From: Poseidonia sp.
GTDB lineage: Archaea; Thermoplasmatota; Poseidoniia; Poseidoniales; Poseidoniaceae
Reading direction: 5' to 3'
DNA: 64,000 nucleotides
NCBI GenBank assembly: GCA_030829545.1
Contig: JAURAI010000004.1
Coordinates: 63,433 to 127,432, forward strand
The notes beneath the pieces are model-generated. The model was not told the DNA's origin and did no database searches. It saw only the letters and a program-made list of their open reading frames with translations. Positions within the stretch are counted from its first letter, which is position 1, and each line of letters begins with the position of its first letter. This document shows positions 1 to 64,000 of the stretch, one piece after another. The translations under genes and the position numbers were made by a program.

Positions 1-1337
1 CAGGCCACGAGAAGATCTTGGGCGGTTCTGTCAGCGTCAAAGGAATGGATTCCTACGCCCAACGTTATGGCGGCCACCAATTCGGTCATTGGGCCGGACA
101 GTTGGGTGACGGGCGAGCGATTACGTTGGGAGAAGTCAAGACCGCCAGCGACGTATTGGAATTGCAATTGAAGGGAGCGGGCACCACCCCTTATTCGAGA
201 ACCGCGGACGGAAAAGCAGTGTTGCGTTCATCCATCAGAGAATTTCTTTGCAGTGAAGCTATGCACCATTTGGGTGTTCCGACCACCCGAGCCTTGTCGC
301 TGGTGACAACTGGGGAAGCCGTGGTTCGTGACGTCTTGTACAATGGCAATCCTGCTCCAGAACCTGGTGCAGTTGTTTGCAGAGTAGCCCCAAGTTTTCT
401 TCGCTTTGGAAGTTTCCAAATTCACGCAGCCATGGGAGACCGTAAGACCTTAGCAACCCTTGTGGAGCATACGGTCAAACACCATTTTCCTGACCATCAC
501 GTCAATGACGACGAGGGGCGGGTCGCATGGCTTGAACGCATCGCAGAAGACACCGCTGTGATGATTGCTCATTGGAATCGCGTGGGTTTCGTTCATGGCG
601 TTATGAATACGGACAACATGTCCATTCACGGGTTAACCATCGATTACGGCCCTTATGGCTGGCTCGAGGATTACAACCCAAACTGGACGCCCAATACCAC
701 TGATGCATCACGCCGACGCTACAGATACGGGCAGCAAGCCCATATCGGAGCTTGGAACATCGCCCGCTTCCTGGAATCCATCGGCCCTTTGATGGAGGAA
801 CCAGAACACTTGCATGAAGTACTCAATACCTACTATGCCGCTTACGAAAAACACAACAGCAGCATGTGGGCTGAAAAACTCGGCATGGATGAACTCAGGG
901 AATCGGATGCACCGTTGCTGGAAGACCTCGTTGCTTTATTGCAAAAGGTTGAGACGGACATGACCGTCTTCTTCCGCCTGCTTTCATCCCTTGAAGAACC
1001 GAAGATCAAGTATCTTCAAACTGCCTTTTACGATGTCACCCAGTGCCCCGAAGACGAATGGAATGGGTGGTTGAATCAATGGTGGCAGCGGGTTAAGGGG
1101 GAGCCAAATCGCGAACGGATGCGCCGTGCAAATCCAAAGTATGTACTTCGTAATTGGATGGCTCAAAAAGCAATTGAGGCTGCAGAAGAAGAGGATTTTT
1201 CAGTCGCAGAAACACTCTACCAATTGCTCAAGAAACCCTATGACGAACAGCCCGAGTTCGAAAATGAGTGGTTCAAAAAGCGGCCCGAATGGGCGAGGAA
1301 TAAAGTCGGGTGCTCGATGCTTTCATGCTCGAGTTAG
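1..1337 (+). CDS. selO: Protein adenylyltransferase SelO (YdiU/UPF0061 family), 5' end cut by window edge
   Basis: The frame is open from nt 3 to the stop at 1335-1337. Motifs YAQRYGGHQFGHWAGQLGDGRAITLGEV, VMNTDNMSIHGLTIDYGPYGW and NPKYVLRNW are typical of SelO. Roughly 60-70 N-terminal residues seem to lie upstream of the window. Confidence 0.85.
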   Translation, partial: GHEKILGGSVSVKGMDSYAQRYGGHQFGHWAGQLGDGRAITLGEVKTASDVLELQLKGAGTTPYSRTADGKAVLRSSIREFLCSEAMHHLGVPTTRALSLVTTGEAVVRDVLYNGNPAPEPGAVVCRVAPSFLRFGSFQIHAAMGDRKTLATLVEHTVKHHFPDHHVNDDEGRVAWLERIAEDTAVMIAHWNRVGFVHGVMNTDNMSIHGLTIDYGPYGWLEDYNPNWTPNTTDASRRRYRYGQQAHIGAWNIARFLESIGPLMEEPEHLHEVLNTYYAAYEKHNSSMWAEKLGMDELRESDAPLLEDLVALLQKVETDMTVFFRLLSSLEEPKIKYLQTAFYDVTQCPEDEWNGWLNQWWQRVKGEPNRERMRRANPKYVLRNWMAQKAIEAAEEEDFSVAETLYQLLKKPYDEQPEFENEWFKKRPEWARNKVGCSMLSCSS

Positions 1338-1341
1338 GCGG

Positions 1342-1584
1342 TCACTTGAGCGGCAACGGATTGGAGCGCAATCGCAGACCCAATGCAAAACCGATGGTGT
1401 TGACGACAAGGTCAGAGATTTTGTTATCCCATGTCTCGGTAACGAAATCGAAGGGCAGGTACAATTCAAGCACTTCCCAACCGATTGACAGCAGAAAGAA
1501 TACCGGCCAGTTCTTGAGTAAAAAACACCCTATTGCTGTCCATTGCAAGAAATGACCAAGGGACCAAAGATTCAGCAGAACCAT
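1342..1584 (-). CDS. Small integral membrane protein (about 80 aa, 2-3 hydrophobic helices), function unknown
   Basis: It is the only sizeable ORF in the 1338-1721 gap. It has hydrophobic stretches (LGHFLQWTAIGCFLL, PVFFLLSIGW, LVVNTIGFALGL) and is convergent with selO. No family was recognised with certainty. Confidence 0.4.
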   Translation of the reverse strand: MVLLNLWSLGHFLQWTAIGCFLLKNWPVFFLLSIGWEVLELYLPFDFVTETWDNKISDLVVNTIGFALGLRLRSNPLPLK

Positions 1585-1721
1585 GAAAACGGTGTGATGT
1601 CCCCCCCTTTATGATGATTCATCCTGCACGCTTCACACGCCTCAACGCAGGAATTTCCTTGAACAAGTTCTCCCGAACCGATTATGAACACTTGGCTCGT
1701 GAAGCGGAATGAGGGGGAGCA

Positions 1722-3710
1722 ATGCGGGACAACTGGCCACCAAAGAAAATCGCATTGACCCCGGGGAAGCGCGTGCTGTTTCTCACCAAAGATTTGGACC
1801 TCATCAAGCAACAACTCTACGATGGTTTGAATCTCAAAATGGAGGACCTCTCAGTTGAAGACCTCCTCGACGACATCAACACCGACGTCATGACACCAGC
1901 ATGGGTCTGTTTCGACCATGACCCCGCTGAGATTGCAAAGAATGCCTATGCTGGACTCATGCACAACGGGTTGCGTGTCTTCCGTGAAAAGGCATTGAAG
2001 GACGGTAATTTTGAGGTGATTGTTTCTGGGCAACGGAAAGGAACGGGCTCAAGCCGAGAAACTGCTGCTCAATGCGAGCGATGGGCCGGGATCAACATCG
2101 TCATTGCTGCATCCTTCGCACCCATTCATGAACGCAATAACATCAACCTCGGTCAATTGATGGGCGACCACGCCATGCTGGAACGCCTCCAGCAAGGAGA
2201 GGAACTCGCCCTTTCGGAATTTACCGGCAGGTACGACCCCGTAACCCAACTCATCTTGGAACGCGGTGGTCTCTTCCCCTTCGCTAAGGCGCTCAAATCA
2301 GGCGGCCTTGATCTGCCTCCCTTGGACACGCCTTCACGCCCGATGACCATGGCTGAGCGAATCATCAGCCGCAACCTGGTCGGACAGCCCGATGGCCAAT
2401 GCGTCAAACCGGAGGACCCTGTCATCGCTCAAGTACAAGGGGGGTATTCTCATGAATTCACCACCGCACAGGTTCACACTTTCCTCCAAGAAGAATACGG
2501 CGATGATTACACCCTTCCCAACCCGAGTAAATTCGCTGTATTCGAAGACCACTTGCTCTATGCACAACACAATCCTAAATTCGTTCCTTTCATGCACAAA
2601 GTGCAAACACTTCGCGACTTGCAAGTGGCCTTCCAACAACATGCAGGCGTCCGCGATTACTCGGCGGTTGACGGCGTTTCTCCTGGCATTTGCCATCAGG
2701 TGGCTCGAGAAGAATTCATTGAGATCGGAGATTTCATCCAAGCAACTGATTCTCACACCTGTATGGGCGGGGCCTCCAATGCCTTGACATGGGGCGTAGG
2801 AGCTACAGAATATGCGAACCTTGTCAGTGCCGGATTTACCTTTGTCAAAGTGCCCGAATCAATTCGATTTGAACTGGTGGGGGAACTGAATCACGGATGC
2901 ACTGCAAAAGACGTCATCCTGGCTATTTTAGCCGACCACGCCCGAAAGGAGTTGACGCTCAATCGAAGCATGGAATTTGGCGGCCCTGGCCTCACCTCGC
3001 TCTCGGTGGACGAACGCGCTACCTTGTGCAACATGGCTACAGAGTGCTCAGGACGAACTGGAATTTGTGAAGCAGATGATGCATTGATGGAATGGATGCT
3101 CAATTCACAATCCAACCTCGATGAGGCGGAGCAGCGGTCTCGCATGGTCAAGCCTGATGAAGGCGCTCACTACCATGGTGGTGTGCACACGATTGACCTC
3201 TCCACCATCGTACCGATGGTCGCCCACCCCGGCGACCCTGACGAAGGAATTCCAAGCGATCCTACCAATGGAGCCAACATCGACGATATTGGGGCAGTAC
3301 ACGTTGATATCGCCTACGGAGGCTCATGCACTGCAGGGAAGGAAGACGACATTGCGTACTATGCAGAGGTTTGTCAAGCGGCCAAAGATGCGGGCCTCTC
3401 GGTCAAGGAAGGCGTTGACTTCTACATCCAATACGGTTCGGGCCAAGTCAAGGCCCTTGCAGAACGGAAAGGGTGGCACGACCTCTTCCTTGAAGTTGGT
3501 GTGAAACTCATTGACCCGGGTTGCGGCGCTTGCATTGGAGCAGGCCCCGGGGTCTCAATCACTCCCGAGCAGGTAACCGTTTCAGCGATCAACCGAAATT
3601 TCCAAGGTCGTTCCGGACCGGGTAAACTCTACCTCGCCAGTCCACTCACGGTAGCAGCCTCTGCCTTCACAGGCATCATTTCAGCCTGGAACAGCGAACT
3701 CTTCGCTTGA
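1722..3710 (+). CDS. Aconitase-family hydro-lyase with the swivel (LeuD-like) domain at the N-terminus, followed by LeuC-like domains 1-3
   Basis: The N-terminal GSSRETAAQ...NIVIAASFAPIHERNNINLG resembles LeuD/aconitase domain 4. Downstream are DSHTCMGGA, GGSCTAGKEDD and GCGACIGAGPG (Fe-S cluster Cys motifs) and INRNFQGRSG. Confidence 0.85.
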   Translation: MRDNWPPKKIALTPGKRVLFLTKDLDLIKQQLYDGLNLKMEDLSVEDLLDDINTDVMTPAWVCFDHDPAEIAKNAYAGLMHNGLRVFREKALKDGNFEVIVSGQRKGTGSSRETAAQCERWAGINIVIAASFAPIHERNNINLGQLMGDHAMLERLQQGEELALSEFTGRYDPVTQLILERGGLFPFAKALKSGGLDLPPLDTPSRPMTMAERIISRNLVGQPDGQCVKPEDPVIAQVQGGYSHEFTTAQVHTFLQEEYGDDYTLPNPSKFAVFEDHLLYAQHNPKFVPFMHKVQTLRDLQVAFQQHAGVRDYSAVDGVSPGICHQVAREEFIEIGDFIQATDSHTCMGGASNALTWGVGATEYANLVSAGFTFVKVPESIRFELVGELNHGCTAKDVILAILADHARKELTLNRSMEFGGPGLTSLSVDERATLCNMATECSGRTGICEADDALMEWMLNSQSNLDEAEQRSRMVKPDEGAHYHGGVHTIDLSTIVPMVAHPGDPDEGIPSDPTNGANIDDIGAVHVDIAYGGSCTAGKEDDIAYYAEVCQAAKDAGLSVKEGVDFYIQYGSGQVKALAERKGWHDLFLEVGVKLIDPGCGACIGAGPGVSITPEQVTVSAINRNFQGRSGPGKLYLASPLTVAASAFTGIISAWNSELFA

Positions 3711-3850
3711 TTGACCTTCAACTCAGTGGTCAAATTTCGGCCCATTTCATCCTTCGTTGACTGTTGTGTATATTTACCCTCAAAGTCGGGGGTATGCTAT
3801 CTGTTGGCCCGACGTTGTCAAGACGGAGGAGGACCGAGGGAGTGGATACG

Positions 3851-5941
3851 ATGGCAGGAACTGCAGAGCGAATGGCGAGCAATCAGAAACAAGTAGCGAT
3901 TTCTGAATTTTTTGAGAAGAACAAACATTTCCTCGGTTTTGACTCCCTGCCCCGTTCCCTCATCACCGCCGTTAAAGAAGCGGTTGACAATTCCCTCGAT
4001 GCTTGTGAAGAGGCTCGGATTCTACCAGAGATCAAAATTCAAATCACAAAATTGGACGGAAAAAAAGACATCATTGAACTGAGAAGCGAAGACAACGGGC
4101 CGGGGATTCCTAAGAAGAGCATTGAGAAAGTGTTTGGACAGTTGCTCTTTGGTTCCCGTTTCCATGCCATTCGTCAGTCGCGTGGCCAACAAGGGATCGG
4201 GATTACCGGTGTTGTGATGTATTGCCAATTAACAACGGGACGCAAGACCCATGTGCGCTCAAAGATCGCAACCGAAACTTCCGCAGCGATTGTGGATATC
4301 GGGCTCGATACGCGGAAAAACAAAGCGACGAAAAGCGGTGAAGGACGTGAGTTGTGGGAGTTGCCTGACGGCACCCTGAAGGAACATGGTTTGGAAATCA
4401 CCGCTCAAATGAAAGCAAAATACCAACGCGGACGACAAAGTGTGTATCAGTACCTGCGGATGACCAGTATTGTCAATCCCCACGCAGATATCACCTTCAT
4501 CGACCCCGATGGAGAAACGCACCACTGGCCCCGAGTAACCGAGCGCCTTCCACGGAAGGTGGAGAGCATCAAGCCTCATCCTCACGGCATTCATTTGGGA
4601 ACCTTGCAACGGATGTGTACTGAATCAACCGATTCCCGAATGACGGTGTTTTTGCGCAATAATTTTTCTGGCGTATCCTCTCGTGCAGCGAAGGAATTGC
4701 TTGCAGCAGCAGAGATTGAAGAAAAGGCGAAGCCCAAATTGCTCAAAGCGGACCACTATCGAGCCCTTCTGGAGGCTTTTCAAGGCGAACGGATGCTGAA
4801 TAACAAGCCCGTTAAATTATTGAATCCGCCCACCAATTGTCTTTCTCCAATCGAAGAATTGCTGATCAAGAAAGGTCTGTCTAAAACCATCGATTCCCGG
4901 TATGTTACCACGATGACGCGCGCGCCCACTGTCACCCAAGGCAATCCCTACCAGGTTGAGGTCGGTCTCATCTTTGGAGATGGTATGGCTGCGGACAAGC
5001 CCGTTGAAGTGCTCCGCTTCGCAAACCGTGTCCCCCTGATGTACCAGCAAGGTGGGTGTTTGTTGACCAAAGCCATCGAATCCGTCGATTGGAGGCAATA
5101 TGGACTGGATCAAGCAGGTGGACGTGGCGTGCCGAAGGGCCCTGCTGCGATTCTCGTTCACCTTGCCAGTACCAACGTGCAATTTACCTCCGAGGCAAAA
5201 GAAGCACTTGCCGATAACGCCGAAGTTATTGATGAGGTGCGAAAGGCGCTGCTCGAAATGGGACGGGGTTTGCGTAAGCACCTTGAGAAGAAGAAGAAAA
5301 TGGCCAAAACTCAAGACAAATTCGAATTGGTCAACGACATTATTCCGGCCATTGCAGAAAAAGCGGCTGCAATTCTTGACCGCCCGGTTCCAAACCTCTC
5401 TGGCTCCATTACCCGAATCATGGGAGCCGTCATTTCCGAAGCAACGACGGTTTGGAATAAAGAAACCAAACAAACGGACGTTACAATCACGCTGTTCAAT
5501 TACACGACCCGTGCGCGTTCCTACACGCTCTTGGCCTCTTGGCCTGAGCGCGCTGGAGCGACCATGGTGAAGAATGAACAAGGTGGACGTAAGGAAGCAA
5601 GTGGAGTATGGGCGTGGAAGCTTGACACGCTGGAGCCTGGACAAACTATCACCTTCACTTATTCACTCACTGGGTTGGAGCGAGGAGATTGGACGGATAC
5701 CGATCTTTTCTATCGTGGAAGCCAAGAAGTGATCGGCGCGTCGAAGATGGATGAAAAACTCCTTGAGGAAATTCGCCGTCAAGAGGCTGCAGCCAACGGT
5801 GAGGATGAACCTGCAGATGATGAACCCGTAGATGATGGGGAGGAGGCAGAGCCAACAGCAGCACAGGGTTCAGAAATCAATGCCGACCCTCCTGCAAAAA
5901 CGGGTCAACAAACCCTGATGGGTTTCGGAGGTGATGAATGA
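3851..5941 (+). CDS. top6B: DNA topoisomerase VI subunit B
   Basis: GHKL/Bergerat ATPase boxes are present: VKEAVDNSLDACEE, EDNGPGIP and SRGQQGIGITG. The gene has a 4-nt ATGA overlap with top6A. The start is set at ATG 3851 (MAGTAERM...) rather than the longer track ORF. The C-terminal tail is acidic. Confidence 0.92.
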   Translation: MAGTAERMASNQKQVAISEFFEKNKHFLGFDSLPRSLITAVKEAVDNSLDACEEARILPEIKIQITKLDGKKDIIELRSEDNGPGIPKKSIEKVFGQLLFGSRFHAIRQSRGQQGIGITGVVMYCQLTTGRKTHVRSKIATETSAAIVDIGLDTRKNKATKSGEGRELWELPDGTLKEHGLEITAQMKAKYQRGRQSVYQYLRMTSIVNPHADITFIDPDGETHHWPRVTERLPRKVESIKPHPHGIHLGTLQRMCTESTDSRMTVFLRNNFSGVSSRAAKELLAAAEIEEKAKPKLLKADHYRALLEAFQGERMLNNKPVKLLNPPTNCLSPIEELLIKKGLSKTIDSRYVTTMTRAPTVTQGNPYQVEVGLIFGDGMAADKPVEVLRFANRVPLMYQQGGCLLTKAIESVDWRQYGLDQAGGRGVPKGPAAILVHLASTNVQFTSEAKEALADNAEVIDEVRKALLEMGRGLRKHLEKKKKMAKTQDKFELVNDIIPAIAEKAAAILDRPVPNLSGSITRIMGAVISEATTVWNKETKQTDVTITLFNYTTRARSYTLLASWPERAGATMVKNEQGGRKEASGVWAWKLDTLEPGQTITFTYSLTGLERGDWTDTDLFYRGSQEVIGASKMDEKLLEEIRRQEAAANGEDEPADDEPVDDGEEAEPTAAQGSEINADPPAKTGQQTLMGFGGDE

Positions 5942-7038
5942 TGTCCGCCATGCACACAAGTGAAGAAACAAAGACAGCACTCCATGCTGTCGTTGAAGAA
6001 ATGTATGATAAAATCGTCAAAGGTGAGCCTCCAACGATGACCTTGCCGGTTCGAACCAAGAATAATATCGGCTTTGATAGCAAACTCGGCGTTTACAAGT
6101 ACGGCAAGAAGCGTTCTACTCGGGATGCGACGAGTTTGGGTTCAGCCAAGCAATTGCTTCGTGCATTGCACGTGGTCGAATTCATCGAAGAAATGATTGA
6201 TGCTGGGAAGTCTTCAACTCTCAGAGAAATGTATTATATCTCTGAGGCTTGGGGTCTTGGAAAGTTTTCATCTCAAAATGAATCGAATAATCTTGCTGAA
6301 GATCTGGAGGTCGTCACCAAATGCATGCGCGAGGATTTCAAATTACGGCCTGAAGAAGACGGGGCACGGATGATTGGAAATCTCACTCTTCGTGAACGAA
6401 ACCGAAGAGGCGAATGGATGCGAATCAATGCACGCGACGATGTTGGAGATTCTGGGTACGGTGTGCCTTACAATGTTGAAGAAGAGAAAATCGAACTTCT
6501 TGAACACGACATCAATTTCATCATGGCCATTGAGACCGGTGGTATGTTTGACCGTTTGATTGAAAATGGATTTGATGAAGATTACAAATGTGGTTTATTG
6601 CACCTCAAGGGGCAACCTGCACGGTCAACACGCCGAATCATGAAACGCATGAGCGAAGAATGGGATTTGCCCGTTGTTGTCTTCCTTGACGGTGACCCCT
6701 GGTCCTTCCGTATCTTCGCCTCCATCGCTTATGGAGCCATTAAGACCGCTCACATTTCAGAATACTTGGCCACGCCCTCTGCAACCTATCTCGGTATCAC
6801 GGCTGATGACATTGAAGCCTATGACTTGCCAAGTGATGACTTGTCGACGCGAGATGTCGACGCGCTGAAGGCAGAACTTTCCGACCCTCGGTTCGCTGAC
6901 CCATGGTGGCAGGAACAGATCAACATGATGTTGGAATTGGGGAAGAAGGCCGAACAACAATCACTTGCAAAATACGGTCTTGATTTCGTCACCGACACCT
7001 ACCTCCCCGAGAAATTAGCCGACCTTGGGTTGGCCTGA
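5938..7038 (+). CDS. top6A: DNA topoisomerase VI subunit A (Spo11 family)
   Basis: Contains the REMYYISE catalytic-Tyr region and TOPRIM motifs (IMAIETGGMFDRL, VVFLDGDPWSFRI). It is translationally coupled to top6B. Confidence 0.92.
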   Translation: MMSAMHTSEETKTALHAVVEEMYDKIVKGEPPTMTLPVRTKNNIGFDSKLGVYKYGKKRSTRDATSLGSAKQLLRALHVVEFIEEMIDAGKSSTLREMYYISEAWGLGKFSSQNESNNLAEDLEVVTKCMREDFKLRPEEDGARMIGNLTLRERNRRGEWMRINARDDVGDSGYGVPYNVEEEKIELLEHDINFIMAIETGGMFDRLIENGFDEDYKCGLLHLKGQPARSTRRIMKRMSEEWDLPVVVFLDGDPWSFRIFASIAYGAIKTAHISEYLATPSATYLGITADDIEAYDLPSDDLSTRDVDALKAELSDPRFADPWWQEQINMMLELGKKAEQQSLAKYGLDFVTDTYLPEKLADLGLA

Positions 7039-7083
7039 GCCCATGAGCGAGCCTTATGGAGGAAGAGGGTTTGGGGAATAACG

Positions 7084-8133
7084 ATGCAAGCCGGTGAACC
7101 CGCCAAGCGGTCTCCTTGGGCCATGCGACTTGCCATCGCTGGCGCGACCATGGTCGTCATCGGGATTGTGCTTGTCAGCAGCCAATCCAGTAACATTAGC
7201 GAGGCAATGGACCCGCGTGAAAACTACCACCAAACCTACGTTGGCCCCGGTAGTGAAGTTGCGGGACAATTAGACGATACATGTTATCGCTTCTATCAAC
7301 TCAGTGACGACCCTGAAATGAGTGTGGAATTGTTCCGAGTTGAAGGCTCCTCCATCTCGGGCGAAGCCATTGCAGAGGCTTCATGCAAACTTGACTTCCA
7401 ACCCATGACTCAAGAAGGCAATGTTCTCGTCGAACGCGCTTCCTGGAAATTGAATGAATCTGGTGAATACGCTGTCACCATCACCTGTGCGAACTCTTGT
7501 GAGAGTGCACAAGGTTGGTTCTCTTCCATTGATGCCTTCCAAAACAAATTATTCGAATCAACGACACTCCTCTTTGGTGCCACCATTTGCTGTTTTGGTA
7601 TTTTTACTACCCCTGTTGCACTCATCATTTACTTCGCATCCAAACCAAGTAAGACCCCTCGTGTCATGATGGTCGGAGAAGACGGGCGTTTGATTCCCAT
7701 CACCGACCTCAATCCAGACAACCCTGTGCTCTTTGACCAGCCTCAGGAGCAAGGACGTCCCGAACAGGGTCCAACCGTTGCGCCGCCATTTGCCGATACA
7801 GCCGAGCAGAATCAACCGGATGAATTCGTGGACGGACTGCCCGATGTTGCGGCAGGAAACTTGCTGACTACCGAACAAGTCTATGCCTTGATGAAAGGCG
7901 ATGTTGAAGCGGCACAGGAGCATGCTCGCTCGGGCCGTTACCAAGGTGCAACGGCAGAGGACGCTATTGAGGAGGCTGCCAACATGGCAGCCATTGCTTC
8001 ATGGGATGAAGGAGTCACTCTCGCCAAACAAGAGAACGAAACAACGCCCAACCAACGACCTGCGCCCAAGCCAGTGAAGACCACTTCAACGACCTTAAGC
8101 GATCAATCTTGGAAAGAATGGGAAGAGCTCTGA
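7084..8133 (+). CDS. Hypothetical membrane protein (N-terminal anchor, one central TM, acidic C-terminal tail)
   Basis: Long ORF with coding-like composition. TM segments are LAIAGATMVVIGIVLVSS and LLFGATICCFGIFTTPVALIIYF. No recognisable catalytic motif. Confidence 0.6.
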   Translation: MQAGEPAKRSPWAMRLAIAGATMVVIGIVLVSSQSSNISEAMDPRENYHQTYVGPGSEVAGQLDDTCYRFYQLSDDPEMSVELFRVEGSSISGEAIAEASCKLDFQPMTQEGNVLVERASWKLNESGEYAVTITCANSCESAQGWFSSIDAFQNKLFESTTLLFGATICCFGIFTTPVALIIYFASKPSKTPRVMMVGEDGRLIPITDLNPDNPVLFDQPQEQGRPEQGPTVAPPFADTAEQNQPDEFVDGLPDVAAGNLLTTEQVYALMKGDVEAAQEHARSGRYQGATAEDAIEEAANMAAIASWDEGVTLAKQENETTPNQRPAPKPVKTTSTTLSDQSWKEWEEL

Positions 8134-8187
8134 AGCAAACGATGAGTTCAAAGAGGGGTGCGGACTACCCAACCTCGAGTTGAGAAG

Positions 8188-8934
8188 ATGACTGACCTTG
8201 ACAGTGCCCTCTATTTGCTCCAAAACAAGATGCGTCGTCAAATTCTTGAACGCTTGATTCGAGAACCGCATTACGCCATGCAGCTCTCTCAAATCATCGG
8301 TGCAAGTCAACCTGCCATCGTCAAGCATCTGAAGGAACTCGAGGAGGGCGGCATGGTTTCAAAATCGAAAGTACCCTCAGAAAAAGGTGGCCCGCCACGA
8401 ACGATTTACTCAGTAGAGAAGGCCTTCTCGATCCAGATTGACCTTGGCCCGGACCTCTTTCGGTGCGAACAGAGAAAACTCCCTGCAGGAGGGCCAATGA
8501 GGCTCTCAACCCAGCTGCCATCAGCCTCCATCCCTGTTGCAGAAGCACTGGGTGGACGGAAGAAAATCGCCGTGGCCGAAGGATTGGCTCACCTCCGATC
8601 GTTAAGTGAGGTACTCGATGACCTCGATGCACAACGAGACGCTGTCATCGCCCTTCATCAGCACGTACGTCAGCGTGTTTCTGCTGGATTAGGCTCTGAT
8701 TTTGAACTCTATGAGGAACGAAGTATCATTCAATCCATCGTTGAATCAAACGGTGAGCGTTTGGACTTAGCATCGCTTATCCAACGAGAACTCATCGGTG
8801 ACACCAACGTAACAGAACTCATCGAAACACTACGAAGTCAACTCGAACGTCAAATCGCCCAACGCTCTGGACAAATCATCGCCGCTCCGCTCAACACTGA
8901 GCTACGCTGGTACCTCGGCCCGAAGCCAAAGTGA
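8188..8934 (+). CDS. ArsR-type winged-helix transcription regulator with a C-terminal helical extension
   Basis: RRQILERLIREPHYAMQLSQIIGASQPAIVKHLKELEEGGMV is a typical ArsR/SmtB HTH. The start is set at ATG 8188. Confidence 0.7.
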   Translation: MTDLDSALYLLQNKMRRQILERLIREPHYAMQLSQIIGASQPAIVKHLKELEEGGMVSKSKVPSEKGGPPRTIYSVEKAFSIQIDLGPDLFRCEQRKLPAGGPMRLSTQLPSASIPVAEALGGRKKIAVAEGLAHLRSLSEVLDDLDAQRDAVIALHQHVRQRVSAGLGSDFELYEERSIIQSIVESNGERLDLASLIQRELIGDTNVTELIETLRSQLERQIAQRSGQIIAAPLNTELRWYLGPKPK

Positions 8935-8940
8935 ACTGCG

Positions 8941-11900
8941 TCACAGGTTTTCTTCTGAGAGAACAGTCACGAGTGACGACTGTTCGGCCAAGCGCTTGTT
9001 GACATCATCACGTCGGCCCTTGCCAACGAGGTAGACTACGCCAAGCAGCGCAATGGTGAGGAGAATCACTGCAAACGGTAGTGCCGTCTTACCGACAACT
9101 TCCTGAGCCAAGTCAAGAATCGGGTTCTCGGATTCAAGGGCTTCTGGAATTGCCATGACGTTGTCGCGTTCATCGGATTCAACAATCTCATTCATCGGGT
9201 CAACAACGACGTAGACGCCCTTACTACCCGCAGTAACGGGGTAGAGAAGATACAATTCGATCTCCTTGGCATCTTCGGTGTCATCCGGGGCGAGAAGGGC
9301 TCCAACGACCTGTCGCATGACGACGCGTTCTTCGTCGCATCCGTTCTTGCGAATTTCATCCATCAGTTCCAAATCGTTAGCGTCATCATACTCGCAAAGA
9401 ACGATTTCGATGTCCGTTGCATGTACGTTGCCTGTGTTTTGCAGGATGATACCGATAGGGATGGTTGAATCAACTTCACCGTTCATCGATGGTGGCAGAA
9501 TAATCTCCTTAATTTCGAGATTTGGTGCACGAAGACGGAGTGTTACAATGAATTCGTTGGAATCAAAGTTCTCGCCGTCCCATTGCGGGGAGTCGTCGTG
9601 ATCACCGTCATTCTCCATGTCACCGTGCATCGAGACGACCTTCAAACCAAGTTGGCGAGTGTCAAGTTTTGCGTTGATGCCAATGGATACTGCAGCCACC
9701 GCGGTGATGGTTTCATAGGGTGCCATTTCAGGAAGACGGTATTCGCCCAAATCAGTGAGATAAACGCAGGTGTCTTCGGGGAAGGAAGATGCAGTGGATA
9801 CGTCTTGGATGCACGCTTCCTCAACTACAACATCTGCGCTGATTTGCTTCATCATGTACCACTGGACGCTCCAGCCATCAAGCATGTTCATGCCAGGAGA
9901 TTCGCCCCAAAGCAGATCGTCGCCGTCCTTCTGAGCAGTGTGGTTGTTCAGAGTTGGAACATCCGCCACGTTTCCGTTGTTGGTCACGTTGAAAGTGAAC
10001 CGCACAATCTTACCTGGAGCAGATGTCTTGACTGCATTGTCCACGCTGGAGTCCATCGAAATTTGCATGTCGTGGAATTCCTTGACCGTCACCGACAGGG
10101 TGATGGTGTCACGAAGACGCGTTTCTCGGCCGCTATCGTCCGGGTAGGCTTCTTCAGAGAAGGCCTGCAGAACGATGGTGTATTCTCCTGCCTCAACACG
10201 GTTGGGCACATTCATGAGAACGTCAAAGGCTTGGTATGTTCCTGGTGAGAGTTCCATGAGGTTCTCTCGAGGGATGTCAATGTCCCAAATGACGTCGACA
10301 CCAAAGGCATCGGTAACACGTGCAAGACGGAAGTCGAAGCGATCAGGCCCGTTTCCGTCGTTGGTGACCGTAAGGGGCAATGTGAGTTGCTCGCCTGGGT
10401 TCACTTCGAGTGAGGTACCAACATCGGGGTCAATGCCTGCATCCAAATCGTAGACGTGAATCACGTTGGTCGAGAGAATCACCGAATCTGAAATTCGTGG
10501 ATATCCGTCGAGGTATGCCTTGAGTGTCACGGCAGGACCGAGTCCTGACGATGCATTTGTTGGAGCACATACAGAGACACTCACCGTCTTGGTGACCGAA
10601 TCATCATTGCCTTGGATGGTCCATGCAATCGGGTCGCCAAGACCATCGCCAGCGTCTGCTGAGCCGGCAGCGTTGGAGAAGTCAACGCTGACCACCCAGT
10701 TCTCTTGCCGCCATGCGTCCATCGAGATGCCATCGGGCTTCACTTCAGGTGCGCCGGGCGTGACGAAGACAAGTTCACCAGAATCGAAGTTCTTGGTCAC
10801 ATCAATGTCATACTCTGCACAGTCACCGGGCAAGACTTGCTCGGAGCGATCTGGTATGCTGAACTCAATGTTACCGGTTGAACGAATCGATACGAAAACA
10901 CCCAGCTCAAGGATATCATAGGTTCCCTTTTCAACGGACTTAATCGGTTCGCCTTCAGACCAACCCTTGACATAGATGACGAAGCGTCCGGGATCTTCTG
11001 AAGTAGGGACGCTGACCTCGAGATTCTTTGTCACTGATTGACCCGGGTCAAGTTCAACGCGAGTTGGGAAGTTGATTTGCCAACCGAATGGCAGGAGCCA
11101 TTCTTGCTGACCTTCCAAGCTGTTGGGGTCCCAGAACACGAATGCATCGTTGACGTTTCCTGTGTTCGTGATGGTGATGGAGAACAGAGCTGTTTGTCCC
11201 TGTTCAATATCAGCCATGCTGTGCGACGTATCGAGGTTGATACCGTGAACAACGTCCATCAACGTGAGTGTGACGATGTCGTTTTGGATTGCTGGGTCTT
11301 TGTAAGACTGCGCTGTTATTCGAATTTCAGCCAACTCATCTCCGTTCGCCTGGTAGATAGAAGGGGCCTGTACTCGCATGTAGAAGCGGACATCTTCGCC
11401 ACCTTCGAGGAAGATGGGGGTGTCTGGGAAGATGCTGGAGTGATTGCTTGCAAAGTAGAGATTCGCTGTCCAATTCATCGGCACGCCTGAGATGTTCAAT
11501 CCGTAGGTGTCAGCAACCAAATCCTTTGGACCGGGTGTTGAATTGTTCATGGTCAAATTGTAGATGGTTTGTTGACCAGGTTCAATCACGTGATAGAAGG
11601 TCTCTCCCTCATCAAACTCGAGATCAACTTGCCCGGTAAGAACGTGGGAGTAACAGATTGTGAATCGGTTGTTATTTCCTTCATCGCCACACTTGTTGGT
11701 ATCCGACCAAGCAATGTGAGCTCCACTGCCCAAATCATTCGAGAAGGCTGGGGGCATTCCGATGCTCGGTTGCCGGCCGTTGTTGGGCCCAAGTTTGTTC
11801 GAATTCCATGTTGTCACAGATACCGCTTCCCACGGGTCGAGGGCGGTAAGGCCGTCTCCTGTCAGGTCGGTTTGATTGAGGCGAGCATAGAGGACTTCTT

Positions 11901-13968
11901 CATTGGCCGAGGTATTTCCTGAATCGACCCACGCAATGTGCACGTTGTTTTGGTCATCTGTTAGGAGTGAGGGGAAAACGGAGTTTCCTGCATAGGGTGA
12001 AGCAGGTGGCAAGCCGCCATTACCCTCAACATGAGAGATAGGGGTGTCGTTGATTTTCTTGATGGCGTAGGTGGAGAGACCTTGGTCGGCTCCGTCCCAA
12101 ACCCCTGCACCTTGCAAGCGAAGTTTGGTGTAGTAGACTTCGTAATTGACGTCTTTCTCAAATCCATAGTCACGTCCATCCATCCAAGCGATGTGGGTGT
12201 TGCCTTGCATGTCCACACCGATCGATGGGTGGAAGGAGTAAGCGTCGTCGATGGTCACACGGGTGTCATTGACAACAACAAGGTGGCCGTCAGCCCCTGC
12301 GCCTGTGTCTTCGTAGTAGGTGCCTCCTTGTACCCAGTGACCTGTTTCACCTGGGGTGAAAGACGGGTCGTTGTTCATCTTTGCATAGGGGTCCAAGACT
12401 GACATGTAGATTTCACGGGAGTTGTTGGTTGAGATGTAAACCATGGCTTCGACGAGAAGGGACATTTGGTTCGTACCCGATCCTGAAGGGAACTCGTAAG
12501 CCTGTCCGCCAGCATCAGTGTTTGCAAGAGTGTTACCCGGGCAATTACGCGACTGAGTGGAGACAATCCCGTTGGGGCACTGCACGAGGTCCATGAAGTG
12601 AGATTGGATGTTGCCTGCACCACCATAGCCTTGGCCGTAGAGTCCAACTGGAATAACACCAGAAAGAAGGCAGTTGTCGTGAGCTTCCTGAATGGCTGCC
12701 TTATCGTCGGCTTGCTGGGATGGGTCGCCGTCCTTAGGACCCTCGTCAGAAACAGGAATCACAATCTTGGTTGCGTTCGGGTTCCAACGGTGGTCGGATT
12801 GAGTGGGTGGGTTACCTGGAACGTTGCCTGAAGCATCCTTCCATGAAAGACAGGCCCAGTTGGAACCGGGGCCCCAGTCTTCACCAGAATAGCCGGAGTA
12901 CGTATTGCCGTTGTAGATGGTTCCGGGCAACTTGCGGATACCTCCGGAGTCATCTCCGGGTGTTTGACCAAGTGGTGTTGTTCGAGGTCCTGTGTTCTTG
13001 TTGTAACCTTGACAGTTGCCTGAACTCGCTGCGCCAGGAAGGGTGTTGCCCAGTCCGTAGATGGTTTCGTACACGGTCATGTTAGCGGTTTCGAGCATTG
13101 GCTTGATGCCTTGGAAGTAACTTCCAGAGGCGAAGTTGCCACCGTAAACAACCGTGCAGATATCTGCCCATTCCGTGTACATTGAACCTGAGGTGTCAAC
13201 AATAAAGGCCAGTTCGACCTTTCCACCGCGGGTGTCGTCCCAAGCGATTTGAACGTAGTCGTTGGCATCAACAACGACATCAGGGTGGCCTTTGTGGCCA
13301 ATGATCGGCGTGAGAAGAGTGTCGTCAAAGAGGGTGACGATGGCGCCTGAACTGATGTCTGGTTGAATCATGGAGTAGTAAATTTGTGGCTGGTTGAAGA
13401 AACGGCCAAGTTCGTCATAGTTGTCTTGCCAAACGATGTGGACATTGTTCTGGCTGTCAAGATCCAATGCTGGCCAGTCGCGGTTTTGTGAGCGACGAGA
13501 AATGATTGTGTCATCAATGGCCGAGAGTGTTCCATCGTCCGAGGCCATGCCGTCCATAGCCGCTGAGAATGGTTGCAGGGCAGTGTACATGATGGCGTGT
13601 TGGCCTGCTCTGTCAGCCCAAACGACGTGCACGCGGTCGTATTCATCAACTTCGAGGTCGGGGTGCCAAATCTTGTGAAGCCCCGAGTTGGTGATTTGGG
13701 TGGCGTCGATGAGCGTCTCCCCACGTGGTGAAATCATTGCGTAGTAGAGGTGGAGGTTATTGCGGGTCCAAACAACGTGGACGTTTCCTGAACTGTCGGA
13801 GCCAACGGCGGCTTGTGCGTCGGATGCTGTTCCCCCGTCAACAATCTGGACGGCTTCGGTAATAACAACGGTACTGGCGCTTACTGCGACGCTCGCTACA
13901 AGGAGCGAGGACATGACTGAAAGCACCATAATGGATGCGAGGCTAATTGATTTCATTTTTTGGCTCAT
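8941..13968 (-). CDS. Giant secreted surface protein (1675 aa): signal peptide, 7 W-D repeat blades, inserted VWA domain, CARDB-like Ig-fold repeats, C-terminal TM anchor
   Basis: N-terminal signal (MSQKMKSISLASIMVLSVMSSLLVASVAVSA). Repeats are VHVVWTR, VHVVWAD, VHIVWQD, VQIAWDD, THIAWMD, VHIAWVD and AHIAWSD. MIDAS-like IVDTSGSM and IVIPVSDEGPKDG are present. NTGN-type motifs (ITNTGNVND, VTNDGNGPD, VTNNGNVAD, LQNTGNVHA) are present. Anchor is LPFAVILLTIALLGVVYLVGKGRRDD. A GGTGA SD-like element lies 5 nt before the ATG. Confidence 0.85.
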   Translation of the reverse strand: MSQKMKSISLASIMVLSVMSSLLVASVAVSASTVVITEAVQIVDGGTASDAQAAVGSDSSGNVHVVWTRNNLHLYYAMISPRGETLIDATQITNSGLHKIWHPDLEVDEYDRVHVVWADRAGQHAIMYTALQPFSAAMDGMASDDGTLSAIDDTIISRRSQNRDWPALDLDSQNNVHIVWQDNYDELGRFFNQPQIYYSMIQPDISSGAIVTLFDDTLLTPIIGHKGHPDVVVDANDYVQIAWDDTRGGKVELAFIVDTSGSMYTEWADICTVVYGGNFASGSYFQGIKPMLETANMTVYETIYGLGNTLPGAASSGNCQGYNKNTGPRTTPLGQTPGDDSGGIRKLPGTIYNGNTYSGYSGEDWGPGSNWACLSWKDASGNVPGNPPTQSDHRWNPNATKIVIPVSDEGPKDGDPSQQADDKAAIQEAHDNCLLSGVIPVGLYGQGYGGAGNIQSHFMDLVQCPNGIVSTQSRNCPGNTLANTDAGGQAYEFPSGSGTNQMSLLVEAMVYISTNNSREIYMSVLDPYAKMNNDPSFTPGETGHWVQGGTYYEDTGAGADGHLVVVNDTRVTIDDAYSFHPSIGVDMQGNTHIAWMDGRDYGFEKDVNYEVYYTKLRLQGAGVWDGADQGLSTYAIKKINDTPISHVEGNGGLPPASPYAGNSVFPSLLTDDQNNVHIAWVDSGNTSANEEVLYARLNQTDLTGDGLTALDPWEAVSVTTWNSNKLGPNNGRQPSIGMPPAFSNDLGSGAHIAWSDTNKCGDEGNNNRFTICYSHVLTGQVDLEFDEGETFYHVIEPGQQTIYNLTMNNSTPGPKDLVADTYGLNISGVPMNWTANLYFASNHSSIFPDTPIFLEGGEDVRFYMRVQAPSIYQANGDELAEIRITAQSYKDPAIQNDIVTLTLMDVVHGINLDTSHSMADIEQGQTALFSITITNTGNVNDAFVFWDPNSLEGQQEWLLPFGWQINFPTRVELDPGQSVTKNLEVSVPTSEDPGRFVIYVKGWSEGEPIKSVEKGTYDILELGVFVSIRSTGNIEFSIPDRSEQVLPGDCAEYDIDVTKNFDSGELVFVTPGAPEVKPDGISMDAWRQENWVVSVDFSNAAGSADAGDGLGDPIAWTIQGNDDSVTKTVSVSVCAPTNASSGLGPAVTLKAYLDGYPRISDSVILSTNVIHVYDLDAGIDPDVGTSLEVNPGEQLTLPLTVTNDGNGPDRFDFRLARVTDAFGVDVIWDIDIPRENLMELSPGTYQAFDVLMNVPNRVEAGEYTIVLQAFSEEAYPDDSGRETRLRDTITLSVTVKEFHDMQISMDSSVDNAVKTSAPGKIVRFTFNVTNNGNVADVPTLNNHTAQKDGDDLLWGESPGMNMLDGWSVQWYMMKQISADVVVEEACIQDVSTASSFPEDTCVYLTDLGEYRLPEMAPYETITAVAAVSIGINAKLDTRQLGLKVVSMHGDMENDGDHDDSPQWDGENFDSNEFIVTLRLRAPNLEIKEIILPPSMNGEVDSTIPIGIILQNTGNVHATDIEIVLCEYDDANDLELMDEIRKNGCDEERVVMRQVVGALLAPDDTEDAKEIELYLLYPVTAGSKGVYVVVDPMNEIVESDERDNVMAIPEALESENPILDLAQEVVGKTALPFAVILLTIALLGVVYLVGKGRRDDVNKRLAEQSSLVTVLSEENL

Positions 13969-14097
13969 GGAGTCACCTCAAAGGTCTAACAATTCAACGA
14001 GATTCTTATCATACTTAACCGCGTTCCCCTTCGGTCTGCCAAATCGCGGCCTGATGTGTCGCAAGACACCGCTTACCTCGTCGCTACTCTTTCGATT

Positions 14098-14733
14098 CTA
14101 AGCCCATTCGCTCGGATCAAAGCCACTTCCAAATGACATCTTTTCATCGAATTCAACCTGGGGGGCGGTCCCATCACTTTGTGGAGTTTGCGTGCCATCT
14201 GGTTTTGCCTTGGATTTTGGCCAATCATCAACCGGGCCTGGTTTTCCAATACCGGGGCCGTAGGAATACTTGATTTCGTGAATGAGGGCGAGTTTGGCAA
14301 GCCAAAGGCGACGGAGATTGTTCATGAATTCATGCTTGCTTAATCCGTCAAACCAAATGGGAAGGCTGACGTTGAATGCTTGAAGTGGCCCTGGCTTCTT
14401 TTCGCCCTGATGGCCCATGTGAATGGCCCAGTCAACACCCGTACGAATGAGGTGCAATCGGCTTTCATGAACCCATTCAGCCCAATCGCTCTCTTCGTCA
14501 TCCATGTGTGCTTTCATCTCTTTTTGCTGGCCCTCATCAACGCGTGTCATGCTCGATAACGCAACAAGATCGCGTCCTTTGGGAATGACAACGGCGAACA
14601 TGTGGCCTTGTTTGCCGCCAGGGTACCTCACGAGGAAATGGGCATGAGCCCGCGGGTCCTTTTGTGATTTGGCAGTGAGGCGTTCTTCGGTAAGCCACTG
14701 CTTGAGTACATCAACCACTTCATCGGGCGTCAT
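14098..14733 (-). CDS. Hypothetical cytoplasmic protein (possibly YbjN/DUF2299-like fold; family assignment uncertain)
   Basis: Clean 211-aa ORF with an ATG start and no competing ORF. The pattern AHFLVRYPGGKQGHMFAVVIPKGRDLVALSS resembles YbjN-type domains, but this is recollection only. Confidence 0.55.
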   Translation of the reverse strand: MTPDEVVDVLKQWLTEERLTAKSQKDPRAHAHFLVRYPGGKQGHMFAVVIPKGRDLVALSSMTRVDEGQQKEMKAHMDDEESDWAEWVHESRLHLIRTGVDWAIHMGHQGEKKPGPLQAFNVSLPIWFDGLSKHEFMNNLRRLWLAKLALIHEIKYSYGPGIGKPGPVDDWPKSKAKPDGTQTPQSDGTAPQVEFDEKMSFGSGFDPSEWA

Positions 14734-14781
14734 GGTTCAACCCAAACCCTCATCCCGTTTGAAACACACTCTTTTTGAGGA

Positions 14782-16371
14782 CTATATTTGCCCAAGAAGG
14801 TGAAACAGGCGTTCTTTTTGTTCCCGGCCCATCGTGCGACGCTTCCAGACGCTTCGGAGGTCAACCCATGCATCCCACGCCCGTGCGAAGCTTTTACCGC
14901 TCAGCCAAAAGAGTGGAAACATCAAGAAATAGGTGGCGATTGCAGCCATTATTTGTTCACTTGTAGTCATGCTACTCCATGCGGGTAAGATGGAGTGAAG
15001 GGCGTCAAAAATTGTGGCGGCATTCACCCAAAATGCGCCTGTCCAAAGCAACGCGATGATTGGCCAGATAAGAAGCGAGCCGAAAAAGGCAGCAAGGAAT
15101 TGGTAACTCGTCCTCGCATCCAACCCTTCATCGGTTGAATCACCAAGAAGACGCCCAAGAAGTACTTGTAGGCCCAGTGAACTAAGCGAGAGAGGGAGAA
15201 GGAGTAGGAAGGCGACAAAGGCTACGAAATTCATCGGCGCCTTCGCCAGACGCCCCCTCTTCAAGCCGGTCCCCGTTGCATTGAGGGCGCGTCCATCGAG
15301 TTGGTTGCGCTCGAGAATTTCCGCAGCCTCAATGGCGTGCACCATCCGTTCATCAGCGATAGGTTTGGGGGGAAAGGCGTCAGGTTCTGACGACCATTCT
15401 TCGCGAACTGTTCGGGCAGCATGCACTTCATCCTGCCATCGAGGCAATTGGCGCCCTTCCCTCCGTGCATGGAGGTGCGCGACCAGATGAAGCGCTCGGT
15501 GCTCTTCCCACGTTGCTGTATTCGGTGTTTGGAAGGGGAGTTGGTTTTGGAGACGGTCTCGTAATGAATGGACAACTTCTGCTGGAGGTTCAACCCATCC
15601 TCCTTGTTTGACAGCGTCCACCATTTCTTCAGGAATAAGGTCGTCAGTCACTTGAATTGGTTCACCGAATTCGACGTATTGGTCTGTTCTGAAATCTTCT
15701 CTGCAGCGGAAATGCAATCCCACGGGGAGCAGGTGAGGGAGTTCCAAATCATTGGCTTTCGCAAGCGCTGCTGAAGCAAGAACGGTGCGAATGGGCCCTG
15801 TTTTGAATCGAATCATGTGGGATTCACTGTGACTGGTACCTTCTGGGAAAAGAACGCATCCAAAGCCGTGCGCTACGCCGTTTGCCAAGGCGAGGAGGGA
15901 GCGCCCATTGAGGTGCATGGCTTCTTCTTCAGTACATCCGCCGCGCAGGAGTTCCGCTTTTCTAACAACCGGTTGAACTGCCAGACGTCGCGTCCACCAG
16001 CCCAGAAGCGGACGTGTGACGAGATCGTGTCTCGCACCCACAACGAACTCTTTGGGGTGTTGAAGAAAGATGCCAAGGGGGTCCATGAGCCCGTTGGTAT
16101 GCCAACCGCAACACATGGCTCCACCGCCCGATTGAGAGAGGGGGGTTGCACGGGTTGTACTGGTGGTTCGAAATTGTACACTTGCAACCCTGCGGCACAT
16201 CCAAAAAGCTACTTTTGTCCAAATGTACGAACCCGGAATTGAACTCGTGTATGTAGGAAGAGGGGTTGCAAGAAGTTTGTCAATGCGCATTTTTTTTGCC
16301 GAAGCGGAGAGAATTGGCAACACTTCGCCATTGTGGACCGCTTCGTCTTCTTCAGTAACGATGGTAGCCAT
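14782..16371 (-). CDS. Glycerolipid acyltransferase (PlsC/GPAT-type, HX4D) fused to a C-terminal multi-pass membrane domain
   Basis: Contains the HX4D box WHTNGLMD, the FPEGTSHSE box and IRFKTGP. The C-terminal about 170 aa has several TM helices. The start overlaps the HIT gene stop by 1 nt (TAATG). Confidence 0.75.
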   Translation of the reverse strand: MATIVTEEDEAVHNGEVLPILSASAKKMRIDKLLATPLPTYTSSIPGSYIWTKVAFWMCRRVASVQFRTTSTTRATPLSQSGGGAMCCGWHTNGLMDPLGIFLQHPKEFVVGARHDLVTRPLLGWWTRRLAVQPVVRKAELLRGGCTEEEAMHLNGRSLLALANGVAHGFGCVLFPEGTSHSESHMIRFKTGPIRTVLASAALAKANDLELPHLLPVGLHFRCREDFRTDQYVEFGEPIQVTDDLIPEEMVDAVKQGGWVEPPAEVVHSLRDRLQNQLPFQTPNTATWEEHRALHLVAHLHARREGRQLPRWQDEVHAARTVREEWSSEPDAFPPKPIADERMVHAIEAAEILERNQLDGRALNATGTGLKRGRLAKAPMNFVAFVAFLLLLPLSLSSLGLQVLLGRLLGDSTDEGLDARTSYQFLAAFFGSLLIWPIIALLWTGAFWVNAATIFDALHSILPAWSSMTTSEQIMAAIATYFLMFPLFWLSGKSFARAWDAWVDLRSVWKRRTMGREQKERLFHLLGQI

Positions 16372-16796
16372 TAATTCACGACCTGCAAGGATGTAGCCAA
16401 TGAAGCCAATGATTGATGGTCCGGTTCAGAGGTAGGGGTTGATGGCCACATGGACATCAAGGTCCCTCCGCCGTCCCCTTGAGTGCGAGGGAGGACATGG
16501 AAATGGACGTGGGGTACTTCTTGGCCTGCAAGAGGGCCATCGTGGAGACAGACGGTGAAATCAGTCGTTGAGAAATGGGCTCCCAAACGTTGTTGAACCA
16601 CAGTAATGCCTTCCATCAGCCCATTCAATTCCTGTGAGTTGAGTTCTGAAAGGCGTTGAACTGCCTTTCGCGGAATGACAAGTGTGTGGCCTTCTCTTCG
16701 TGGAAAAATATCCAAAAATGCATACCACGATTCACCTTGAGCGACGCAATGTGAGGGGATTTGGCCAGAAAGAATGCTTTCAAACAAGGTCCCCAT
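16371..16796 (-). CDS. HIT-family nucleotide hydrolase/transferase
   Basis: Contains the histidine triad HVHFHVLPR and the upstream HTLVIPRK motif. Length is 141 aa. Confidence 0.85.
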   Translation of the reverse strand: MGTLFESILSGQIPSHCVAQGESWYAFLDIFPRREGHTLVIPRKAVQRLSELNSQELNGLMEGITVVQQRLGAHFSTTDFTVCLHDGPLAGQEVPHVHFHVLPRTQGDGGGTLMSMWPSTPTSEPDHQSLASLATSLQVVN

Positions 16797-16826
16797 GATT
16801 GACTTCGAAGCCGTTCATGCCTTTCT

Positions 16827-18461
16827 TCATTGTGGAGCAAGAACCCAATGGCCGCCTGCTCCTTTCTTAATCGCAAGCGTGCCGGTGACTCCTTGATGGT
16901 CAACGGTGACGTGGTGAAGGAAGTCCTCATTTGCCTCTGGGAAATCTTCTCGGACAAAGGAGCCACGAGATTCTTCCCTAGCAAGTCCACTTTGCACCGA
17001 TGCGGTGAGGAGGCGAACTGCGGCTTGGGTTCGCAGCACTTCGAGGAGGTTCGTATTCGCAATCAAAGATTGCTGATCCAAGTGCAACGATTCAGCAGAA
17101 TGGCTCGCCGCCTCTAATTTATTGAGGAGCGAAGCCATCGATGATGCGGTGAAGGTAGGAGTTGATGCGAGTGCTGATTGCACAGAAGCCATCACGGTGC
17201 CGCAGCGAACAACGTGGGTTTCTTCACTGTCTCCCATCATTGCTGATAGGTCAGCTTCGGCTTGCTCAACGGCCGCTTGGATAGAATCGGGGGTGCTGAA
17301 TTTGCGGTCGGCCACCCAAGATGCTGCGTGCTTGCCTGCGTTTGCACCGGATTCAAGCGCATCAAGAAGGCGGTTTCCGGGGAGAGTTGCGGCTCCATGG
17401 AAGCCAGTGCAAGCGGCATCGCCTGCAGCGTAAAGACTCGTGAACCAACGCGACCATGCGCCAATAACACACCGTCCCTGTCCATCGACTGGCAAGCCAC
17501 CGATGGTGTGGCCCACGACGGAATCGAGTGGGACGGTTTGACGGTTCATGTCAATGCCCGTTCGTTGCTGTACCAAGCGGAACAAGGAAGACCACCATGC
17601 TGCGGATTCGCCCAAATTACGTGCATCGAGGACGGGTTGAACCGCTGATTGAATGGCTTGGGCCATCTCAAGAGGATTGAGGTCAGCGACTTCAATTGCA
17701 GCGCCTGAGCCTTCGTGCAATTTTGCACCGTCGTTGAGTAGACCTGTGGGCAAGAAAAGATTGGTGCCCTTGATTGTCAGGGGGTGATGTGTCATGAATT
17801 CCATGTCTCTCAAAGCGATTCCAGCGCGGAATGCCATGTCCATGCCCAGTCCAACAACACCTGAAGAAAAAGCACCTTCAAAGCCTTCATCTGCAATGAT
17901 GAGGGCTTTGCATTGTAAACCAACAACACGACCGTTCATCATATCCAAGGCCACGAGTCCATCTACGGATTGATCGGAATGTACGAGGGTAAGGGGAATG
18001 TGGTCGCCTCGGCGAATGACGCCGTGGCGCATGCACTGCTCCTCGCCAATTTGTTGGAATTGTCGGGAGGTTGCGCTTCCAGCATCAACCGTACGAGGCT
18101 GGGCGTGCCCGACGGCTTTTCGGACCATGGGAAGGCCTTGGGAGTCTCGGCGGAAGTTGATGCCACGGCGCTCAAGGAGGTCGACGTGGCGATTCGCATT
18201 GGCAGTGGTTTGTGCAACAACATCCTGGTCATTGAGGAAGGCCCCGGTACGGATGGTGTCTTCACGATGGCTGCGGTTATTTGTTTCTTGAAGCGATGCG
18301 GACAGCCCTTCGAGGGGTGCCATGCCGGGTTGGCCGAGGGCTGTGGAAGAAATCATGAGCGTGCTTGCTCCGTCCCGTGCGGCTTCGGCAGCAGCATTCA
18401 TGGCAGCAGGGCCGTCTCCGAGAACAATGACATCCCATGCTTCCATCTTGAATCCCCTCAA
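16827..18461 (-). CDS. FAD-dependent oxidoreductase of the SdhA/FrdA/NadB flavoprotein family (divergent)
   Basis: Contains a Rossmann motif (DVIVLGDGPAAMNAAAEAA), LYAAGDAACTGFHGAATLPGNRLLDALESG and REESRGSFVREDFPE. No adjacent Fe-S subunit gene is present. Confidence 0.8.
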   Translation of the reverse strand: MRGFKMEAWDVIVLGDGPAAMNAAAEAARDGASTLMISSTALGQPGMAPLEGLSASLQETNNRSHREDTIRTGAFLNDQDVVAQTTANANRHVDLLERRGINFRRDSQGLPMVRKAVGHAQPRTVDAGSATSRQFQQIGEEQCMRHGVIRRGDHIPLTLVHSDQSVDGLVALDMMNGRVVGLQCKALIIADEGFEGAFSSGVVGLGMDMAFRAGIALRDMEFMTHHPLTIKGTNLFLPTGLLNDGAKLHEGSGAAIEVADLNPLEMAQAIQSAVQPVLDARNLGESAAWWSSLFRLVQQRTGIDMNRQTVPLDSVVGHTIGGLPVDGQGRCVIGAWSRWFTSLYAAGDAACTGFHGAATLPGNRLLDALESGANAGKHAASWVADRKFSTPDSIQAAVEQAEADLSAMMGDSEETHVVRCGTVMASVQSALASTPTFTASSMASLLNKLEAASHSAESLHLDQQSLIANTNLLEVLRTQAAVRLLTASVQSGLAREESRGSFVREDFPEANEDFLHHVTVDHQGVTGTLAIKKGAGGHWVLAPQ

Positions 18462-18545
18462 GGCTGGCGAAGTGGCGGACTGACATAAGGTGCGCGCTTG
18501 AGCCCTCTCGGACCCAGCGTGTATTCTTAGGCAGAATAGAAGCTC

Positions 18546-20072
18546 TCAAAATTCTGGAAGGGGGCGTGCTGCCCACTTTCTTGCCCCTTCCAATCGCTTG
18601 TTCTTCTTGCGGTAGTGGCTGCTATTTCGGCGTTTAACAACCGTTCTTAGCACGCGGGATTCAATGACGACTCCTTCCTCATCGCGGAGGATCACTTGCA
18701 CGTATCGGTCGCCTTGTTCTTTCTCCGGCCAGGCTACACCCAGCCACAATACGACGCCTTGTTGCAAGTAACGAGGGACCCAATCAAGTGCGTCATCTTC
18801 TCCCGCAGTGTAGAGTTCAACGGCTTGACGGGGGGGCGGGCAGGCTTTGAGTTCAAAGCGATGGTCGCGGGCAAAGGGCTCACCTCCCGGGCATACAACC
18901 TCGATGCGGGCGACGGTCTGTTTGAAGGTCTGATTGTTGAGGGCAATGAAGAGATGGCCCGTTCCTTCATCGCATTGCGGGTCAAGGGCCACATCCATTC
19001 GCCATGGCTCGCGAATCATCATCGGTGAACCCGAAAGCAAATCCAATTGAAGGCGTTCGAGAAGACGGAATGCGCTTGGCTGCCACACCCGTGCATGAGC
19101 AAGGAGGCGTTGCAGAGAACGCCAGTTGAATTTTGCTTCAGGATTGAGAAGGACATCACCCATTGCATCGGGGCGGATAAACTCGCTCAATTCTCCGTGT
19201 GCAATTGAATCACTGAGGTCGCCTTTCGCATGGAGATGCAAAATGTAGAGGACCCGCTCCCATGACTGGTCTTTATCGTAGCCAGGGAGAATACTGTCGC
19301 GGAAATCGTTCAGCCAAGTGAGCCAATCAAGATACAGGTCGGGGTCGAGGTGGAGGACAATGAGTTCCCCGAGAATCGACCCCAACTGTGTGGGGTGATG
19401 TGTGGGCGAATGATGAACCAAGCAAGGCATCAAATCGCCTTGCTGGCGTACGGAATCATAGGTAAAGTAGGCGTGGAAGGTATGGGCAAGACCCAACGTC
19501 ATTGAAACTAGAAATGACAGGCTCCAAACAATGGATTCCTCGGTGATCACCGTTCCAAGTCCGAGCAGAAAAATTGAACTGAGTGCCAAGAGAGTGTTCA
19601 CCGAATTATGACGGCGCACATCGGTAAGACCTTCGAGAATACGGTCCATTCCGGGCTGTGATCGCAGGGATAATTTCCCACCTGTAGCCTCCCCGTCAAT
19701 TTCTCTCAACGAGATACGGGCTTGGATGGACTGCCACATCGCTTCACCAGCCATCAAAGCAGGTACAGTAGCAAGCAAGAAGGGTATCCCTCCAAACAAG
19801 AGAACATATCCTGGGTTCGGTGGAGCGTATTCAGGCAACAACACCGAAATCAGTGCGGTAACGGCAACAATGCTGCCAAAACAAAGGCGTAAGCCCAAGA
19901 GAAAGGGGTTTCTGGCGAGCGTTCCAAACCGAAGGCGGAGGCGCTCTTGCTGCAGCCACTTTTCAGTCGTGCGCTCGAGGGGGTCCTCTGTACGGGCAAA
20001 CCCATGTCCGTAGGGATCGGGCAAGGCACTGAGAGCGTCGCCTTCGTCTTCCGTACTCATGGCTTGTCCCAT
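18546..20072 (-). CDS. Hypothetical membrane protein (N-terminal multi-TM region, soluble C-terminal domain)
   Basis: Long ORF. The start was trimmed to ATG 20072 (MGQAMSTEDEG) because the track ORF's N-terminus overlaps tRNA-Arg. Confidence 0.6.
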   Translation of the reverse strand: MGQAMSTEDEGDALSALPDPYGHGFARTEDPLERTTEKWLQQERLRLRFGTLARNPFLLGLRLCFGSIVAVTALISVLLPEYAPPNPGYVLLFGGIPFLLATVPALMAGEAMWQSIQARISLREIDGEATGGKLSLRSQPGMDRILEGLTDVRRHNSVNTLLALSSIFLLGLGTVITEESIVWSLSFLVSMTLGLAHTFHAYFTYDSVRQQGDLMPCLVHHSPTHHPTQLGSILGELIVLHLDPDLYLDWLTWLNDFRDSILPGYDKDQSWERVLYILHLHAKGDLSDSIAHGELSEFIRPDAMGDVLLNPEAKFNWRSLQRLLAHARVWQPSAFRLLERLQLDLLSGSPMMIREPWRMDVALDPQCDEGTGHLFIALNNQTFKQTVARIEVVCPGGEPFARDHRFELKACPPPRQAVELYTAGEDDALDWVPRYLQQGVVLWLGVAWPEKEQGDRYVQVILRDEEGVVIESRVLRTVVKRRNSSHYRKKNKRLEGARKWAARPLPEF

Positions 20073-20113
20073 TGAGGCGTGTGCGCCCTTCAATATGGCT
20101 CTTATCCAAAAAA

Positions 20114-20190
20114 TGGCGGGCGCGGCAGGATTCGAACCCGCGATCTCCGGCTTAGGAGGCCGGTGCATTATCCAGCTGTGCTACACGCCC
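20114..20190 (-). tRNA. tRNA-Arg (anticodon CCU), CCA encoded
   Basis: Manual fold of the reverse complement GGGCGTGTAGCAC...GCGCCCGCCA. It has a 7-bp acceptor stem (one G-U), anticodon stem CCGGC/GCCGG with loop CUCCUAA, T-arm GCGGG-TTCGAAT-CCTGC, discriminator G and a genomic CCA. Confidence 0.9.
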
Positions 20191-20222
20191 AATGTTGGCT
20201 GCTCGCCACTTGGTGAAGATGC

Positions 20223-21368
20223 TTACGATTGGTGTGCCTTTGATGCAGCACCAATTTCAGCAACTTGGTGGAAGAATTCTTCCAATTGAATCCGTTGCTG
20301 AGCCGATCGTTGGAGGGCTGTATCGCAGGTCGAAAGAGCATTCAAGAGTGAAGCAAGAAGTTCATCATCGTAATGGGAACGTCCTGCTGTGAGGAATTGG
20401 TGCAGTCGGTCCAAGACGCCTCGGGCGTCCAAGTCATGGGTTGCCATCAATTGGTCAAGAGCCCCCATCGCACCCTTGAGAACACGGCTGCTCTTCTCGC
20501 CTTGGCGCTCCCATTTCCAATCATGAACTCGTCCACGTAAGGCTTCTTCCAAAACAAGTTGAACCTCTCGAAGGCTGCTATTTGACATGAGGGTCTGGAC
20601 GTTGCGCCGGTCGTTGAGGAGATTGCGTTGGGCGAGTAGTTGAAGCATGAAAATCGCCTTTCGAAGATTGCCGTTTGCAACGTGTGCGACATCGCCAACG
20701 ATACCGAGGGTCGATGCTTGCTCCTCACGTTCGAGGATAAGTTCCAACCGTTGTTCAATCATGAGACGTGTGAGGGTGGGCATACGGATGTGTTGGGTTC
20801 TGCTCCTCATGGCTTCAATCATACGAGAGGGGGTGTGTGTCGTGAAAATAAAGCGGGCACTGCGGCTGCTTTCTTCCATCATTCGCCGAAGGTAGGATTG
20901 TCGTGCATGACCGAGATAATCAGCATCCTCGATCACAATGATTCTCGATACGGGGAAAAATTGGCTGCCATCGCCGCCCGATGACTCCTCTCCCGCTGGT
21001 GCTGGTGAGTCGTCAGCGGATGAACTGATGTTGTGGTCAAAGGCATCCAGACTGGTGCGCCCGGCAAGCGTATCGTCAGAACCGCTTCCTTCTGGGCGTA
21101 GGAAGGCTTCGAATTTTGACATGGCACCGGCTGTTTTGGCCAAGTCACGTGCCTGAAGCACATGTGTTGTTGCTCGCCATGAAGGGCCGAGAACCTGGCG
21201 GCAAACAAGTTGGTAGGCAGCGGTTTTACCACATCCAGTAGGCCCAGAAAGGAGAAGATGCGGAGGGTTGGATTGAAGCGAAAGTTGCCGAAGGGCAGCA
21301 ATCACGGATGGAGATGTAACCAAATCGTCAAACAAAAGTGGCTTATGCTTCTCAAGCCACATCGTCAT
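20223..21368 (-). CDS. rfc: Replication factor C (clamp loader) subunit, AAA+, with a low-complexity insertion
   Basis: Contains WLEKHKP, Walker A (GPTGCGKTAA), Walker B (IIVIEDADYL) and sensor SRMIEAMRSRTQHIRMP. About 70 aa of S/D/G-rich insert lie between Walker A and B. Confidence 0.8.
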   Translation of the reverse strand: MTMWLEKHKPLLFDDLVTSPSVIAALRQLSLQSNPPHLLLSGPTGCGKTAAYQLVCRQVLGPSWRATTHVLQARDLAKTAGAMSKFEAFLRPEGSGSDDTLAGRTSLDAFDHNISSSADDSPAPAGEESSGGDGSQFFPVSRIIVIEDADYLGHARQSYLRRMMEESSRSARFIFTTHTPSRMIEAMRSRTQHIRMPTLTRLMIEQRLELILEREEQASTLGIVGDVAHVANGNLRKAIFMLQLLAQRNLLNDRRNVQTLMSNSSLREVQLVLEEALRGRVHDWKWERQGEKSSRVLKGAMGALDQLMATHDLDARGVLDRLHQFLTAGRSHYDDELLASLLNALSTCDTALQRSAQQRIQLEEFFHQVAEIGAASKAHQS

Positions 21369-21419
21369 GATGTGTGAGTAGAGACCATGGTCTTTGAACT
21401 CTGCGAAGTGATGAAGTCA

Positions 21420-21569
21420 TCACTCTGCGTTGAGACGCTTGGTGCCGTGGCGGCGTAGCTTCATGAAGATACGAGATCCGCATCCTTTGCAACTGATTCC
21501 GTTTCGCTCACGGTGGAATGATTCGAGGCTACCGCAGTCAGCGCATTTGTAATCGACGAGTTCAACCAT
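21420..21569 (-). CDS. rpoP: DNA-directed RNA polymerase subunit P (Rpo12/RPABC4)
   Basis: 49-aa zinc ribbon MVELVDYKCADCG...SCKGCGSRIFMKLRRHG, matching the archaeal RpoP pattern YKCxxC...CxxCGxRIxxKxR. The start is set at ATG 21569. Confidence 0.7.
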   Translation of the reverse strand: MVELVDYKCADCGSLESFHRERNGISCKGCGSRIFMKLRRHGTKRLNAE

Positions 21570-21616
21570 ATGTATCTCTCCGTGCCACGCGACCGTGCAT
21601 CCCGTTTTGAACCTGT

Positions 21617-21829
21617 TCATTGCGAAGAACGCCGTAATAAGGCATCAAAGGTTGCGGCAGAAAGCACGACAACTTCTCCATCTGAAAAAAGTTCGATGAT
21701 CTTCATCACAAGTTCTTTCTCCGTACGTTCGTGGAACGTTATCAATTCATGAGGAGCGTAACCTCCCTCAAGATTCGAAATGAACACGTCCTCTTCTTGA
21801 GGTGTCCAATGAGGGGCTGTCGGTGGCAT
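21617..21829 (-). CDS. Small hypothetical protein (70 aa), translationally coupled to the di-Ubl gene
   Basis: Its ATG overlaps the upstream stop (TGATG at 21827-21831). The N-terminal WTPQEEDVFISNLEGGY has a weak Myb/SANT-like flavour. No confident family. Confidence 0.45.
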   Translation of the reverse strand: MPPTAPHWTPQEEDVFISNLEGGYAPHELITFHERTEKELVMKIIELFSDGEVVVLSAATFDALLRRSSQ

Positions 21830-22263
21830 CAGCAGTACAGGCCGCCAACGAGTCCTGGCATCATGCGGATTCGGCTGCCTTCTTCGAGGTTCATGTCGGC
21901 AATGTCAGCTGCGCTGACAAGTTGGTCGTTCACGAACACCCAAGCGCTGTTGTCGCTGGTTGCCTTGGAGGCAATTTCTGCTTGCGTCATGACCACTTCG
22001 CTGTGGCCGGTGCTGTCAGCGGTTTGCACAACAAAGGTTGGGGCGTCGTTGCCGCCAACGAGTCCTGGCATCATGCGGATTCGGCTGCCTTCTTCGAGGT
22101 TCATGTCGGCAATGTCAGCTGCGCTGACAAGTTGGTCGTTCACGAACACCCAAGCGCTGTTGTCGCTGGTTGCCTTGGAGGCAATTTCATCTTGGTTCAT
22201 CTGCACAACTGAGTGTCCAGATTGGTCTGCTACTTCTACGTTAAACAATGTTTTCTTATCCAT
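21829..22263 (-). CDS. Tandem (head-to-tail) ubiquitin-like beta-grasp protein, ThiS/MoaD/SAMP-type, each unit ending in GG; C-terminal cap LYC
   Basis: Two units of about 70 aa both end ...SAWVFVNDQLVSAADIADMNLEEGSRIRMMPGLVGG. The start is ATG 22263 (MDKKTLF). A TATA-like TTTATAT lies 36-42 nt upstream. Confidence 0.7.
   Translation of the reverse strand: MDKKTLFNVEVADQSGHSVVQMNQDEIASKATSDNSAWVFVNDQLVSAADIADMNLEEGSRIRMMPGLVGGNDAPTFVVQTADSTGHSEVVMTQAEIASKATSDNSAWVFVNDQLVSAADIADMNLEEGSRIRMMPGLVGGLYC
21841..21979. repeat. Copy 1 of a 139-bp perfect direct repeat (period 210 bp) inside the di-Ubl gene
   Basis: Identical by eye to 22051-22189 (gccgccaacgagtcctggcatcatgcgg...ggaggcaatttc). The flanks diverge immediately on one side and gradually on the other. 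Confidence 0.9.
22051..22189. repeat. Copy 2 of the 139-bp perfect direct repeat
   Basis: Identical to 21841-21979. It encodes the C-terminal 46 codons of the first Ubl unit. Confidence 0.9.
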
Positions 22264-22298
22264 GTTATTCACTTCTGCAAGGCTTACAAGCCCAGTCC

Positions 22299-22305
22299 AT
22301 ATAAA
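22299..22305 (-). promoter_or_regulatory. Candidate archaeal TATA box for the di-Ubl operon
   Basis: TTTATAT on the minus strand, 36-42 nt upstream of ATG 22263. It is the only AT-rich box in the 22264-22410 gap. Confidence 0.3.
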
Positions 22306-22410
22306 CAATGCAAACACCCTGAACCGGTTGGATTCGGGAAGAAAAATTGTTCATCAGCACGGGCACACTCACCTTGGGAAAGTGAGAGTGTGTTGAGGTC
22401 TTTTAAAGAA

Positions 22411-23835
22411 TCAAATTTTCAGGTCGGCTTGACGAGTTAGAAGATGGATTTGCATGCTATGCTCAAGCATGGCGGCGTTGGCCCAGGCTTGGTCGAAATC
22501 CGCGCCAACGGCATAGGCACCATTACCACGAACAACAACGCAACGCATACCGCCTTGTTGGAGTGCTTCTGCAACATGTCGAAGGTACTCTTCGGGTTGT
22601 TCAGTATCGGGGTCGACGATGATAATTTTCCCAATGTGCTGTTTCCCCATGTCGTCAATCGGCGTTACGATGATGAGATCCTTTTCGCAACTCGCCGCAG
22701 TTGTATGAACGCCGTGCATGTGGATAACGGCGGCAGGGCCGCCAGTGACCATGGCCACCGAAGCAAGGACAACTTCAAGGACGTGCCAGTCTGAAGGCGC
22801 ACCTCGAGGCGAGGCCCCTCCAAAATGACCAGCACAGAGGCTTCGCTCATTCATGCGAGGGAGGGGGGTCATGTGGCGGCTTGCAATCATAATTCCTGGT
22901 TGTTCAGGATGCACCATGGCAACGCTGCCCATGGTAGCGCGCACGAGATGCTCCCGGTCCAATTGACGGCCAATTCGAACGAAATCACCAACAACGTAGG
23001 GGGGTACAACGATGTTTTCTTGCACCATCGGAGGCATCGGAGGCTCTTCCATTTGCTCAATCACTTCAGTTGCCCCAACAACAGATTGGCGCAGTCGTGC
23101 GTTTTCCATGTGCAAACGTTCCAATTCCGCTTCCTTTTGTGCAAGGACTTCCTCTGCAGACGGGAGGCCTTCTGCTGAATCTTCTTCGGGCTCTGACTCA
23201 GAAGCGATCTCGGGAACGGTTTCGGGCTCGTCGAGGACTTCAGGCACTGGCTCCACTACAGAAGCTGGTTCGGGGGCTGGCTCAGAGTCAGTCGGAGAGG
23301 TGGGTTCTGCTTCAACCACTGCTTCAGGTGCTGCTTCAGAAACTGGAACTTCTGGTTCTTCCACTGCAGGAGGCGCCTCGTCAACCGGCGTAAGGGCGGC
23401 CTCTGTCGGGACTTGGTCGGCTACTTCTTCGGATGGTTCCGATTCTGGCGGACCGGATGGTGGGCCTGATGGTGGGCCTGATGGTGGGCCTGATGGTGGG
23501 CCTGATGGTGGGCCTGATGGTGGACCCGAGGGTGGGCCTGATGGAGGACCTGAAGACGGACCAGATGGAGGTCCCGTTGGTGGACCTGAGGGTGGTCCGG
23601 AAGGGGTAGGTGGAGTTACTTCTTCTGTTGCTCCGTCAGCAATGGACTCGGAAGGCGGGGCGGTTTCTTCTCCAGTTTCTTGAGCTTCATCGACCTCTGC
23701 TGCCGGTTTTTCCAGAACTTCAATGTCCCCAAAGGCGCCGCCAAGCATGTTGTCGAGCTGTGCATTTTCTGCCTCTTCACGTGCAATTTCGGCTGATGTT
23801 TTTGGTTTCGCCATGGTGGCACCCATTTCACCCAC
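22411..23835 (-). CDS. Class II aldolase/adducin-fold domain protein with a long disordered N-terminus carrying (PSGP)n repeats and a short coiled coil
   Basis: The C-terminal about 200 aa have PSDWHVLEVV, AVIHMHGVHTTAAS and VVVRGNGAYAVGADFDQAWANAAMLEHS, which fit the FucA/MtnB/adducin-head fold. The N-terminal about 270 aa are P/E/S/G-rich. Confidence 0.7.
   Translation of the reverse strand: MGEMGATMAKPKTSAEIAREEAENAQLDNMLGGAFGDIEVLEKPAAEVDEAQETGEETAPPSESIADGATEEVTPPTPSGPPSGPPTGPPSGPSSGPPSGPPSGPPSGPPSGPPSGPPSGPPSGPPSGPPESEPSEEVADQVPTEAALTPVDEAPPAVEEPEVPVSEAAPEAVVEAEPTSPTDSEPAPEPASVVEPVPEVLDEPETVPEIASESEPEEDSAEGLPSAEEVLAQKEAELERLHMENARLRQSVVGATEVIEQMEEPPMPPMVQENIVVPPYVVGDFVRIGRQLDREHLVRATMGSVAMVHPEQPGIMIASRHMTPLPRMNERSLCAGHFGGASPRGAPSDWHVLEVVLASVAMVTGGPAAVIHMHGVHTTAASCEKDLIIVTPIDDMGKQHIGKIIIVDPDTEQPEEYLRHVAEALQQGGMRCVVVRGNGAYAVGADFDQAWANAAMLEHSMQIHLLTRQADLKI
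23447..23602. repeat. 13 tandem 12-bp units (consensus GGTGGGCCTGAT; five consecutive perfect copies at 23459-23518), coding for (PSGP)n on the minus strand
   Basis: Read directly from the sequence. The units are in frame within the CDS 22411-23835. Confidence 0.85.
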
Positions 23836-23880
23836 ATGGCGCGGCTTAAATAGCGGTTGCGTCCCCGCAAGACTGAAACT

Positions 23881-23955
23881 GCCCGCTTGGTGTAGAGGTT
23901 ATCATGCAGGATTGTCATTCCTGCGACCCGGGTTCAATTCCCGGAGTGGGCGCCA
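23881..23955 (+). tRNA. tRNA-Asp (anticodon GUC), CCA encoded
   Basis: Manual fold: acceptor GCCCGCT/AGTGGGC (one G-U), anticodon stem CAGGA/TCCTG with loop TTGTCAT, T-arm CCCGG-GTTCAATT-CCGGG region, discriminator G and CCA. Confidence 0.9.
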
Positions 23956-23958
23956 CCT

Positions 23959-24882
23959 TTACTCATCTTCTTCGTTGATGTTAGGGGTGTTTTTTCCGAT
24001 TGATAAAGCAGGCAATAGGTACCACATGAACGGCAAAAGAAGGAGTGCGTTGAGGTTTTTTCCTAACTCAATCTCAAATGTAGACTCAAAGGCGATGAAT
24101 GAATTCGCATCTTTACTTCCGTTTGCGGGAACCTGTTGAGCGACCGAGGTCCGGTTGTTTGGCTCAACCAATCCCAGATCATAACCCGAAAAATCGGCCT
24201 CTAGTTGGACTCCCAACCAAATCAATGAGAAGTCCGAGGAGGCGTTGGTATGCACGAAGGAAACCGTCTCAATGTTTGCCCCCGGGGTGTTGGTAGCCGT
24301 AGAATCCTCTTCGTCATCGCCGCCACCGCTCAACTCCAACATGTAGCAGGCTGGGAAAACAACCGAAAACGCGACCAGCGTGCACAGGAAGGCCAACGAA
24401 CGAACGTGATGACGCCAGACAAAGGACGACAACATCAGCACCTCGCTAAGAACGAGAAAGACCAATCCGAATTTGATCGATTGTCGGCCAATGGAGAGCC
24501 ATGCTCGGTCTTCATCCCTTCCTTGCTCGTCTTCGGCCTCCGATTCATCACCGCTGCCTGACTCATCTGGAGGCGTCGTATCGTTCACTGGAACCGATGC
24601 GTCGCTGTCTCGTTCAAGCGCATAGAAGAAAAAAGCCGTAGCCTGTTTGATCTCTACGTCGATAATGGTTTGATCTTTATCGATTGCAATCAATGAGTGC
24701 GCCTCGGTTGGAGCGGGTTTGCCTTCGGTGTAGACACCTTCAGCTGTGGCCACCAGCCAAGCGGAGATGAACACGTGAATTGCCAAGAGGACGGTCACGG
24801 ACAAACGGATGATGCCAAAGGCACGGTGAGGAGATGGCCGTGGCAACACGACTGCCCCTCTCCGTTCTTCCTTTTGATTCAC
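23959..24882 (-). CDS. Hypothetical 4-TM membrane protein, translationally coupled to the upstream LDLa-like surface protein
   Basis: Its start overlaps the upstream stop by 4 nt. It has several hydrophobic helices and an acidic extracytoplasmic loop. No known motif. Confidence 0.6.
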   Translation of the reverse strand: MNQKEERRGAVVLPRPSPHRAFGIIRLSVTVLLAIHVFISAWLVATAEGVYTEGKPAPTEAHSLIAIDKDQTIIDVEIKQATAFFFYALERDSDASVPVNDTTPPDESGSGDESEAEDEQGRDEDRAWLSIGRQSIKFGLVFLVLSEVLMLSSFVWRHHVRSLAFLCTLVAFSVVFPACYMLELSGGGDDEEDSTATNTPGANIETVSFVHTNASSDFSLIWLGVQLEADFSGYDLGLVEPNNRTSVAQQVPANGSKDANSFIAFESTFEIELGKNLNALLLLPFMWYLLPALSIGKNTPNINEEDE

Positions 24883-27800
24883 TCGTTCTCGCTTCGTCGG
24901 TTACCTGCAACAGCGGCAAGGCCGATGAGTGCGATGACTGTGAGTGGAGATACAAAGGGCAGAAGACCTGCGTCTTCGGCAACTTCCTCAGCGGTTGGAG
25001 GCGTGTCCTCACCGTCATCGGTGGTTTCGTCTCCCAGACCAAGGTCGGACGTGTCGGCACCAGCGGCTTCGAGGTCATCGGCCAGTTCGGTAAGGTCGTG
25101 ATTTTCCACATCAACGATGTCTTCGAGGTCATCAAATTCAGCCATCGCCTCCTGGGCTTCCTGTGCGGGAACACCGGTGATGTAGCGGATGCTGGCGAAG
25201 GTCATGGGCAGGTCCTGGCTGTAGCCGGTCGTTTCCGGTCCAGCGATGACGTAGCCGTTGCCGTCCTCATCCCAAGCGTACACGCCAACACCAACGATGG
25301 TGGCGTGCTCGTTGCTCCAAAGAGGCGCCCACATGCCGTCGGCGTAGGGGAAGACGGGCACTTCGTAGTTCTCGTCAAGTTCTTGGAAGGTCATCTCAAG
25401 GTTGCTGCCGAAGTTCTCCAGCACGTTGCTGAGGCCAGAATCGGCCAATGCGCCGACAATCTTTTCCATGCGCTCGCTGACTTCGGGGCCGTCTTCAACG
25501 GTCATGCAGTCTTCGTAGGCGTCAAAGGGCTCTGTCTCGCCGTTCTCTACCAATTCAACGGAGAGACAGTATTCGCCCTCACCAGCAATGTCAACCATGT
25601 TCTCGGCGTAGACCTCGGACTCATCGCTGAAAGCAACGCTGCCCTGGTCAACAACCGCGCCATCGGCATCGGAAACGGCCCAATGCATCGTGATGTCGTC
25701 GTATTCACCGCTCCAGGTGCCTGCACCCGCCGTGACACGGAGGGTGTTGTCACCCTCGTTGTTCATGTTGCTGTCCGAGTCTCGGATTTCTGGTCCAGTC
25801 CATGTCGAGTCGCAATTTTCAACAGCGGAGACCAGCAATGTGCCGTCGGGAGCAGCGATGCTTCCACCGGCACACATCGTGTTCTCACCGTATTCCATAT
25901 CGGCTGGTACCTCGGTACCGACCTGAATGTAGCCCGAATCAACGCTAAAGGACACGTCGCAGTGATAGGCAGCGCAGAGCAGAAGGTCATCGCCGGAAGC
26001 GATCACACCGCCCTCGCCGTCATTCATGTAGACGTCCATCAGGAAGTAGATGCCCTCGCCTTCGTCCGAGCCGTCAGCACAGTCTTCGGTGCCGTCGTTC
26101 ACGAGATCAAAGGAAACGGTCGACCAGTCTTCGCAATAGAAGTCATCACTCTCGGCGGCATTGTATTCGTCGCTGCCGTCATCGCACTGCGCAGTACCGT
26201 CGTTGACCCACTGCCAGGGCACGGCGCCGTTGTAATCGGCGCAGTTGTACCAGTCGCCTTCGTTGTCCAAGGGTTCATCGGAAGCGTCAGCGCAGTCCGC
26301 CGTGCCGTCGTTAACGAGTTCAAAGGAAATCTCGGAACCATCCAAGCAGACATAGGTGCTGGTGAGACCGTTGTCGTACTCATCCGAGCCGTCATCGCAG
26401 TCGTCATAGCCGTTGTTGACATCGCCAACTGGCAACTCCATGTAGCCATCCCATTCGCTGTAACATTCAATGGTTGCATCGGATTCAAGACCGAGGCTGG
26501 TAGCATCTACACGGCCGTTGAAGGCGTAGTGTTCCTCGCCGGTATTCCAATCTTGAGTGGTACCGCCCAGCAGGTAGAGGTCGTCTTCGTCCGAACCGTC
26601 CATGCAATCTTCAACACCGTCATTGACGTTCCGAGATTCAATCATCTCACCGCTGTCGCACATGAACCAGTTATCGCTACCGTCGTACTCCTCCATGTCG
26701 CCATCGTCGTCAATGCCAAACCAGTCTTCGATGAGTTCACCCACCGAGTCTTCGAGTTCGGCCTCAAAGTCTTCAGTCACCGCTTCGCCAAAGGATTCGC
26801 TGGCGTGAAGCAAGACATTGCCCATCATGATGAACATGACAGGGTTGCCGGGCGGGCATGTATCACAGGCCGTGACATCGAGCGTGTTACCGTCTCCAAG
26901 GTTGACCTCGAGTGGTTCGTCGGTGCGCATGCTGAACGAGACATCGTCCATGTTGGCCTCGCCTTCGTAGTCGCCTTCGCTGGTGAGTTCGTCGCTAATG
27001 CTGATGTCAAACTGACCTGCATCGAAGCCAAACTCTTCCATGGGTAGGCCCGTCAGGTAGACGTTGTAGTCAGCCGAGCCGATGTAGGAGCCGTCGATCA
27101 TGCCGCACATGTCGTGGACCTCGGCATCGCCCCAACCATCGTCAACACCCACGGTGTCGCCTTCCTCAACGCATTCCCAAACGGTTCGGTCGTTGGAGGC
27201 TGCGGTGACGTAGATGGGGCTGGGGTTGCCAAGTCGCCATTCGGCTTGAGAAGCAATGGAGTAGCTGAAGTCCATGCCGGTGTCGAAGTCAACGTTGAGC
27301 TCCACGCCGTCACCCTCGAGGGCGATGTCGATGCCGAGGTTCATGTCGTTGTCAACAGTCATGTCAATGTCCATGTCTGCGCCGATGAGTTGGGACTGGT
27401 CGTTGAGGTATTCGGTGTAAAGCATGTCAACGGTCAGGACGTTCTCTGCTTCGGCGATGACATCGATGTCAAAGCCGGTGGGCTCGCTGCCGAAGGTGGT
27501 CTCGGACCAGTCGGTCATGATGACGGCGTTGGACAACAGGCCGTGGCGAAGCACTACGTCGCTGGTGCGGCTCCATACCTGAACGTCGTTGCCGTCCAAG
27601 TCCTGGATGGTTTGAGGAGTGATGTCCTCGGTTTGGTGGACGTAAACATTGGATGCGCCCGTGGTCAACTGGCCAAGGTCGAGGTTGAACCCTGCGTCAT
27701 CGGCGTCCGCCATGATTTCGGTGAACAATGTTTGGATGTCCAAGCCAGTTACGTTTTGCAGGTCGCTGTCAAGGCTTGACCAGTCGTATTCGACCCCGTA

Positions 27801-27914
27801 ATAGTATTCAGTGGCTTGTGCGGGTTGGGCTTGAACCGTCGTCATGGGCGAAAGTGCCATGAGCATCAACAAAGTCACAAGCAGGCCGGAAAGGGTGCGT
27901 TTGGTAACGGACAT
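24879..27914 (-). CDS. Large secreted acidic surface protein with five LDL-receptor-class-A-like Ca-binding modules and a C-terminal anchor
   Basis: Signal peptide is MSVTKRTLSGLLVTLLMLMALSPMTTVQA. Five repeats fit the form C-x(12-19)-[VN]NDG-x2-DC-xD[GA]SDE. The C-terminus is LLPFVSPLTVIALIGLAAVAGNRRSENE. ATG 27914 is preferred over TTG 27917. A TATA-like TTAATAT lies 25-31 nt upstream. Confidence 0.8.
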   Translation of the reverse strand: MSVTKRTLSGLLVTLLMLMALSPMTTVQAQPAQATEYYYGVEYDWSSLDSDLQNVTGLDIQTLFTEIMADADDAGFNLDLGQLTTGASNVYVHQTEDITPQTIQDLDGNDVQVWSRTSDVVLRHGLLSNAVIMTDWSETTFGSEPTGFDIDVIAEAENVLTVDMLYTEYLNDQSQLIGADMDIDMTVDNDMNLGIDIALEGDGVELNVDFDTGMDFSYSIASQAEWRLGNPSPIYVTAASNDRTVWECVEEGDTVGVDDGWGDAEVHDMCGMIDGSYIGSADYNVYLTGLPMEEFGFDAGQFDISISDELTSEGDYEGEANMDDVSFSMRTDEPLEVNLGDGNTLDVTACDTCPPGNPVMFIMMGNVLLHASESFGEAVTEDFEAELEDSVGELIEDWFGIDDDGDMEEYDGSDNWFMCDSGEMIESRNVNDGVEDCMDGSDEDDLYLLGGTTQDWNTGEEHYAFNGRVDATSLGLESDATIECYSEWDGYMELPVGDVNNGYDDCDDGSDEYDNGLTSTYVCLDGSEISFELVNDGTADCADASDEPLDNEGDWYNCADYNGAVPWQWVNDGTAQCDDGSDEYNAAESDDFYCEDWSTVSFDLVNDGTEDCADGSDEGEGIYFLMDVYMNDGEGGVIASGDDLLLCAAYHCDVSFSVDSGYIQVGTEVPADMEYGENTMCAGGSIAAPDGTLLVSAVENCDSTWTGPEIRDSDSNMNNEGDNTLRVTAGAGTWSGEYDDITMHWAVSDADGAVVDQGSVAFSDESEVYAENMVDIAGEGEYCLSVELVENGETEPFDAYEDCMTVEDGPEVSERMEKIVGALADSGLSNVLENFGSNLEMTFQELDENYEVPVFPYADGMWAPLWSNEHATIVGVGVYAWDEDGNGYVIAGPETTGYSQDLPMTFASIRYITGVPAQEAQEAMAEFDDLEDIVDVENHDLTELADDLEAAGADTSDLGLGDETTDDGEDTPPTAEEVAEDAGLLPFVSPLTVIALIGLAAVAGNRRSENE

Positions 27915-27992
27915 CAACCCTTACGGCTAATTTACTCCATATTAAGGCTATGGGGGCGGTTTTCCCCCTTCCCCATCGGGGAATTCAAGGAC

Positions 27993-28580
27993 TCATTGTC
28001 TTGCATTTTTGCAGGCATTAACGAAATTTTCAAACATTTCCTTCCCGAATTCAGAATCGTTGACTTCAGGATGGAACTGAAGGCCAAATCTATCTCCTTG
28101 CTCGTTTTCCATCCCTTGCACTGCGCATGACGGGCTGCTTGCAGTGATGAAGAAACCTTCTGGGACTTCGTGGACTTCATCGTTGTGGGACTCCCATACG
28201 GTCTGAGTTGCGTTGGTGCCGGCAAAAATCGTTCCACCCCCATCGTGGAGTTGGATCTCCATAGCACCAAATTCCGGGATGGGTGATTCTCTTGCGTCGC
28301 CGCCGTAATGACGGGCCATGAATTGATGGCCCGCACAGATGCCGAGGATAGGAATGTCGAGTTCCAAAAATGTTGCGCAATTACCCAATTCACCGGTCAA
28401 GCCAATTCGCGCTGCTCCTCCTGAAAGGATCAAGCCGTCCAATTCTCGCAATTCTTCAACCGGAGTTGTGTTGGGAATAATCTGGGTGTCAACCTTGAGA
28501 TAACGCAACATCCGCCATTCCCGATGTGTCCATTGTCCACCGTTATCAACGACATCAATGACGAGGGTTTTGTCTGACAT
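27993..28580 (-). CDS. guaAA: GMP synthase (glutamine-hydrolysing) subunit A, class I glutamine amidotransferase
   Basis: Contains ILGICAGHQFMARHYGG (nucleophile Cys), VWESHNDEV and LQFHPEV (His/Glu). Length is 195 aa from ATG 28580. Confidence 0.8.
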   Translation of the reverse strand: MSDKTLVIDVVDNGGQWTHREWRMLRYLKVDTQIIPNTTPVEELRELDGLILSGGAARIGLTGELGNCATFLELDIPILGICAGHQFMARHYGGDARESPIPEFGAMEIQLHDGGGTIFAGTNATQTVWESHNDEVHEVPEGFFITASSPSCAVQGMENEQGDRFGLQFHPEVNDSEFGKEMFENFVNACKNARQ

Positions 28581-28659
28581 GGCCTTCACTGATTTCTTGG
28601 TGATGACGGGACGACCATGAATATGCCGATGGTCGTTTCCTAGGGATTCTCCCCTCACC

Positions 28660-28791
28660 CTAGCGTCGATGGTGGGTCGTCACGATGCCGCAGACTTTGC
28701 ACCAGACCTTGGTGCCGTCTTTACGAGGGGTGACGCCTGAAATGTCAATGCTTGCACCACAGGCACACTTGACGATGTTGTCCATGCCCAT
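28660..28791 (-). CDS. Small zinc-ribbon protein (43 aa; possibly 57 aa if started at ATG 28833), absent from the ORF track because it is under 60 aa
   Basis: Manual translation: MGMDNIVKCACGASIDISGVTPRKDGTKVWCKVCGIVTTHHRR. It has CxC...CxxC knuckles and fills the gap between guaAA and trm5 on the same strand. Confidence 0.35.
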   Translation of the reverse strand: MGMDNIVKCACGASIDISGVTPRKDGTKVWCKVCGIVTTHHRR

Positions 28792-28823
28792 GGGACAAGG
28801 CTGGCCTTCATGAAGTGAACGCT

Positions 28824-29933
28824 TTATTTCCATGCCAAAATGGCGTTAAATGCGATGAAGCAGCGCGTGGTAGAGAAGCCTTTGATTTCCTCAACTTCGA
28901 CGGATTCTGCCGTTGCTCCTGTTCCTTCGATCATGGTGATGAGGTCCTCTTTTGTCTGAGCGAGAGCCGCACGTTCAATGATGGCCCATCCCCGCAAGAG
29001 GCGTTGCTCTGCCTGATTCAATATGGGCAACAGGGCTGGAAGATGGGTCAGGCTGTCGTGTGGCAAATTGACCAAAAGGGCGTCTGCAAACCCCCTGCGT
29101 GACGGGTCATGTTGCCACGCTCGTGCATCATCACAGACCAGTAAGGACGGGGAAAGATCGGTTTCGTGTTTTGCCGACCAAGTTGCTAGATTCAGGGTCA
29201 GCAAATCAACAGCTTTGGGATTCAAGTCGCCAACTAAGTACCCCGATAGGAGGTCGGGCTCGGCAAGCAGAAGCGGGAGGGCAGGTCCGACGCCTGCGTA
29301 GGGGTCTGCCACTACAAGGGCGCGCCCTAATTGCTGACGAAATGATTGCAATCGCTCGAGCGTATCTTGGCGTTGTGTTGACAGTCGAGCAGAGAAATAG
29401 GCCTCGCTGGGATCCACCCACATCGCCGTACCGTGTTCACGAATCCGCGTCCGGGTCGACAGAGTTCCGTCTCTGCTTGCGAGTGTCGTTAATTCACGTA
29501 CGCGGAAATCACCAGTCACACCCTTGTCCGCGCATACGATACGGACGTTTGGGAGTTGGTCCAGCATGGCTTGGGCAATGGCATGTTGGTGTTCCCACGC
29601 GTCAGCTTCAAGTTTGACCATCAACACATCGCCTTGAATTTCGTAAGCGCTTGGCCATATCTCGTGAGGGAGTGCTCGGAGCGGGGTGGGAAGCCGGTCT
29701 GTCCAATGACTTGGCCCTTGTTGTTTGGGTTCCCGTTGAACGATGCTGTGCCCCTGCCATCTTTCATCTTCGTCGTCTGGCGCTTCGTCGAGTAGAGGTA
29801 TGCCCCGCATGCCTTCATCCAACTGGAGAACAGAGGCTTTGGAAAGCCACCCCTCTTGGCGACAGCGATGCAACCAAACTTGGGTTTGGTCGCTCGGCAC
29901 TCTCAAATGACGCATGGCCTTCGCCCTATCCAA
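28824..29933 (-). CDS. trm5: tRNA (guanine37-N1)-methyltransferase Trm5 / Taw2 (Met-10+ family)
   Basis: Contains FRVRELTTLA...WVDPSEAYFSARLSTQRQ, SAM motif VVADPYAGVGPALPLLL and GDLNPKAVDLLTLN. Confidence 0.8.
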   Translation of the reverse strand: MDRAKAMRHLRVPSDQTQVWLHRCRQEGWLSKASVLQLDEGMRGIPLLDEAPDDEDERWQGHSIVQREPKQQGPSHWTDRLPTPLRALPHEIWPSAYEIQGDVLMVKLEADAWEHQHAIAQAMLDQLPNVRIVCADKGVTGDFRVRELTTLASRDGTLSTRTRIREHGTAMWVDPSEAYFSARLSTQRQDTLERLQSFRQQLGRALVVADPYAGVGPALPLLLAEPDLLSGYLVGDLNPKAVDLLTLNLATWSAKHETDLSPSLLVCDDARAWQHDPSRRGFADALLVNLPHDSLTHLPALLPILNQAEQRLLRGWAIIERAALAQTKEDLITMIEGTGATAESVEVEEIKGFSTTRCFIAFNAILAWK

Positions 29934-29952
29934 GCGTCACGGGGGTTTGAGC

Positions 29953-30846
29953 ATGGCGGCAGAGGAAAACGATGACAATTCATTGCCTTCCACTGGCCTC
30001 TTGCTTATCGGCATGGGCATGGGCTCGATAGAAGGTATGACCCGCGCCGCCATTGAGGCTGCCAAGGGTGCTGACCACCGAAGGTATGAGGCTTACACGG
30101 CTCTTTGGCCCGAAGCGGAACTGAAGCGATTGGAAGCAGAAGTTGGGCCTATTGAGCGCGTCATGCGCCCTGAGGTTGAACATCCAGAAGCGTTGTTTTC
30201 TCTTGCAAAGGAAAGTCTGGTGGCTCTTTTGGTCGTGGGCGACCCTCTGCAGGCAACTACACACGTTGACCTGCAATTGCGTGCTGAGATGGCGGGTCTT
30301 GAGTGTCATGTCTATCATGGGATCTCCATTACAACGGTTGCTACCGGTGCTGTCGGCTTGTCCAATTACCGCTTCGGGCGTCAAGTCACGTTGACCTATC
30401 CATACGGAGATTGGATTGCCACTTCTCCGCTTGAATTGGTGGCGGTTAACTGGTCGCGTAATCTCCACACCCTCGTTCTGCTCGACCTTGACCCTACCGG
30501 GCAAGGAACGGGTGAGCAGCGACCCATGAAGCCGGCGGATGCCGTTCATTCAATGCGCCTGATGTGGGAGAAGGTTGACCTCAGGAAAGACGAGCCTCTG
30601 TCTGAAGAGTTCCTGCTCTTAGCACAAGAACAGGCTATTGTTAACGGCTACATGATGCAGGCATTTGACGGACTTCCCGTCGTTCTTTGCTCGGACATGG
30701 GCACGGTTGACCAGCAGATTGTCACGACGACGTTGGGTGCGTTGGCCGAAGAGCCTGGCGGGCGTTTGAACTGCCTTATCTTCCCAGCGGGAACGAGTGA
30801 GGTTGAAGAGAAGGCTCTCCTTCGGTGGAAACGGAGTGAGGAATAA
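29953..30846 (+). CDS. dphB: Diphthine synthase (tetrapyrrole-methylase fold)
   Basis: Contains LLLIGMGMGSIEGMT, LVVGDPLQATTHVDL and HGISI. The start is set at ATG 29953. The stop overlaps the next gene's ATG (TAATG). Confidence 0.85.
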   Translation: MAAEENDDNSLPSTGLLLIGMGMGSIEGMTRAAIEAAKGADHRRYEAYTALWPEAELKRLEAEVGPIERVMRPEVEHPEALFSLAKESLVALLVVGDPLQATTHVDLQLRAEMAGLECHVYHGISITTVATGAVGLSNYRFGRQVTLTYPYGDWIATSPLELVAVNWSRNLHTLVLLDLDPTGQGTGEQRPMKPADAVHSMRLMWEKVDLRKDEPLSEEFLLLAQEQAIVNGYMMQAFDGLPVVLCSDMGTVDQQIVTTTLGALAEEPGGRLNCLIFPAGTSEVEEKALLRWKRSEE

Positions 30847-32957
30847 TGTTCGGCCTTTCCAATGATGTGTCTCTCCTGTTGTCCTTCTTGCTCTTCATGT
30901 GTTTTTTTGCCGGAGTTGGCCTCGCATCGATGCGAGTCAAGGAGGACACGACCGATGACTACCTTGTTGCTGGCAGAGGAATGCATCCTGCCTTAGCCGC
31001 CCTCAGTGCCGTGAGCACGTGGAATTCGGGCTACATGTTCATCGGTTTCATCGGATTCATCTTCATTCAAGGCTATTCTGCAATTTGGATTGCGTTGGTT
31101 TCCACCATCGGACAACTCGTCGCTTGGATTTGGTTGTACAAATACATCCAGCAGGAAGGAGGGGAACGGGGTATTCGTTCGCTCTCTTCGCTTGTTTCGA
31201 AAACTGCGGGGTCGCCAGAAGCCAAAGTCGCAGCCGTTCTCTCAGTGATTTTCCTTTCCATTTATGCGGCTGCCCAACTTACTGCTGGCGGTGTTGCGCT
31301 CCAAACCATGCTCGGTTGGTCGGAAATTATTGGTATCCTCATCGGCTTTGTACTGGTCGTCGCCTACTGTTACGCCGGAGGCATTCGCGCCTCTATTTGG
31401 ACGGATGCCGCTCAGTCATGTGTGATGATCGTCGGTTCGACCATCCTGTGCGTCGTCGCTCTCAAGGGCACGGGCGGCTTTTCTGGATTGCACAGTGAAT
31501 TGAATGCCATTGACCCAGCCATGGTCAATGTCTTCCCGAGCGGCCTCATGTTTGGAGCCACCCTCTGGATTGCAGCCTTTTTCCTCGGAGGGCTCGGCGT
31601 TGCCGGTCAGCCTCAAGTCGTATCCCGTGTCATGACTCTGAAAGACGATAACGATCGCAAGCAAGCGATGGTTTGGTTCTTCGTTTGGCAAACGCCTTTT
31701 ATCGCCCTCATGTTCCTTATCGGGCTGGCCTGCCGCGTCCTTCTTCCTGAACTTGGAGCCGAAGGTGCTGAGAGCGGTCTACCGCAGTTGGCCATGACGG
31801 AACTCAGCCCCTTCCTTGGCGGATTGATTCTCGCATCGATTTTCGCGGCCACCATGTCAACAGCTGACAGCCAAGTGCTGGCATGCACCGCTGCCATCAC
31901 CGATGACGTACGTCCTGAATGGAGTCAAGATCACAAGACAACGAAGCGAGTCACGTTGGTCGTCGCCATGTTTGCAACCGTGATTTCCTTGGTTGGCCAA
32001 GGCTTCCCTGGCTTTGGTGACTCTGTATTTGCACTCGTCGTCTTAGCAGTTTACGGCCTTGGTGGCATCTTTGTCCCTCTCATCCTGATTCGAATGGCTG
32101 GCTATGAGCCCGATACCACGCATTCGATCTCAATGATGATAGCAGCCATGAGCGCAGTGGTCATTTGGTCAATATTGGGCTACGGGGACGAAGTCTTTCC
32201 GTCAGTCCCTGGCATGGGAGCAGCATTCGCCGTCCACTTTGGCTTCTGCTGGTTACGAAATGATTCTGTGAGCAATCCCTTTGGCCGTTATGCCATTCCT
32301 ACGCAACAGACAGCGGCAATCATCGCTGGCGTTTTATTTGCTTCATTTGCGGTTGTAGAAGGCTCCTACCAAGCCTTTGCGCCGGAAAGTGATGGAACGA
32401 GTTCGGGTAACGGAGCGTATGTCCTTTCCTACACTGTGAGTGAGTGGACCGAGTCTCAGACCCTCTCTCTTGCCGATGGTGAAACACAAACCTTCTCGAT
32501 TCTCATCGACGAAACGATGACGGCGGTTCTCATCGCCGAGTTGACCATCACCTACAGTGACACGGGTGAAACCATCACTTCTGCGTGCGATGATGTCATT
32601 ACAAGTCCAGATTACAGCAACCTTGCAGGACCTTTGGCGGAAAGCGATGATGCAACACGCACAACCACTGGGTGCGATACGACAACCGTTGTTGGAAGCA
32701 TTCGCCCCAACACCGACCTCACCCAATATGCTGGAAATGGGCCGGGCGACTACGAATTAAACGGGACAGAAAATGAATTGATTGAGGTGTTGGAATTCCT
32801 TGGAACGAGCCCCGAGATGGTAGGTACCGTCAACATGGACGTTTCCCTTGAAACCAATAATGGCAACTTCTTGGGCGCCGACGACAGCGAAAATGTCGTT
32901 GTAACCCTCCGAATGTTGGTCTTCCAGCCCAGTGGAATGACGCCGGCTACAGCGTGA
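30846..32957 (+). CDS. Sodium:solute symporter family (SSS, PutP/PanF-like) transporter with a C-terminal extension of about 200 aa
   Basis: The N-terminal DDYLVAGRGMHPALAALSAVSTWNSGYMFIG and more than 12 hydrophobic helices are typical of SSS. The tail from about residue 500 is soluble and T/S/D-rich. Confidence 0.8.
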   Translation: MFGLSNDVSLLLSFLLFMCFFAGVGLASMRVKEDTTDDYLVAGRGMHPALAALSAVSTWNSGYMFIGFIGFIFIQGYSAIWIALVSTIGQLVAWIWLYKYIQQEGGERGIRSLSSLVSKTAGSPEAKVAAVLSVIFLSIYAAAQLTAGGVALQTMLGWSEIIGILIGFVLVVAYCYAGGIRASIWTDAAQSCVMIVGSTILCVVALKGTGGFSGLHSELNAIDPAMVNVFPSGLMFGATLWIAAFFLGGLGVAGQPQVVSRVMTLKDDNDRKQAMVWFFVWQTPFIALMFLIGLACRVLLPELGAEGAESGLPQLAMTELSPFLGGLILASIFAATMSTADSQVLACTAAITDDVRPEWSQDHKTTKRVTLVVAMFATVISLVGQGFPGFGDSVFALVVLAVYGLGGIFVPLILIRMAGYEPDTTHSISMMIAAMSAVVIWSILGYGDEVFPSVPGMGAAFAVHFGFCWLRNDSVSNPFGRYAIPTQQTAAIIAGVLFASFAVVEGSYQAFAPESDGTSSGNGAYVLSYTVSEWTESQTLSLADGETQTFSILIDETMTAVLIAELTITYSDTGETITSACDDVITSPDYSNLAGPLAESDDATRTTTGCDTTTVVGSIRPNTDLTQYAGNGPGDYELNGTENELIEVLEFLGTSPEMVGTVNMDVSLETNNGNFLGADDSENVVVTLRMLVFQPSGMTPATA

Positions 32958-33798
32958 AGGTCATCCCTTGCTGAGCAACACCCCATCCAAGTGAGGTGAC
33001 TTCGTGATACTGCGTTGATTCCTCTTCATGGAGCGGGTTGGTATGATTGAGGTGGATAAAATGGATTTCTGGGTCGTCTGCACGGCGCTGGCCAAGACGT
33101 TGGATCGTCTCGCTCACAGGCGGATGGGGGACCTCCCCTTGATTGCGTCCTGAAAGTTCGTCTGCACTCCAAAAGGTCCCGTCAATGAGGGCGATGTCGA
33201 CCTTCATGCTGTTGAGCCATGCTCGGATGCTGGCGCTTTCATGAAACGCGAGCGTGGTCGACCATCGGTCGTGGTCGGGAAGGAAAAGGAGGCTTCGATT
33301 CGGCCCTCGGATAATGAAAGCGTGCATGTCGGAAAGTTCGGCGCGGTGGGGAACTTGAACGGCTTCAAGCAAGCATCCTTCACCAAGGCGAACGTGATGA
33401 CCGCTTACAATCGGCTGGGGGACAAAAACGCCGTCGTTCACCATCAGGTTCCATTGTGGCGTCGCCTCTACCAAGGCTTGCATGGACGATGAGAGATAGA
33501 GAGCCAATCCTTTGGCGTTGAGCGTTTCCTTTCCGAAAAGCCCGAGTCCGTCGACGTGGCCAAAATGCGCATGGGTCAATGCAACTGAATGAATGGGTGG
33601 GTGCTTCCAAAGATTGAGTTGGTCTGCAAGTGACCTCGTCGCCTCAATGATGTGTCCGTTGCCATCTTGGTCAAGGATGCCCAGACTCACTGGATGGCGG
33701 TAATCGTCGGGATTCAGGCCCCTGCAGCAATCCAATTGACAACCTGGTTGGGGGCGTCCGCCATCTTGGGCGGTTCCCAGCAATGTGACGGTCACCAT
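32947..33798 (-). CDS. MBL-fold metallo-hydrolase (PqqB/PhnP-like)
   Basis: Contains LLGTAQDGGRPQPGC and the metal motif LTHAHFGHVDGLG. The start is set at ATG 33798. Confidence 0.7.
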   Translation of the reverse strand: MVTVTLLGTAQDGGRPQPGCQLDCCRGLNPDDYRHPVSLGILDQDGNGHIIEATRSLADQLNLWKHPPIHSVALTHAHFGHVDGLGLFGKETLNAKGLALYLSSSMQALVEATPQWNLMVNDGVFVPQPIVSGHHVRLGEGCLLEAVQVPHRAELSDMHAFIIRGPNRSLLFLPDHDRWSTTLAFHESASIRAWLNSMKVDIALIDGTFWSADELSGRNQGEVPHPPVSETIQRLGQRRADDPEIHFIHLNHTNPLHEEESTQYHEVTSLGWGVAQQGMTFTL

Positions 33799-33897
33799 AA
33801 CAAGTGACACGCGCCTCTTCTCTTTGGCCTTTGCGAACGCAACTCCCCATAGAAGCACTCAAACCTCACCACCGAGCCGCTTGGGTTGGGGAGCATC

Positions 33898-35643
33898 ATG
33901 GCAGGACCGTCCCAAGTGGAATTTCCCGGTAAAAAGAAACAGCGCGTGAAAATGCGAGGTACCAAACAAGCCAACGAAGCCACATCCAAGAAGTTGGCAA
34001 AACAACTCAAGCAATTTCAAGAAAATCCCCGCGGGCACCTACCGGCCATGTCCTTCGAGGGAAAAATGCGTTGGGGCAGGACCGACCCAGTTACCAAAAC
34101 CCTGCGCGACCTTGACCGAATTATCAAGAAAAAAGACGATGTGAAGTGGCTCTCCAAGCGAATGATGGCCAAGCGAGGAGACCCCGTTGCGAAGGCCTTT
34201 GCTGGATCATTGCACGCAACTCACGACGAGCAATTCACCCTGGTCGGGCAGTTCAAATCAACGTCCTTTGGTTCGGCGTCCTACATCCGAAGAGGTGACG
34301 GAAAGCCAGGATACCTCGCTGGTATTCAAAATTACAGCCATCTGACATTACGCATGCTGCCTTGGGAAGAGCACGCAAAGCGTGGCATGTACTTCTTCAG
34401 CTGGGACGGTGGTTTTGTGTGCACTGGCCCGAAACCAACCCCCCCGGAAGCATGGCTGGGTGACGTTCTCTCTCGCTCCCGATTTGCCCTTGAGAAATCC
34501 CGTGTCGACGACAACCTCATTTGGGCTACAGATGATGTCGACCAGACGCTCGCAATGCAGGGCCACCCCACCAAAGCAGGTTATGTGAAAATCAAATTTC
34601 ATCACGGGCCTGCCGTGTATCTCGGCCTCGATGCCATCGCTTCGTTCACAAAAAAGGACGCTCCGTTCATCCACCACCTCGCCCTCTCAATGCTTCCCCC
34701 ACTCTTGCCCTCCATCCTCACCGTTGAGGCCTATTGGGCTCCAGATGGATGGCCAACAGAGACGCCGCTGCCCGAAGCCTGTGTCGAAGGCATTGGCAGA
34801 ATTGTTGATGCTTGGCAGGGCTTGACGATGAACGAGGGAGTCGTTGCTTCAGCGATCAAACAAACCGTCCTTGAAGGCATTGATGAAGGATTACTGATCG
34901 GTGAAACATGGCTTGATGGCACTTCGTTTGATGCTATTCACGAGGCGTTGGCTGACGTGCCGGGTTCCAAAGATGAACAGGGGCTGACCGCCGAAATCCT
35001 TCGTCTCGCTCTTTTGGAGCCTACCGAAGAAACCCAGGCGCTTCGTATCGAGCCAAAGGGTGGTACTGAAGCCCGAGAAACCGGGTGCTTGCGAATCATG
35101 GCGGGAGTGACCTGCGGAGATATTCTCAATGCCTTGTGGGCAACCCACGGAGAGACGAGTTTGGCTTATGTTGGACTTGAGGGTGAAGATGCTCACGCCA
35201 TTTGGGAGGACCAACTCAACACTCCAAAGGCCTATGGAAAATTCTTGAAGGGGCTCGATAAGGCAAAAGCGCTTGCTCAACAGAAGTCTCGCTTCCCTGC
35301 AATGGAAGAAGCCGGAATTGCAACGAAGATGATTACCTCCTTCATCATCAAGGGATTGACCACTGGCATGGGAGGTGTCGAACGTCTGGCAACAGCTCGC
35401 CACAACAGCGTGGATGAATCAGCAGCAGCATGGGCCTGGCTCATGGCAGTGGGGCGTTCAAGGGGACAGGAGTGGCACTTTGACAACAATGCCCGGGATC
35501 GTGGTGGTGCTTGGTCCCAAGCAACGACTGCCTTGAATGAAATCGGGCAAGAATTACTCAAGGCAGAGACAGATGATGTCGCTTCACTTCAAGAAAAGTG
35601 GAACGAGGCGTTGAGTACGCTGCGAGCAACCACGGGCGAATGA
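33898..35643 (+). CDS. Hypothetical soluble protein (581 aa) with a basic N-terminus; no recognisable domain
   Basis: Long uninterrupted ORF with ordinary coding composition. Antisense ORFs are short. No catalytic or binding motif was recognised by eye. Confidence 0.65.
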   Translation: MAGPSQVEFPGKKKQRVKMRGTKQANEATSKKLAKQLKQFQENPRGHLPAMSFEGKMRWGRTDPVTKTLRDLDRIIKKKDDVKWLSKRMMAKRGDPVAKAFAGSLHATHDEQFTLVGQFKSTSFGSASYIRRGDGKPGYLAGIQNYSHLTLRMLPWEEHAKRGMYFFSWDGGFVCTGPKPTPPEAWLGDVLSRSRFALEKSRVDDNLIWATDDVDQTLAMQGHPTKAGYVKIKFHHGPAVYLGLDAIASFTKKDAPFIHHLALSMLPPLLPSILTVEAYWAPDGWPTETPLPEACVEGIGRIVDAWQGLTMNEGVVASAIKQTVLEGIDEGLLIGETWLDGTSFDAIHEALADVPGSKDEQGLTAEILRLALLEPTEETQALRIEPKGGTEARETGCLRIMAGVTCGDILNALWATHGETSLAYVGLEGEDAHAIWEDQLNTPKAYGKFLKGLDKAKALAQQKSRFPAMEEAGIATKMITSFIIKGLTTGMGGVERLATARHNSVDESAAAWAWLMAVGRSRGQEWHFDNNARDRGGAWSQATTALNEIGQELLKAETDDVASLQEKWNEALSTLRATTGE

Positions 35644-35645
35644 AG

Positions 35646-36818
35646 TCAAGCCAAGGCTTGGGCGATATCGTGCCACAGGTCTTCAACGTCCTCAATTCCA
35701 ATGCTCAGTCGAACAAAGCCAGGTACAACGCCTGCAGCAACGCGGACGTCGTCTGGAACAAACATGTGGCTGGAATTGAACGGGCACTCAATCAATGATT
35801 CAACGCCGCCGAGGCTGGTCGCTTCGTAGATGATCTTGAGGCCGCGCATGAACTTCAAGGCCGCTTCATCCCCGCCTTTAACGACAAATGCTACCATGCC
35901 CGAACCTTTTGGCAAGGTTCGTTGGGCGACTTCGAAATCAGGGTGGCTCTCAAGGCTTGTATGATACACGCGCTCAATGGCGTCGTGTTGTTCCAACCGA
36001 CTGGCAAGCATTGCTGCATTTTCGCAAATACGTGGCATACGAACGTCAAGGGTACGCATGCCTCGTTCGAGAAGGTAGCAGGCGTGGGGGTCCGGGCTGC
36101 CACCAAAGTGGACCTTGCGCATGAAAATCTGGGCGATAAGGTCCTTGGGTCCAACGACGGCTCCCCCAATGATGTCCGAGTGGCCACCGAGGTATTTGGT
36201 CGTGGAATGAATGACCAGGTCTGCCCCAAGGGTCAGAGGTAGACAGCCCCACGGAGATGCGAAGGTATTGTCAATCAAAAGCAAGAGATTGTGGCGCTTG
36301 GCCACCTCCACCATAGCAAAAATATCACATACTTTTAGCACGGGGTTGGTCAACGTCTCGATGTAGAGCAATTTTGTATTGGGTTGAATGGCCGCTTCAT
36401 AGGATGCGGGGTCGCGCATGTCAGCCATGGTGGTTGAGATTCCAAAGCGCGGGAGTTCTTCGGTGAGAAGGCCGTAGGTGCCGCCGTAGACATCAGCGCT
36501 TGCGACCATGTGGTCGCCTTGGTTGAGAAGTGTGATCAAGGTGGTGGATATTGCGGCCATGCCTGAAGCAAATACCTCAGCATCTTCGCCATGTTCGAGT
36601 GCTATCAATTTTTGAGCAACTGCATCGGAATTGACGGTAGAAAGCCGTCCGTAGAGGAGTGTGTGTTGGGCGCCTGCAGCCCAACCAGCATAACGTTCAT
36701 CGGTCAGCTTGTAGGTTGAGGATTGAAAGATCGGTGTGTTCACAGCATCACCGATGTGCTGTGTGCCGCTGTGAACGGTATGTGTAGCGAAGCGGTGGTT
36801 CTTGTTCCCGTCTGACAT
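35646..36818 (-). CDS. PLP-dependent Cys/Met-metabolism enzyme (cystathionine gamma-synthase / O-acylhomoserine sulfhydrylase / methionine gamma-lyase family)
   Basis: Contains HSTTKYLGGHSDIIGG (PLP lysine), DNTFASP and YGRLSTVN. The start is ambiguous: ATG 36818 or TTG 36857. Confidence 0.85.
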   Translation of the reverse strand: MSDGNKNHRFATHTVHSGTQHIGDAVNTPIFQSSTYKLTDERYAGWAAGAQHTLLYGRLSTVNSDAVAQKLIALEHGEDAEVFASGMAAISTTLITLLNQGDHMVASADVYGGTYGLLTEELPRFGISTTMADMRDPASYEAAIQPNTKLLYIETLTNPVLKVCDIFAMVEVAKRHNLLLLIDNTFASPWGCLPLTLGADLVIHSTTKYLGGHSDIIGGAVVGPKDLIAQIFMRKVHFGGSPDPHACYLLERGMRTLDVRMPRICENAAMLASRLEQHDAIERVYHTSLESHPDFEVAQRTLPKGSGMVAFVVKGGDEAALKFMRGLKIIYEATSLGGVESLIECPFNSSHMFVPDDVRVAAGVVPGFVRLSIGIEDVEDLWHDIAQALA

Positions 36819-36853
36819 GTTACCCAACGCCCCTACCAAATCCAGCCGCTCTT

Positions 36854-37888
36854 TCAATGGTTCTGCTCATTTTCTTGCTCAGTTTTGAACGATTCTTGCG
36901 GCGTGGTCAATTCAACCATGATGTTCCCGGCAAGAAGAATGCCGCCTCCGAGCGGTATCCAGAGCGTCCAAGTGACGAGGTCCAAGCCAAGGCCAAAGAT
37001 GGTTGCCCATACGGGCTCAAAGGCATAGATGATGGCCGCTTGAACGGGATGCATGTGTCGCTGGAAAAGATTCAGGGCGAGAAGGCAGAAGAACGAACCT
37101 CCAACCCCAAGTAAGAACAAAGGCAACAACACGCCCTCGCGGGAAAGGATGTCGCCTGCCATGGCAGGGAGCGATGGCGTCGATAAGAGTGCCAGCAAAA
37201 GACAGCCTACTGTGATGAAAACAAAGGAAGTGGACGTCAATCCAATGGGGTCAAAGCGCTGGGTAAAGTGTTGGGTGAATACGATATGAAGTGCGAAGAA
37301 GAAGGCTGAAAACACGGTGGTGAGTTCTCCCCACCCCCATGAAAGATGAGGGGGTCCTTCGATGAACCCTGCTCCAAATGTTGCCATCAAAACGCCCCAA
37401 TAGAGCGCTCTACGAGGAGGGTGCTCTGCCATTCGGACGGTCAACAACGCCGTCATAACGACGTAGAGTGATGTGAGGAAGGCTGATGTTGATGGGTTGA
37501 TATCGTCCAATGCCACCATTTGGGTGACGAAGCCGACCAGCATCAAGCCCCCCAGTATACTGCCGCCCTTCCACATGACTCTGGTTCGCAAGCCTTGCCT
37601 TGCTTGTGAAAAGAAAAGCAGCACCAGCACCATCGCTATGAAGAAGCGCACAGCGACAAGAAAGGCGACCACGGGAAAGGTCCCGTAATCTGCTATTTCG
37701 GGCTGAAGGGCGTTGAGCGCTTGTTTCATCCAGATGAAGGTAGCACCCCAAACCAGCGTAACACTCAGCAAAACAAGCGCCGCTTTACGGCGTTGTGGAT
37801 GGTGGTCAACACCTCCTTGCTGCACGACTCCATCCATGGTACGACCAATGGCCGAGGGGTCATGAGTGTGGCGGTAAATCATCGTCAC
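36854..37888 (-). CDS. EamA/DMT-superfamily transporter
   Basis: About ten hydrophobic helices in two halves. WGATFIWMK is an EamA-type motif. Confidence 0.7.
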   Translation of the reverse strand: MTMIYRHTHDPSAIGRTMDGVVQQGGVDHHPQRRKAALVLLSVTLVWGATFIWMKQALNALQPEIADYGTFPVVAFLVAVRFFIAMVLVLLFFSQARQGLRTRVMWKGGSILGGLMLVGFVTQMVALDDINPSTSAFLTSLYVVMTALLTVRMAEHPPRRALYWGVLMATFGAGFIEGPPHLSWGWGELTTVFSAFFFALHIVFTQHFTQRFDPIGLTSTSFVFITVGCLLLALLSTPSLPAMAGDILSREGVLLPLFLLGVGGSFFCLLALNLFQRHMHPVQAAIIYAFEPVWATIFGLGLDLVTWTLWIPLGGGILLAGNIMVELTTPQESFKTEQENEQNH

Positions 37889-37929
37889 GAAAGCATATCC
37901 TCAAAGGGTGCCCCCTCTCAATTCCTGTC

Positions 37930-39309
37930 ATGGGCGCACCGAGAACAGGAGACGATGTTTCTTGGAAGCAACCCATTGACTCTGGAGAAACCCCTGACGC
38001 AGGTGGCACCTACGATGCCATTGTCGTTGGTGGCGGGCCCGGTGGGTCGTCTGCTGCTGGATACCTTGCCATGGAAGGAAAGCGAGTTCTGCTGATCGAG
38101 AAAGAAACGTGGCCGCGCGACAAAATCTGTGGTGATGCGGTTGGTGGAAAATCTCTGAGCCACGTCAAGCGATTGGGCGTAAAAGAACATCTCGAATCGA
38201 CCCCTCACTTCCGTGTGACTGGGATTCTGTTTTCTTCCCCAAAAGGCCACAGCGTTCGGGTCGCACTTCCTGAAGAAGATGTAGCGCGCCTTGAAGCGGG
38301 TTATTCCCTTCCTCGTCAGCAATTTGACCACATTCTCTTCAACCAAGTTCAGACCTTGGTGAGGGATGCTGGGGGCGCCATCATTCAAGGTGGTGACGTT
38401 CGCGATGTCCTCTACGACGACGGGCATGGCGGGGCTGACCCCGGTGAAGGGTCTCAATCAGCACGGCACGCCAAAGGCATCGTTGTTCGCATCGGTGGGC
38501 GAAAAGGCGAGGAGCGCACCTACTACGCTTCCAATATCATTGGGGCTGCTGGATATCGGTGCCCTGTCGCCAAGTCAATGGTTGAAGAGACCTACGGCGA
38601 GGAGATGGTGGACCGGGATCATTATTGCGCCGGATACCGAGAATATTGGCGAGGCGTCAAAGGGTGTGAGGCCAATGTCGGCGACATTGAAATTCACTTT
38701 GTCGACACCGTCATCCCCGGTTATTTTTGGCTCTTCCCAGTATCTGAAGGCGTGGTTAACGTCGGCATTGGCATGGTGATGTCTCTGCTTGACAAGCAGA
38801 AGAAGAAACTCAAATTGCTTCAGCATGAAGTCATTCATGAACATCCACTCTTCAAAGATCGATTTGCTGATGCCAGCATGATCCCCGGGACCGGTAAGGG
38901 GTGGCAGCTCCCCTTTGGTTCTCCTCGCAAAAAGGCATCCAATCAACCGCGCCGCTCATCTGCAAACGGGGTATTCCTTGTGGGCGACGCCGCATCGTTG
39001 GTTGACCCCTTCAGTGGCGAGGGAGTGGGCAACGCACTGGTAAGCGGGGAAATGGCCGCAGACCACATTCTCAACGGTAAGACCCCCGATGCGTATCAGG
39101 ATGCTCTTTGGGCAGCACTCGGCCCCGAGTTGACCAATTCCTTCCGAATGCAAAAGATGAGTCGGCGTGCCTGGTTGCTCAACTGGTTTGTTGGAAAGGC
39201 CTCAAAGAAACCTGCCATTCAGGAGATGATGACTGAGATGATTGCAAGCAAGGAAGCGCAGGAAAATCTCCATTCACCGTGGTTCATGTTCAAGACCTTG
39301 ATGTTCTGA
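37930..39309 (+). CDS. Geranylgeranyl reductase family flavoprotein (candidate digeranylgeranylglycerophospholipid reductase)
   Basis: Contains YDAIVVGGGPGGSSAAGYLA, RDKICGDAVG and VFLVGDAASLVDPFSGEG. The start is set at ATG 37930. Confidence 0.8.
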   Translation: MGAPRTGDDVSWKQPIDSGETPDAGGTYDAIVVGGGPGGSSAAGYLAMEGKRVLLIEKETWPRDKICGDAVGGKSLSHVKRLGVKEHLESTPHFRVTGILFSSPKGHSVRVALPEEDVARLEAGYSLPRQQFDHILFNQVQTLVRDAGGAIIQGGDVRDVLYDDGHGGADPGEGSQSARHAKGIVVRIGGRKGEERTYYASNIIGAAGYRCPVAKSMVEETYGEEMVDRDHYCAGYREYWRGVKGCEANVGDIEIHFVDTVIPGYFWLFPVSEGVVNVGIGMVMSLLDKQKKKLKLLQHEVIHEHPLFKDRFADASMIPGTGKGWQLPFGSPRKKASNQPRRSSANGVFLVGDAASLVDPFSGEGVGNALVSGEMAADHILNGKTPDAYQDALWAALGPELTNSFRMQKMSRRAWLLNWFVGKASKKPAIQEMMTEMIASKEAQENLHSPWFMFKTLMF

Positions 39310-39315
39310 GGGGAT

Positions 39316-40107
39316 ATGATGGATGCAAAACTCACCGATATTGACGCTGTATTCCTTGATTTGGACGGCACCATCTACCTCGGCGGAGAATTGATTGACG
39401 GTGCCAAGGCCTTCCTTGACCGATGTCAGGAGCAGGGAGTTCAGCGTTTTTTCCTCTCGAATAATTCTTCAAAGTCGGTTGAGCAGTACCTCGTGAAGTT
39501 ACAACACCTGGGGCTTCCAGCATCCGAAGACGATGTACTTCTTTCAACCCATGATTTGCTTTCATGGCTGGCTAAAAACGAGATATCTGAGACCTGGTTG
39601 GTAGGCACAGAAGGTATGCGTTCCATGTTGGAAGCGGCGGGCATTTCTACCGTGAGTGAGCGCCCGCAATATGTTGTACTGGGCTACGATACGGAATTAA
39701 CCTACGATAAAATCGCACAGGCAAGCATCCACATGCATGCTGGTGTACCTTTGGTGGCAAGCCACCCCGATATGGTCTGCCCGAGTCCAGACGGAGGATT
39801 GCCTGATGTCGGTGCCTATCTTGCCATGTTTAAAGCCACGACTGGGGTTGACCCGATACACATCACGGGAAAGCCCAACCCGGGCATGATTCTTCACAAA
39901 ATCGAAGCTTTGGGCCTTGAACCTGCTCGTTGTGCAATGGTCGGAGATCGTCTTTACACCGACATGGCCATGGCTTCTCGAGCAGGTGTTGTAGGTGTTC
40001 TCGTCCTCTCTGGTGAAGCAACCCAAGCCGATGTTGATGTGTTGCCTCAGGGAGCGGAGCAACGTCCAACCATCATCGTCAACAGTGTCGATGAATTGCT
40101 GCGGTGA
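39316..40107 (+). CDS. HAD-IIA family phosphatase (NagD/PNPase-like)
   Basis: Contains FLDLDGTIY (DxDGT), FLSNNSSKS, GKPNP and MVGDRLYTD. Confidence 0.8.
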   Translation: MMDAKLTDIDAVFLDLDGTIYLGGELIDGAKAFLDRCQEQGVQRFFLSNNSSKSVEQYLVKLQHLGLPASEDDVLLSTHDLLSWLAKNEISETWLVGTEGMRSMLEAAGISTVSERPQYVVLGYDTELTYDKIAQASIHMHAGVPLVASHPDMVCPSPDGGLPDVGAYLAMFKATTGVDPIHITGKPNPGMILHKIEALGLEPARCAMVGDRLYTDMAMASRAGVVGVLVLSGEATQADVDVLPQGAEQRPTIIVNSVDELLR

Positions 40108-40111
40108 CGTC

Positions 40112-41014
40112 ATGAAGTTGTCTGCACGCTGGTCTTGGTGGCGAGAACGGCGGCGGGTACACCCGCCCGATGATATCCATCGAGCCGGCGAAATGGCAGA
40201 ACAGCGGTTGGCCAGGATTTCCCGTGCTGCAGGGAAGGAGAACGGGTGGCACGTGTTTGAATCGGTCCGTATTCCAGACGAAGAGCAGGGTGGGAAGCGT
40301 GAAATTGACCTTGTCATCGTAGGGGGAAACAGTCTTTTGGTCGTTGAACAAAAGCATTGGTCAGGCACCTTTGTCATCAACGCTGAAGAAGAATTCATCC
40401 AACAGCGGAAAAACGGAAGCAGTCACAACCACAGCACGGTCAATCAACGCATCACGAGGAAATCGCGCATGCTCATCGCCATGCATCGCGAACGTGTTGG
40501 CAACGATGACGATGTTGACGTGCGGGTTATTCTTGCATTCACAAATCGGAATCTGGACTGGCCGCAGAACGTCCATCTGCTCAGCAGCATCATCAAGGAC
40601 GAGCGTGGGTTCATCTCGATGCTTGAGGAGGAGCAACCCGGAGCGTTGAACGAAGCGCTGCTTGAGACGGTCGACGGTTTTGGAACATGGGATGAAGTCG
40701 AATTGAATGGTGGCTTGATGTGCAAGGGCGACGTCCTTGACCTTGGTTTAGGAGAGGCGGTGCAGCAATGGCAGGCAGGTCGAACTCTCCCCTTATTGGC
40801 GGAGGTTAACCACAACAACGGCTTCTTCTCTTTCTTTGCCTCGTCCCCAAGTTCTGTTGAGTTAACCCACGGCACTCAACACCTCCAAGCGACCTTGCCT
40901 CACGGAGCGGTGTTGCGCATGCATGTTGTTGGACGGAAGGCACCCGAAAACATTCCTTGGTCGACGATTTCCTCCATCCATCTCTCCAAGCCTCCGCGCC
41001 ACGAAAAAGAGTGA
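40112..41014 (+). CDS. NERD-domain protein (putative nuclease-related)
   Basis: GKREIDLVIVGGNSLLVVEQKHWSG matches the NERD core. The start is set at ATG 40112. Confidence 0.6.
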   Translation: MKLSARWSWWRERRRVHPPDDIHRAGEMAEQRLARISRAAGKENGWHVFESVRIPDEEQGGKREIDLVIVGGNSLLVVEQKHWSGTFVINAEEEFIQQRKNGSSHNHSTVNQRITRKSRMLIAMHRERVGNDDDVDVRVILAFTNRNLDWPQNVHLLSSIIKDERGFISMLEEEQPGALNEALLETVDGFGTWDEVELNGGLMCKGDVLDLGLGEAVQQWQAGRTLPLLAEVNHNNGFFSFFASSPSSVELTHGTQHLQATLPHGAVLRMHVVGRKAPENIPWSTISSIHLSKPPRHEKE

Positions 41015-41107
41015 TTAGTTTGGCGCTCTCTTGCGTTCAACCCCGTCATTCCATGCAGGCAATCAAACCAACATATGAAAAGTCAATTCCGCTTGGAAGG
41101 AAACTGT

Positions 41108-43855
41108 ATGAACAAGCAAGTTGCAATTTCCGTGCTCATCGTTCTCCTCCTTTCGCTTCCATCCTACGCAACCGCTGAGGGTGAATCCGACCCCGTTGAG
41201 AAATTCGGTGTCGGCTTCAATGAAGTCGTTATTGCCGATGCTTCTGACGCTCTTTCCAGCCCTCGGGACCTGGAATTCCATCCCGGGCGAACCAACGAAC
41301 TCTGGATTGCTAACAAGGGAACAGATAGCATGACCATCGTTGAAAATACGGGCCTTGCCAATCAAACTTCGCAGAATCGCGAAGACTCCAACAGCAACCA
41401 TTTCCTCGAAGAAGTGAGTGCCATCGCCTTTGGCGCCTATGACGATGAATTTGATTGGATGTGGGGTTCAGCCCAAGAATCTGCCAACACCTATTGTGGC
41501 CAAGGGACTCCGAACTATTTCATGGGGCCCGCGCTTTGGCCATCTTCCTTGGCTCACTATGCTGTTGAAAACCAAAACAACGGCAATGGCCTGCTCGGAA
41601 GCCATATTGACATGCTCCACGAATCTCCGTACGGGGTTGGAATTGCTCACGATTATGATAACGTCTACTGGTACAACGACGGATATTATGGAGAACTGGT
41701 CCGTTATGATTTCAAAGAGGACCACGATACGGGACAAGACGACCATTCGGACGGCGTAGTCCACCGATATTCGGAAATCCAATTGTCGCACTTCTCTGGC
41801 AAACCAAGTCACATGATCATGGACAAAGATTCTGGAATTCTTTACATCGCAGATGCTGGTGCCAACCGTATCGTTTGGGTCAACACCGACGACCCCTCCA
41901 CCAACAAAGTGAACATCATGAACGATGCATCACGACTTGAACCTCTGGCAGAGTATTCAGAAATCACCGGGGTGGAATGGGGAGTCCTCGCCACTGGCCT
42001 CAACATCCCTTCAGGCATTGCTCTGGCTGATGGTCAGTTGTTCATCTCTGAAAACGGCAACGGGAAAATCGCCGCTTACGAACTTGCTGCAGATGGAAAA
42101 AGCGCTACCTTCCTCGATAAGATTCAAACGACTGCAACCTCCATCATGGGTCTTGAAATCGGTCCACAAGGACACCTTTACTACGTTGACAATGCCCAAA
42201 ACGAAGTGGTACGAATCGACCCTTACGAGGACGATGATGGCGATGGGGTTGGCAACGAAGTTGACAATTGTCCAACCGTACCAAATGCACTGCAGCTCAA
42301 CCGCGACGGAGATGCATACGGTGACGCATGCGACGATGATGACGATAACGATGGCGTTCTTGACCTCGACGATGATTGTGCCATCGGGCACACCAATTGG
42401 ACTGCTTCAATCTCGACCGACCATGACGGGGACGGTTGCCATGATGCTGCTGAGGACGAAGATGACGATAACGATGGGCTCAACGATCAAGTTGACTTGT
42501 GCGGACTCGGCGCCATCGGATGGCAATCCTCCGCATCTACCGATTATGACGGAGATGGATGCGAGGATGCTGGTGAAGACGTTGACGATGACAACGACCG
42601 CATCTGTGATGCAAGTGACTTGGATGATGTATGGGCGTGCACCGTTTCGTCTGCGGAGATTGATCTCTGTCCAATGAGTCCTCTTTCCTTTACGTCTTAT
42701 GCAGGCAATGACATCGACCGAGACGGTTGTGAAGATGCTGGAGAAGACCTTGACGATGACAATGACGGTACCATGGATGACGTGGATGATTGTCCGCTCG
42801 TCCCCGGAACAAGTTCATTGGGAGACGACTTGGGTTGCACCGACTTTGACAACGATGGTTATAGTGACTCGACAGATGAATTCCCCACCGAGCCTACTCA
42901 GTGGTTCGATGCTGATGAAGACGGTTACGGAGACAACCCCGGCGGTCTTGAGGGTGACTCGTGCACTCAAACTGCTGGGACTTCCACTGCTGACCGCTTC
43001 GGTTGCCTCGATGCCGACGCTGACGGCTGGTCGGACCTCAACGATGCATTTCCAACCCTCAATTCTCAATACGCCGACGCTGACGGAGATGGTTTCGGAG
43101 ACTCCATGACCGGTTTCCAGGCAGACGCATGTCCAGCGGTCGCCGGCAGCTCCACAGAAGACCGCTTCGGTTGCGCTGATGCTGATGCAGACGGTTGGTC
43201 AGACCTCAACGATGCCTTCCCTAATGAAGCGACACAATACGAAGACGCCGATGGCGATGGCTACGGCGAGAATGCGGACGGTGTCATGCCAGATAGTTGC
43301 CCTGGCCTCTACGGGCTTTCTTCGCAGCAGAGTTTTGGATGTCCTGACTCAGACGGAGACGGTTGGGAAAACCGCCTCGATGCCTATGACGATGCCCCCT
43401 TGCTCTGGTCGGACAATGACGGAGACGGCTATGCCGACCAACCTGGAACCAATCTCTCCGACGATTGCCCCGAAGAATTTGGAACGTCTTTTGAAGATCG
43501 GAAAGGATGCTTGGATGGCGACGGAGACGGATGGTCAAACGACGCTGACGTTTATCCCATGGACGCATCGAAACATCTCGAAGAAGAAAATGACGTTGGT
43601 AACATGCTCCTCTATGTCGGCCTTCCCCTCTTGCTCATGTTGGTTGGAGTTCTCCTCTTCTTTGGACGAAAGCGATCCTCCCAGCCAATTGGATTTGATA
43701 CAACTCCCAAGGATGTGCCTGCTACGGCCCCCATGGCCCCAATTCAGCCCCAGGTGCAACCTGCAATGCCTCCGCTGCCTGCAGAAGGTCTGCCGGCCGG
43801 GTGGAGCATGGAACAGTGGGCCTACTATGGTGAAGAATACCTCAAGAACCGATAA
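41108..43855 (+). CDS. Secreted surface protein: signal peptide, NHL/YVTN-like beta-propeller, about 440 aa of thrombospondin-type-3-like Ca-binding repeats, TM anchor, Pro-rich cytoplasmic tail
   Basis: Signal is MNKQVAISVLIVLLLSLPSYATA. Propeller-like ILYIADAGANRIVWV and HLYYVDNAQNEVVRID are present. Many DxDxDGxxDxxD motifs occur, including four units of about 56 aa (GC.DAD.DGWSDLNDAFP...DADGDGYGD...CP). TM is MLLYVGLPLLLMLVGVLLFFGRKR. Confidence 0.8.
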   Translation: MNKQVAISVLIVLLLSLPSYATAEGESDPVEKFGVGFNEVVIADASDALSSPRDLEFHPGRTNELWIANKGTDSMTIVENTGLANQTSQNREDSNSNHFLEEVSAIAFGAYDDEFDWMWGSAQESANTYCGQGTPNYFMGPALWPSSLAHYAVENQNNGNGLLGSHIDMLHESPYGVGIAHDYDNVYWYNDGYYGELVRYDFKEDHDTGQDDHSDGVVHRYSEIQLSHFSGKPSHMIMDKDSGILYIADAGANRIVWVNTDDPSTNKVNIMNDASRLEPLAEYSEITGVEWGVLATGLNIPSGIALADGQLFISENGNGKIAAYELAADGKSATFLDKIQTTATSIMGLEIGPQGHLYYVDNAQNEVVRIDPYEDDDGDGVGNEVDNCPTVPNALQLNRDGDAYGDACDDDDDNDGVLDLDDDCAIGHTNWTASISTDHDGDGCHDAAEDEDDDNDGLNDQVDLCGLGAIGWQSSASTDYDGDGCEDAGEDVDDDNDRICDASDLDDVWACTVSSAEIDLCPMSPLSFTSYAGNDIDRDGCEDAGEDLDDDNDGTMDDVDDCPLVPGTSSLGDDLGCTDFDNDGYSDSTDEFPTEPTQWFDADEDGYGDNPGGLEGDSCTQTAGTSTADRFGCLDADADGWSDLNDAFPTLNSQYADADGDGFGDSMTGFQADACPAVAGSSTEDRFGCADADADGWSDLNDAFPNEATQYEDADGDGYGENADGVMPDSCPGLYGLSSQQSFGCPDSDGDGWENRLDAYDDAPLLWSDNDGDGYADQPGTNLSDDCPEEFGTSFEDRKGCLDGDGDGWSNDADVYPMDASKHLEEENDVGNMLLYVGLPLLLMLVGVLLFFGRKRSSQPIGFDTTPKDVPATAPMAPIQPQVQPAMPPLPAEGLPAGWSMEQWAYYGEEYLKNR

Positions 43856-43980
43856 CTGAAGTTGCTTCTGCTGTCTCAGTTTCATCGTTCCACTCATTCT
43901 TGGCCGCATGTCATCGCAGACGATGGATTCTGCCCATCATGTTCAGTTCAACGATTCCTGAACCTGACCGTCGACGATGT

Positions 43981-44379
43981 TCACGGGCGGTGTTGATGCA
44001 AGACGTTCCTCAGCGATGGTGCAATAATCAGCAGACAGGTCAACACCCAACCATCAGGTTGGTCGGGGTCGCGGGATTGGCGAGGGTCGAGTTCGTCGCC
44101 GCGTTCTGGGCAGGCATGGAAGATGAGTTCGGGCACGTGTTGGCGGCGGAAGTCAACGATGTCTTGGGGTGTGCCTTCAAGCTCCAGCATTTCGTGGTCA
44201 CGAGCGGCTTCCAGTCCACGGGTTTCCAGTTGGTCGCGAATCTTGACCTTCTGGTCGTCTTTGCCTTCGTCGTGGAGGTTGTTTTCGAGTTTGACGATGA
44301 GTTCGACGGTCTTGCCGAGACGGTTCATGATGAGTTTCTGAGCACGGAAGGCTTCCACCTTGGCGAAGGGTGTCGCCAT
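43981..44379 (-). CDS. Hypothetical protein (132 aa)
   Basis: It is the better of two overlapping ORFs; the plus-strand partner has a non-coding-like composition. Helical, charged sequence with no recognised family. Confidence 0.4.
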   Translation of the reverse strand: MATPFAKVEAFRAQKLIMNRLGKTVELIVKLENNLHDEGKDDQKVKIRDQLETRGLEAARDHEMLELEGTPQDIVDFRRQHVPELIFHACPERGDELDPRQSRDPDQPDGWVLTCLLIIAPSLRNVLHQHRP

Positions 44380-44489
44380 GACCACGGTGACGCCCAGTGC
44401 AAGCGGAGGCCCCGTTATGTTCCTATACACTCACGACGGTGCCGACATTCTGCATCGAGTGAAATAAGCACGACGGCTGTTACGAGACT

Positions 44490-45323
44490 TCACTCTTGAT
44501 GGGCTTCCGTAGGAGTCCACCCTTCGGTATTCTCGAGGTCTTTTCGGATTTGGGACCCGATGTTTAGCGGCTCCATTGTCTGCCGCATATCATTCAAGGC
44601 CCGCTGCATGATGGCTTCACCCAATTCTTCGTGGGTTTGAGGGAGAAGTTCGGCGGCAATTTCCTGGAAAATACTCTCTGGTTTGTGTGCTCCACTGTGG
44701 TAAATGATGCGCGCCGCGTAACTTGAGTACGAAACCAAAAATGTCACGATGGCCAACAGCAAACCGATGATAATTGCAGAACCAACGATGCTTTTGACAT
44801 GCACGAGAAGAAGCATGCACCACCACGTCGCCATACCGTACATGGAGCAAACCACGAGATAATCGGGGATCATTGCCAAGCGACCAGTAGGCCCCCTTGC
44901 ACTGACAATGGCCCGGAAGTTGTCATCGTCCACAGCCGAATACACACCATGGACCACCAAAAGGCAGTTGAGATGAACGAAATTGATGACGACGATCACG
45001 CCCCCTACAATCATGGTCCACCAAGCCAAACTTGTGTAGGGAGTGGAGGCCCAGTAGAAATCCTTGGATTCTCCCGTTAACAGATTGAAGAACAAAGACG
45101 CATTCATAGCCAATACCAATACCGCAGCCAAGGTATTGACTTCCCAGACCGCTTTGTAACTCTCTTTGAGCGTTTTTCCACTCGGATAAGCCTCATTGTA
45201 GGCGTCTTTCCACAAACGACGATGGTCAATTGGATAGAACCATTCGAGAACAGGGACGAGTTTGAAGAAGTTTCGAATCGGACGGTTTTGAAACGTTTCC
45301 GAATCTTTCTCATCCTTGCTCAT
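44490..45323 (-). CDS. Hypothetical multi-pass membrane protein
   Basis: Five to six hydrophobic helices. The start is set at ATG 45323 (MSKDEKD). Confidence 0.55.
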   Translation of the reverse strand: MSKDEKDSETFQNRPIRNFFKLVPVLEWFYPIDHRRLWKDAYNEAYPSGKTLKESYKAVWEVNTLAAVLVLAMNASLFFNLLTGESKDFYWASTPYTSLAWWTMIVGGVIVVINFVHLNCLLVVHGVYSAVDDDNFRAIVSARGPTGRLAMIPDYLVVCSMYGMATWWCMLLLVHVKSIVGSAIIIGLLLAIVTFLVSYSSYAARIIYHSGAHKPESIFQEIAAELLPQTHEELGEAIMQRALNDMRQTMEPLNIGSQIRKDLENTEGWTPTEAHQE

Positions 45324-45408
45324 AGGCTTACCACAGACCTTCTCCGTTATCAAATTAAAGCAATTTTCGCGGTTTGATAACGCGGCTCTTGAACGCCTTC
45401 TGATGTGT

Positions 45409-46074
45409 TCAGAGCGGGATGTATCCGAGGCCGTAGGCTGCACCAGCTGCTACAGCAGCAAGCACGAGGAGAAGAAGTACCCGTTTTTTGTGACTTTTTT
45501 TCTTGACGGGTTGTACGACTTCTGCAACAACAAGTTCAGGAAGTGGGAGAGGAAGACCGCCTCCTGGTAGGGGGAGTGGAAGTGGAAGTCCCGGTAGCAT
45601 TGGGCCCTCGTCAGCTTCAGGTTGTACGCGATCACCCGGGTAGAGTTCATCCAAGTCTTCGAGGCCTGGTGCTTCGGGAATCGTACCGAGGATCTTGCTC
45701 CATTGTGCTTCGAGGGTTTCGCTTGATATTGGTTTTTGAAGCCAAGCCACGGCTCCTGCGGAAAATGCTGCATCGTTAGCTACGTCGGCCATACGGGCTG
45801 GAGCGACGAAAACGATGCGTTGTTCCCCTCCGTGCTCTCGCATTTCAAGTGCCGCTAGGTGACCGTCGAGGGACGGAATGTCGAGGGAGAGGACTACGAG
45901 TTCAGGGTCGAGGCGAATGTATTCGTCAACGGCTTGGTCGCCATCTTCACAATGTTCGATGATGAAATTACGTGTTTTGAATAAATTGGAGAGGCGAAGG
46001 CTCGACATTGGATTGTTGTCAACGATGAGCACTGTAGGTGCCCCTTCGTCATCAACTTCGGTTACGAGTCCCAT
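45409..46074 (-). CDS. Stand-alone response-regulator receiver (REC) domain tethered by a Pro-rich linker to a C-terminal TM anchor
   Basis: Contains TVLIVDNNP, LVVLSLDIPSLDG (phospho-acceptor Asp context) and WLQKPIS (conserved Lys). Linker is LPLPLPLPGGGLPLPLPE. Anchor is KKKSHKKRVLLLLVLAAVAAGAAYGLGYIPL. Confidence 0.7.
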   Translation of the reverse strand: MGLVTEVDDEGAPTVLIVDNNPMSSLRLSNLFKTRNFIIEHCEDGDQAVDEYIRLDPELVVLSLDIPSLDGHLAALEMREHGGEQRIVFVAPARMADVANDAAFSAGAVAWLQKPISSETLEAQWSKILGTIPEAPGLEDLDELYPGDRVQPEADEGPMLPGLPLPLPLPGGGLPLPLPELVVAEVVQPVKKKSHKKRVLLLLVLAAVAAGAAYGLGYIPL

Positions 46075-46118
46075 ACCAATCAATTCTCCGCAGGATGTTC
46101 TTGCACATCAAACAACCG

Positions 46119-46499
46119 CTATTCTTCACCCTCATCTGCCGATGTTGAGAGGTCTTCAACGGGGCCGCCTTGGGGTTGGGAAAAGGTTTCGCGGATGACG
46201 TCGCTTTGAGCTTGTTGGCTTTGGCGTTCTCGATGAAGTTGCGGCGCCTTGGTGAATTGCATTTGGAGTTCGCTGATGACCGTTCGGAGCAGTTGAACTT
46301 CCTGAGCATTGAGATTCCCATCTGTTTTTTTCTGGAACATACGTATCACTTCAATCCCTTCCTTGGCTTCGAGGAGGTCGTAGTGAAACTTGCCTTCTTG
46401 ATCAGGAAGGTAGCCCATGTGCAACATTGTTGAGCGTTGCAACATTTGAATCATTTGAAAAAAACGTGCGGAGTCTTCGTCTGCAAACATATCGGCCAT
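46119..46499 (-). CDS. DUF1844-like small acidic protein
   Basis: FFQMIQMLQRSTMLHMGYLPD...LLEAKEGIEVIRMFQKKTDGNLNAQEVQLL resembles the DUF1844 pattern, from recollection. The start is set at ATG 46499. Confidence 0.5.
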   Translation of the reverse strand: MADMFADEDSARFFQMIQMLQRSTMLHMGYLPDQEGKFHYDLLEAKEGIEVIRMFQKKTDGNLNAQEVQLLRTVISELQMQFTKAPQLHRERQSQQAQSDVIRETFSQPQGGPVEDLSTSADEGEE

Positions 46500-46537
46500 G
46501 TAACTCCCTGTGAGTGGGGGTCTTTTTGTCCTACGCT

Positions 46538-47926
46538 TCACTCAAAGAGTTGGTCAAGGAGCCATTGGGGCTCAAACTGAAGCAAGTCTTCGTAGTTTTG
46601 ACCCACTCCTGCGAATACAATTGGACGCCCTGTTGCAAAGGCAATGGAGAGCCCCGCCCCGCCTTTTGCGTCGGTATCCATTTTCGTTAATACCGCGCCA
46701 TCAAAGCGCATGATTTCTTGGAACATTTTTGCTTGTTCAACCGCATCGTTTCCTGCTAAAGAATCTCCAACGAAGAGGGTGAGATGCGGGTTGGTAACCT
46801 TCCGAACTTTGTTCAATTCGTTCATCAAATTCGTCTTATTCTGCATGCGCCCAGCAGTATCGACCAGAACGACATCAATGCCCTTTGCCTTCGCACTGTC
46901 GATGGCGTCACGAGCAATAGCAGCTGAATCGCCTCCGCGTTGGCTTGAAACACAGCGAATACCGAGGCGTTCGCAGTGGGATTCAAGTTGTTGAATGGCG
47001 CCTGCACGGAAGGTGTCACCAGCCGCAGCGATCACGCTCAACCCGTTGTTCAACAAGCGTTGTGCGATTTTAGCCGCCGTCGTTGTCTTCCCGGTTCCGT
47101 TCACACCGACCAGCATGATCACGACAGGAACGTCGCCCTTTTCGATAAAGGTCTTCACCGACGCATCAAAGTCCCAATATCCCGCTTGCAAAAGGGTGTG
47201 GAGGGCGCGTTTGAGGGCGGCTTCAAGGACTTTGGAGAGGTCTGCCCCCTTCCTCAACCTCGCGCCGATGAGGGCGTTGCGTAAACTATCGATGATGGCG
47301 CTGGTGGCTTGTTGTGAGATATCGGATTCAAGCAGAGCCCATTCGAGTTCCTCAAGCAAATCATCCAGTCCTTGTCCGGGTTTGATGACGCGTCCGCCTT
47401 CACTGACCACACCCCCTCCGAGGTCAATATCCACAGTTTTACCTTGTTCAAGTTCGATGGTGGCAGTCTTGCTCGAACCTTTTGGTGCTTGTTTGACTTC
47501 AACGAGTTGGCGGCCTGTGGTGGTTCGCATCATACTGAGGTCCACTTTGGAACCCTTTGGTCGAGCCATTTCGACCGCCCCGCGTTTTTTCATGGCTTTT
47601 TTTGCCAGAGCAGCGGCTTTCTTTCGTTCACGTTCTTGGCGTTCGAGTAATTTCCGCTCTTTCTTCGTGAGTGCGCCCCGCACCATTGGCTCGTCATCAT
47701 CCCACGTATCCCAATCATCATCGGTAGTGCCTTTCGGCTCTTCCTCGGGAATGCTTTCGACTTCCTCAAGGTCTTCCCATCCCTCTTGCGCTTCGGCCTC
47801 GACTACCTGGGGAGGCTGAAGCAATTCCTTGGCCTCTTCGGAAGATGCGTCGACGGAAAGGGCATCTTGATCGGTTTCATCCGCAACCTCGTGAATGCGT
47901 TTTCGGAATCGATCAAACAAGCCCAT
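46538..47926 (-). CDS. ftsY: Signal recognition particle receptor FtsY
   Basis: The SRP GTPase NG domain has MLVGVNGTGKTTTAAK, AAGDTFRAGAIQQL, LVDTAGR and TKMDTDAKGG. The N-terminal A-domain is acidic. Confidence 0.92.
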   Translation of the reverse strand: MGLFDRFRKRIHEVADETDQDALSVDASSEEAKELLQPPQVVEAEAQEGWEDLEEVESIPEEEPKGTTDDDWDTWDDDEPMVRGALTKKERKLLERQERERKKAAALAKKAMKKRGAVEMARPKGSKVDLSMMRTTTGRQLVEVKQAPKGSSKTATIELEQGKTVDIDLGGGVVSEGGRVIKPGQGLDDLLEELEWALLESDISQQATSAIIDSLRNALIGARLRKGADLSKVLEAALKRALHTLLQAGYWDFDASVKTFIEKGDVPVVIMLVGVNGTGKTTTAAKIAQRLLNNGLSVIAAAGDTFRAGAIQQLESHCERLGIRCVSSQRGGDSAAIARDAIDSAKAKGIDVVLVDTAGRMQNKTNLMNELNKVRKVTNPHLTLFVGDSLAGNDAVEQAKMFQEIMRFDGAVLTKMDTDAKGGAGLSIAFATGRPIVFAGVGQNYEDLLQFEPQWLLDQLFE

Positions 47927-47935
47927 GGTCTTCCC

Positions 47936-48499
47936 TCAATCATCCAATGTCAAATCATTACCGAACATCCCGCGTTTGCGTTGGCGTCGCTGTGAGGGTT
48001 GGTCCTGTGCAGGCTTTTCTACCTCTTCAGGAGGGGGGGCTGGACTCGCTGGAGGTGATGGTGTAGCCTGGGCCTGAAGTGTTTCAGCCAGCGTGTTGAA
48101 TTTTTGTGCGACTTCAGCGAGACTCGCTTCGGTTTGGTCTGCTTGCCCCTTCAATTCATCTCTCAATTGTTGAATATCTTGCCGTCGCTGGTCGGTGATG
48201 GCGTGAGCATCGGACCATGGGCGTTCTCCAAAGACACCTGCCCCCAAGTCAACCAGGGCCGTACCCTCCTTACTGCCGACATGGCGGTAGGGGAGGCTGA
48301 CGCCCGAACCAATCGGCAGATGCGTTGAAACTGACGCTTTGTCGGACGGTGCAGTCAGCGCCGAGAGTACTGACGTTGTAATCGCATGCTCTGCAAGGAC
48401 TGTGTCAACTTGTTCACGGCGGAGATTGATTTCATCGAACCGCTTGCGGAGGGCTTCAACCTCTCGGGCATGCTGTTGCAATTGATTTCGATCAACCAT
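47936..48499 (-). CDS. pfdA: Prefoldin alpha subunit with a Pro-rich/basic C-terminal tail
   Basis: Coiled coil, beta hairpins (THLPIGSGVSLPY...ALVDLGAGVFGERP), then coiled coil. It sits in the conserved LX-pfdA-ftsY context. The start is set at ATG 48499. Confidence 0.75.
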   Translation of the reverse strand: MVDRNQLQQHAREVEALRKRFDEINLRREQVDTVLAEHAITTSVLSALTAPSDKASVSTHLPIGSGVSLPYRHVGSKEGTALVDLGAGVFGERPWSDAHAITDQRRQDIQQLRDELKGQADQTEASLAEVAQKFNTLAETLQAQATPSPPASPAPPPEEVEKPAQDQPSQRRQRKRGMFGNDLTLDD

Positions 48500-48548
48500 C
48501 GTCTTCAGACCTCCCAACACCTCGGGGTAGAAGAAGGCGGTGGCGACT

Positions 48549-48821
48549 TCACTCTTCCTCTGCAGTAGCGGCGATGCTCCCGCCTTGTGCTGCGATTTGT
48601 TCGCGGAAGTGGTGGAGAATTTGGGGCTCTGTTGAAGTGCGTGGGTCGATTTCTGAGATCGACTCGATCTTGACCTTGCGGCGGCCGATTCGGTGTCGGG
48701 AGCCGAGGATTGAGTACGCGTGGTGGGTTGCGCTGTCTTCGTTATCCGCTGGGATATCAAAAGAAAACGGTTGTCGCTGGCTTCCAAAGGGTGCCGTTCC
48801 TGAAACTCGGTAGGCCTTCAT
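48549..48821 (-). CDS. rplX: 50S ribosomal protein LX (eL20/L18Ae family)
   Basis: MKAYRVSGTAPFGSQRQPFSFDIPADNEDSATHHAYSILGSRHRIGRRKVKIESISEI matches the archaeal LX pattern. The start is set at ATG 48821. Confidence 0.7.
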   Translation of the reverse strand: MKAYRVSGTAPFGSQRQPFSFDIPADNEDSATHHAYSILGSRHRIGRRKVKIESISEIDPRTSTEPQILHHFREQIAAQGGSIAATAEEE

Positions 48822-48920
48822 CAAGCCATCCGACCTGCCATCCATCCTTAAACACGCTGGCGCGACATCAGGCAAACAATTAACCGATAGTTTGAGGCAA
48901 ACCGCAAGGCTGGCAGGGCC

Positions 48921-51900
48921 ATGCGCACGGCATGGTGGCTCGTTCTCCTCTTCGTGCTCCCCCTTGCGTCTGGGTTTCATTCGCCAACTCAGTTACTTGA
49001 ACCAGAGGTTGACGGGAGTGAGGAATTACTGCGGCTCAGTGAAGGTGTATGGACTTCACAGGAATGGGTTGAGATTGAACAGTATGGCGTCGTGCCGCTT
49101 CGTATTGTAAGTCCTGAGACGTTGTTGGTTTGGCAGCCAAAGCAGTCAGTATTGCCCCCCTATGTAGAAGTGATTCCGTTCGAGGATGCGGTTTGGAAAG
49201 AAGGTTTGAGCGACGGGGGCTGGGATTTCGTTCGTCTCGTCTTTGAGCCAAACCTTCCTCGTTCCGTCAAAGAGCGGTTGTTGGCCTCTGTTGCGCTGCT
49301 TGATGCTCAACCCATTGATGGAGATGGCATCATTGAATCCATCTTACCCACCTCAGTTCAATTGAGCATTGGCTCACGTTCCGTTATTGACGACTTGCTT
49401 GATTTGGAAGGCGTCTTGTGGATTGAACCCGTCCTTACCACGAAAGCAAGAAACGGTCAAGCAAGTGCCCTTATCCAAGACGGGGCGTTTTCATCCAACT
49501 CCCTCTGGACTTTGGGGTTGGACGGGACAGGAATCATTCTCGGTGTAGCCGACAGTGGAATTGACGCAGATCATGCCTGTTTTCGCAATGCCACTGATGA
49601 TACTTCCTTGCACGCCGAAGCAAGTGCTCCCTATCCTGCCGTCGGTTTTTTTGGCGAGTCGCATCGGAAAATCTTGTTCCTTAACGATACCATTGATGGA
49701 AACGATACGCCCGGGCAGAGTGATTACAGACATGGCACCCACGTTGTTGCTTCTCTGGCCTGTCGCGACGTGTTGAGTGAGCGAAATAATACTGAGCCAA
49801 CCAACGGGAGTAGCCTTGCTCATGGGGCTCGGCTCGTCGTTCAGGACATCGTTGACGAAAGTGGATGGGCGCCCCCAAATATCGATGCGCTGCTCTATGA
49901 AGCGAGCGTGCATGGTGCGGTGGTTCATTCGAATTCATGGGGAGATGATACCACCGCTTACACCCAGCGCACGGGTCACTTCGATAGTTATGCTCGAGCC
50001 ATGCCTTGGTCGCTCGCTTTCATCGCCCCGGGAAATGGAGGACAGGGTATCCTTGAACCCGCCAACGGAAGAAACGTCGTGGCGGTCAGTGCAAGCACCA
50101 AGGATCTCTCCCCTGAACGATGGGGTTCAACCGCCTACGGACCAACTGAGGAAGGTACTGATGGCATCTTCCTTCTAGCGCCTGGGAAAAACATTCAATC
50201 AGCGAATGGCGATGGTTTCTGGGACACCAACAACGGCGGATTGAGGCTTTCTTCGGGGACCAGTATGGCCGCGCCACTAGCTGCAGGGAGTGCTGGCATC
50301 GTCCAGCAACTCTACGAAGACGGGTGGATACACGGCCCTTGGGAGCCCACAATCAATGTCAACTTGAGCGACATTCAACCCGAATGGGCTACGCCCGATA
50401 CTCGTAGTGTGGCCCTTGGTGCCGGCTTCACACCGTCGGGCCCGCTGCTACGGGCTACACTGGCCTTATCCACAACACCGCTTGAAGATGAAATTCGGTC
50501 CGGTGGAGAGGGGTCTGCCGCTCTTCACAATCCCTATGATGGGTGGGGAGTGCTCAATCTAAGCACGTTGATTGACTCGACATCGTTGACGAACGGTGAA
50601 TCGCCAGGAAGTCATCTTTGGGCTCACGACAGTTATCGATTGGACAATACCACTGTCAACGATTGGTTTGCTGAATACGCTCAAACCGATGTAGGGTTGG
50701 GTGCTTTTGAGGAAAAGCCTTGGTTCGGCCAAGGCGCCTCAGGTCCCTTTTTGCAGACTGGAGATGTATTCACTCACCGCTTTACGCCCCTTGAAAATGA
50801 ATCTGTACGGGTCCGTTTAGCCTACCCCGCCAAAGCGCAACCTGCACCCGTTGATGACCTCCAACTCCGGATTCGTCTTGATAATGGAACGGTTATGGTT
50901 GCCGATCGAATTCAAAGTGATGGCGCCCCCACTTCCTTTTACGGAAGCGTTGTCGACCTCAGTAACACATCGCTCTTCCCTCAAAGCAACGAGACCACCT
51001 TCGGGATTGATGTTCCCGCATCGTTGATCAACGGCTCCAGCTTCATTGAGGTTGAAATCGCCGCTCGTTATGTCGTGCCGGGTGGAACTCCGGGCTCTGT
51101 AGGTCTTGACGGGGACGCCGTTGGGTTCGCTCTTGTCGTGAGTGGTGTAGAACGTGATTCAGATGACCATATGGACGGGGATGGGGATGGAGTCAACAAC
51201 ATCAACGATGAGTGCCCACTGGAGAATGCAAGCCTTGCTGACGTGAACGGCGATGGATGCCTCGACGACGATGATGGAGATGGTGTCAACAACCTCAACG
51301 ACCTTTGCTTGGAGGAAGATGCCAGTGGTTTTGACGCCAATCAAGATGGGTGTTTCGATGACAGTGATGGGGATGGTGTCGTCGACCCTGTTGATGCCTG
51401 CTTGACGGTTGACCCTGCGTGGCCAGTGAATGCATCTGGATGCTACCCTGTTGATCAGACGCCTCTTCTTGTTGTAGAAGAGAGTCCCCGAAGTAACAGT
51501 ACCATCATGGACAATCTCTCCGTTGCTTGGCGTATTCTCGATGGGGATAACGACGGTTATGTGTCCAATGTCTCGGTTCGTTTCACCAACCAGCCGAATC
51601 TATCCATATTCAGTTGCAGTGGTATCGCATCTGCGCCGGGCGATTTGCACCGATGCAACTGGAGTATTCCTGGGAATTTGCCCCCCTATTATCTTCAATC
51701 GGCAACCTACGAAATCGCCGTGACGATCGAGTCAACCAATGGGTCGCCAGCGGCCATTCAGTATCCAGTTTTGACCATCGCTCGGCAAAACCTTTCCTTC
51801 GCATGGAGCAATCCCCTCAATGCGGATGATTCTGAGCCACTGACCGACGACGCAAGTATGACGGTCCAACCAATGGCGTTCATTGGAGCAATCGGTATTT

Positions 51901-52031
51901 TGTTGGGCTTCCTCGTTGGGCGAAGTTTTCGAAAATTGAATACCTCATCCAGCGACCAGCAACAGCCATATCCGCCCTTCTCAAACGCAGAACACATTCA
52001 GAGAAATGGAAGTTCCCACGAAGAGGAATAA
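48921..52031 (+). CDS. Membrane-anchored subtilisin-like serine protease (peptidase S8) with C-terminal Ca-binding repeats and Ig-like region
   Basis: Signal is MRTAWWLVLLFVLPLASG. The catalytic triad context is GVADSGIDADHACF (D), HGTHVVASLA (H) and SGTSMAAPLAAG (S). DGDGDGVNNINDECP-type repeats are present. TM is MAFIGAIGILLGFLVGRSFRK. Confidence 0.85.
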   Translation: MRTAWWLVLLFVLPLASGFHSPTQLLEPEVDGSEELLRLSEGVWTSQEWVEIEQYGVVPLRIVSPETLLVWQPKQSVLPPYVEVIPFEDAVWKEGLSDGGWDFVRLVFEPNLPRSVKERLLASVALLDAQPIDGDGIIESILPTSVQLSIGSRSVIDDLLDLEGVLWIEPVLTTKARNGQASALIQDGAFSSNSLWTLGLDGTGIILGVADSGIDADHACFRNATDDTSLHAEASAPYPAVGFFGESHRKILFLNDTIDGNDTPGQSDYRHGTHVVASLACRDVLSERNNTEPTNGSSLAHGARLVVQDIVDESGWAPPNIDALLYEASVHGAVVHSNSWGDDTTAYTQRTGHFDSYARAMPWSLAFIAPGNGGQGILEPANGRNVVAVSASTKDLSPERWGSTAYGPTEEGTDGIFLLAPGKNIQSANGDGFWDTNNGGLRLSSGTSMAAPLAAGSAGIVQQLYEDGWIHGPWEPTINVNLSDIQPEWATPDTRSVALGAGFTPSGPLLRATLALSTTPLEDEIRSGGEGSAALHNPYDGWGVLNLSTLIDSTSLTNGESPGSHLWAHDSYRLDNTTVNDWFAEYAQTDVGLGAFEEKPWFGQGASGPFLQTGDVFTHRFTPLENESVRVRLAYPAKAQPAPVDDLQLRIRLDNGTVMVADRIQSDGAPTSFYGSVVDLSNTSLFPQSNETTFGIDVPASLINGSSFIEVEIAARYVVPGGTPGSVGLDGDAVGFALVVSGVERDSDDHMDGDGDGVNNINDECPLENASLADVNGDGCLDDDDGDGVNNLNDLCLEEDASGFDANQDGCFDDSDGDGVVDPVDACLTVDPAWPVNASGCYPVDQTPLLVVEESPRSNSTIMDNLSVAWRILDGDNDGYVSNVSVRFTNQPNLSIFSCSGIASAPGDLHRCNWSIPGNLPPYYLQSATYEIAVTIESTNGSPAAIQYPVLTIARQNLSFAWSNPLNADDSEPLTDDASMTVQPMAFIGAIGILLGFLVGRSFRKLNTSSSDQQQPYPPFSNAEHIQRNGSSHEEE

Positions 52032-52152
52032 ACGGTAAGCTGCGCCTCTTTTCCTTGGCTTTGCATGGAAAATTCTCCTCAAATTATCAAGGTGAACCTT
52101 GAAGGATGATGGCGAACTCGCCAATATGTCCGCAAGTCGGAAGGTGAATGAA

Positions 52153-53157
52153 ATGAGTGACCGCCTTTATGTTGGAATTGACCTAGGAACCTACCAATCT
52201 ACCATCGCTTCAAGCGCTGATAAGATGCATACAATCGAAACCGTCGTTGGCCGTCCAAAGGACGCCGTGGCCCGTAATTTCCTCGGCCGAGACGTGTTGT
52301 TCGGCGATGATGCATTGAAGAACAAGCTCGCTTGCAACCTTTACCGCCCTATGGCTGCTGGTGTTACTCAAGATGACGAGGCAAATTTGGCTGCTGCCAA
52401 GGCTTTCGTTTCCCACCTCCTTGAAACCGTTGACCCGGAAGAATACGACGAGGTTCTGGGAGTTATTTGCTCGCCAAGCCACGTTTCCTTCACTGACAAA
52501 TCCAATCTTGTCGCCACCCTACGTGGTCAAGTGAACGCCATCATGGTCGTGACTGAACCCTTCGCTACCGCCTATGGAATCGATGAAATTGCTGGTTCAA
52601 TCGTTGTTGACATCGGCGCCGGTACAACCGACATCGCACGAGTCTACGGAACCTTCCCTACCGATGAAGACCAAGTCACCATCACCGAAGCCGGCGACTG
52701 GCTTGACCTCCAACTCATGGAGCTCATCAAGAAGAAGTACACCGGTGCACAAGTGACCAAAGACATGGTCCGTAAGTGGAAAGAGGAGTCGTCCTACGTT
52801 GGCGGCGACACTCGCGAAGTAACTGTCAAGCTATCCGTTGAAGGCAAGCAGCAAGTCGTTGACATCGGCGATTTGATTCAAGAGGCATGTGGATTGATTA
52901 TTCCAAAAATCGGAAACGCCATCAAGAAGATCGTCGCTGGCGCTGACCCCGAATACCAACCAATTCTTCGCAACAACATCATCCTCTCTGGTGGCGGCTC
53001 CCTGATTGAAGGAAGTGCTGAGCGAATCGCAAGCGAGATTGCCGACATCGGTGATGTCAAGGTTTGGTGCGTCGAAGACCCCATCAACTCAGTCGCCATT
53101 GGTGCACTCAAACTCGCCAGTGATATGCCTGATGACATGTACACCTCAATCAATTGA
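52153..53157 (+). CDS. Actin-superfamily filament ATPase, MamK/MreB-like
   Basis: Contains phosphate-1 (LYVGIDLGTYQS), VVGRPKD (MamK-like), phosphate-2 (IVVDIGAGTTDIA) and the adenosine motif (IILSGGGSLIEG). A GGAAGGTGA SD-like element precedes ATG 52153. An alternative start is at 52126. Confidence 0.8.
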   Translation: MSDRLYVGIDLGTYQSTIASSADKMHTIETVVGRPKDAVARNFLGRDVLFGDDALKNKLACNLYRPMAAGVTQDDEANLAAAKAFVSHLLETVDPEEYDEVLGVICSPSHVSFTDKSNLVATLRGQVNAIMVVTEPFATAYGIDEIAGSIVVDIGAGTTDIARVYGTFPTDEDQVTITEAGDWLDLQLMELIKKKYTGAQVTKDMVRKWKEESSYVGGDTREVTVKLSVEGKQQVVDIGDLIQEACGLIIPKIGNAIKKIVAGADPEYQPILRNNIILSGGGSLIEGSAERIASEIADIGDVKVWCVEDPINSVAIGALKLASDMPDDMYTSIN

Positions 53158-53237
53158 TTCGGTGTCGAAAAAAGGGTCTGAAATACGCCCTCATCGCCCC
53201 TGTCGTGGCGGGAAGGTTCAAGTGTAGTCAATCGGGC

Positions 53238-54521
53238 ATGCGTTGCCGTATGGCTGTAGAGAGTTCGTCCCCCGGAGGTATCCGTCGTGTTGGAAATTCG
53301 TCCAACGATGAGCGCGCAGCGCTTGAGGGGATGCTCAAAGGCTACCCTGTAGAGCAACTTGTTGAAGAGGTCCTGGTGGCCTGGGACGAGCTTGGAAAAC
53401 GGAACGATGAATTGGTTACCGTCAAGCAACGCCTTCGTGTTGTTGAATTGGATTTGGCAGAACGGCACGACAAAGTCGCCCCCGAGGTTGCCCGTCTCGC
53501 CGAAACTGAACAAGCGATGAAAGAGGCTGATGCGAAAATTGTCCACCTTGAGCGTCTTCTCAACGATACAAAAGAAGAACTAGCAAATCAGCAATCCTCA
53601 CTCTCACAACAAGAGCGAAGTTCGATGGAGCATGAAGTTTCACAATTGCGCGACCTCACCACCCAGCAAGACGAAGTGATCGGAGAGATGGAGGGCCGTA
53701 TCACACAAATGGTTGAGGCTTTGGAAAAGGCAGCAGATGCAGGGTTGACCTCGGTTACGGCAGAAGAAGTACGATTGCTCAAGCAGCAGGTCGATGAACG
53801 TCAGCGCCAACTCGAAGTGGAAAAGGCGGCTGCCGAATCCCTTGAAGAAGAACGTCAGCGTCTTCGTGATATTGCCGATCGGCTACGTGGCCTCCTCGAT
53901 GCAAGAGATCGGCGATTGGAGGAGTTGGAGGAACAACTTGAACGGGTCATGCAAGGCCCTCGGTCTGTATCTGCAGAACACGATTATTTGGTAGAGCAAA
54001 TTGAAGAGTTGAAGCGCCGATTGCTGGAACGAAACCGAGAATACGAGTCGTTGCGACGTCGTGAACGCCGTCTGCACAACGAAGTCTTCGAACGCGATGA
54101 GCGACTCCAACAAATGACGCTGACCATGACCGATATTGAAGCAGCGCTACAGGACCGTACCGCAGAACTACGTGAAATCGAGGATCAGCGAAGTTCAATG
54201 GAACATGAATTGAATTCCGCTCGTCGAAGTGAGCGGACGCGTGAAGTTGTGGGCCGTGTCTTTGCGGATTCACTCTCCCTCGTGCGGAGTCACGAAAGTC
54301 GGGAACTAAAGCGTGAACTCTATGCCAATGCTCCTGACCTTGAACGTACCATCAAAGCCCCAAGCACCGATGACATGGCAAAATTAGCCGATGGAGAAGA
54401 GTTGAACTTAGAAACAGATGAAACGGTCCTTGAGAAGGGTATGGATGTTGATGAAATTCGTCCGCCCTCTCCAGGTGGCACAGGCGACCCTGTTCTCTTT
54501 GACCAAGACACTGATGAGTGA
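53238..54521 (+). CDS. Long coiled-coil protein (about 427 aa) immediately downstream of the actin-like gene
   Basis: E/R/L/Q-rich heptad-like sequence runs throughout (LKQQVDERQRQLEVEKAAAESLEEERQRLRDIADRLRGLLD...). The tail is acidic. The start is uncertain (53238 or 53250). Confidence 0.65.
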   Translation: MRCRMAVESSSPGGIRRVGNSSNDERAALEGMLKGYPVEQLVEEVLVAWDELGKRNDELVTVKQRLRVVELDLAERHDKVAPEVARLAETEQAMKEADAKIVHLERLLNDTKEELANQQSSLSQQERSSMEHEVSQLRDLTTQQDEVIGEMEGRITQMVEALEKAADAGLTSVTAEEVRLLKQQVDERQRQLEVEKAAAESLEEERQRLRDIADRLRGLLDARDRRLEELEEQLERVMQGPRSVSAEHDYLVEQIEELKRRLLERNREYESLRRRERRLHNEVFERDERLQQMTLTMTDIEAALQDRTAELREIEDQRSSMEHELNSARRSERTREVVGRVFADSLSLVRSHESRELKRELYANAPDLERTIKAPSTDDMAKLADGEELNLETDETVLEKGMDVDEIRPPSPGGTGDPVLFDQDTDE

Positions 54522-54522
54522 T

Positions 54523-55335
54523 TCACGCCGAGCAGGCGTTGATGATCTCCGTGAGTCGTACCCTCAATTCATCAAGTGTGGAGGCGTCTTCCGTAACAGT
54601 CCCCGTCACAATCCAATCAGCACCAGAATCGACGGCTTTGGCAACGTCTTCGCCATTGCGCAAACCGCCACCGACCAGCAAAGTAAGCCCCTCAACGCTT
54701 CTTGCTTTGGCAATGAGGTCGGGATGTACGGGTGAGGTGGCTCCGCTTCCCGCCTCAAGATAAAGGAGTGAAAAACCATACATTTTGGCGCAGAGCGCAT
54801 ATGCCTCAACCAGGTCCGTATCGCTTGGCTGAATCAATTCTGCAGCACCGACCTCTCCCACGCGACCGCCTGGTGCACAGACGAGGTAGCCAGTAGGTAG
54901 CGCCTCAACGCCAAATTGGTGAAGATACGGTGCGCCGCGTACTTGCTCTCCAACAAGAAACGCTCGTTTGGTCGAGTTCATGAGCATCATGAAGGTAATA
55001 GCGTCTGCTGCTGGAGAGAGGGCATGGGCTCCGCCAGGGAACAAGACAACGGGAATATCCCAGTCCATCTCATCACTTTCAGGGTCTTGACTGGCAGCAA
55101 ACATCCTCAACTCAAAGGCTTCCTGGATTGCCGTGCACGTTTCATGGACGACTTTGTCCGGTGTGTCGGTTGAGCCACCGACAAAGACCATCTTGGAGCC
55201 ACATTCTACAGCTACCATCGCTCGTTGGGCAGCAACGTCTGCTGTCTGCTTCGCAGGGTCGATGAGGGTAATATGTCGTGCCGTTGCGGAAGGGCGGCAG
55301 ACCTTGGCGAGAACCGTACCATCTTCCACATGCAT
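54523..55335 (-). CDS. Geranylgeranylglyceryl phosphate synthase (PcrB/GGGPS family)
   Basis: Contains MVFVGGSTDT, LLYLEAGSGA and LLVGGGLRNGEDVAKAVDSGADWIVTGT, typical of the GGGPS TIM barrel. Confidence 0.85.
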   Translation of the reverse strand: MHVEDGTVLAKVCRPSATARHITLIDPAKQTADVAAQRAMVAVECGSKMVFVGGSTDTPDKVVHETCTAIQEAFELRMFAASQDPESDEMDWDIPVVLFPGGAHALSPAADAITFMMLMNSTKRAFLVGEQVRGAPYLHQFGVEALPTGYLVCAPGGRVGEVGAAELIQPSDTDLVEAYALCAKMYGFSLLYLEAGSGATSPVHPDLIAKARSVEGLTLLVGGGLRNGEDVAKAVDSGADWIVTGTVTEDASTLDELRVRLTEIINACSA

Positions 55336-55431
55336 GCTGCTCAGTCAGCGGTTGTGGCGTGAAGGGCATAGGCGTTGCGCTCCTGCTAGATTGAAGCGAG
55401 CATTCTCAAGGCCCCGCGTTCTGGGACCACC

Positions 55432-57213
55432 ATGAGCGAAGCGGGACCCTTCAAACGCCTTCTTTCGTACATGCGCCCCCACCGAGGAACCATTCGGTTG
55501 GCTTCCTTTTGTTCCATCCTCAACAAAATTTGGGATCTCGCCCCTCCGTTGCTCATTGGTTTAGCAGTTGATGTGGTCGTTCTTCGAGAAGATTCTCTGC
55601 TTGCCTCTATGGGGGTGGAAGACCCATGGCATCAACTCGTCTTGCTCTCCGTCCTTACCTTCTTGATTTGGGGGCTTGAGTCTCTGTTCGAGTATTTCTA
55701 TGGGGTTCTGTGGAGAAATCTTGCTCAAACGGTTCAGCATGAATTACGTCTTGACACGTTTGACCACGTTCAACAACAAGGCATGGCCTGGTTTGATGAA
55801 CGCCAGAAAGGAGATATCCTCGCAATCCTCAATGACGATATCAATCAACTTGAACGGTTTTTGGATAAAGGAGCGAATGATCTGTTACAAGTCACCACCA
55901 CAGTCATTGTGGTCGGCGCAGTTTTCTTGCTGATTTCTTGGCAAGTTGCTTTATTTGCAGTCTTACCCATTCCAATCATCGTGTGGGGATCATTTCGCTA
56001 TCAGCGTAGTTTAGAGCCCCGTTACGCTCGTGTTCGAGATGCAGCTGGGCGAATGAATGCCCTCTTGGAAAATGATTTGTCGGGGATGTCCACGGTTCAA
56101 TCCTTTACTGCCGAAGCCCATGAACTCGCTCGGGTTGAAGTCCTTAGCGAAGACTACAGAGCCGCAAATCGTGAAGCGATTCGCCTATCTGCAGCATTTA
56201 CACCGCTGATCCGGATGGCTATCCTTGTCGGATTTACCGCCACCCTTCTGCTCGGAGGTTGGCTAACACTTGAGGGCACCCTGGCAATAGGAGCCTACTC
56301 CGTTCTCGTTTTCATGACGCAGCGTTTGCTCTGGCCGCTCACTCGCCTCGGTGAAACCTTTGACCTCTACCAGCGGGCTATGGCGTCGTCAACACGAGTG
56401 CTTGATGTTCTTGGCTCACCCATCGAAATCATTCAAGGAGAGGTCCATCCGTCGCGAGATGATGTAATGGCAAGTGACCTCGTCTTGAACGACATAGCAT
56501 TTGGCTATCCGGGCCGAGAACCCATTTTTCACGCTTTCAACCTCACTTTTGAGGCTGGAAAAACGACGGGGGTCGTTGGTTCGACGGGGGCTGGAAAAAC
56601 AACGCTTGTCAGGTTGTTGTTACGATTTGCTGAACCGAACAGCGGCACAATCTCATGGGCTGGGGAAAATTTGCCGGCGTGGCGCCTTGAGGCGCTTCGC
56701 TCTTCAATCGCCCTGGTCGACCAACACATCACACTCTTTCCAACAAGCATCATGGAAAACATACGCTATGGGCGCCCCGATGCAGAAGATGATGAAGTGG
56801 TAGAAGCTGCAAAAATTGCTGAAGCCTTTGAGTTTGTTGAATCGCTTCCCGACCAGTGGAGCACCATGGTGGGCGAAGGAGGGCATCGCCTCTCTGGTGG
56901 ACAGCGTCAACGAGTCGCTATCGCGCGCGCAGTGCTAAAGGATGCTCCATTGCTGATTCTCGATGAGGCGACATCTGCTGTAGACAATGAAACGGAGGCG
57001 GCGCTGCAACGCTCGATTGAACGTATTTCCAAAGGTCGGACGACCATTATCATAGCACATCGCCTCTCAACCATTCGAAGAGCCGATCGCATTCTTGTAC
57101 TGGATGACGGAGAGATTGCTGAAGAAGGCGTGCATGAAGATCTGTTGAAACGTGATGAGATATACGCCAGATTATGGTCGGTTCAAACCGGTTTGACCGT
57201 AGAAAAAGAGTAA
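55432..57213 (+). CDS. ABC exporter, fused permease plus ATPase (MsbA/ABCB-type)
   Basis: Six N-terminal TM helices. Contains Walker A (GSTGAGKTT), signature (LSGGQRQRVAIARA), Walker B (LLILDEATSAVD) and an H-loop (IIIAHRLS). Confidence 0.9.
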   Translation: MSEAGPFKRLLSYMRPHRGTIRLASFCSILNKIWDLAPPLLIGLAVDVVVLREDSLLASMGVEDPWHQLVLLSVLTFLIWGLESLFEYFYGVLWRNLAQTVQHELRLDTFDHVQQQGMAWFDERQKGDILAILNDDINQLERFLDKGANDLLQVTTTVIVVGAVFLLISWQVALFAVLPIPIIVWGSFRYQRSLEPRYARVRDAAGRMNALLENDLSGMSTVQSFTAEAHELARVEVLSEDYRAANREAIRLSAAFTPLIRMAILVGFTATLLLGGWLTLEGTLAIGAYSVLVFMTQRLLWPLTRLGETFDLYQRAMASSTRVLDVLGSPIEIIQGEVHPSRDDVMASDLVLNDIAFGYPGREPIFHAFNLTFEAGKTTGVVGSTGAGKTTLVRLLLRFAEPNSGTISWAGENLPAWRLEALRSSIALVDQHITLFPTSIMENIRYGRPDAEDDEVVEAAKIAEAFEFVESLPDQWSTMVGEGGHRLSGGQRQRVAIARAVLKDAPLLILDEATSAVDNETEAALQRSIERISKGRTTIIIAHRLSTIRRADRILVLDDGEIAEEGVHEDLLKRDEIYARLWSVQTGLTVEKE

Positions 57214-57249
57214 GGAATCACCCGTTTTTTTGTCACAAAAAAACATTTC

Positions 57250-57257
57250 TTTATATA
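57250..57257 (+). promoter_or_regulatory. Candidate TATA box for the rhodopsin gene
   Basis: TTTATATA lies 31-38 nt upstream of ATG 57288 in an AT-rich gap, preceded by an A/T-rich BRE-like stretch. This implies a very short leader. Confidence 0.35.
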
Positions 57258-57287
57258 CACTTTAGAAAGCAACAACGATTGAGAACC

Positions 57288-58160
57288 ATGATAACTGAAA
57301 AATTCTCCAAAACAACCAGCCTGCTTTTAATCGCCACAATTGCCCTCGCAATGGCCGGAACGGCCAGTGCTGCGGAAGTTGTTGATCCGTCGAAGGAGTA
57401 CGCAGGTGACGCCCTTGGGCTCATCACCTTCTTCCTGTTCTTCGTTGGCTACATCTCCATGGGTGCGGCCTTCGTCTTCTTCATGAGTGAGCGAAGCAAT
57501 GTAGCACCCGAATACCGTACCACAATGACCATCTCGGCCTTGATTGTAGGTATTGCTGCGTTCCACTACTATTACATGCGGACTGTTTACTCAGAACTCG
57601 GTTCTGTTTCGGTCGAATACCGCTACATGGACTGGATCATTACCGTTCCATTGATGGCCCTCAAGTTCCCTTCCCTGGTCGGAAAGGACGCTATTACCGA
57701 TGAGAAGTTCCTCGGTATGGGCTTCACTGGCATCTGTTTCACCGGTGCCCTCATCATGATTGGATTTGGATACCTCGGTGAATCCGGAGCTCTCGGGGAA
57801 GTCATGGGCGCATCCGCTGGCGGATGGGCTGGTCTTATCCTTGGTGGCGTTGGTTGGGCCATGATTATCGTCGCAACCGGAACTCCTTGGTCATCAGGAA
57901 AGGGTGTCGACAACAGCAAGATTGCTCCTGAACTCATCTGGAGTGCCAACGCTCTCCGCTGGTTCATCGTCGTTGGCTGGATCATCTACCCGATTGGTTA
58001 CTTGTTCAGCCCTGGTGCAGAACTTGGCCTTGGTGATGGAAACCAAGAAGTGCTCGCTATCTTCTACAACATTGCAGACATCATCAACAAGATCGGTTTC
58101 GGTATTGTTGCTTGGATGGGTGCTAAGAAGGCTACCGAAGCCCTTGCTGCAGCTGAGTGA
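57288..58160 (+). CDS. Proteorhodopsin-type microbial rhodopsin (light-driven pump), motif D-T-K, Met at the spectral-tuning site
   Basis: RYMDWIITVPLMALK aligns to RYIDWLLTVPLLICE of green proteorhodopsin. Also present are AFHYYYMR (the His75 equivalent), WIIYPIGY and NIADIINKIGFG (Schiff-base Lys, codon 58089-58091). The N-terminus is signal-like. Confidence 0.9.
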   Translation: MITEKFSKTTSLLLIATIALAMAGTASAAEVVDPSKEYAGDALGLITFFLFFVGYISMGAAFVFFMSERSNVAPEYRTTMTISALIVGIAAFHYYYMRTVYSELGSVSVEYRYMDWIITVPLMALKFPSLVGKDAITDEKFLGMGFTGICFTGALIMIGFGYLGESGALGEVMGASAGGWAGLILGGVGWAMIIVATGTPWSSGKGVDNSKIAPELIWSANALRWFIVVGWIIYPIGYLFSPGAELGLGDGNQEVLAIFYNIADIINKIGFGIVAWMGAKKATEALAAAE

Positions 58161-58194
58161 ACACAGTTCACGGTTTCTCCAAACCCCCCGAAGC

Positions 58195-58221
58195 AGGGCA
58201 GCCCCTGGGCTGTCCTGTTTC
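58195..58221 (+). terminator. Candidate intrinsic terminator after the rhodopsin gene
   Basis: A 9-bp stem AGGGCAGCC / GGCTGTCCT (one G-U) with a CCTG loop is followed by GTTTCT, about 35 nt after the stop. Confidence 0.3.
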
Positions 58222-58290
58222 TATGGGAAGTGAGACGTATTGGCTTGCCAATGTCAAGCAATGACGGATGTTGAGCCATCTGGCCGACGC

Positions 58291-59367
58291 TTATTCCTCA
58301 ACCAGTTCTTCGTATGACTGATGCCTTTTCTTGAGCTCCAGCTCAATGGACCGCATCAATGACTCGAGGTTCTTGGACGGATGTCGCTTGTACCACTGGG
58401 CTGCGACCAAGCCCCACAACAGGGTGTAGGAAAGGGTCACCAGCATCGACGCTGTCAACGACCAGGCATACCGTTCATCGAGTTCATGAAGGAAAGCAAA
58501 CGGAAGAAAGTGGAGAACATACACGGTGAGTGAACATCGCCCTGTAAGAGCCAACCACTCAACCTCAAGGCGTGTTGAAACGATTCCCCAGAGGAGAATT
58601 ACCCCCGTGAGGCTGGCGATCATAAACGGGCCGTTGGCTGGGAAAAACGTCAACAGGGCTTGGCCTGAAGGAAGCGCCCAGGCAAGTTCATTCTGCCATG
58701 CATGCATGAGTAACAGGCCGCTATACGTCAATCCTAAGGCAACAAAGGCGATAGCTGGTCTTCGATGTTCTCCCTGAGGAAGAGCGGCTATCGTGGCACC
58801 AAAGACGGCAAAAAGAATCCAAGGATGGAGAGGATAGGTTCCTGTCACTACCAGATGTCCCGTAAATACGGCCATTGAATTGGTCGTAATACGATCCTTC
58901 CATGTAGATGAGCCTTGTAATTCAGGAACAAGAAACGTTAACGTAAGTACGGCAGCAAAGATTGAGAGAACATAAGTTTGAGGGGAAAGCCGCTCGTGAC
59001 GGAGCGGGTAGGTCCAAACAGGTTCTGTAAGAATCAACAATGCCATCAGAGAAAGGACACCTGGTGTGAAGGGTTCGAACAGATGTGGTGAAACAACGTT
59101 GACAAGAAATTGGCAGGCAAGAAGAAAACCCGCACGAATCAATCGCTGGCGACGTGTCAGTTTGGACCGAAGCAATCCCCATCCCAGGAGTGTGATGAAC
59201 AAAGGTGCTGCCAGACCGCCGAGGCCGGACACAAGGTACGCCAACGGTGATGTTTGGGTGCTGGAATACGGATTCCAAGTGGCCGCAGCATGGACCATCA
59301 CCATCAACAAAACGGCAAGGCCTCGTAATGAATCAATGTGGACAATTCGTTCCTTGTCGTTCGGCAT
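58291..59367 (-). CDS. Multi-pass membrane protein, acyltransferase-3/DUF1624-like
   Basis: RIVHIDSLRGLAVLLMVMVHAA is the typical N-terminal motif of this family. About ten TM helices. The start is set at ATG 59367. Confidence 0.55.
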   Translation of the reverse strand: MPNDKERIVHIDSLRGLAVLLMVMVHAAATWNPYSSTQTSPLAYLVSGLGGLAAPLFITLLGWGLLRSKLTRRQRLIRAGFLLACQFLVNVVSPHLFEPFTPGVLSLMALLILTEPVWTYPLRHERLSPQTYVLSIFAAVLTLTFLVPELQGSSTWKDRITTNSMAVFTGHLVVTGTYPLHPWILFAVFGATIAALPQGEHRRPAIAFVALGLTYSGLLLMHAWQNELAWALPSGQALLTFFPANGPFMIASLTGVILLWGIVSTRLEVEWLALTGRCSLTVYVLHFLPFAFLHELDERYAWSLTASMLVTLSYTLLWGLVAAQWYKRHPSKNLESLMRSIELELKKRHQSYEELVEE

Positions 59368-59372
59368 CCAAA

Positions 59373-60218
59373 TCAACGGTTCTGCTTCACGTATTCTACA
59401 GCGTTTCGGAACATCTGCAATCCCTCGCCTTCCCATGAATCAAGGGCGTCTCCCTTGCCGATTGGCGCCGTTCCTCTGGTATGGTCGGGGTGAAGCCAAC
59501 GTGCATAGTTGGCCTCTGGGTGCGGCATTAAGCCAAACACCAGGCCTGTAGCATCACAAATACCTGCCACGTTCCTCATGCTCCCGTTTGGACTCAACGG
59601 GTAAGGCAGCGCTGTGTCACTCAGCCCCGTTCCAACCTCGGTTGAGGGGTCAACATAGCGAACTGTCAATTGATGCGTTGTTGAAAGGGCCTCAAGGGCT
59701 TGCGGTGTAGGCATGATGTATTTTCCCTCGCCGTGGCGAACTGGACATGACATTCTGGTCATTCCTTTGGTCCATATACAGGGGCTGTTCGGGTCAAATT
59801 CGAGAGTGACCCAGCGGTCCTCGTACCGCCCGCTATCGTTGAGTCCAAGACTGCCACGTTGCACGAAATCAGGGGATTCTCCTGCGGCTGGCCCGGGTAG
59901 CAATCCAGTTTTCACGAGAACTTGGAACCCGTTGCAAATGCCGATAATCGGTTTGCCAGCATCGACGAAAACGCGCAGGGCGTCGCGCATGGCAAAGCGC
60001 ATACGGTTACCCAGAAGGCGGCCGCTGCCGAGGTGGTCTCCAAAGGAGAAACCCCCTGGGACGGCAAGAATGTCAAAGTCTTCGAGTTGTGAATCACCAG
60101 AGATGAACCGGTTGACGTGGATGCGATGGGCTTCAGCCCCTGCCAACTCAAAAACAGCCTTTGTTTCATGGTCACAATTGATGCCGAAGCCAAAAAGAAC
60201 CGCAACACGGGGCACCAT
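59373..60218 (-). CDS. purQ: Phosphoribosylformylglycinamidine synthase subunit PurQ (glutaminase)
   Basis: Contains VAVLFGFGINCDHE, GICNGFQVL (nucleophile Cys) and MPHPE. Its ATG overlaps the purL stop (ATGA). Confidence 0.88.
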   Translation of the reverse strand: MVPRVAVLFGFGINCDHETKAVFELAGAEAHRIHVNRFISGDSQLEDFDILAVPGGFSFGDHLGSGRLLGNRMRFAMRDALRVFVDAGKPIIGICNGFQVLVKTGLLPGPAAGESPDFVQRGSLGLNDSGRYEDRWVTLEFDPNSPCIWTKGMTRMSCPVRHGEGKYIMPTPQALEALSTTHQLTVRYVDPSTEVGTGLSDTALPYPLSPNGSMRNVAGICDATGLVFGLMPHPEANYARWLHPDHTRGTAPIGKGDALDSWEGEGLQMFRNAVEYVKQNR

Positions 60219-63200
60219 CACGCAACCCCTCCTGTCATGTCCAGTGTCCCTTTCCACGCATCCGCTAATGCATTGACATCGCTTGAAATAAGTGCGGTCT
60301 CGCCATCGACCATTTCAAGGACTGAAGAAGCGGTTACCTCGCCCAAGATCGTTGTTGGGTGGCCTTTCATGGTAGCCAAGAAATCTAATTCATGTTCAGG
60401 TTTGACCGCCACAACGATACGCCCGAGAGACTCGCCCCAGAGCCGGGCCCAAAGGTCCCCATTTCCAGTGCCGTCAATGTCAATGCTTGCTCCAATGCGC
60501 CCACCGATGCACATTTCAGCGAGGGCCACTGCTAAGCCGCCTTCACTGCAGTCATGGGACGTCTTTACCCAGCCTTGGTGAATGGTTCTCGAGAGTTGTC
60601 GATATGTTGCCAAATTTTTCTCTGGGTGGAGCAAAAGAGGGACGTTGCCACCAATGCCGTTGTCAGAATTTCGTTCTCGCATCATAAACGACAGTTCGCT
60701 TGCACCCAATTCCTGCTGTGAATTGCCAACCAGATAAATTCGGTCGCCCGCGTCTTTGAAATCACTCGTTGCGCTGTTACGAACATCTGGATGGTCGCCA
60801 AATAACGAAAACAAAAGCGTTGGTGGAATGGAGATTTTTTCCTTACCGCTCCCATAATCATTCTTCATTGAATCCTTACCGCTCACGCAAGGAAGGCGGT
60901 AAGCACGGCAGACTCGTTCCAGTTCCCGATTGGCTCGGACAAGTTGAGCGAGTTTGAAACGTCCATCGGGAGTCTTCACCGATTCAATAGGGTCGGGCCA
61001 GCAAAAGTTGTCCAAGCCCGCCATTTTGTCAACGTCAAGTCCGACGCAAACAGCATTTCGAACCGCTTCATCGATCGCTGCTGCGGCCATTGCGCCCGCA
61101 TCAATATCTGAATACCGTGGAGCAATTCCACACGAAATAACAAGGCCGTGGGGGTCGCCGTGGAGTGGTGCGATGACGCCAGCATCGCCAGGGCCGTCTC
61201 GTTCAACGCCGACAAAGGGTTTGATCGCTGTTTGAGCGATGACTTCGTGGTCATATTGCCGCACCCATGTTTCTTTGCTGGCGATGTTGGGGCGTTGAAG
61301 CATCGATGTCAGCAATTCATTGTGGTCGGCATCATCTGGGGTCACAAAGGGGCGTTGTTGTGGAGGAGTCCATTCGGATTCAAGTTGAAGTTGTGGAACG
61401 CCATCGTGAAGGAAATCTATGGGAAGATACGCCACCGTTTCTTCTCCATAACGGACGTGGAACATGCCAGTGGACGTGAAGGTGGCCACGGGCGTTGCCT
61501 CGACTTCATGCAAATGAGCAAGGGCTTCAAAGGCAGCTTGGTCAGCCGGTCGAACAGCAACCGTCATTCGTTCTTGGCTCTCAGAAACAAGAATTTCCCA
61601 AGGTGAAAGCCCTGCTTGTTTCAAGGGGACGGTCGCAAGGTCGATTTCGCATCCGTTGGTGTATTCTGCCATTTCACCAATCGAAGAGGAAAGTCCCCCT
61701 GCACCGTTATCGGTAATGCAACTGATCAATCCTTCATCCCGCGCTTCGAGAATCATATCGACCATCTTCTTCTGTGTAATGGGGTCGCCGATTTGGACTG
61801 CGCTGGACGGAGATTCCTCTGTGAGTTCAAGGGATGAGAAGGTTGCACCGTGAATTCCATCGTAGCCAACTCGTCCTCCAACCATGTAGACGATATCGCC
61901 TGCTACGGGGGTTTTGATGTGTGAGGGTCGGCCATCAGGAAGGTGGCGGGGCATGATTCCAACCGTTCCACAGTAAACGAGTGGTTTGCCGATGTAGCGG
62001 TCATCAAAGACAATCGCTCCGTTAACCGTTGGAATGCCCGACTCGTTACCTCCAACTCGTACACCGGCGTGGACGCCTCGCAATACTCTCGAGGGATGGA
62101 AGAGGTTGTCGGGCAGAGTGCCCTCCCAATTGGGCGGTCCGAAGCAAAATACATCGGTATTTGCAATGGGCCGAGCGCCCAAGCCCGTACCGAGGATGTC
62201 GCGGTTGACCCCAACAATTCCAGTCATAGCGCCGCCATATGGATCGAGTGCTGAGGGGGAATTGTGGGTTTCCGCCTTCATACAAACGCTCCACGTGTCG
62301 TCCCAAGCGATGACTCCGGAGTTATCGTGGAAGACCGAAAGAAGCCAGTCAACGTCCTTTTGCATGTCGTGCGTTGGCGTCATGATGTGTGTCTTGAAGA
62401 GCGAATCGATGACCGTGTCTTCTCCTGTTTCATGGTCGACATGGTGAATGCGTGATGCGAAGATTTTGTGCTTGCAGTGCTCACTCCATGTCTGAGCAAG
62501 GCACTCGAGTTCTACATCAGTAGGGGCGTCAGGGGAGATGCCATGTTTGATGCGCAGTGCACGAATTTCTTCATCGCGATAATGAGCCTGTATGGCATGC
62601 ATCTCCTCCAAATTGAGCGCTAAGAGGCCCTCGGTCGAAATGGTTTCAAGGGTCTCATCGTCGCATTCTAGGTCAATGGTCTTCGGTTGAATGAAGACTT
62701 GTTCGGGAGGCGTGGGGTAGTCGAGTGCGGGCCATGTTCCGGCCTGGCACGCTGCGCTGTCTGCGACCAGCGCACGTTCAATGAGGCCGTTGTGGAGCGT
62801 TCCAGCAAGCCATGTGGGGTCAAGATCGCCCGCTCCGTAAAATGCATAGGTTGTGTACGTTGATATTTTGGCTTCCGTGTCTTCGGGGAACAGGGTGAGG
62901 TACCCGTCGGTTGCGGCCTTTCCTGGGTTGTCGGTCACGCCCGGTTTGAAGCCAACAGTCACGACCATATCGGGTATTTGTTCAAACAAATCCGTTGAGA
63001 GAAAGAGGCTGTTGGCTGCACCGTGCTCAATGATGGGGTCGGCAAACAGGTCGTCAACCCGTGCAGCGATCGCTTCCGCTGAGGTTTGGCCTTGAATGAG
63101 ATAGCCGCAAATTGAGCGAACGCGTTGTACATTGCAGCCGTGATCAGCATGCAATTGGCGGCGTACGACGTCCCCTCGGACATCACGCATACCCTCACCT

Positions 63201-63235
63201 TCTCTCGGTGTAATCTCAACCCGCGTCATTGGCAT
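60218..63235 (-). CDS. purL: Phosphoribosylformylglycinamidine synthase subunit PurL with an N-terminal extension of about 230 aa that looks like two PurS-like modules
   Basis: The PurL core has QTWSEHCKHKIF, HNSPSALDPYGGAMTG and DNGAGGLSSS. About 1005 aa is well above the roughly 730 aa I recall for stand-alone PurL (from memory, not checked). The start is set at ATG 63235. Confidence 0.9.
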   Translation of the reverse strand: MPMTRVEITPREGEGMRDVRGDVVRRQLHADHGCNVQRVRSICGYLIQGQTSAEAIAARVDDLFADPIIEHGAANSLFLSTDLFEQIPDMVVTVGFKPGVTDNPGKAATDGYLTLFPEDTEAKISTYTTYAFYGAGDLDPTWLAGTLHNGLIERALVADSAACQAGTWPALDYPTPPEQVFIQPKTIDLECDDETLETISTEGLLALNLEEMHAIQAHYRDEEIRALRIKHGISPDAPTDVELECLAQTWSEHCKHKIFASRIHHVDHETGEDTVIDSLFKTHIMTPTHDMQKDVDWLLSVFHDNSGVIAWDDTWSVCMKAETHNSPSALDPYGGAMTGIVGVNRDILGTGLGARPIANTDVFCFGPPNWEGTLPDNLFHPSRVLRGVHAGVRVGGNESGIPTVNGAIVFDDRYIGKPLVYCGTVGIMPRHLPDGRPSHIKTPVAGDIVYMVGGRVGYDGIHGATFSSLELTEESPSSAVQIGDPITQKKMVDMILEARDEGLISCITDNGAGGLSSSIGEMAEYTNGCEIDLATVPLKQAGLSPWEILVSESQERMTVAVRPADQAAFEALAHLHEVEATPVATFTSTGMFHVRYGEETVAYLPIDFLHDGVPQLQLESEWTPPQQRPFVTPDDADHNELLTSMLQRPNIASKETWVRQYDHEVIAQTAIKPFVGVERDGPGDAGVIAPLHGDPHGLVISCGIAPRYSDIDAGAMAAAAIDEAVRNAVCVGLDVDKMAGLDNFCWPDPIESVKTPDGRFKLAQLVRANRELERVCRAYRLPCVSGKDSMKNDYGSGKEKISIPPTLLFSLFGDHPDVRNSATSDFKDAGDRIYLVGNSQQELGASELSFMMRERNSDNGIGGNVPLLLHPEKNLATYRQLSRTIHQGWVKTSHDCSEGGLAVALAEMCIGGRIGASIDIDGTGNGDLWARLWGESLGRIVVAVKPEHELDFLATMKGHPTTILGEVTASSVLEMVDGETALISSDVNALADAWKGTLDMTGGVA

Positions 63236-63299
63236 AGGATGCACCGTGCCCGTTGGGCAAGCGGATGTTGTTCCATGCGCTCTTTGTAGTCTGCGGCGT

Positions 63300-64000
63300 C
63301 TATTGTTCCAACATTTTTGCCAAGAAATGGCCTGTAGCACTTTCTGTAGCCTTTGAAATCTCTTCTGGCGTCCCACTTGCAATCAGTTGACCGCCGCGCT
63401 CACCGCCGTCTGGACCGAGGTCAATGACCCAATCGCAAGATTTCACCACATCAAGGTGGTGTTCAATGACGATGATGGTGTGGCCTTTATCTCGCAGTTG
63501 GTGAAGAACGCTGATCAATTTCGCAACGTCACTGAACGAGAGCCCGGTGGTCGGTTCATCAAGGATGTACACGGTGTGCTTATTGGGCATGCGTCGTAAC
63601 TCGCTAGCGAGTTTAACACGCTGGGCTTCCCCTCCAGACAGGGTGGTTGCTGGTTGGCCAAGGCGGACATAACCCAACCCTACGGCGTTAAGGGTGTCAA
63701 GAGTTCGATGTATCTTGCGATGATGTTTGAAGAAATCAACGGCGTCTGCGACCGGCATTTGCAGAACATCGTGGATATTACGTCCTTTCCACGTGACCTC
63801 CAAACATTCTCGTGTGTACCGTTTTCCATCACACACATCACAGGTAATCCAAACATCAGGAAGAAAATTCATTTCAAGTTTGATTGAACCCCCGCCACTG
63901 CACGCTTCACAGCGTCCGCCCTTGACATTGAAACTGAATTGCCCGAGTTTGTAACCCCGTTCCTTGGATAATTTGGTATCAGCGAAGAGTTTGCGGATTT
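63300..64000 (-). CDS. uvrA: Excinuclease ABC subunit A (UvrA), C-terminal part; the gene continues beyond the window
   Basis: Contains [41 protein letters not shown] (zinc finger), [12 protein letters not shown] and ILDEPTTGL. The frame is open to nt 64000. Confidence 0.9.

What the first reader, a model, noticed from the sequence alone, without database searches (positions are those of the whole stretch)
21829..22263. Polyubiquitin-like precursor in an archaeon: two head-to-tail beta-grasp (ThiS/SAMP-type) units, each ending in Gly-Gly, plus a 3-residue cap
The 144-aa product consists of two units of about 70 aa. Unit 1 (MDKKTLFNVEV...) ends SAWVFVNDQLVSAADIADMNLEEGSRIRMMPGLVGG and runs directly into unit 2 (NDAPTFVVQT...). 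Unit 2 ends with the same 46 residues and GG, followed only by LYC and the stop. The unit size, the V-x-V-N...L-x-E-G-x-x-I-x-h-h-P-x-h-x-G-G pattern and the terminal diglycine are hallmarks of ThiS/MoaD/SAMP/ubiquitin modifiers. A linear fusion of GG-terminated units with a short C-terminal cap is the architecture of eukaryotic polyubiquitin precursors. It would need an endoprotease, for example a JAMM/MPN+ enzyme, to release conjugation-competent units. To my knowledge the characterised archaeal SAMPs are single units. No E1-like, E2-like or JAMM gene is visible in this window, so any partners are encoded elsewhere.
Basis: partly seen in the sequence, partly recalled or inferred. Interest (0 to 1): 0.8.

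Follow-up and report, generated by a model that had tools for sequence, protein, structure and literature searches.

The report
Polyubiquitin-like precursor gene in marine archaea
A Marine Group II archaeon carries a gene that strings two ubiquitin-like units head to tail, each ending in Gly-Gly, as eukaryotic polyubiquitin genes do. Related archaea encode a matching activating enzyme and protease, so this is a testable and apparently undescribed archaeal tagging or sulfur-carrier system.

Summary
Window 21829-22263 (- strand) encodes 144 aa: two 70-71-aa units, each ending PGLVGG, then a 3-residue cap (LYC). The window is from a Poseidoniales (Marine Group II) archaeon.

- **Conservation:** All 120 homologues read in full have this architecture, with two or three units. 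One genome locus has four.
- **Fold:** The predicted fold is beta-grasp. Sequence similarity to ThiS, SAMP and ubiquitin stays below threshold.
- **Partners:** The window has no E1 or JAMM gene. However, other members of this Ubl family are fused to, or lie directly upstream of, a small ThiF-type E1. That E1 is always followed by a JAMM-motif protease (65 of 65 loci).
- **Links to this lineage:** A small Myb-like ORF translationally coupled to the poly-Ubl gene is homologous to a domain fused to that E1 elsewhere. E1-JAMM cassettes lacking their own Ubl gene match the window in tetranucleotide composition (r = 0.97).

Best reading: this is a precursor cut after each Gly-Gly by the JAMM protease, and the released units are activated by the E1. 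Cleavage, activation, presence of the cassette in this genome, and the downstream use (protein tagging or sulfur transfer) are inferred. I found no published description.

The parts
21829..22263 (-). Poly-Ubl gene: 144 aa, made of two beta-grasp units, a 3-aa cap and the stop codon
   Evidence: ORF and translation. 160 homologues at E <= 1e-3. It is the only Ubl-family hit in the window (E 1.3e-74).
22051..22263 (-). Unit 1 (residues 1-71), ending PGLVGG
   Evidence: Translation. Predicted topology bb-a-bb-a-b. pLDDT is below 50 only at the junction, residues 69-72.
21841..22050 (-). Unit 2 (residues 72-141), beginning NDAPTF and ending PGLVGG
   Evidence: Translation. Alignment-based model with pLDDT 80. 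Foldseek hits are almost entirely Ubl beta-grasp proteins or domains.
21832..21840 (-). C-terminal cap Leu-Tyr-Cys after the last Gly-Gly
   Evidence: Caps in homologues are 1-4 aa and variable: RAC 68, SVC 11, LYC 4, N 3, GLHF 3 and others.
21841..21990 (.). Direct DNA repeat, copy A (3' 150 nt of unit 2)
   Evidence: the repeat finder family D1, reference copy, period 210.
22051..22200 (.). Direct DNA repeat, copy B (3' 150 nt of unit 1), 97% identical to copy A
   Evidence: The units are each other's nearest relatives (0.97), closer than to any unit in another genome.
22299..22305 (-). Candidate archaeal TATA box TTTATAT, 36-42 nt upstream of the ATG
   Evidence: TT[TC]ATAT is invariant in 8 aligned orthologous upstream regions.
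22269..22274 (-). Candidate Shine-Dalgarno AAGTGA (GGTGA-like), 6-11 nt upstream of the ATG
   Evidence: Conserved as A/G-GTGA in 8 genomes.
21617..21829 (-). 70-aa Myb/SANT-like ORF. Its ATG overlaps the poly-Ubl stop codon (TGATG).
   Evidence: Found in 17 of 19 poly-Ubl loci checked; not found in the low-GC L005, and disrupted by a frameshift in L012. 13 of these copies are aligned in A4. Weak Myb_DNA-binding matches, best E 4.9e-4. Homologous to the C-terminal extension of the E1 proteins P0345/P0344 (hhalign probability 95%, E 4e-8).
21420..21620 (-). RpoP (RNA polymerase subunit P/Rpb12 zinc ribbon), overlapping the end of the 70-aa ORF
   Evidence: PF03604, 29.4 bits against a cut-off of 24. 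It lies downstream of the poly-Ubl gene in all 19 loci checked.

Best explanation
The gene encodes a precursor made of ThiS/SAMP-like beta-grasp units joined head to tail. There are two units here, and three or four in relatives. Each unit ends in Pro-Gly-Leu-Val-Gly-Gly, and the last one is capped by 1-4 extra residues.

Proposed mechanism:
1. The precursor is transcribed from its own TATA promoter, together with a small Myb-like protein and RpoP.
2. A dedicated JAMM/MPN+ metalloprotease cuts after every Gly-Gly. This removes the cap and separates the units.
3. The JAMM gene always sits directly downstream of a small (about 215 aa) ThiF-type E1. That E1 adenylates the exposed C-terminal glycine.
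4. The activated unit is then attached to proteins, as SAMPs are, and/or converted to a thiocarboxylate sulfur carrier.

Shown here: the architecture; its strict conservation; the predicted fold; the genetic linkage of this Ubl family to the E1 and JAMM through fusions and adjacency; and homology between the operon's Myb-like ORF and a domain fused to the E1.

Inferred: cleavage, adenylation, presence of the E1-JAMM cassette in this genome, and the final use.
For: **Architecture and conservation.**
- 81 two-unit and 38 three-unit homologues were read in full, and one four-unit gene was found (L020).
- All 277 unit ends are PG[LI][VI]GG, while the linkers (QDAP, SDAP, STDP, LASEEP, NQDHEV and others) and the caps vary.
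- In three-unit lineages the units are positionally orthologous and only 65-88% identical in DNA, yet GG stays invariant.
- In the window's lineage the units are homogenised (97%), as in polyubiquitin genes.

**Fold.**
- The topology is beta-grasp. The unit junction and the tail are the only segments with pLDDT below 50.
- Foldseek returns almost only Ubl proteins or domains. TtuB has TM 0.63. SAMP2 in complex with PfJAMM1 has TM 0.53 normalised to the query and 0.62 normalised to the target.
- ThiS is the most frequent weak Pfam match (9 of 47 units).

**E1 link.**
- P0135 and P0265 have two units ending in VGG fused to a ThiF domain. P0162 has one unit fused to ThiF. The ThiF score is 62 bits against a cut-off of 28.
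- Stand-alone orthologues of this E1 are named from Poseidoniaceae/Poseidoniales MAGs.
- The E1 profile matches Uba1 (1.6e-11), MoeB (4.9e-8) and ThiF (7.7e-8).
- Among 80 metagenome E1 loci, a family Ubl lies just upstream in 48 of 69 evaluable loci.

**JAMM link.**
- The downstream gene is present in 65 of 65 evaluable loci and occupies the same reading frame as the E1 in 8 of them; two were read as E1-JAMM fusion proteins of 402 and 420 aa.
- E, HxH, S and D of the JAMM motif are invariant.
- All 16 PDB hits of its profile are JAMM deubiquitinases: AMSH-LP 0.003, and the Caldiarchaeum Rpn11-like protein 0.07.

**Link to this locus.**
- The 70-aa ORF coupled to the poly-Ubl gene is homologous to the C-terminal domain of the E1 proteins P0345/P0344 (probability 95%).
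- 21 E1-JAMM cassettes lack a Ubl gene of their own. Of the 11 long enough to test, six have the tetranucleotide signature of poly-Ubl lineages (r 0.93-0.97). L086 against the window gives r = 0.972. Cassettes of similar GC that carry their own Ubl gene give 0.64-0.81.

**Precedent.** HvJAMM1 cuts a linear SAMP1-MoaE fusion exactly after the GG and requires the GG (PMC4443979). CsRpn11 processes the Caldiarchaeum ubiquitin precursor (PMC6043591).
Against: - No significant sequence match to any curated Ubl family. Pfam gives nothing above threshold. NCBIfam gives ThiS at E 0.006 and SAMP1 at E 0.011. The unit profile against PDB sequences is not significant. All Foldseek E-values are at or above 0.014.
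- The E1-JAMM cassette is not in the 64-kb window, nor within 10 kb of the gene in 28 related loci. Its presence in the same genome rests on composition and on a domain link, not on a sequenced genome.
- No E2- or E3-like gene was seen.
- The JAMM assignment rests on the motif and on sub-threshold matches.
- Tandem beta-grasp Ubls that work uncut exist, namely bacterial Bil/Bub Ubl2/Ubl3 and ISG15 (PMC11601603).
- Some distant family members have a decayed tail: P0124 ends its units in AG, and P0137, P0140 and P0144 have lost GG and carry other C-terminal domains.
Confidence: 0.6

Rival explanations
1. Only the cap is removed. The protein is then used as one piece, as a two- to four-domain modifier or adaptor, like ISG15, FAT10 or bacterial Bub/Bil Ubl2/Ubl3. 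The internal Gly-Gly motifs would be retained because the units are copies of one another and the tail also serves as a linker.
For: Multi-beta-grasp Ubls that stay intact are documented in bacteria and eukaryotes (PMC11601603; PMC1779556). Recent homogenisation of units in the window's lineage could carry GG along passively.
Against: In lineages where the units have diverged to 65-75% DNA identity and the linkers differ in sequence and length, GG is still invariant at every internal junction: 277 of 277. The junction is predicted to be disordered, with no inter-unit packing. Family members fused N-terminally to the E1 itself must be cut at an internal GG to be activated at all. Single-unit members ending exactly in GG exist (P0164, P0171, P0203).
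Confidence: 0.17
2. The units are released and activated as proposed, but they serve only as thiocarboxylate sulfur carriers in the ThiS/MoaD/TtuB/CysO/QbsE manner, for tRNA thiolation or cofactor or metabolite synthesis. They would not be protein tags.
For: ThiS is the nearest family by sequence, and JGI names the gene 'sulfur carrier protein ThiS'. TtuB is the best structural match by TM-score. No E2 or E3 was found. From my own knowledge, capped sulfur carriers trimmed by a JAMM are known, for example QbsE (GG-CF) trimmed by QbsD, and CysO with Mec+.
Against: The E1 has no rhodanese domain and no MoeB-type CxxC zinc motifs. No sulfurtransferase, MoaE, ThiG or TtuA/NcsA gene is linked to either locus. 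A multi-copy precursor, an AAA+ ATPase next to some cassettes (L029, L119), and linkage to RpoP fit a stoichiometrically consumed tag better. Archaeal SAMPs do both jobs, so the two roles are not exclusive.
Confidence: 0.2
3. The tandem repeat is an assembly or gene-calling artefact, or a non-functional recent duplication.
For: About 139 nt are exactly identical between the two units of the window. Short-read assemblers can mis-count such repeats. Close relatives differ by one identical unit (L018 with two units against L019 with three).
Against: The same structure appears in 8 independent assemblies, in 21 MAG loci and in long polished contigs (L012). Diverged, positionally orthologous units are conserved across genomes. 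There is strong amino-acid conservation, with 13 invariant columns. The promoter and Shine-Dalgarno elements are conserved.
Confidence: 0.02

Closest known systems
Eukaryotic polyubiquitin precursors (UBI4, UBB, UBC)
   Same: Units are joined head to tail without a spacer. Each unit ends in Gly-Gly. A short variable C-terminal cap blocks the last unit (often Cys here, as in human UBB by my own knowledge). Unit number varies between genomes (2-4). Units are homogenised within a gene in some lineages.
   Different: The units are not ubiquitin: hhalign probability is 12%, and Pfam ubiquitin matches 1 of 47 units at E 0.11. In several lineages the units are heterogeneous and positionally orthologous. 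No E2 or E3 was found. The likely processing enzyme is a JAMM rather than a USP or UCH. Processing is not demonstrated.
Haloferax volcanii SAMP1/2/3 with UbaA (E1) and HvJAMM1
   Same: Archaeal beta-grasp modifiers ending in GG, used with one E1 and a JAMM and without an E2 or E3. HvJAMM1 cuts linear Ubl fusions precisely after GG (PMC4443979). SAMP3 and P. furiosus SAMP2 are among the structural matches.
   Different: SAMPs are single-unit genes ending directly in GG. The E1 here is a much shorter and divergent ThiF protein (about 215 aa; only its first ~110 residues align with known E1s). Sequence similarity to SAMP1 is below threshold (E 0.011 and 16 bits against a cut-off of 60).
Bacterial polyUbl proteins of 6e / Bub-Bil operons (Iyer et al. 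2006; Corbett lab preprint 2024)
   Same: Prokaryotic proteins with two or three tandem Ub-like beta-grasp domains, functionally tied to an E1 and a JAB peptidase, and described as 'reminiscent of eukaryotic poly-ubiquitin' (PMC1779556).
   Different: Those proteins sit inside operons with an E1-JAB fusion, an E2/RWD-like protein and a metal-binding protein. Ubl3 forms a packed homodimer and is treated as one modifier (PMC11601603). Here the gene lies apart from the enzymes, each unit keeps its own GG, and the junctions are predicted to be flexible.
Caldiarchaeum subterraneum pro-ubiquitin processed by CsRpn11
   Same: An archaeal Ubl made as a precursor with residues after GG that a JAMM (Rpn11-like) removes (PMC6043591). 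CsRpn11 (6fjv) is among the PDB hits of the JAMM profile found here.
   Different: It is a single ubiquitin unit inside a full E1/E2/RING operon and is a true ubiquitin homologue.
Capped sulfur carriers trimmed by a JAMM (QbsE/QbsD, CysO/Mec+)
   Same: A ThiS-like protein with extra residues after GG, plus a JAMM and an E1-like adenylase (my own knowledge, not tested here).
   Different: Those are single units. Their E1 carries a rhodanese domain, and they lie in biosynthetic gene clusters.

Membership tests
ThiS/MoaD/SAMP-type ubiquitin-like beta-grasp proteins | Beta-grasp fold of about 65-95 residues | tested here: met
   AlphaFold models have bb-a-bb-(a)-b topology, with pLDDT 71 for the single sequence and 80 with the alignment. 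Foldseek returns almost only Ubl beta-grasp proteins or domains, but at E >= 0.014 and TM 0.4-0.63. This is a prediction, not an experimental structure.
ThiS/MoaD/SAMP-type ubiquitin-like beta-grasp proteins | C-terminal Gly-Gly that can be exposed for adenylation | tested here: met
   All 277 unit ends in 120 homologues are PG[LI][VI]GG. Single-unit relatives end exactly in GG.
ThiS/MoaD/SAMP-type ubiquitin-like beta-grasp proteins | Significant match to a curated family model (PF02597 ThiS, TIGR01683, NF041918 SAMP1) | tested here: not met
   ThiS scores E 0.0056 and 17 bits against a cut-off of 37. SAMP1 scores E 0.011 and 16 bits against a cut-off of 60. PF02597 is matched weakly by 9 of 47 units, best E 0.0014. 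The window's own units match no Pfam family above threshold.
ThiS/MoaD/SAMP-type ubiquitin-like beta-grasp proteins | A cognate E1-like adenylating enzyme | tested here: inconclusive
   Met at family level: there are Ubl-ThiF fusions, and a family Ubl lies directly upstream of the E1 in 48 of 69 loci. For this genome there is only indirect evidence: the Myb-like domain link and composition (r = 0.972). The E1 is absent from the window.
ThiS/MoaD/SAMP-type ubiquitin-like beta-grasp proteins | Adenylation followed by thiocarboxylation or isopeptide conjugation | not testable with these tools
   Needs biochemistry or proteomics.
Polyubiquitin-type precursor | Spacer-less head-to-tail units, each ending in GG, with a terminal cap | tested here: met
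   Unit spacing is 70 aa in 145 of 157 junctions.
Polyubiquitin-type precursor | The units are ubiquitin (PF00240) homologues | tested here: not met
   hhalign against ubiquitin gives probability 12%. PF00240 matches 1 of 47 units at E 0.11. The phmmer E of 4e-15 against 9x ubiquitin is inflated by repeats; di-ubiquitin gives E of about 0.12.
Polyubiquitin-type precursor | Concerted evolution of the units | tested here: inconclusive
   Seen in the window, L008, L009, L016, L018, L019 and L023, where the nearest unit is in the same gene (0.85-0.97). Not seen in L010-12, L014, L015, L017, L020, L021, L024 and L025, where the units are positionally orthologous.
Polyubiquitin-type precursor | Endoproteolytic release of monomers | not testable with these tools
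   This is inferred from the family's JAMM partner and from Ubl-E1 fusions that require cutting.
Bacterial polyUbl (6e / Bub) systems | The gene lies in an operon with an E1-JAB protein, an E2/RWD-like protein and a metal-binding protein | tested here: not met
   The neighbours are an aldolase-II protein, the Myb-like ORF, RpoP and an RFC-like ATPase, in all loci examined. No E2-like gene was seen in any cassette.
E1-like (ThiF/MoeB/Uba) superfamily (partner enzyme, outside the window) | Rossmann-type adenylation domain matching PF00899 | tested here: met
   PF00899 scores 61-63 bits against a cut-off of 28. The profile matches PDB Uba1 at 1.6e-11, MccB at 4.7e-10, MoeB at 4.9e-8 and ThiF at 7.7e-8. 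GxGGIG and D-x-D-x-V-x3-N motifs are invariant.
JAMM/MPN+ metalloproteases (partner enzyme, outside the window) | Catalytic E ... HxH-x7-S-xx-D motif and a significant family match | tested here: inconclusive
   The motif residues E60, H98, H100, S108 and D111 are invariant in 12 diverse members. All 16 PDB hits are JAMM deubiquitinases, but the best E is 0.0032. Prok-JAB is matched by 9 of 12 members, best E 0.0017, below the cut-off. JGI labels some members 'proteasome lid subunit RPN8/RPN11'.

The most novel reading that the evidence does not exclude
Marine Group II archaea, among the most abundant archaea of the surface ocean, run a self-contained ubiquitin-like protein-tagging system whose modifier is made from a polyubiquitin-type multi-unit precursor gene. 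On this reading, that gene organisation (GG-ended units, a cap, variable unit number, concerted evolution) arose outside eukaryotes and independently of ubiquitin itself. The system would consist of the precursor, a minimal E1, a JAMM processing and deconjugating protease, a Myb-like E1 accessory and, in some lineages, an AAA+ unfoldase. The conserved coupling to RpoP hints at transcription-machinery targets.
Probability: 0.3. Interest if true: 0.85.

Novelty: new variant of a known kind. Interest (0 to 1): 0.74.

Why it matters
Making a modifier as a string of GG-ended copies is regarded as a hallmark of eukaryotic ubiquitin genes. Characterised archaeal modifiers (SAMPs, Urm1, Caldiarchaeum ubiquitin) are single units.

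A conserved, dynamically evolving poly-unit precursor in an uncultured but globally abundant archaeal order would show that this gene architecture evolves whenever a Ubl is needed in bulk. It would also add a fourth kind of archaeal Ubl system, with a minimal E1 and a dedicated JAMM.

All components are short soluble proteins that can be expressed and assayed in vitro, so the hypothesis can be tested directly without culturing the organism.

It also gives marine metaproteomics concrete diagnostic peptides: ...LMPGLVGG C-termini, QDAPTF... N-termini, and GG remnants on lysines.

Tried and rejected
- **Assembly artefact: rejected**.
- **True ubiquitin orthology: rejected.** The striking phmmer hit to polyubiquitin (E 4e-15) is an artefact of repeat against repeat. 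Per-domain E is about 2, and hhalign probability is 12%.
- **E1, E2 or JAMM in the window or beside the gene in relatives: none found**.
- **Viral or mobile origin of the E1 cassette or the Ubl.** I considered this because a paper reports ThiF genes as common in putative archaeal viruses (PMC8276007) and because a T7-like RNA polymerase lies nearby. Neither family occurs in 2.9 million IMG/VR contigs. The cassette also sits among housekeeping genes on a 1.03-Mb contig.
- **Proving co-occurrence in one genome: failed.** Cluster names gave no shared MAG. No flank overlap exists between E1 loci and poly-Ubl loci. The samples carrying the window's protein differ from those carrying the best-matching cassette. 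Only tetranucleotide similarity could be offered.
- **Aldolase-II neighbour as a functional partner: rejected.** It is inverted in the low-GC lineage (L005), so this is probably synteny only.
- **Homology between the C-terminal domains fused behind some Ubls (P0130, P0176) and the Zn-ribbon proteins next to the L029 cassette: too weak to use**.
- **Literature searches** for a description of this gene in Marine Group II/Poseidoniales, or of tandem archaeal Ubls, found nothing.
Full report
**1. The observation**

- Residues 1-71 and 72-141 are two homologous units. Both end ...EIASKATSDNSAWVFVNDQLVSAADIADMNLEEGSRIRMMPGLVGG. Leu-Tyr-Cys and the stop codon follow.
- At DNA level the 3' 150 nt of each unit form a direct repeat with a 210-nt period and 97% identity. 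About 139 nt are exactly identical.
- The 5' 63 nt of the units are only 46% identical.
- The window comes from a Marine Group II (Poseidoniales) archaeon. It encodes topoisomerase VI, GGGP synthase, a rhodopsin, RpoP and other typical genes. All 21 genome hits of the protein are Poseidoniales/Poseidoniaceae/Poseidonia MAGs.

**2. Is it real and conserved?**

A search of 5.8 billion proteins gave 160 homologues. In the 120 read in full:
- 81 have two units and 38 have three units.
- All 277 unit ends read PG[LI][VI]GG.
- Spacing is 70 aa in 145 of 157 junctions.

One MAG (L020) has four units. The window's own variant was assembled identically in 8 separate metagenomes. A three-unit gene lies on a pilon-polished 408-kb contig (L012).

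Two evolutionary regimes coexist:
- In L010-12, L014, L015, L017, L020, L021, L024 and L025, the units are positionally orthologous across genomes. They are only 65-88% identical within a gene, so this is an old, stable array with heterogeneous units.
- In the window, L008, L009, L016, L018, L019 and L023, each unit's nearest relative is its neighbour in the same gene (85-97%). This points to recent duplication or gene conversion.

GG is invariant in both regimes, although the linkers differ in sequence and length. That argues for selection on each Gly-Gly and not passive copying.

**3. Fold and family**

- No Pfam family reaches threshold. The nearest by sequence are ThiS (NCBIfam E 0.006; PF02597 matched weakly by 9 of 47 units) and SAMP1 (E 0.011).
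- The eye-catching phmmer hit to polyubiquitin (E 4e-15) is in register but is inflated by repeat-on-repeat scoring. Di-ubiquitin gives E of about 0.12, the unit profile against PDB is not significant, and hhalign against ubiquitin gives 12% probability.
- AlphaFold gives the beta-grasp order of elements for both units. Confidence drops below 50 only at the unit junction (residues 69-72) and the tail (139-144), so the model is two beads on a flexible string. With a 47-unit alignment the unit model reaches pLDDT 80.
- Nearly all of the 50 best Foldseek matches are ubiquitin-like proteins or domains: SUMO, UBL domains, Mth1743, SAMP3, ThiS, P. furiosus SAMP2 bound to its JAMM, TtuB, Urm1. None is statistically strong (E >= 0.014, TM up to 0.63).
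- Thirteen columns are invariant in the unit alignment. They include a G-H pair in the first hairpin, W-x-F-V, R, and P-G-x-x-G-G.

I conclude that this is a divergent beta-grasp Ubl family closest to ThiS/SAMP. It is not ubiquitin.

**4. Genomic setting**

- The gene has its own conserved signals: TT[TC]ATAT at -42 to -36 and a GGTGA-like Shine-Dalgarno at -11 to -6, both conserved in eight genomes.
- Its stop codon overlaps (TGATG) the start of a 70-aa ORF. That ORF in turn overlaps the start of RpoP. An RFC-like AAA+ gene follows.
- RpoP lies downstream of the poly-Ubl gene in all 19 loci examined. The 70-aa ORF is found in 17 of the 19; it is not found in the low-GC L005 and is disrupted by a frameshift in L012.
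- No E1, E2 or JAMM gene lies in the window or in any of the 28 related loci.

**5. The partners**

An exhaustive profile search with one unit against 1.84 billion cluster representatives found only 144 relatives. The family is small. It contains:
- single-unit proteins ending exactly in GG or with 1-2 extra residues;
- fusions in which one unit (P0162) or two units (P0135, P0265), each ending in VGG, run straight into a ThiF domain that scores 62 bits against a cut-off of 28.

The E1 domain, used as a query, recovered 93 proteins. Most are stand-alone 211-225-aa ThiF proteins, and two are named from Poseidoniaceae and Poseidoniales MAGs. A profile of this E1 matches the adenylation domains of Uba1, MccB, the NEDD8 E1, MoeB, ThiF and Uba4.

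The gene directly downstream of the E1 encodes a 160-208-aa protein.
- Its invariant residues are E, H-x-H, S and D in JAMM spacing.
- Its profile hits only JAMM deubiquitinases in the PDB: AMSH-LP 0.003, STAMBP 0.006, Sst2 0.02, Caldiarchaeum Rpn11-like 0.07.
- Nine of 12 members weakly match Prok-JAB.
- JGI labels some members RPN8/RPN11.

A metagenome scan with the E1 profile found 356 loci, of which 80 were fetched. Among those:
- the JAMM gene follows the E1 in 65 of 65 evaluable loci, and shares its reading frame in 8; two were read as E1-JAMM fusion proteins of 402 and 420 aa;
- a family Ubl precedes the E1 in 48 of 69 evaluable loci, fused in 5 and with two units or genes in 7.

Every possible fusion of Ubl, E1 and JAMM occurs. 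This is classical evidence that the three work together. Ubl-E1 fusions can only be activated after a cut at an internal GG. The cassette is chromosomal: it sits between photolyase and carotenoid genes on a 1.03-Mb contig. Neither the E1 nor the Ubl family occurs in IMG/VR viral contigs.

**6. Does the window's lineage have the cassette?**

This could not be read directly. Two indirect links exist.

First, the 70-aa ORF coupled to the poly-Ubl gene is a Myb/SANT-like domain (weak Pfam matches). It is homologous to the C-terminal extension of the 295-aa E1 proteins P0345/P0344 (profile-profile probability 95%, E 4e-8). So a protein encoded with the poly-Ubl gene is a domain of the E1 elsewhere.

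Second, 21 E1-JAMM cassettes have no Ubl gene of their own. They have the form GT4-like gene, E1, JAMM, then a gene of about 80 aa.
- Of the 11 long enough to test, six (L055, L058, L061, L062, L086 and, more weakly, L045) carry the tetranucleotide signature of poly-Ubl lineages, with r of 0.90-0.97.
- L086 against the window gives r = 0.972. That is as high as the window against its own syntenic relatives, although L086 and the window share no homologous sequence.
- L062 against L026 gives 0.967. L061 against L001 and the window gives 0.948 and 0.947.
- Cassettes of similar GC that do carry a Ubl gene give only 0.64-0.81, so they belong to other taxa.

This complementary pattern is what one expects if the poly-Ubl gene supplies the Ubl for Ubl-less cassettes. 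It remains an inference.

**7. Mechanism proposed and alternatives**

Most likely (about 0.6):
1. The precursor is cut after each GG by the JAMM.
2. The 7.5-kDa units are adenylated by the small E1.
3. They are then used as SAMP-like protein tags and/or sulfur carriers.

Precedents:
- HvJAMM1 cuts a linear SAMP1-MoaE fusion exactly after GG and needs the GG (PMC4443979).
- CsRpn11 trims the Caldiarchaeum ubiquitin precursor (PMC6043591).

Alternatives:
- The protein is used uncut after cap removal, like ISG15 or bacterial Ubl3 (0.17).
- The units are sulfur carriers only (0.2; this is compatible with processing).
- Artefact (0.02).

What would decide among these is listed under next steps.

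**8. Relation to what is known, and novelty**

- Tandem Ub-like domains have been described in bacterial 6e/Bub operons and were called 'reminiscent of poly-ubiquitin' (PMC1779556; PMC11601603). Those lie in E1-JAB/E2-like operons and act as packed multi-domain units.
- The archaeal Ubl survey of 2010 lists fusions to MoaE, Cgi121 and E1, but no tandem Ubl. It notes a trend for Ubl genes to sit beside information-processing genes, which the RpoP linkage here echoes (PMC2948915).
- A survey of ubiquitin toolkits mentions only a UCH and RING proteins in one Marine Group II single-cell genome (PMC4327156).
- I found no description of this gene family, its E1-JAMM cassette or the Myb-like link.

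I therefore class it as a new variant of a known kind. The known kind is prokaryotic Ubl plus E1 plus JAMM systems. The new feature is a polyubiquitin-type multi-unit precursor, encoded apart from its enzymes, in an abundant uncultured archaeal order.

Noticed in passing
L029 2687-6676; L032 1477-4053; L119 3596-7260: T7-like single-subunit RNA polymerase genes (PF00940, E 4.7e-40 for L029) lie a few kb upstream of the Ubl-E1-JAMM(-AAA) cassette on low-GC Marine Group II-type contigs. One of these is a 1.03-Mb chromosomal contig, where the gene is split into three ORFs. This is unusual for archaea, and no match was found in IMG/VR for the neighbouring E1 or Ubl.
   Followed up: partly
window 21832-21840, and caps of homologues: 97 of 119 caps end in Cys (RAC, SVC, LAC, LYC, HAC and others), although the rest of the cap varies. 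A terminal Cys may have a role, for example in contacting the JAMM zinc, or it may be chance inheritance.
   Followed up: no
window 22360-22410 (- strand): A second TTTAAAA/TTTATAT box lies about 145 nt upstream of the Ubl ATG. It is followed by an inverted repeat (CACTCTCAC-N9-GTGAGTGTG), also present in L008 and L009. It sits just after the stop of the aldolase-II gene. It could be a terminator or a small RNA. Rfam found nothing there.
   Followed up: no
window 22411-23835 (-): A class II aldolase/adducin-domain protein (PF00596, E 4.7e-15) has a roughly 280-aa acidic N-terminal extension that contains about 11 PSGP repeats (12-nt tandem repeat at 23456-23595). Its position next to the Ubl gene is conserved, but the gene is inverted in the low-GC lineage.
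   Followed up: partly
L029 11637-13034; L119 10954-12408: A single-domain AAA+ ATPase (PF00004, E 2e-23) follows the Ubl-E1-JAMM-small-ORF cassette in the low-GC lineage. It is a possible unfoldase partner. It is absent from the Ubl-less cassettes.
   Followed up: no
L035 8767-9918; L042 8602-9951; L058 1296-2621; L086 2619-3908: A GT4-like glycosyltransferase gene regularly precedes the E1-JAMM cassette, and a conserved acidic ORF of about 80 aa follows the JAMM. Their roles are unknown.
   Followed up: no
P0130, P0176, P0180, P0194, P0147, P0148, P0156 (family members outside the window): Several family Ubls are fused after GG to uncharacterised C-terminal domains of 130-320 aa. One type shares a motif (P..D.LA.LV..L.ND) with two Zn-ribbon paralogues encoded next to the L029 cassette (pairwise E 9e-4). 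These could be targets or ligase-like partners.
   Followed up: partly
window 52099-53157; 57174-58160; 18-1337; 24879-27917: Other genes in the window: an actin/MreB-like protein, a rhodopsin, SelO (a protein adenylyltransferase), and a 1012-aa secreted acidic protein with LDL-receptor class A repeats.
   Followed up: no
window 21829-22317: JGI gene calls start this gene at an upstream GTG (162 aa, P0029). Conservation of the N-terminus, the TATA box and the Shine-Dalgarno element across genomes favours the ATG at 22263 (144 aa).
   Followed up: yes
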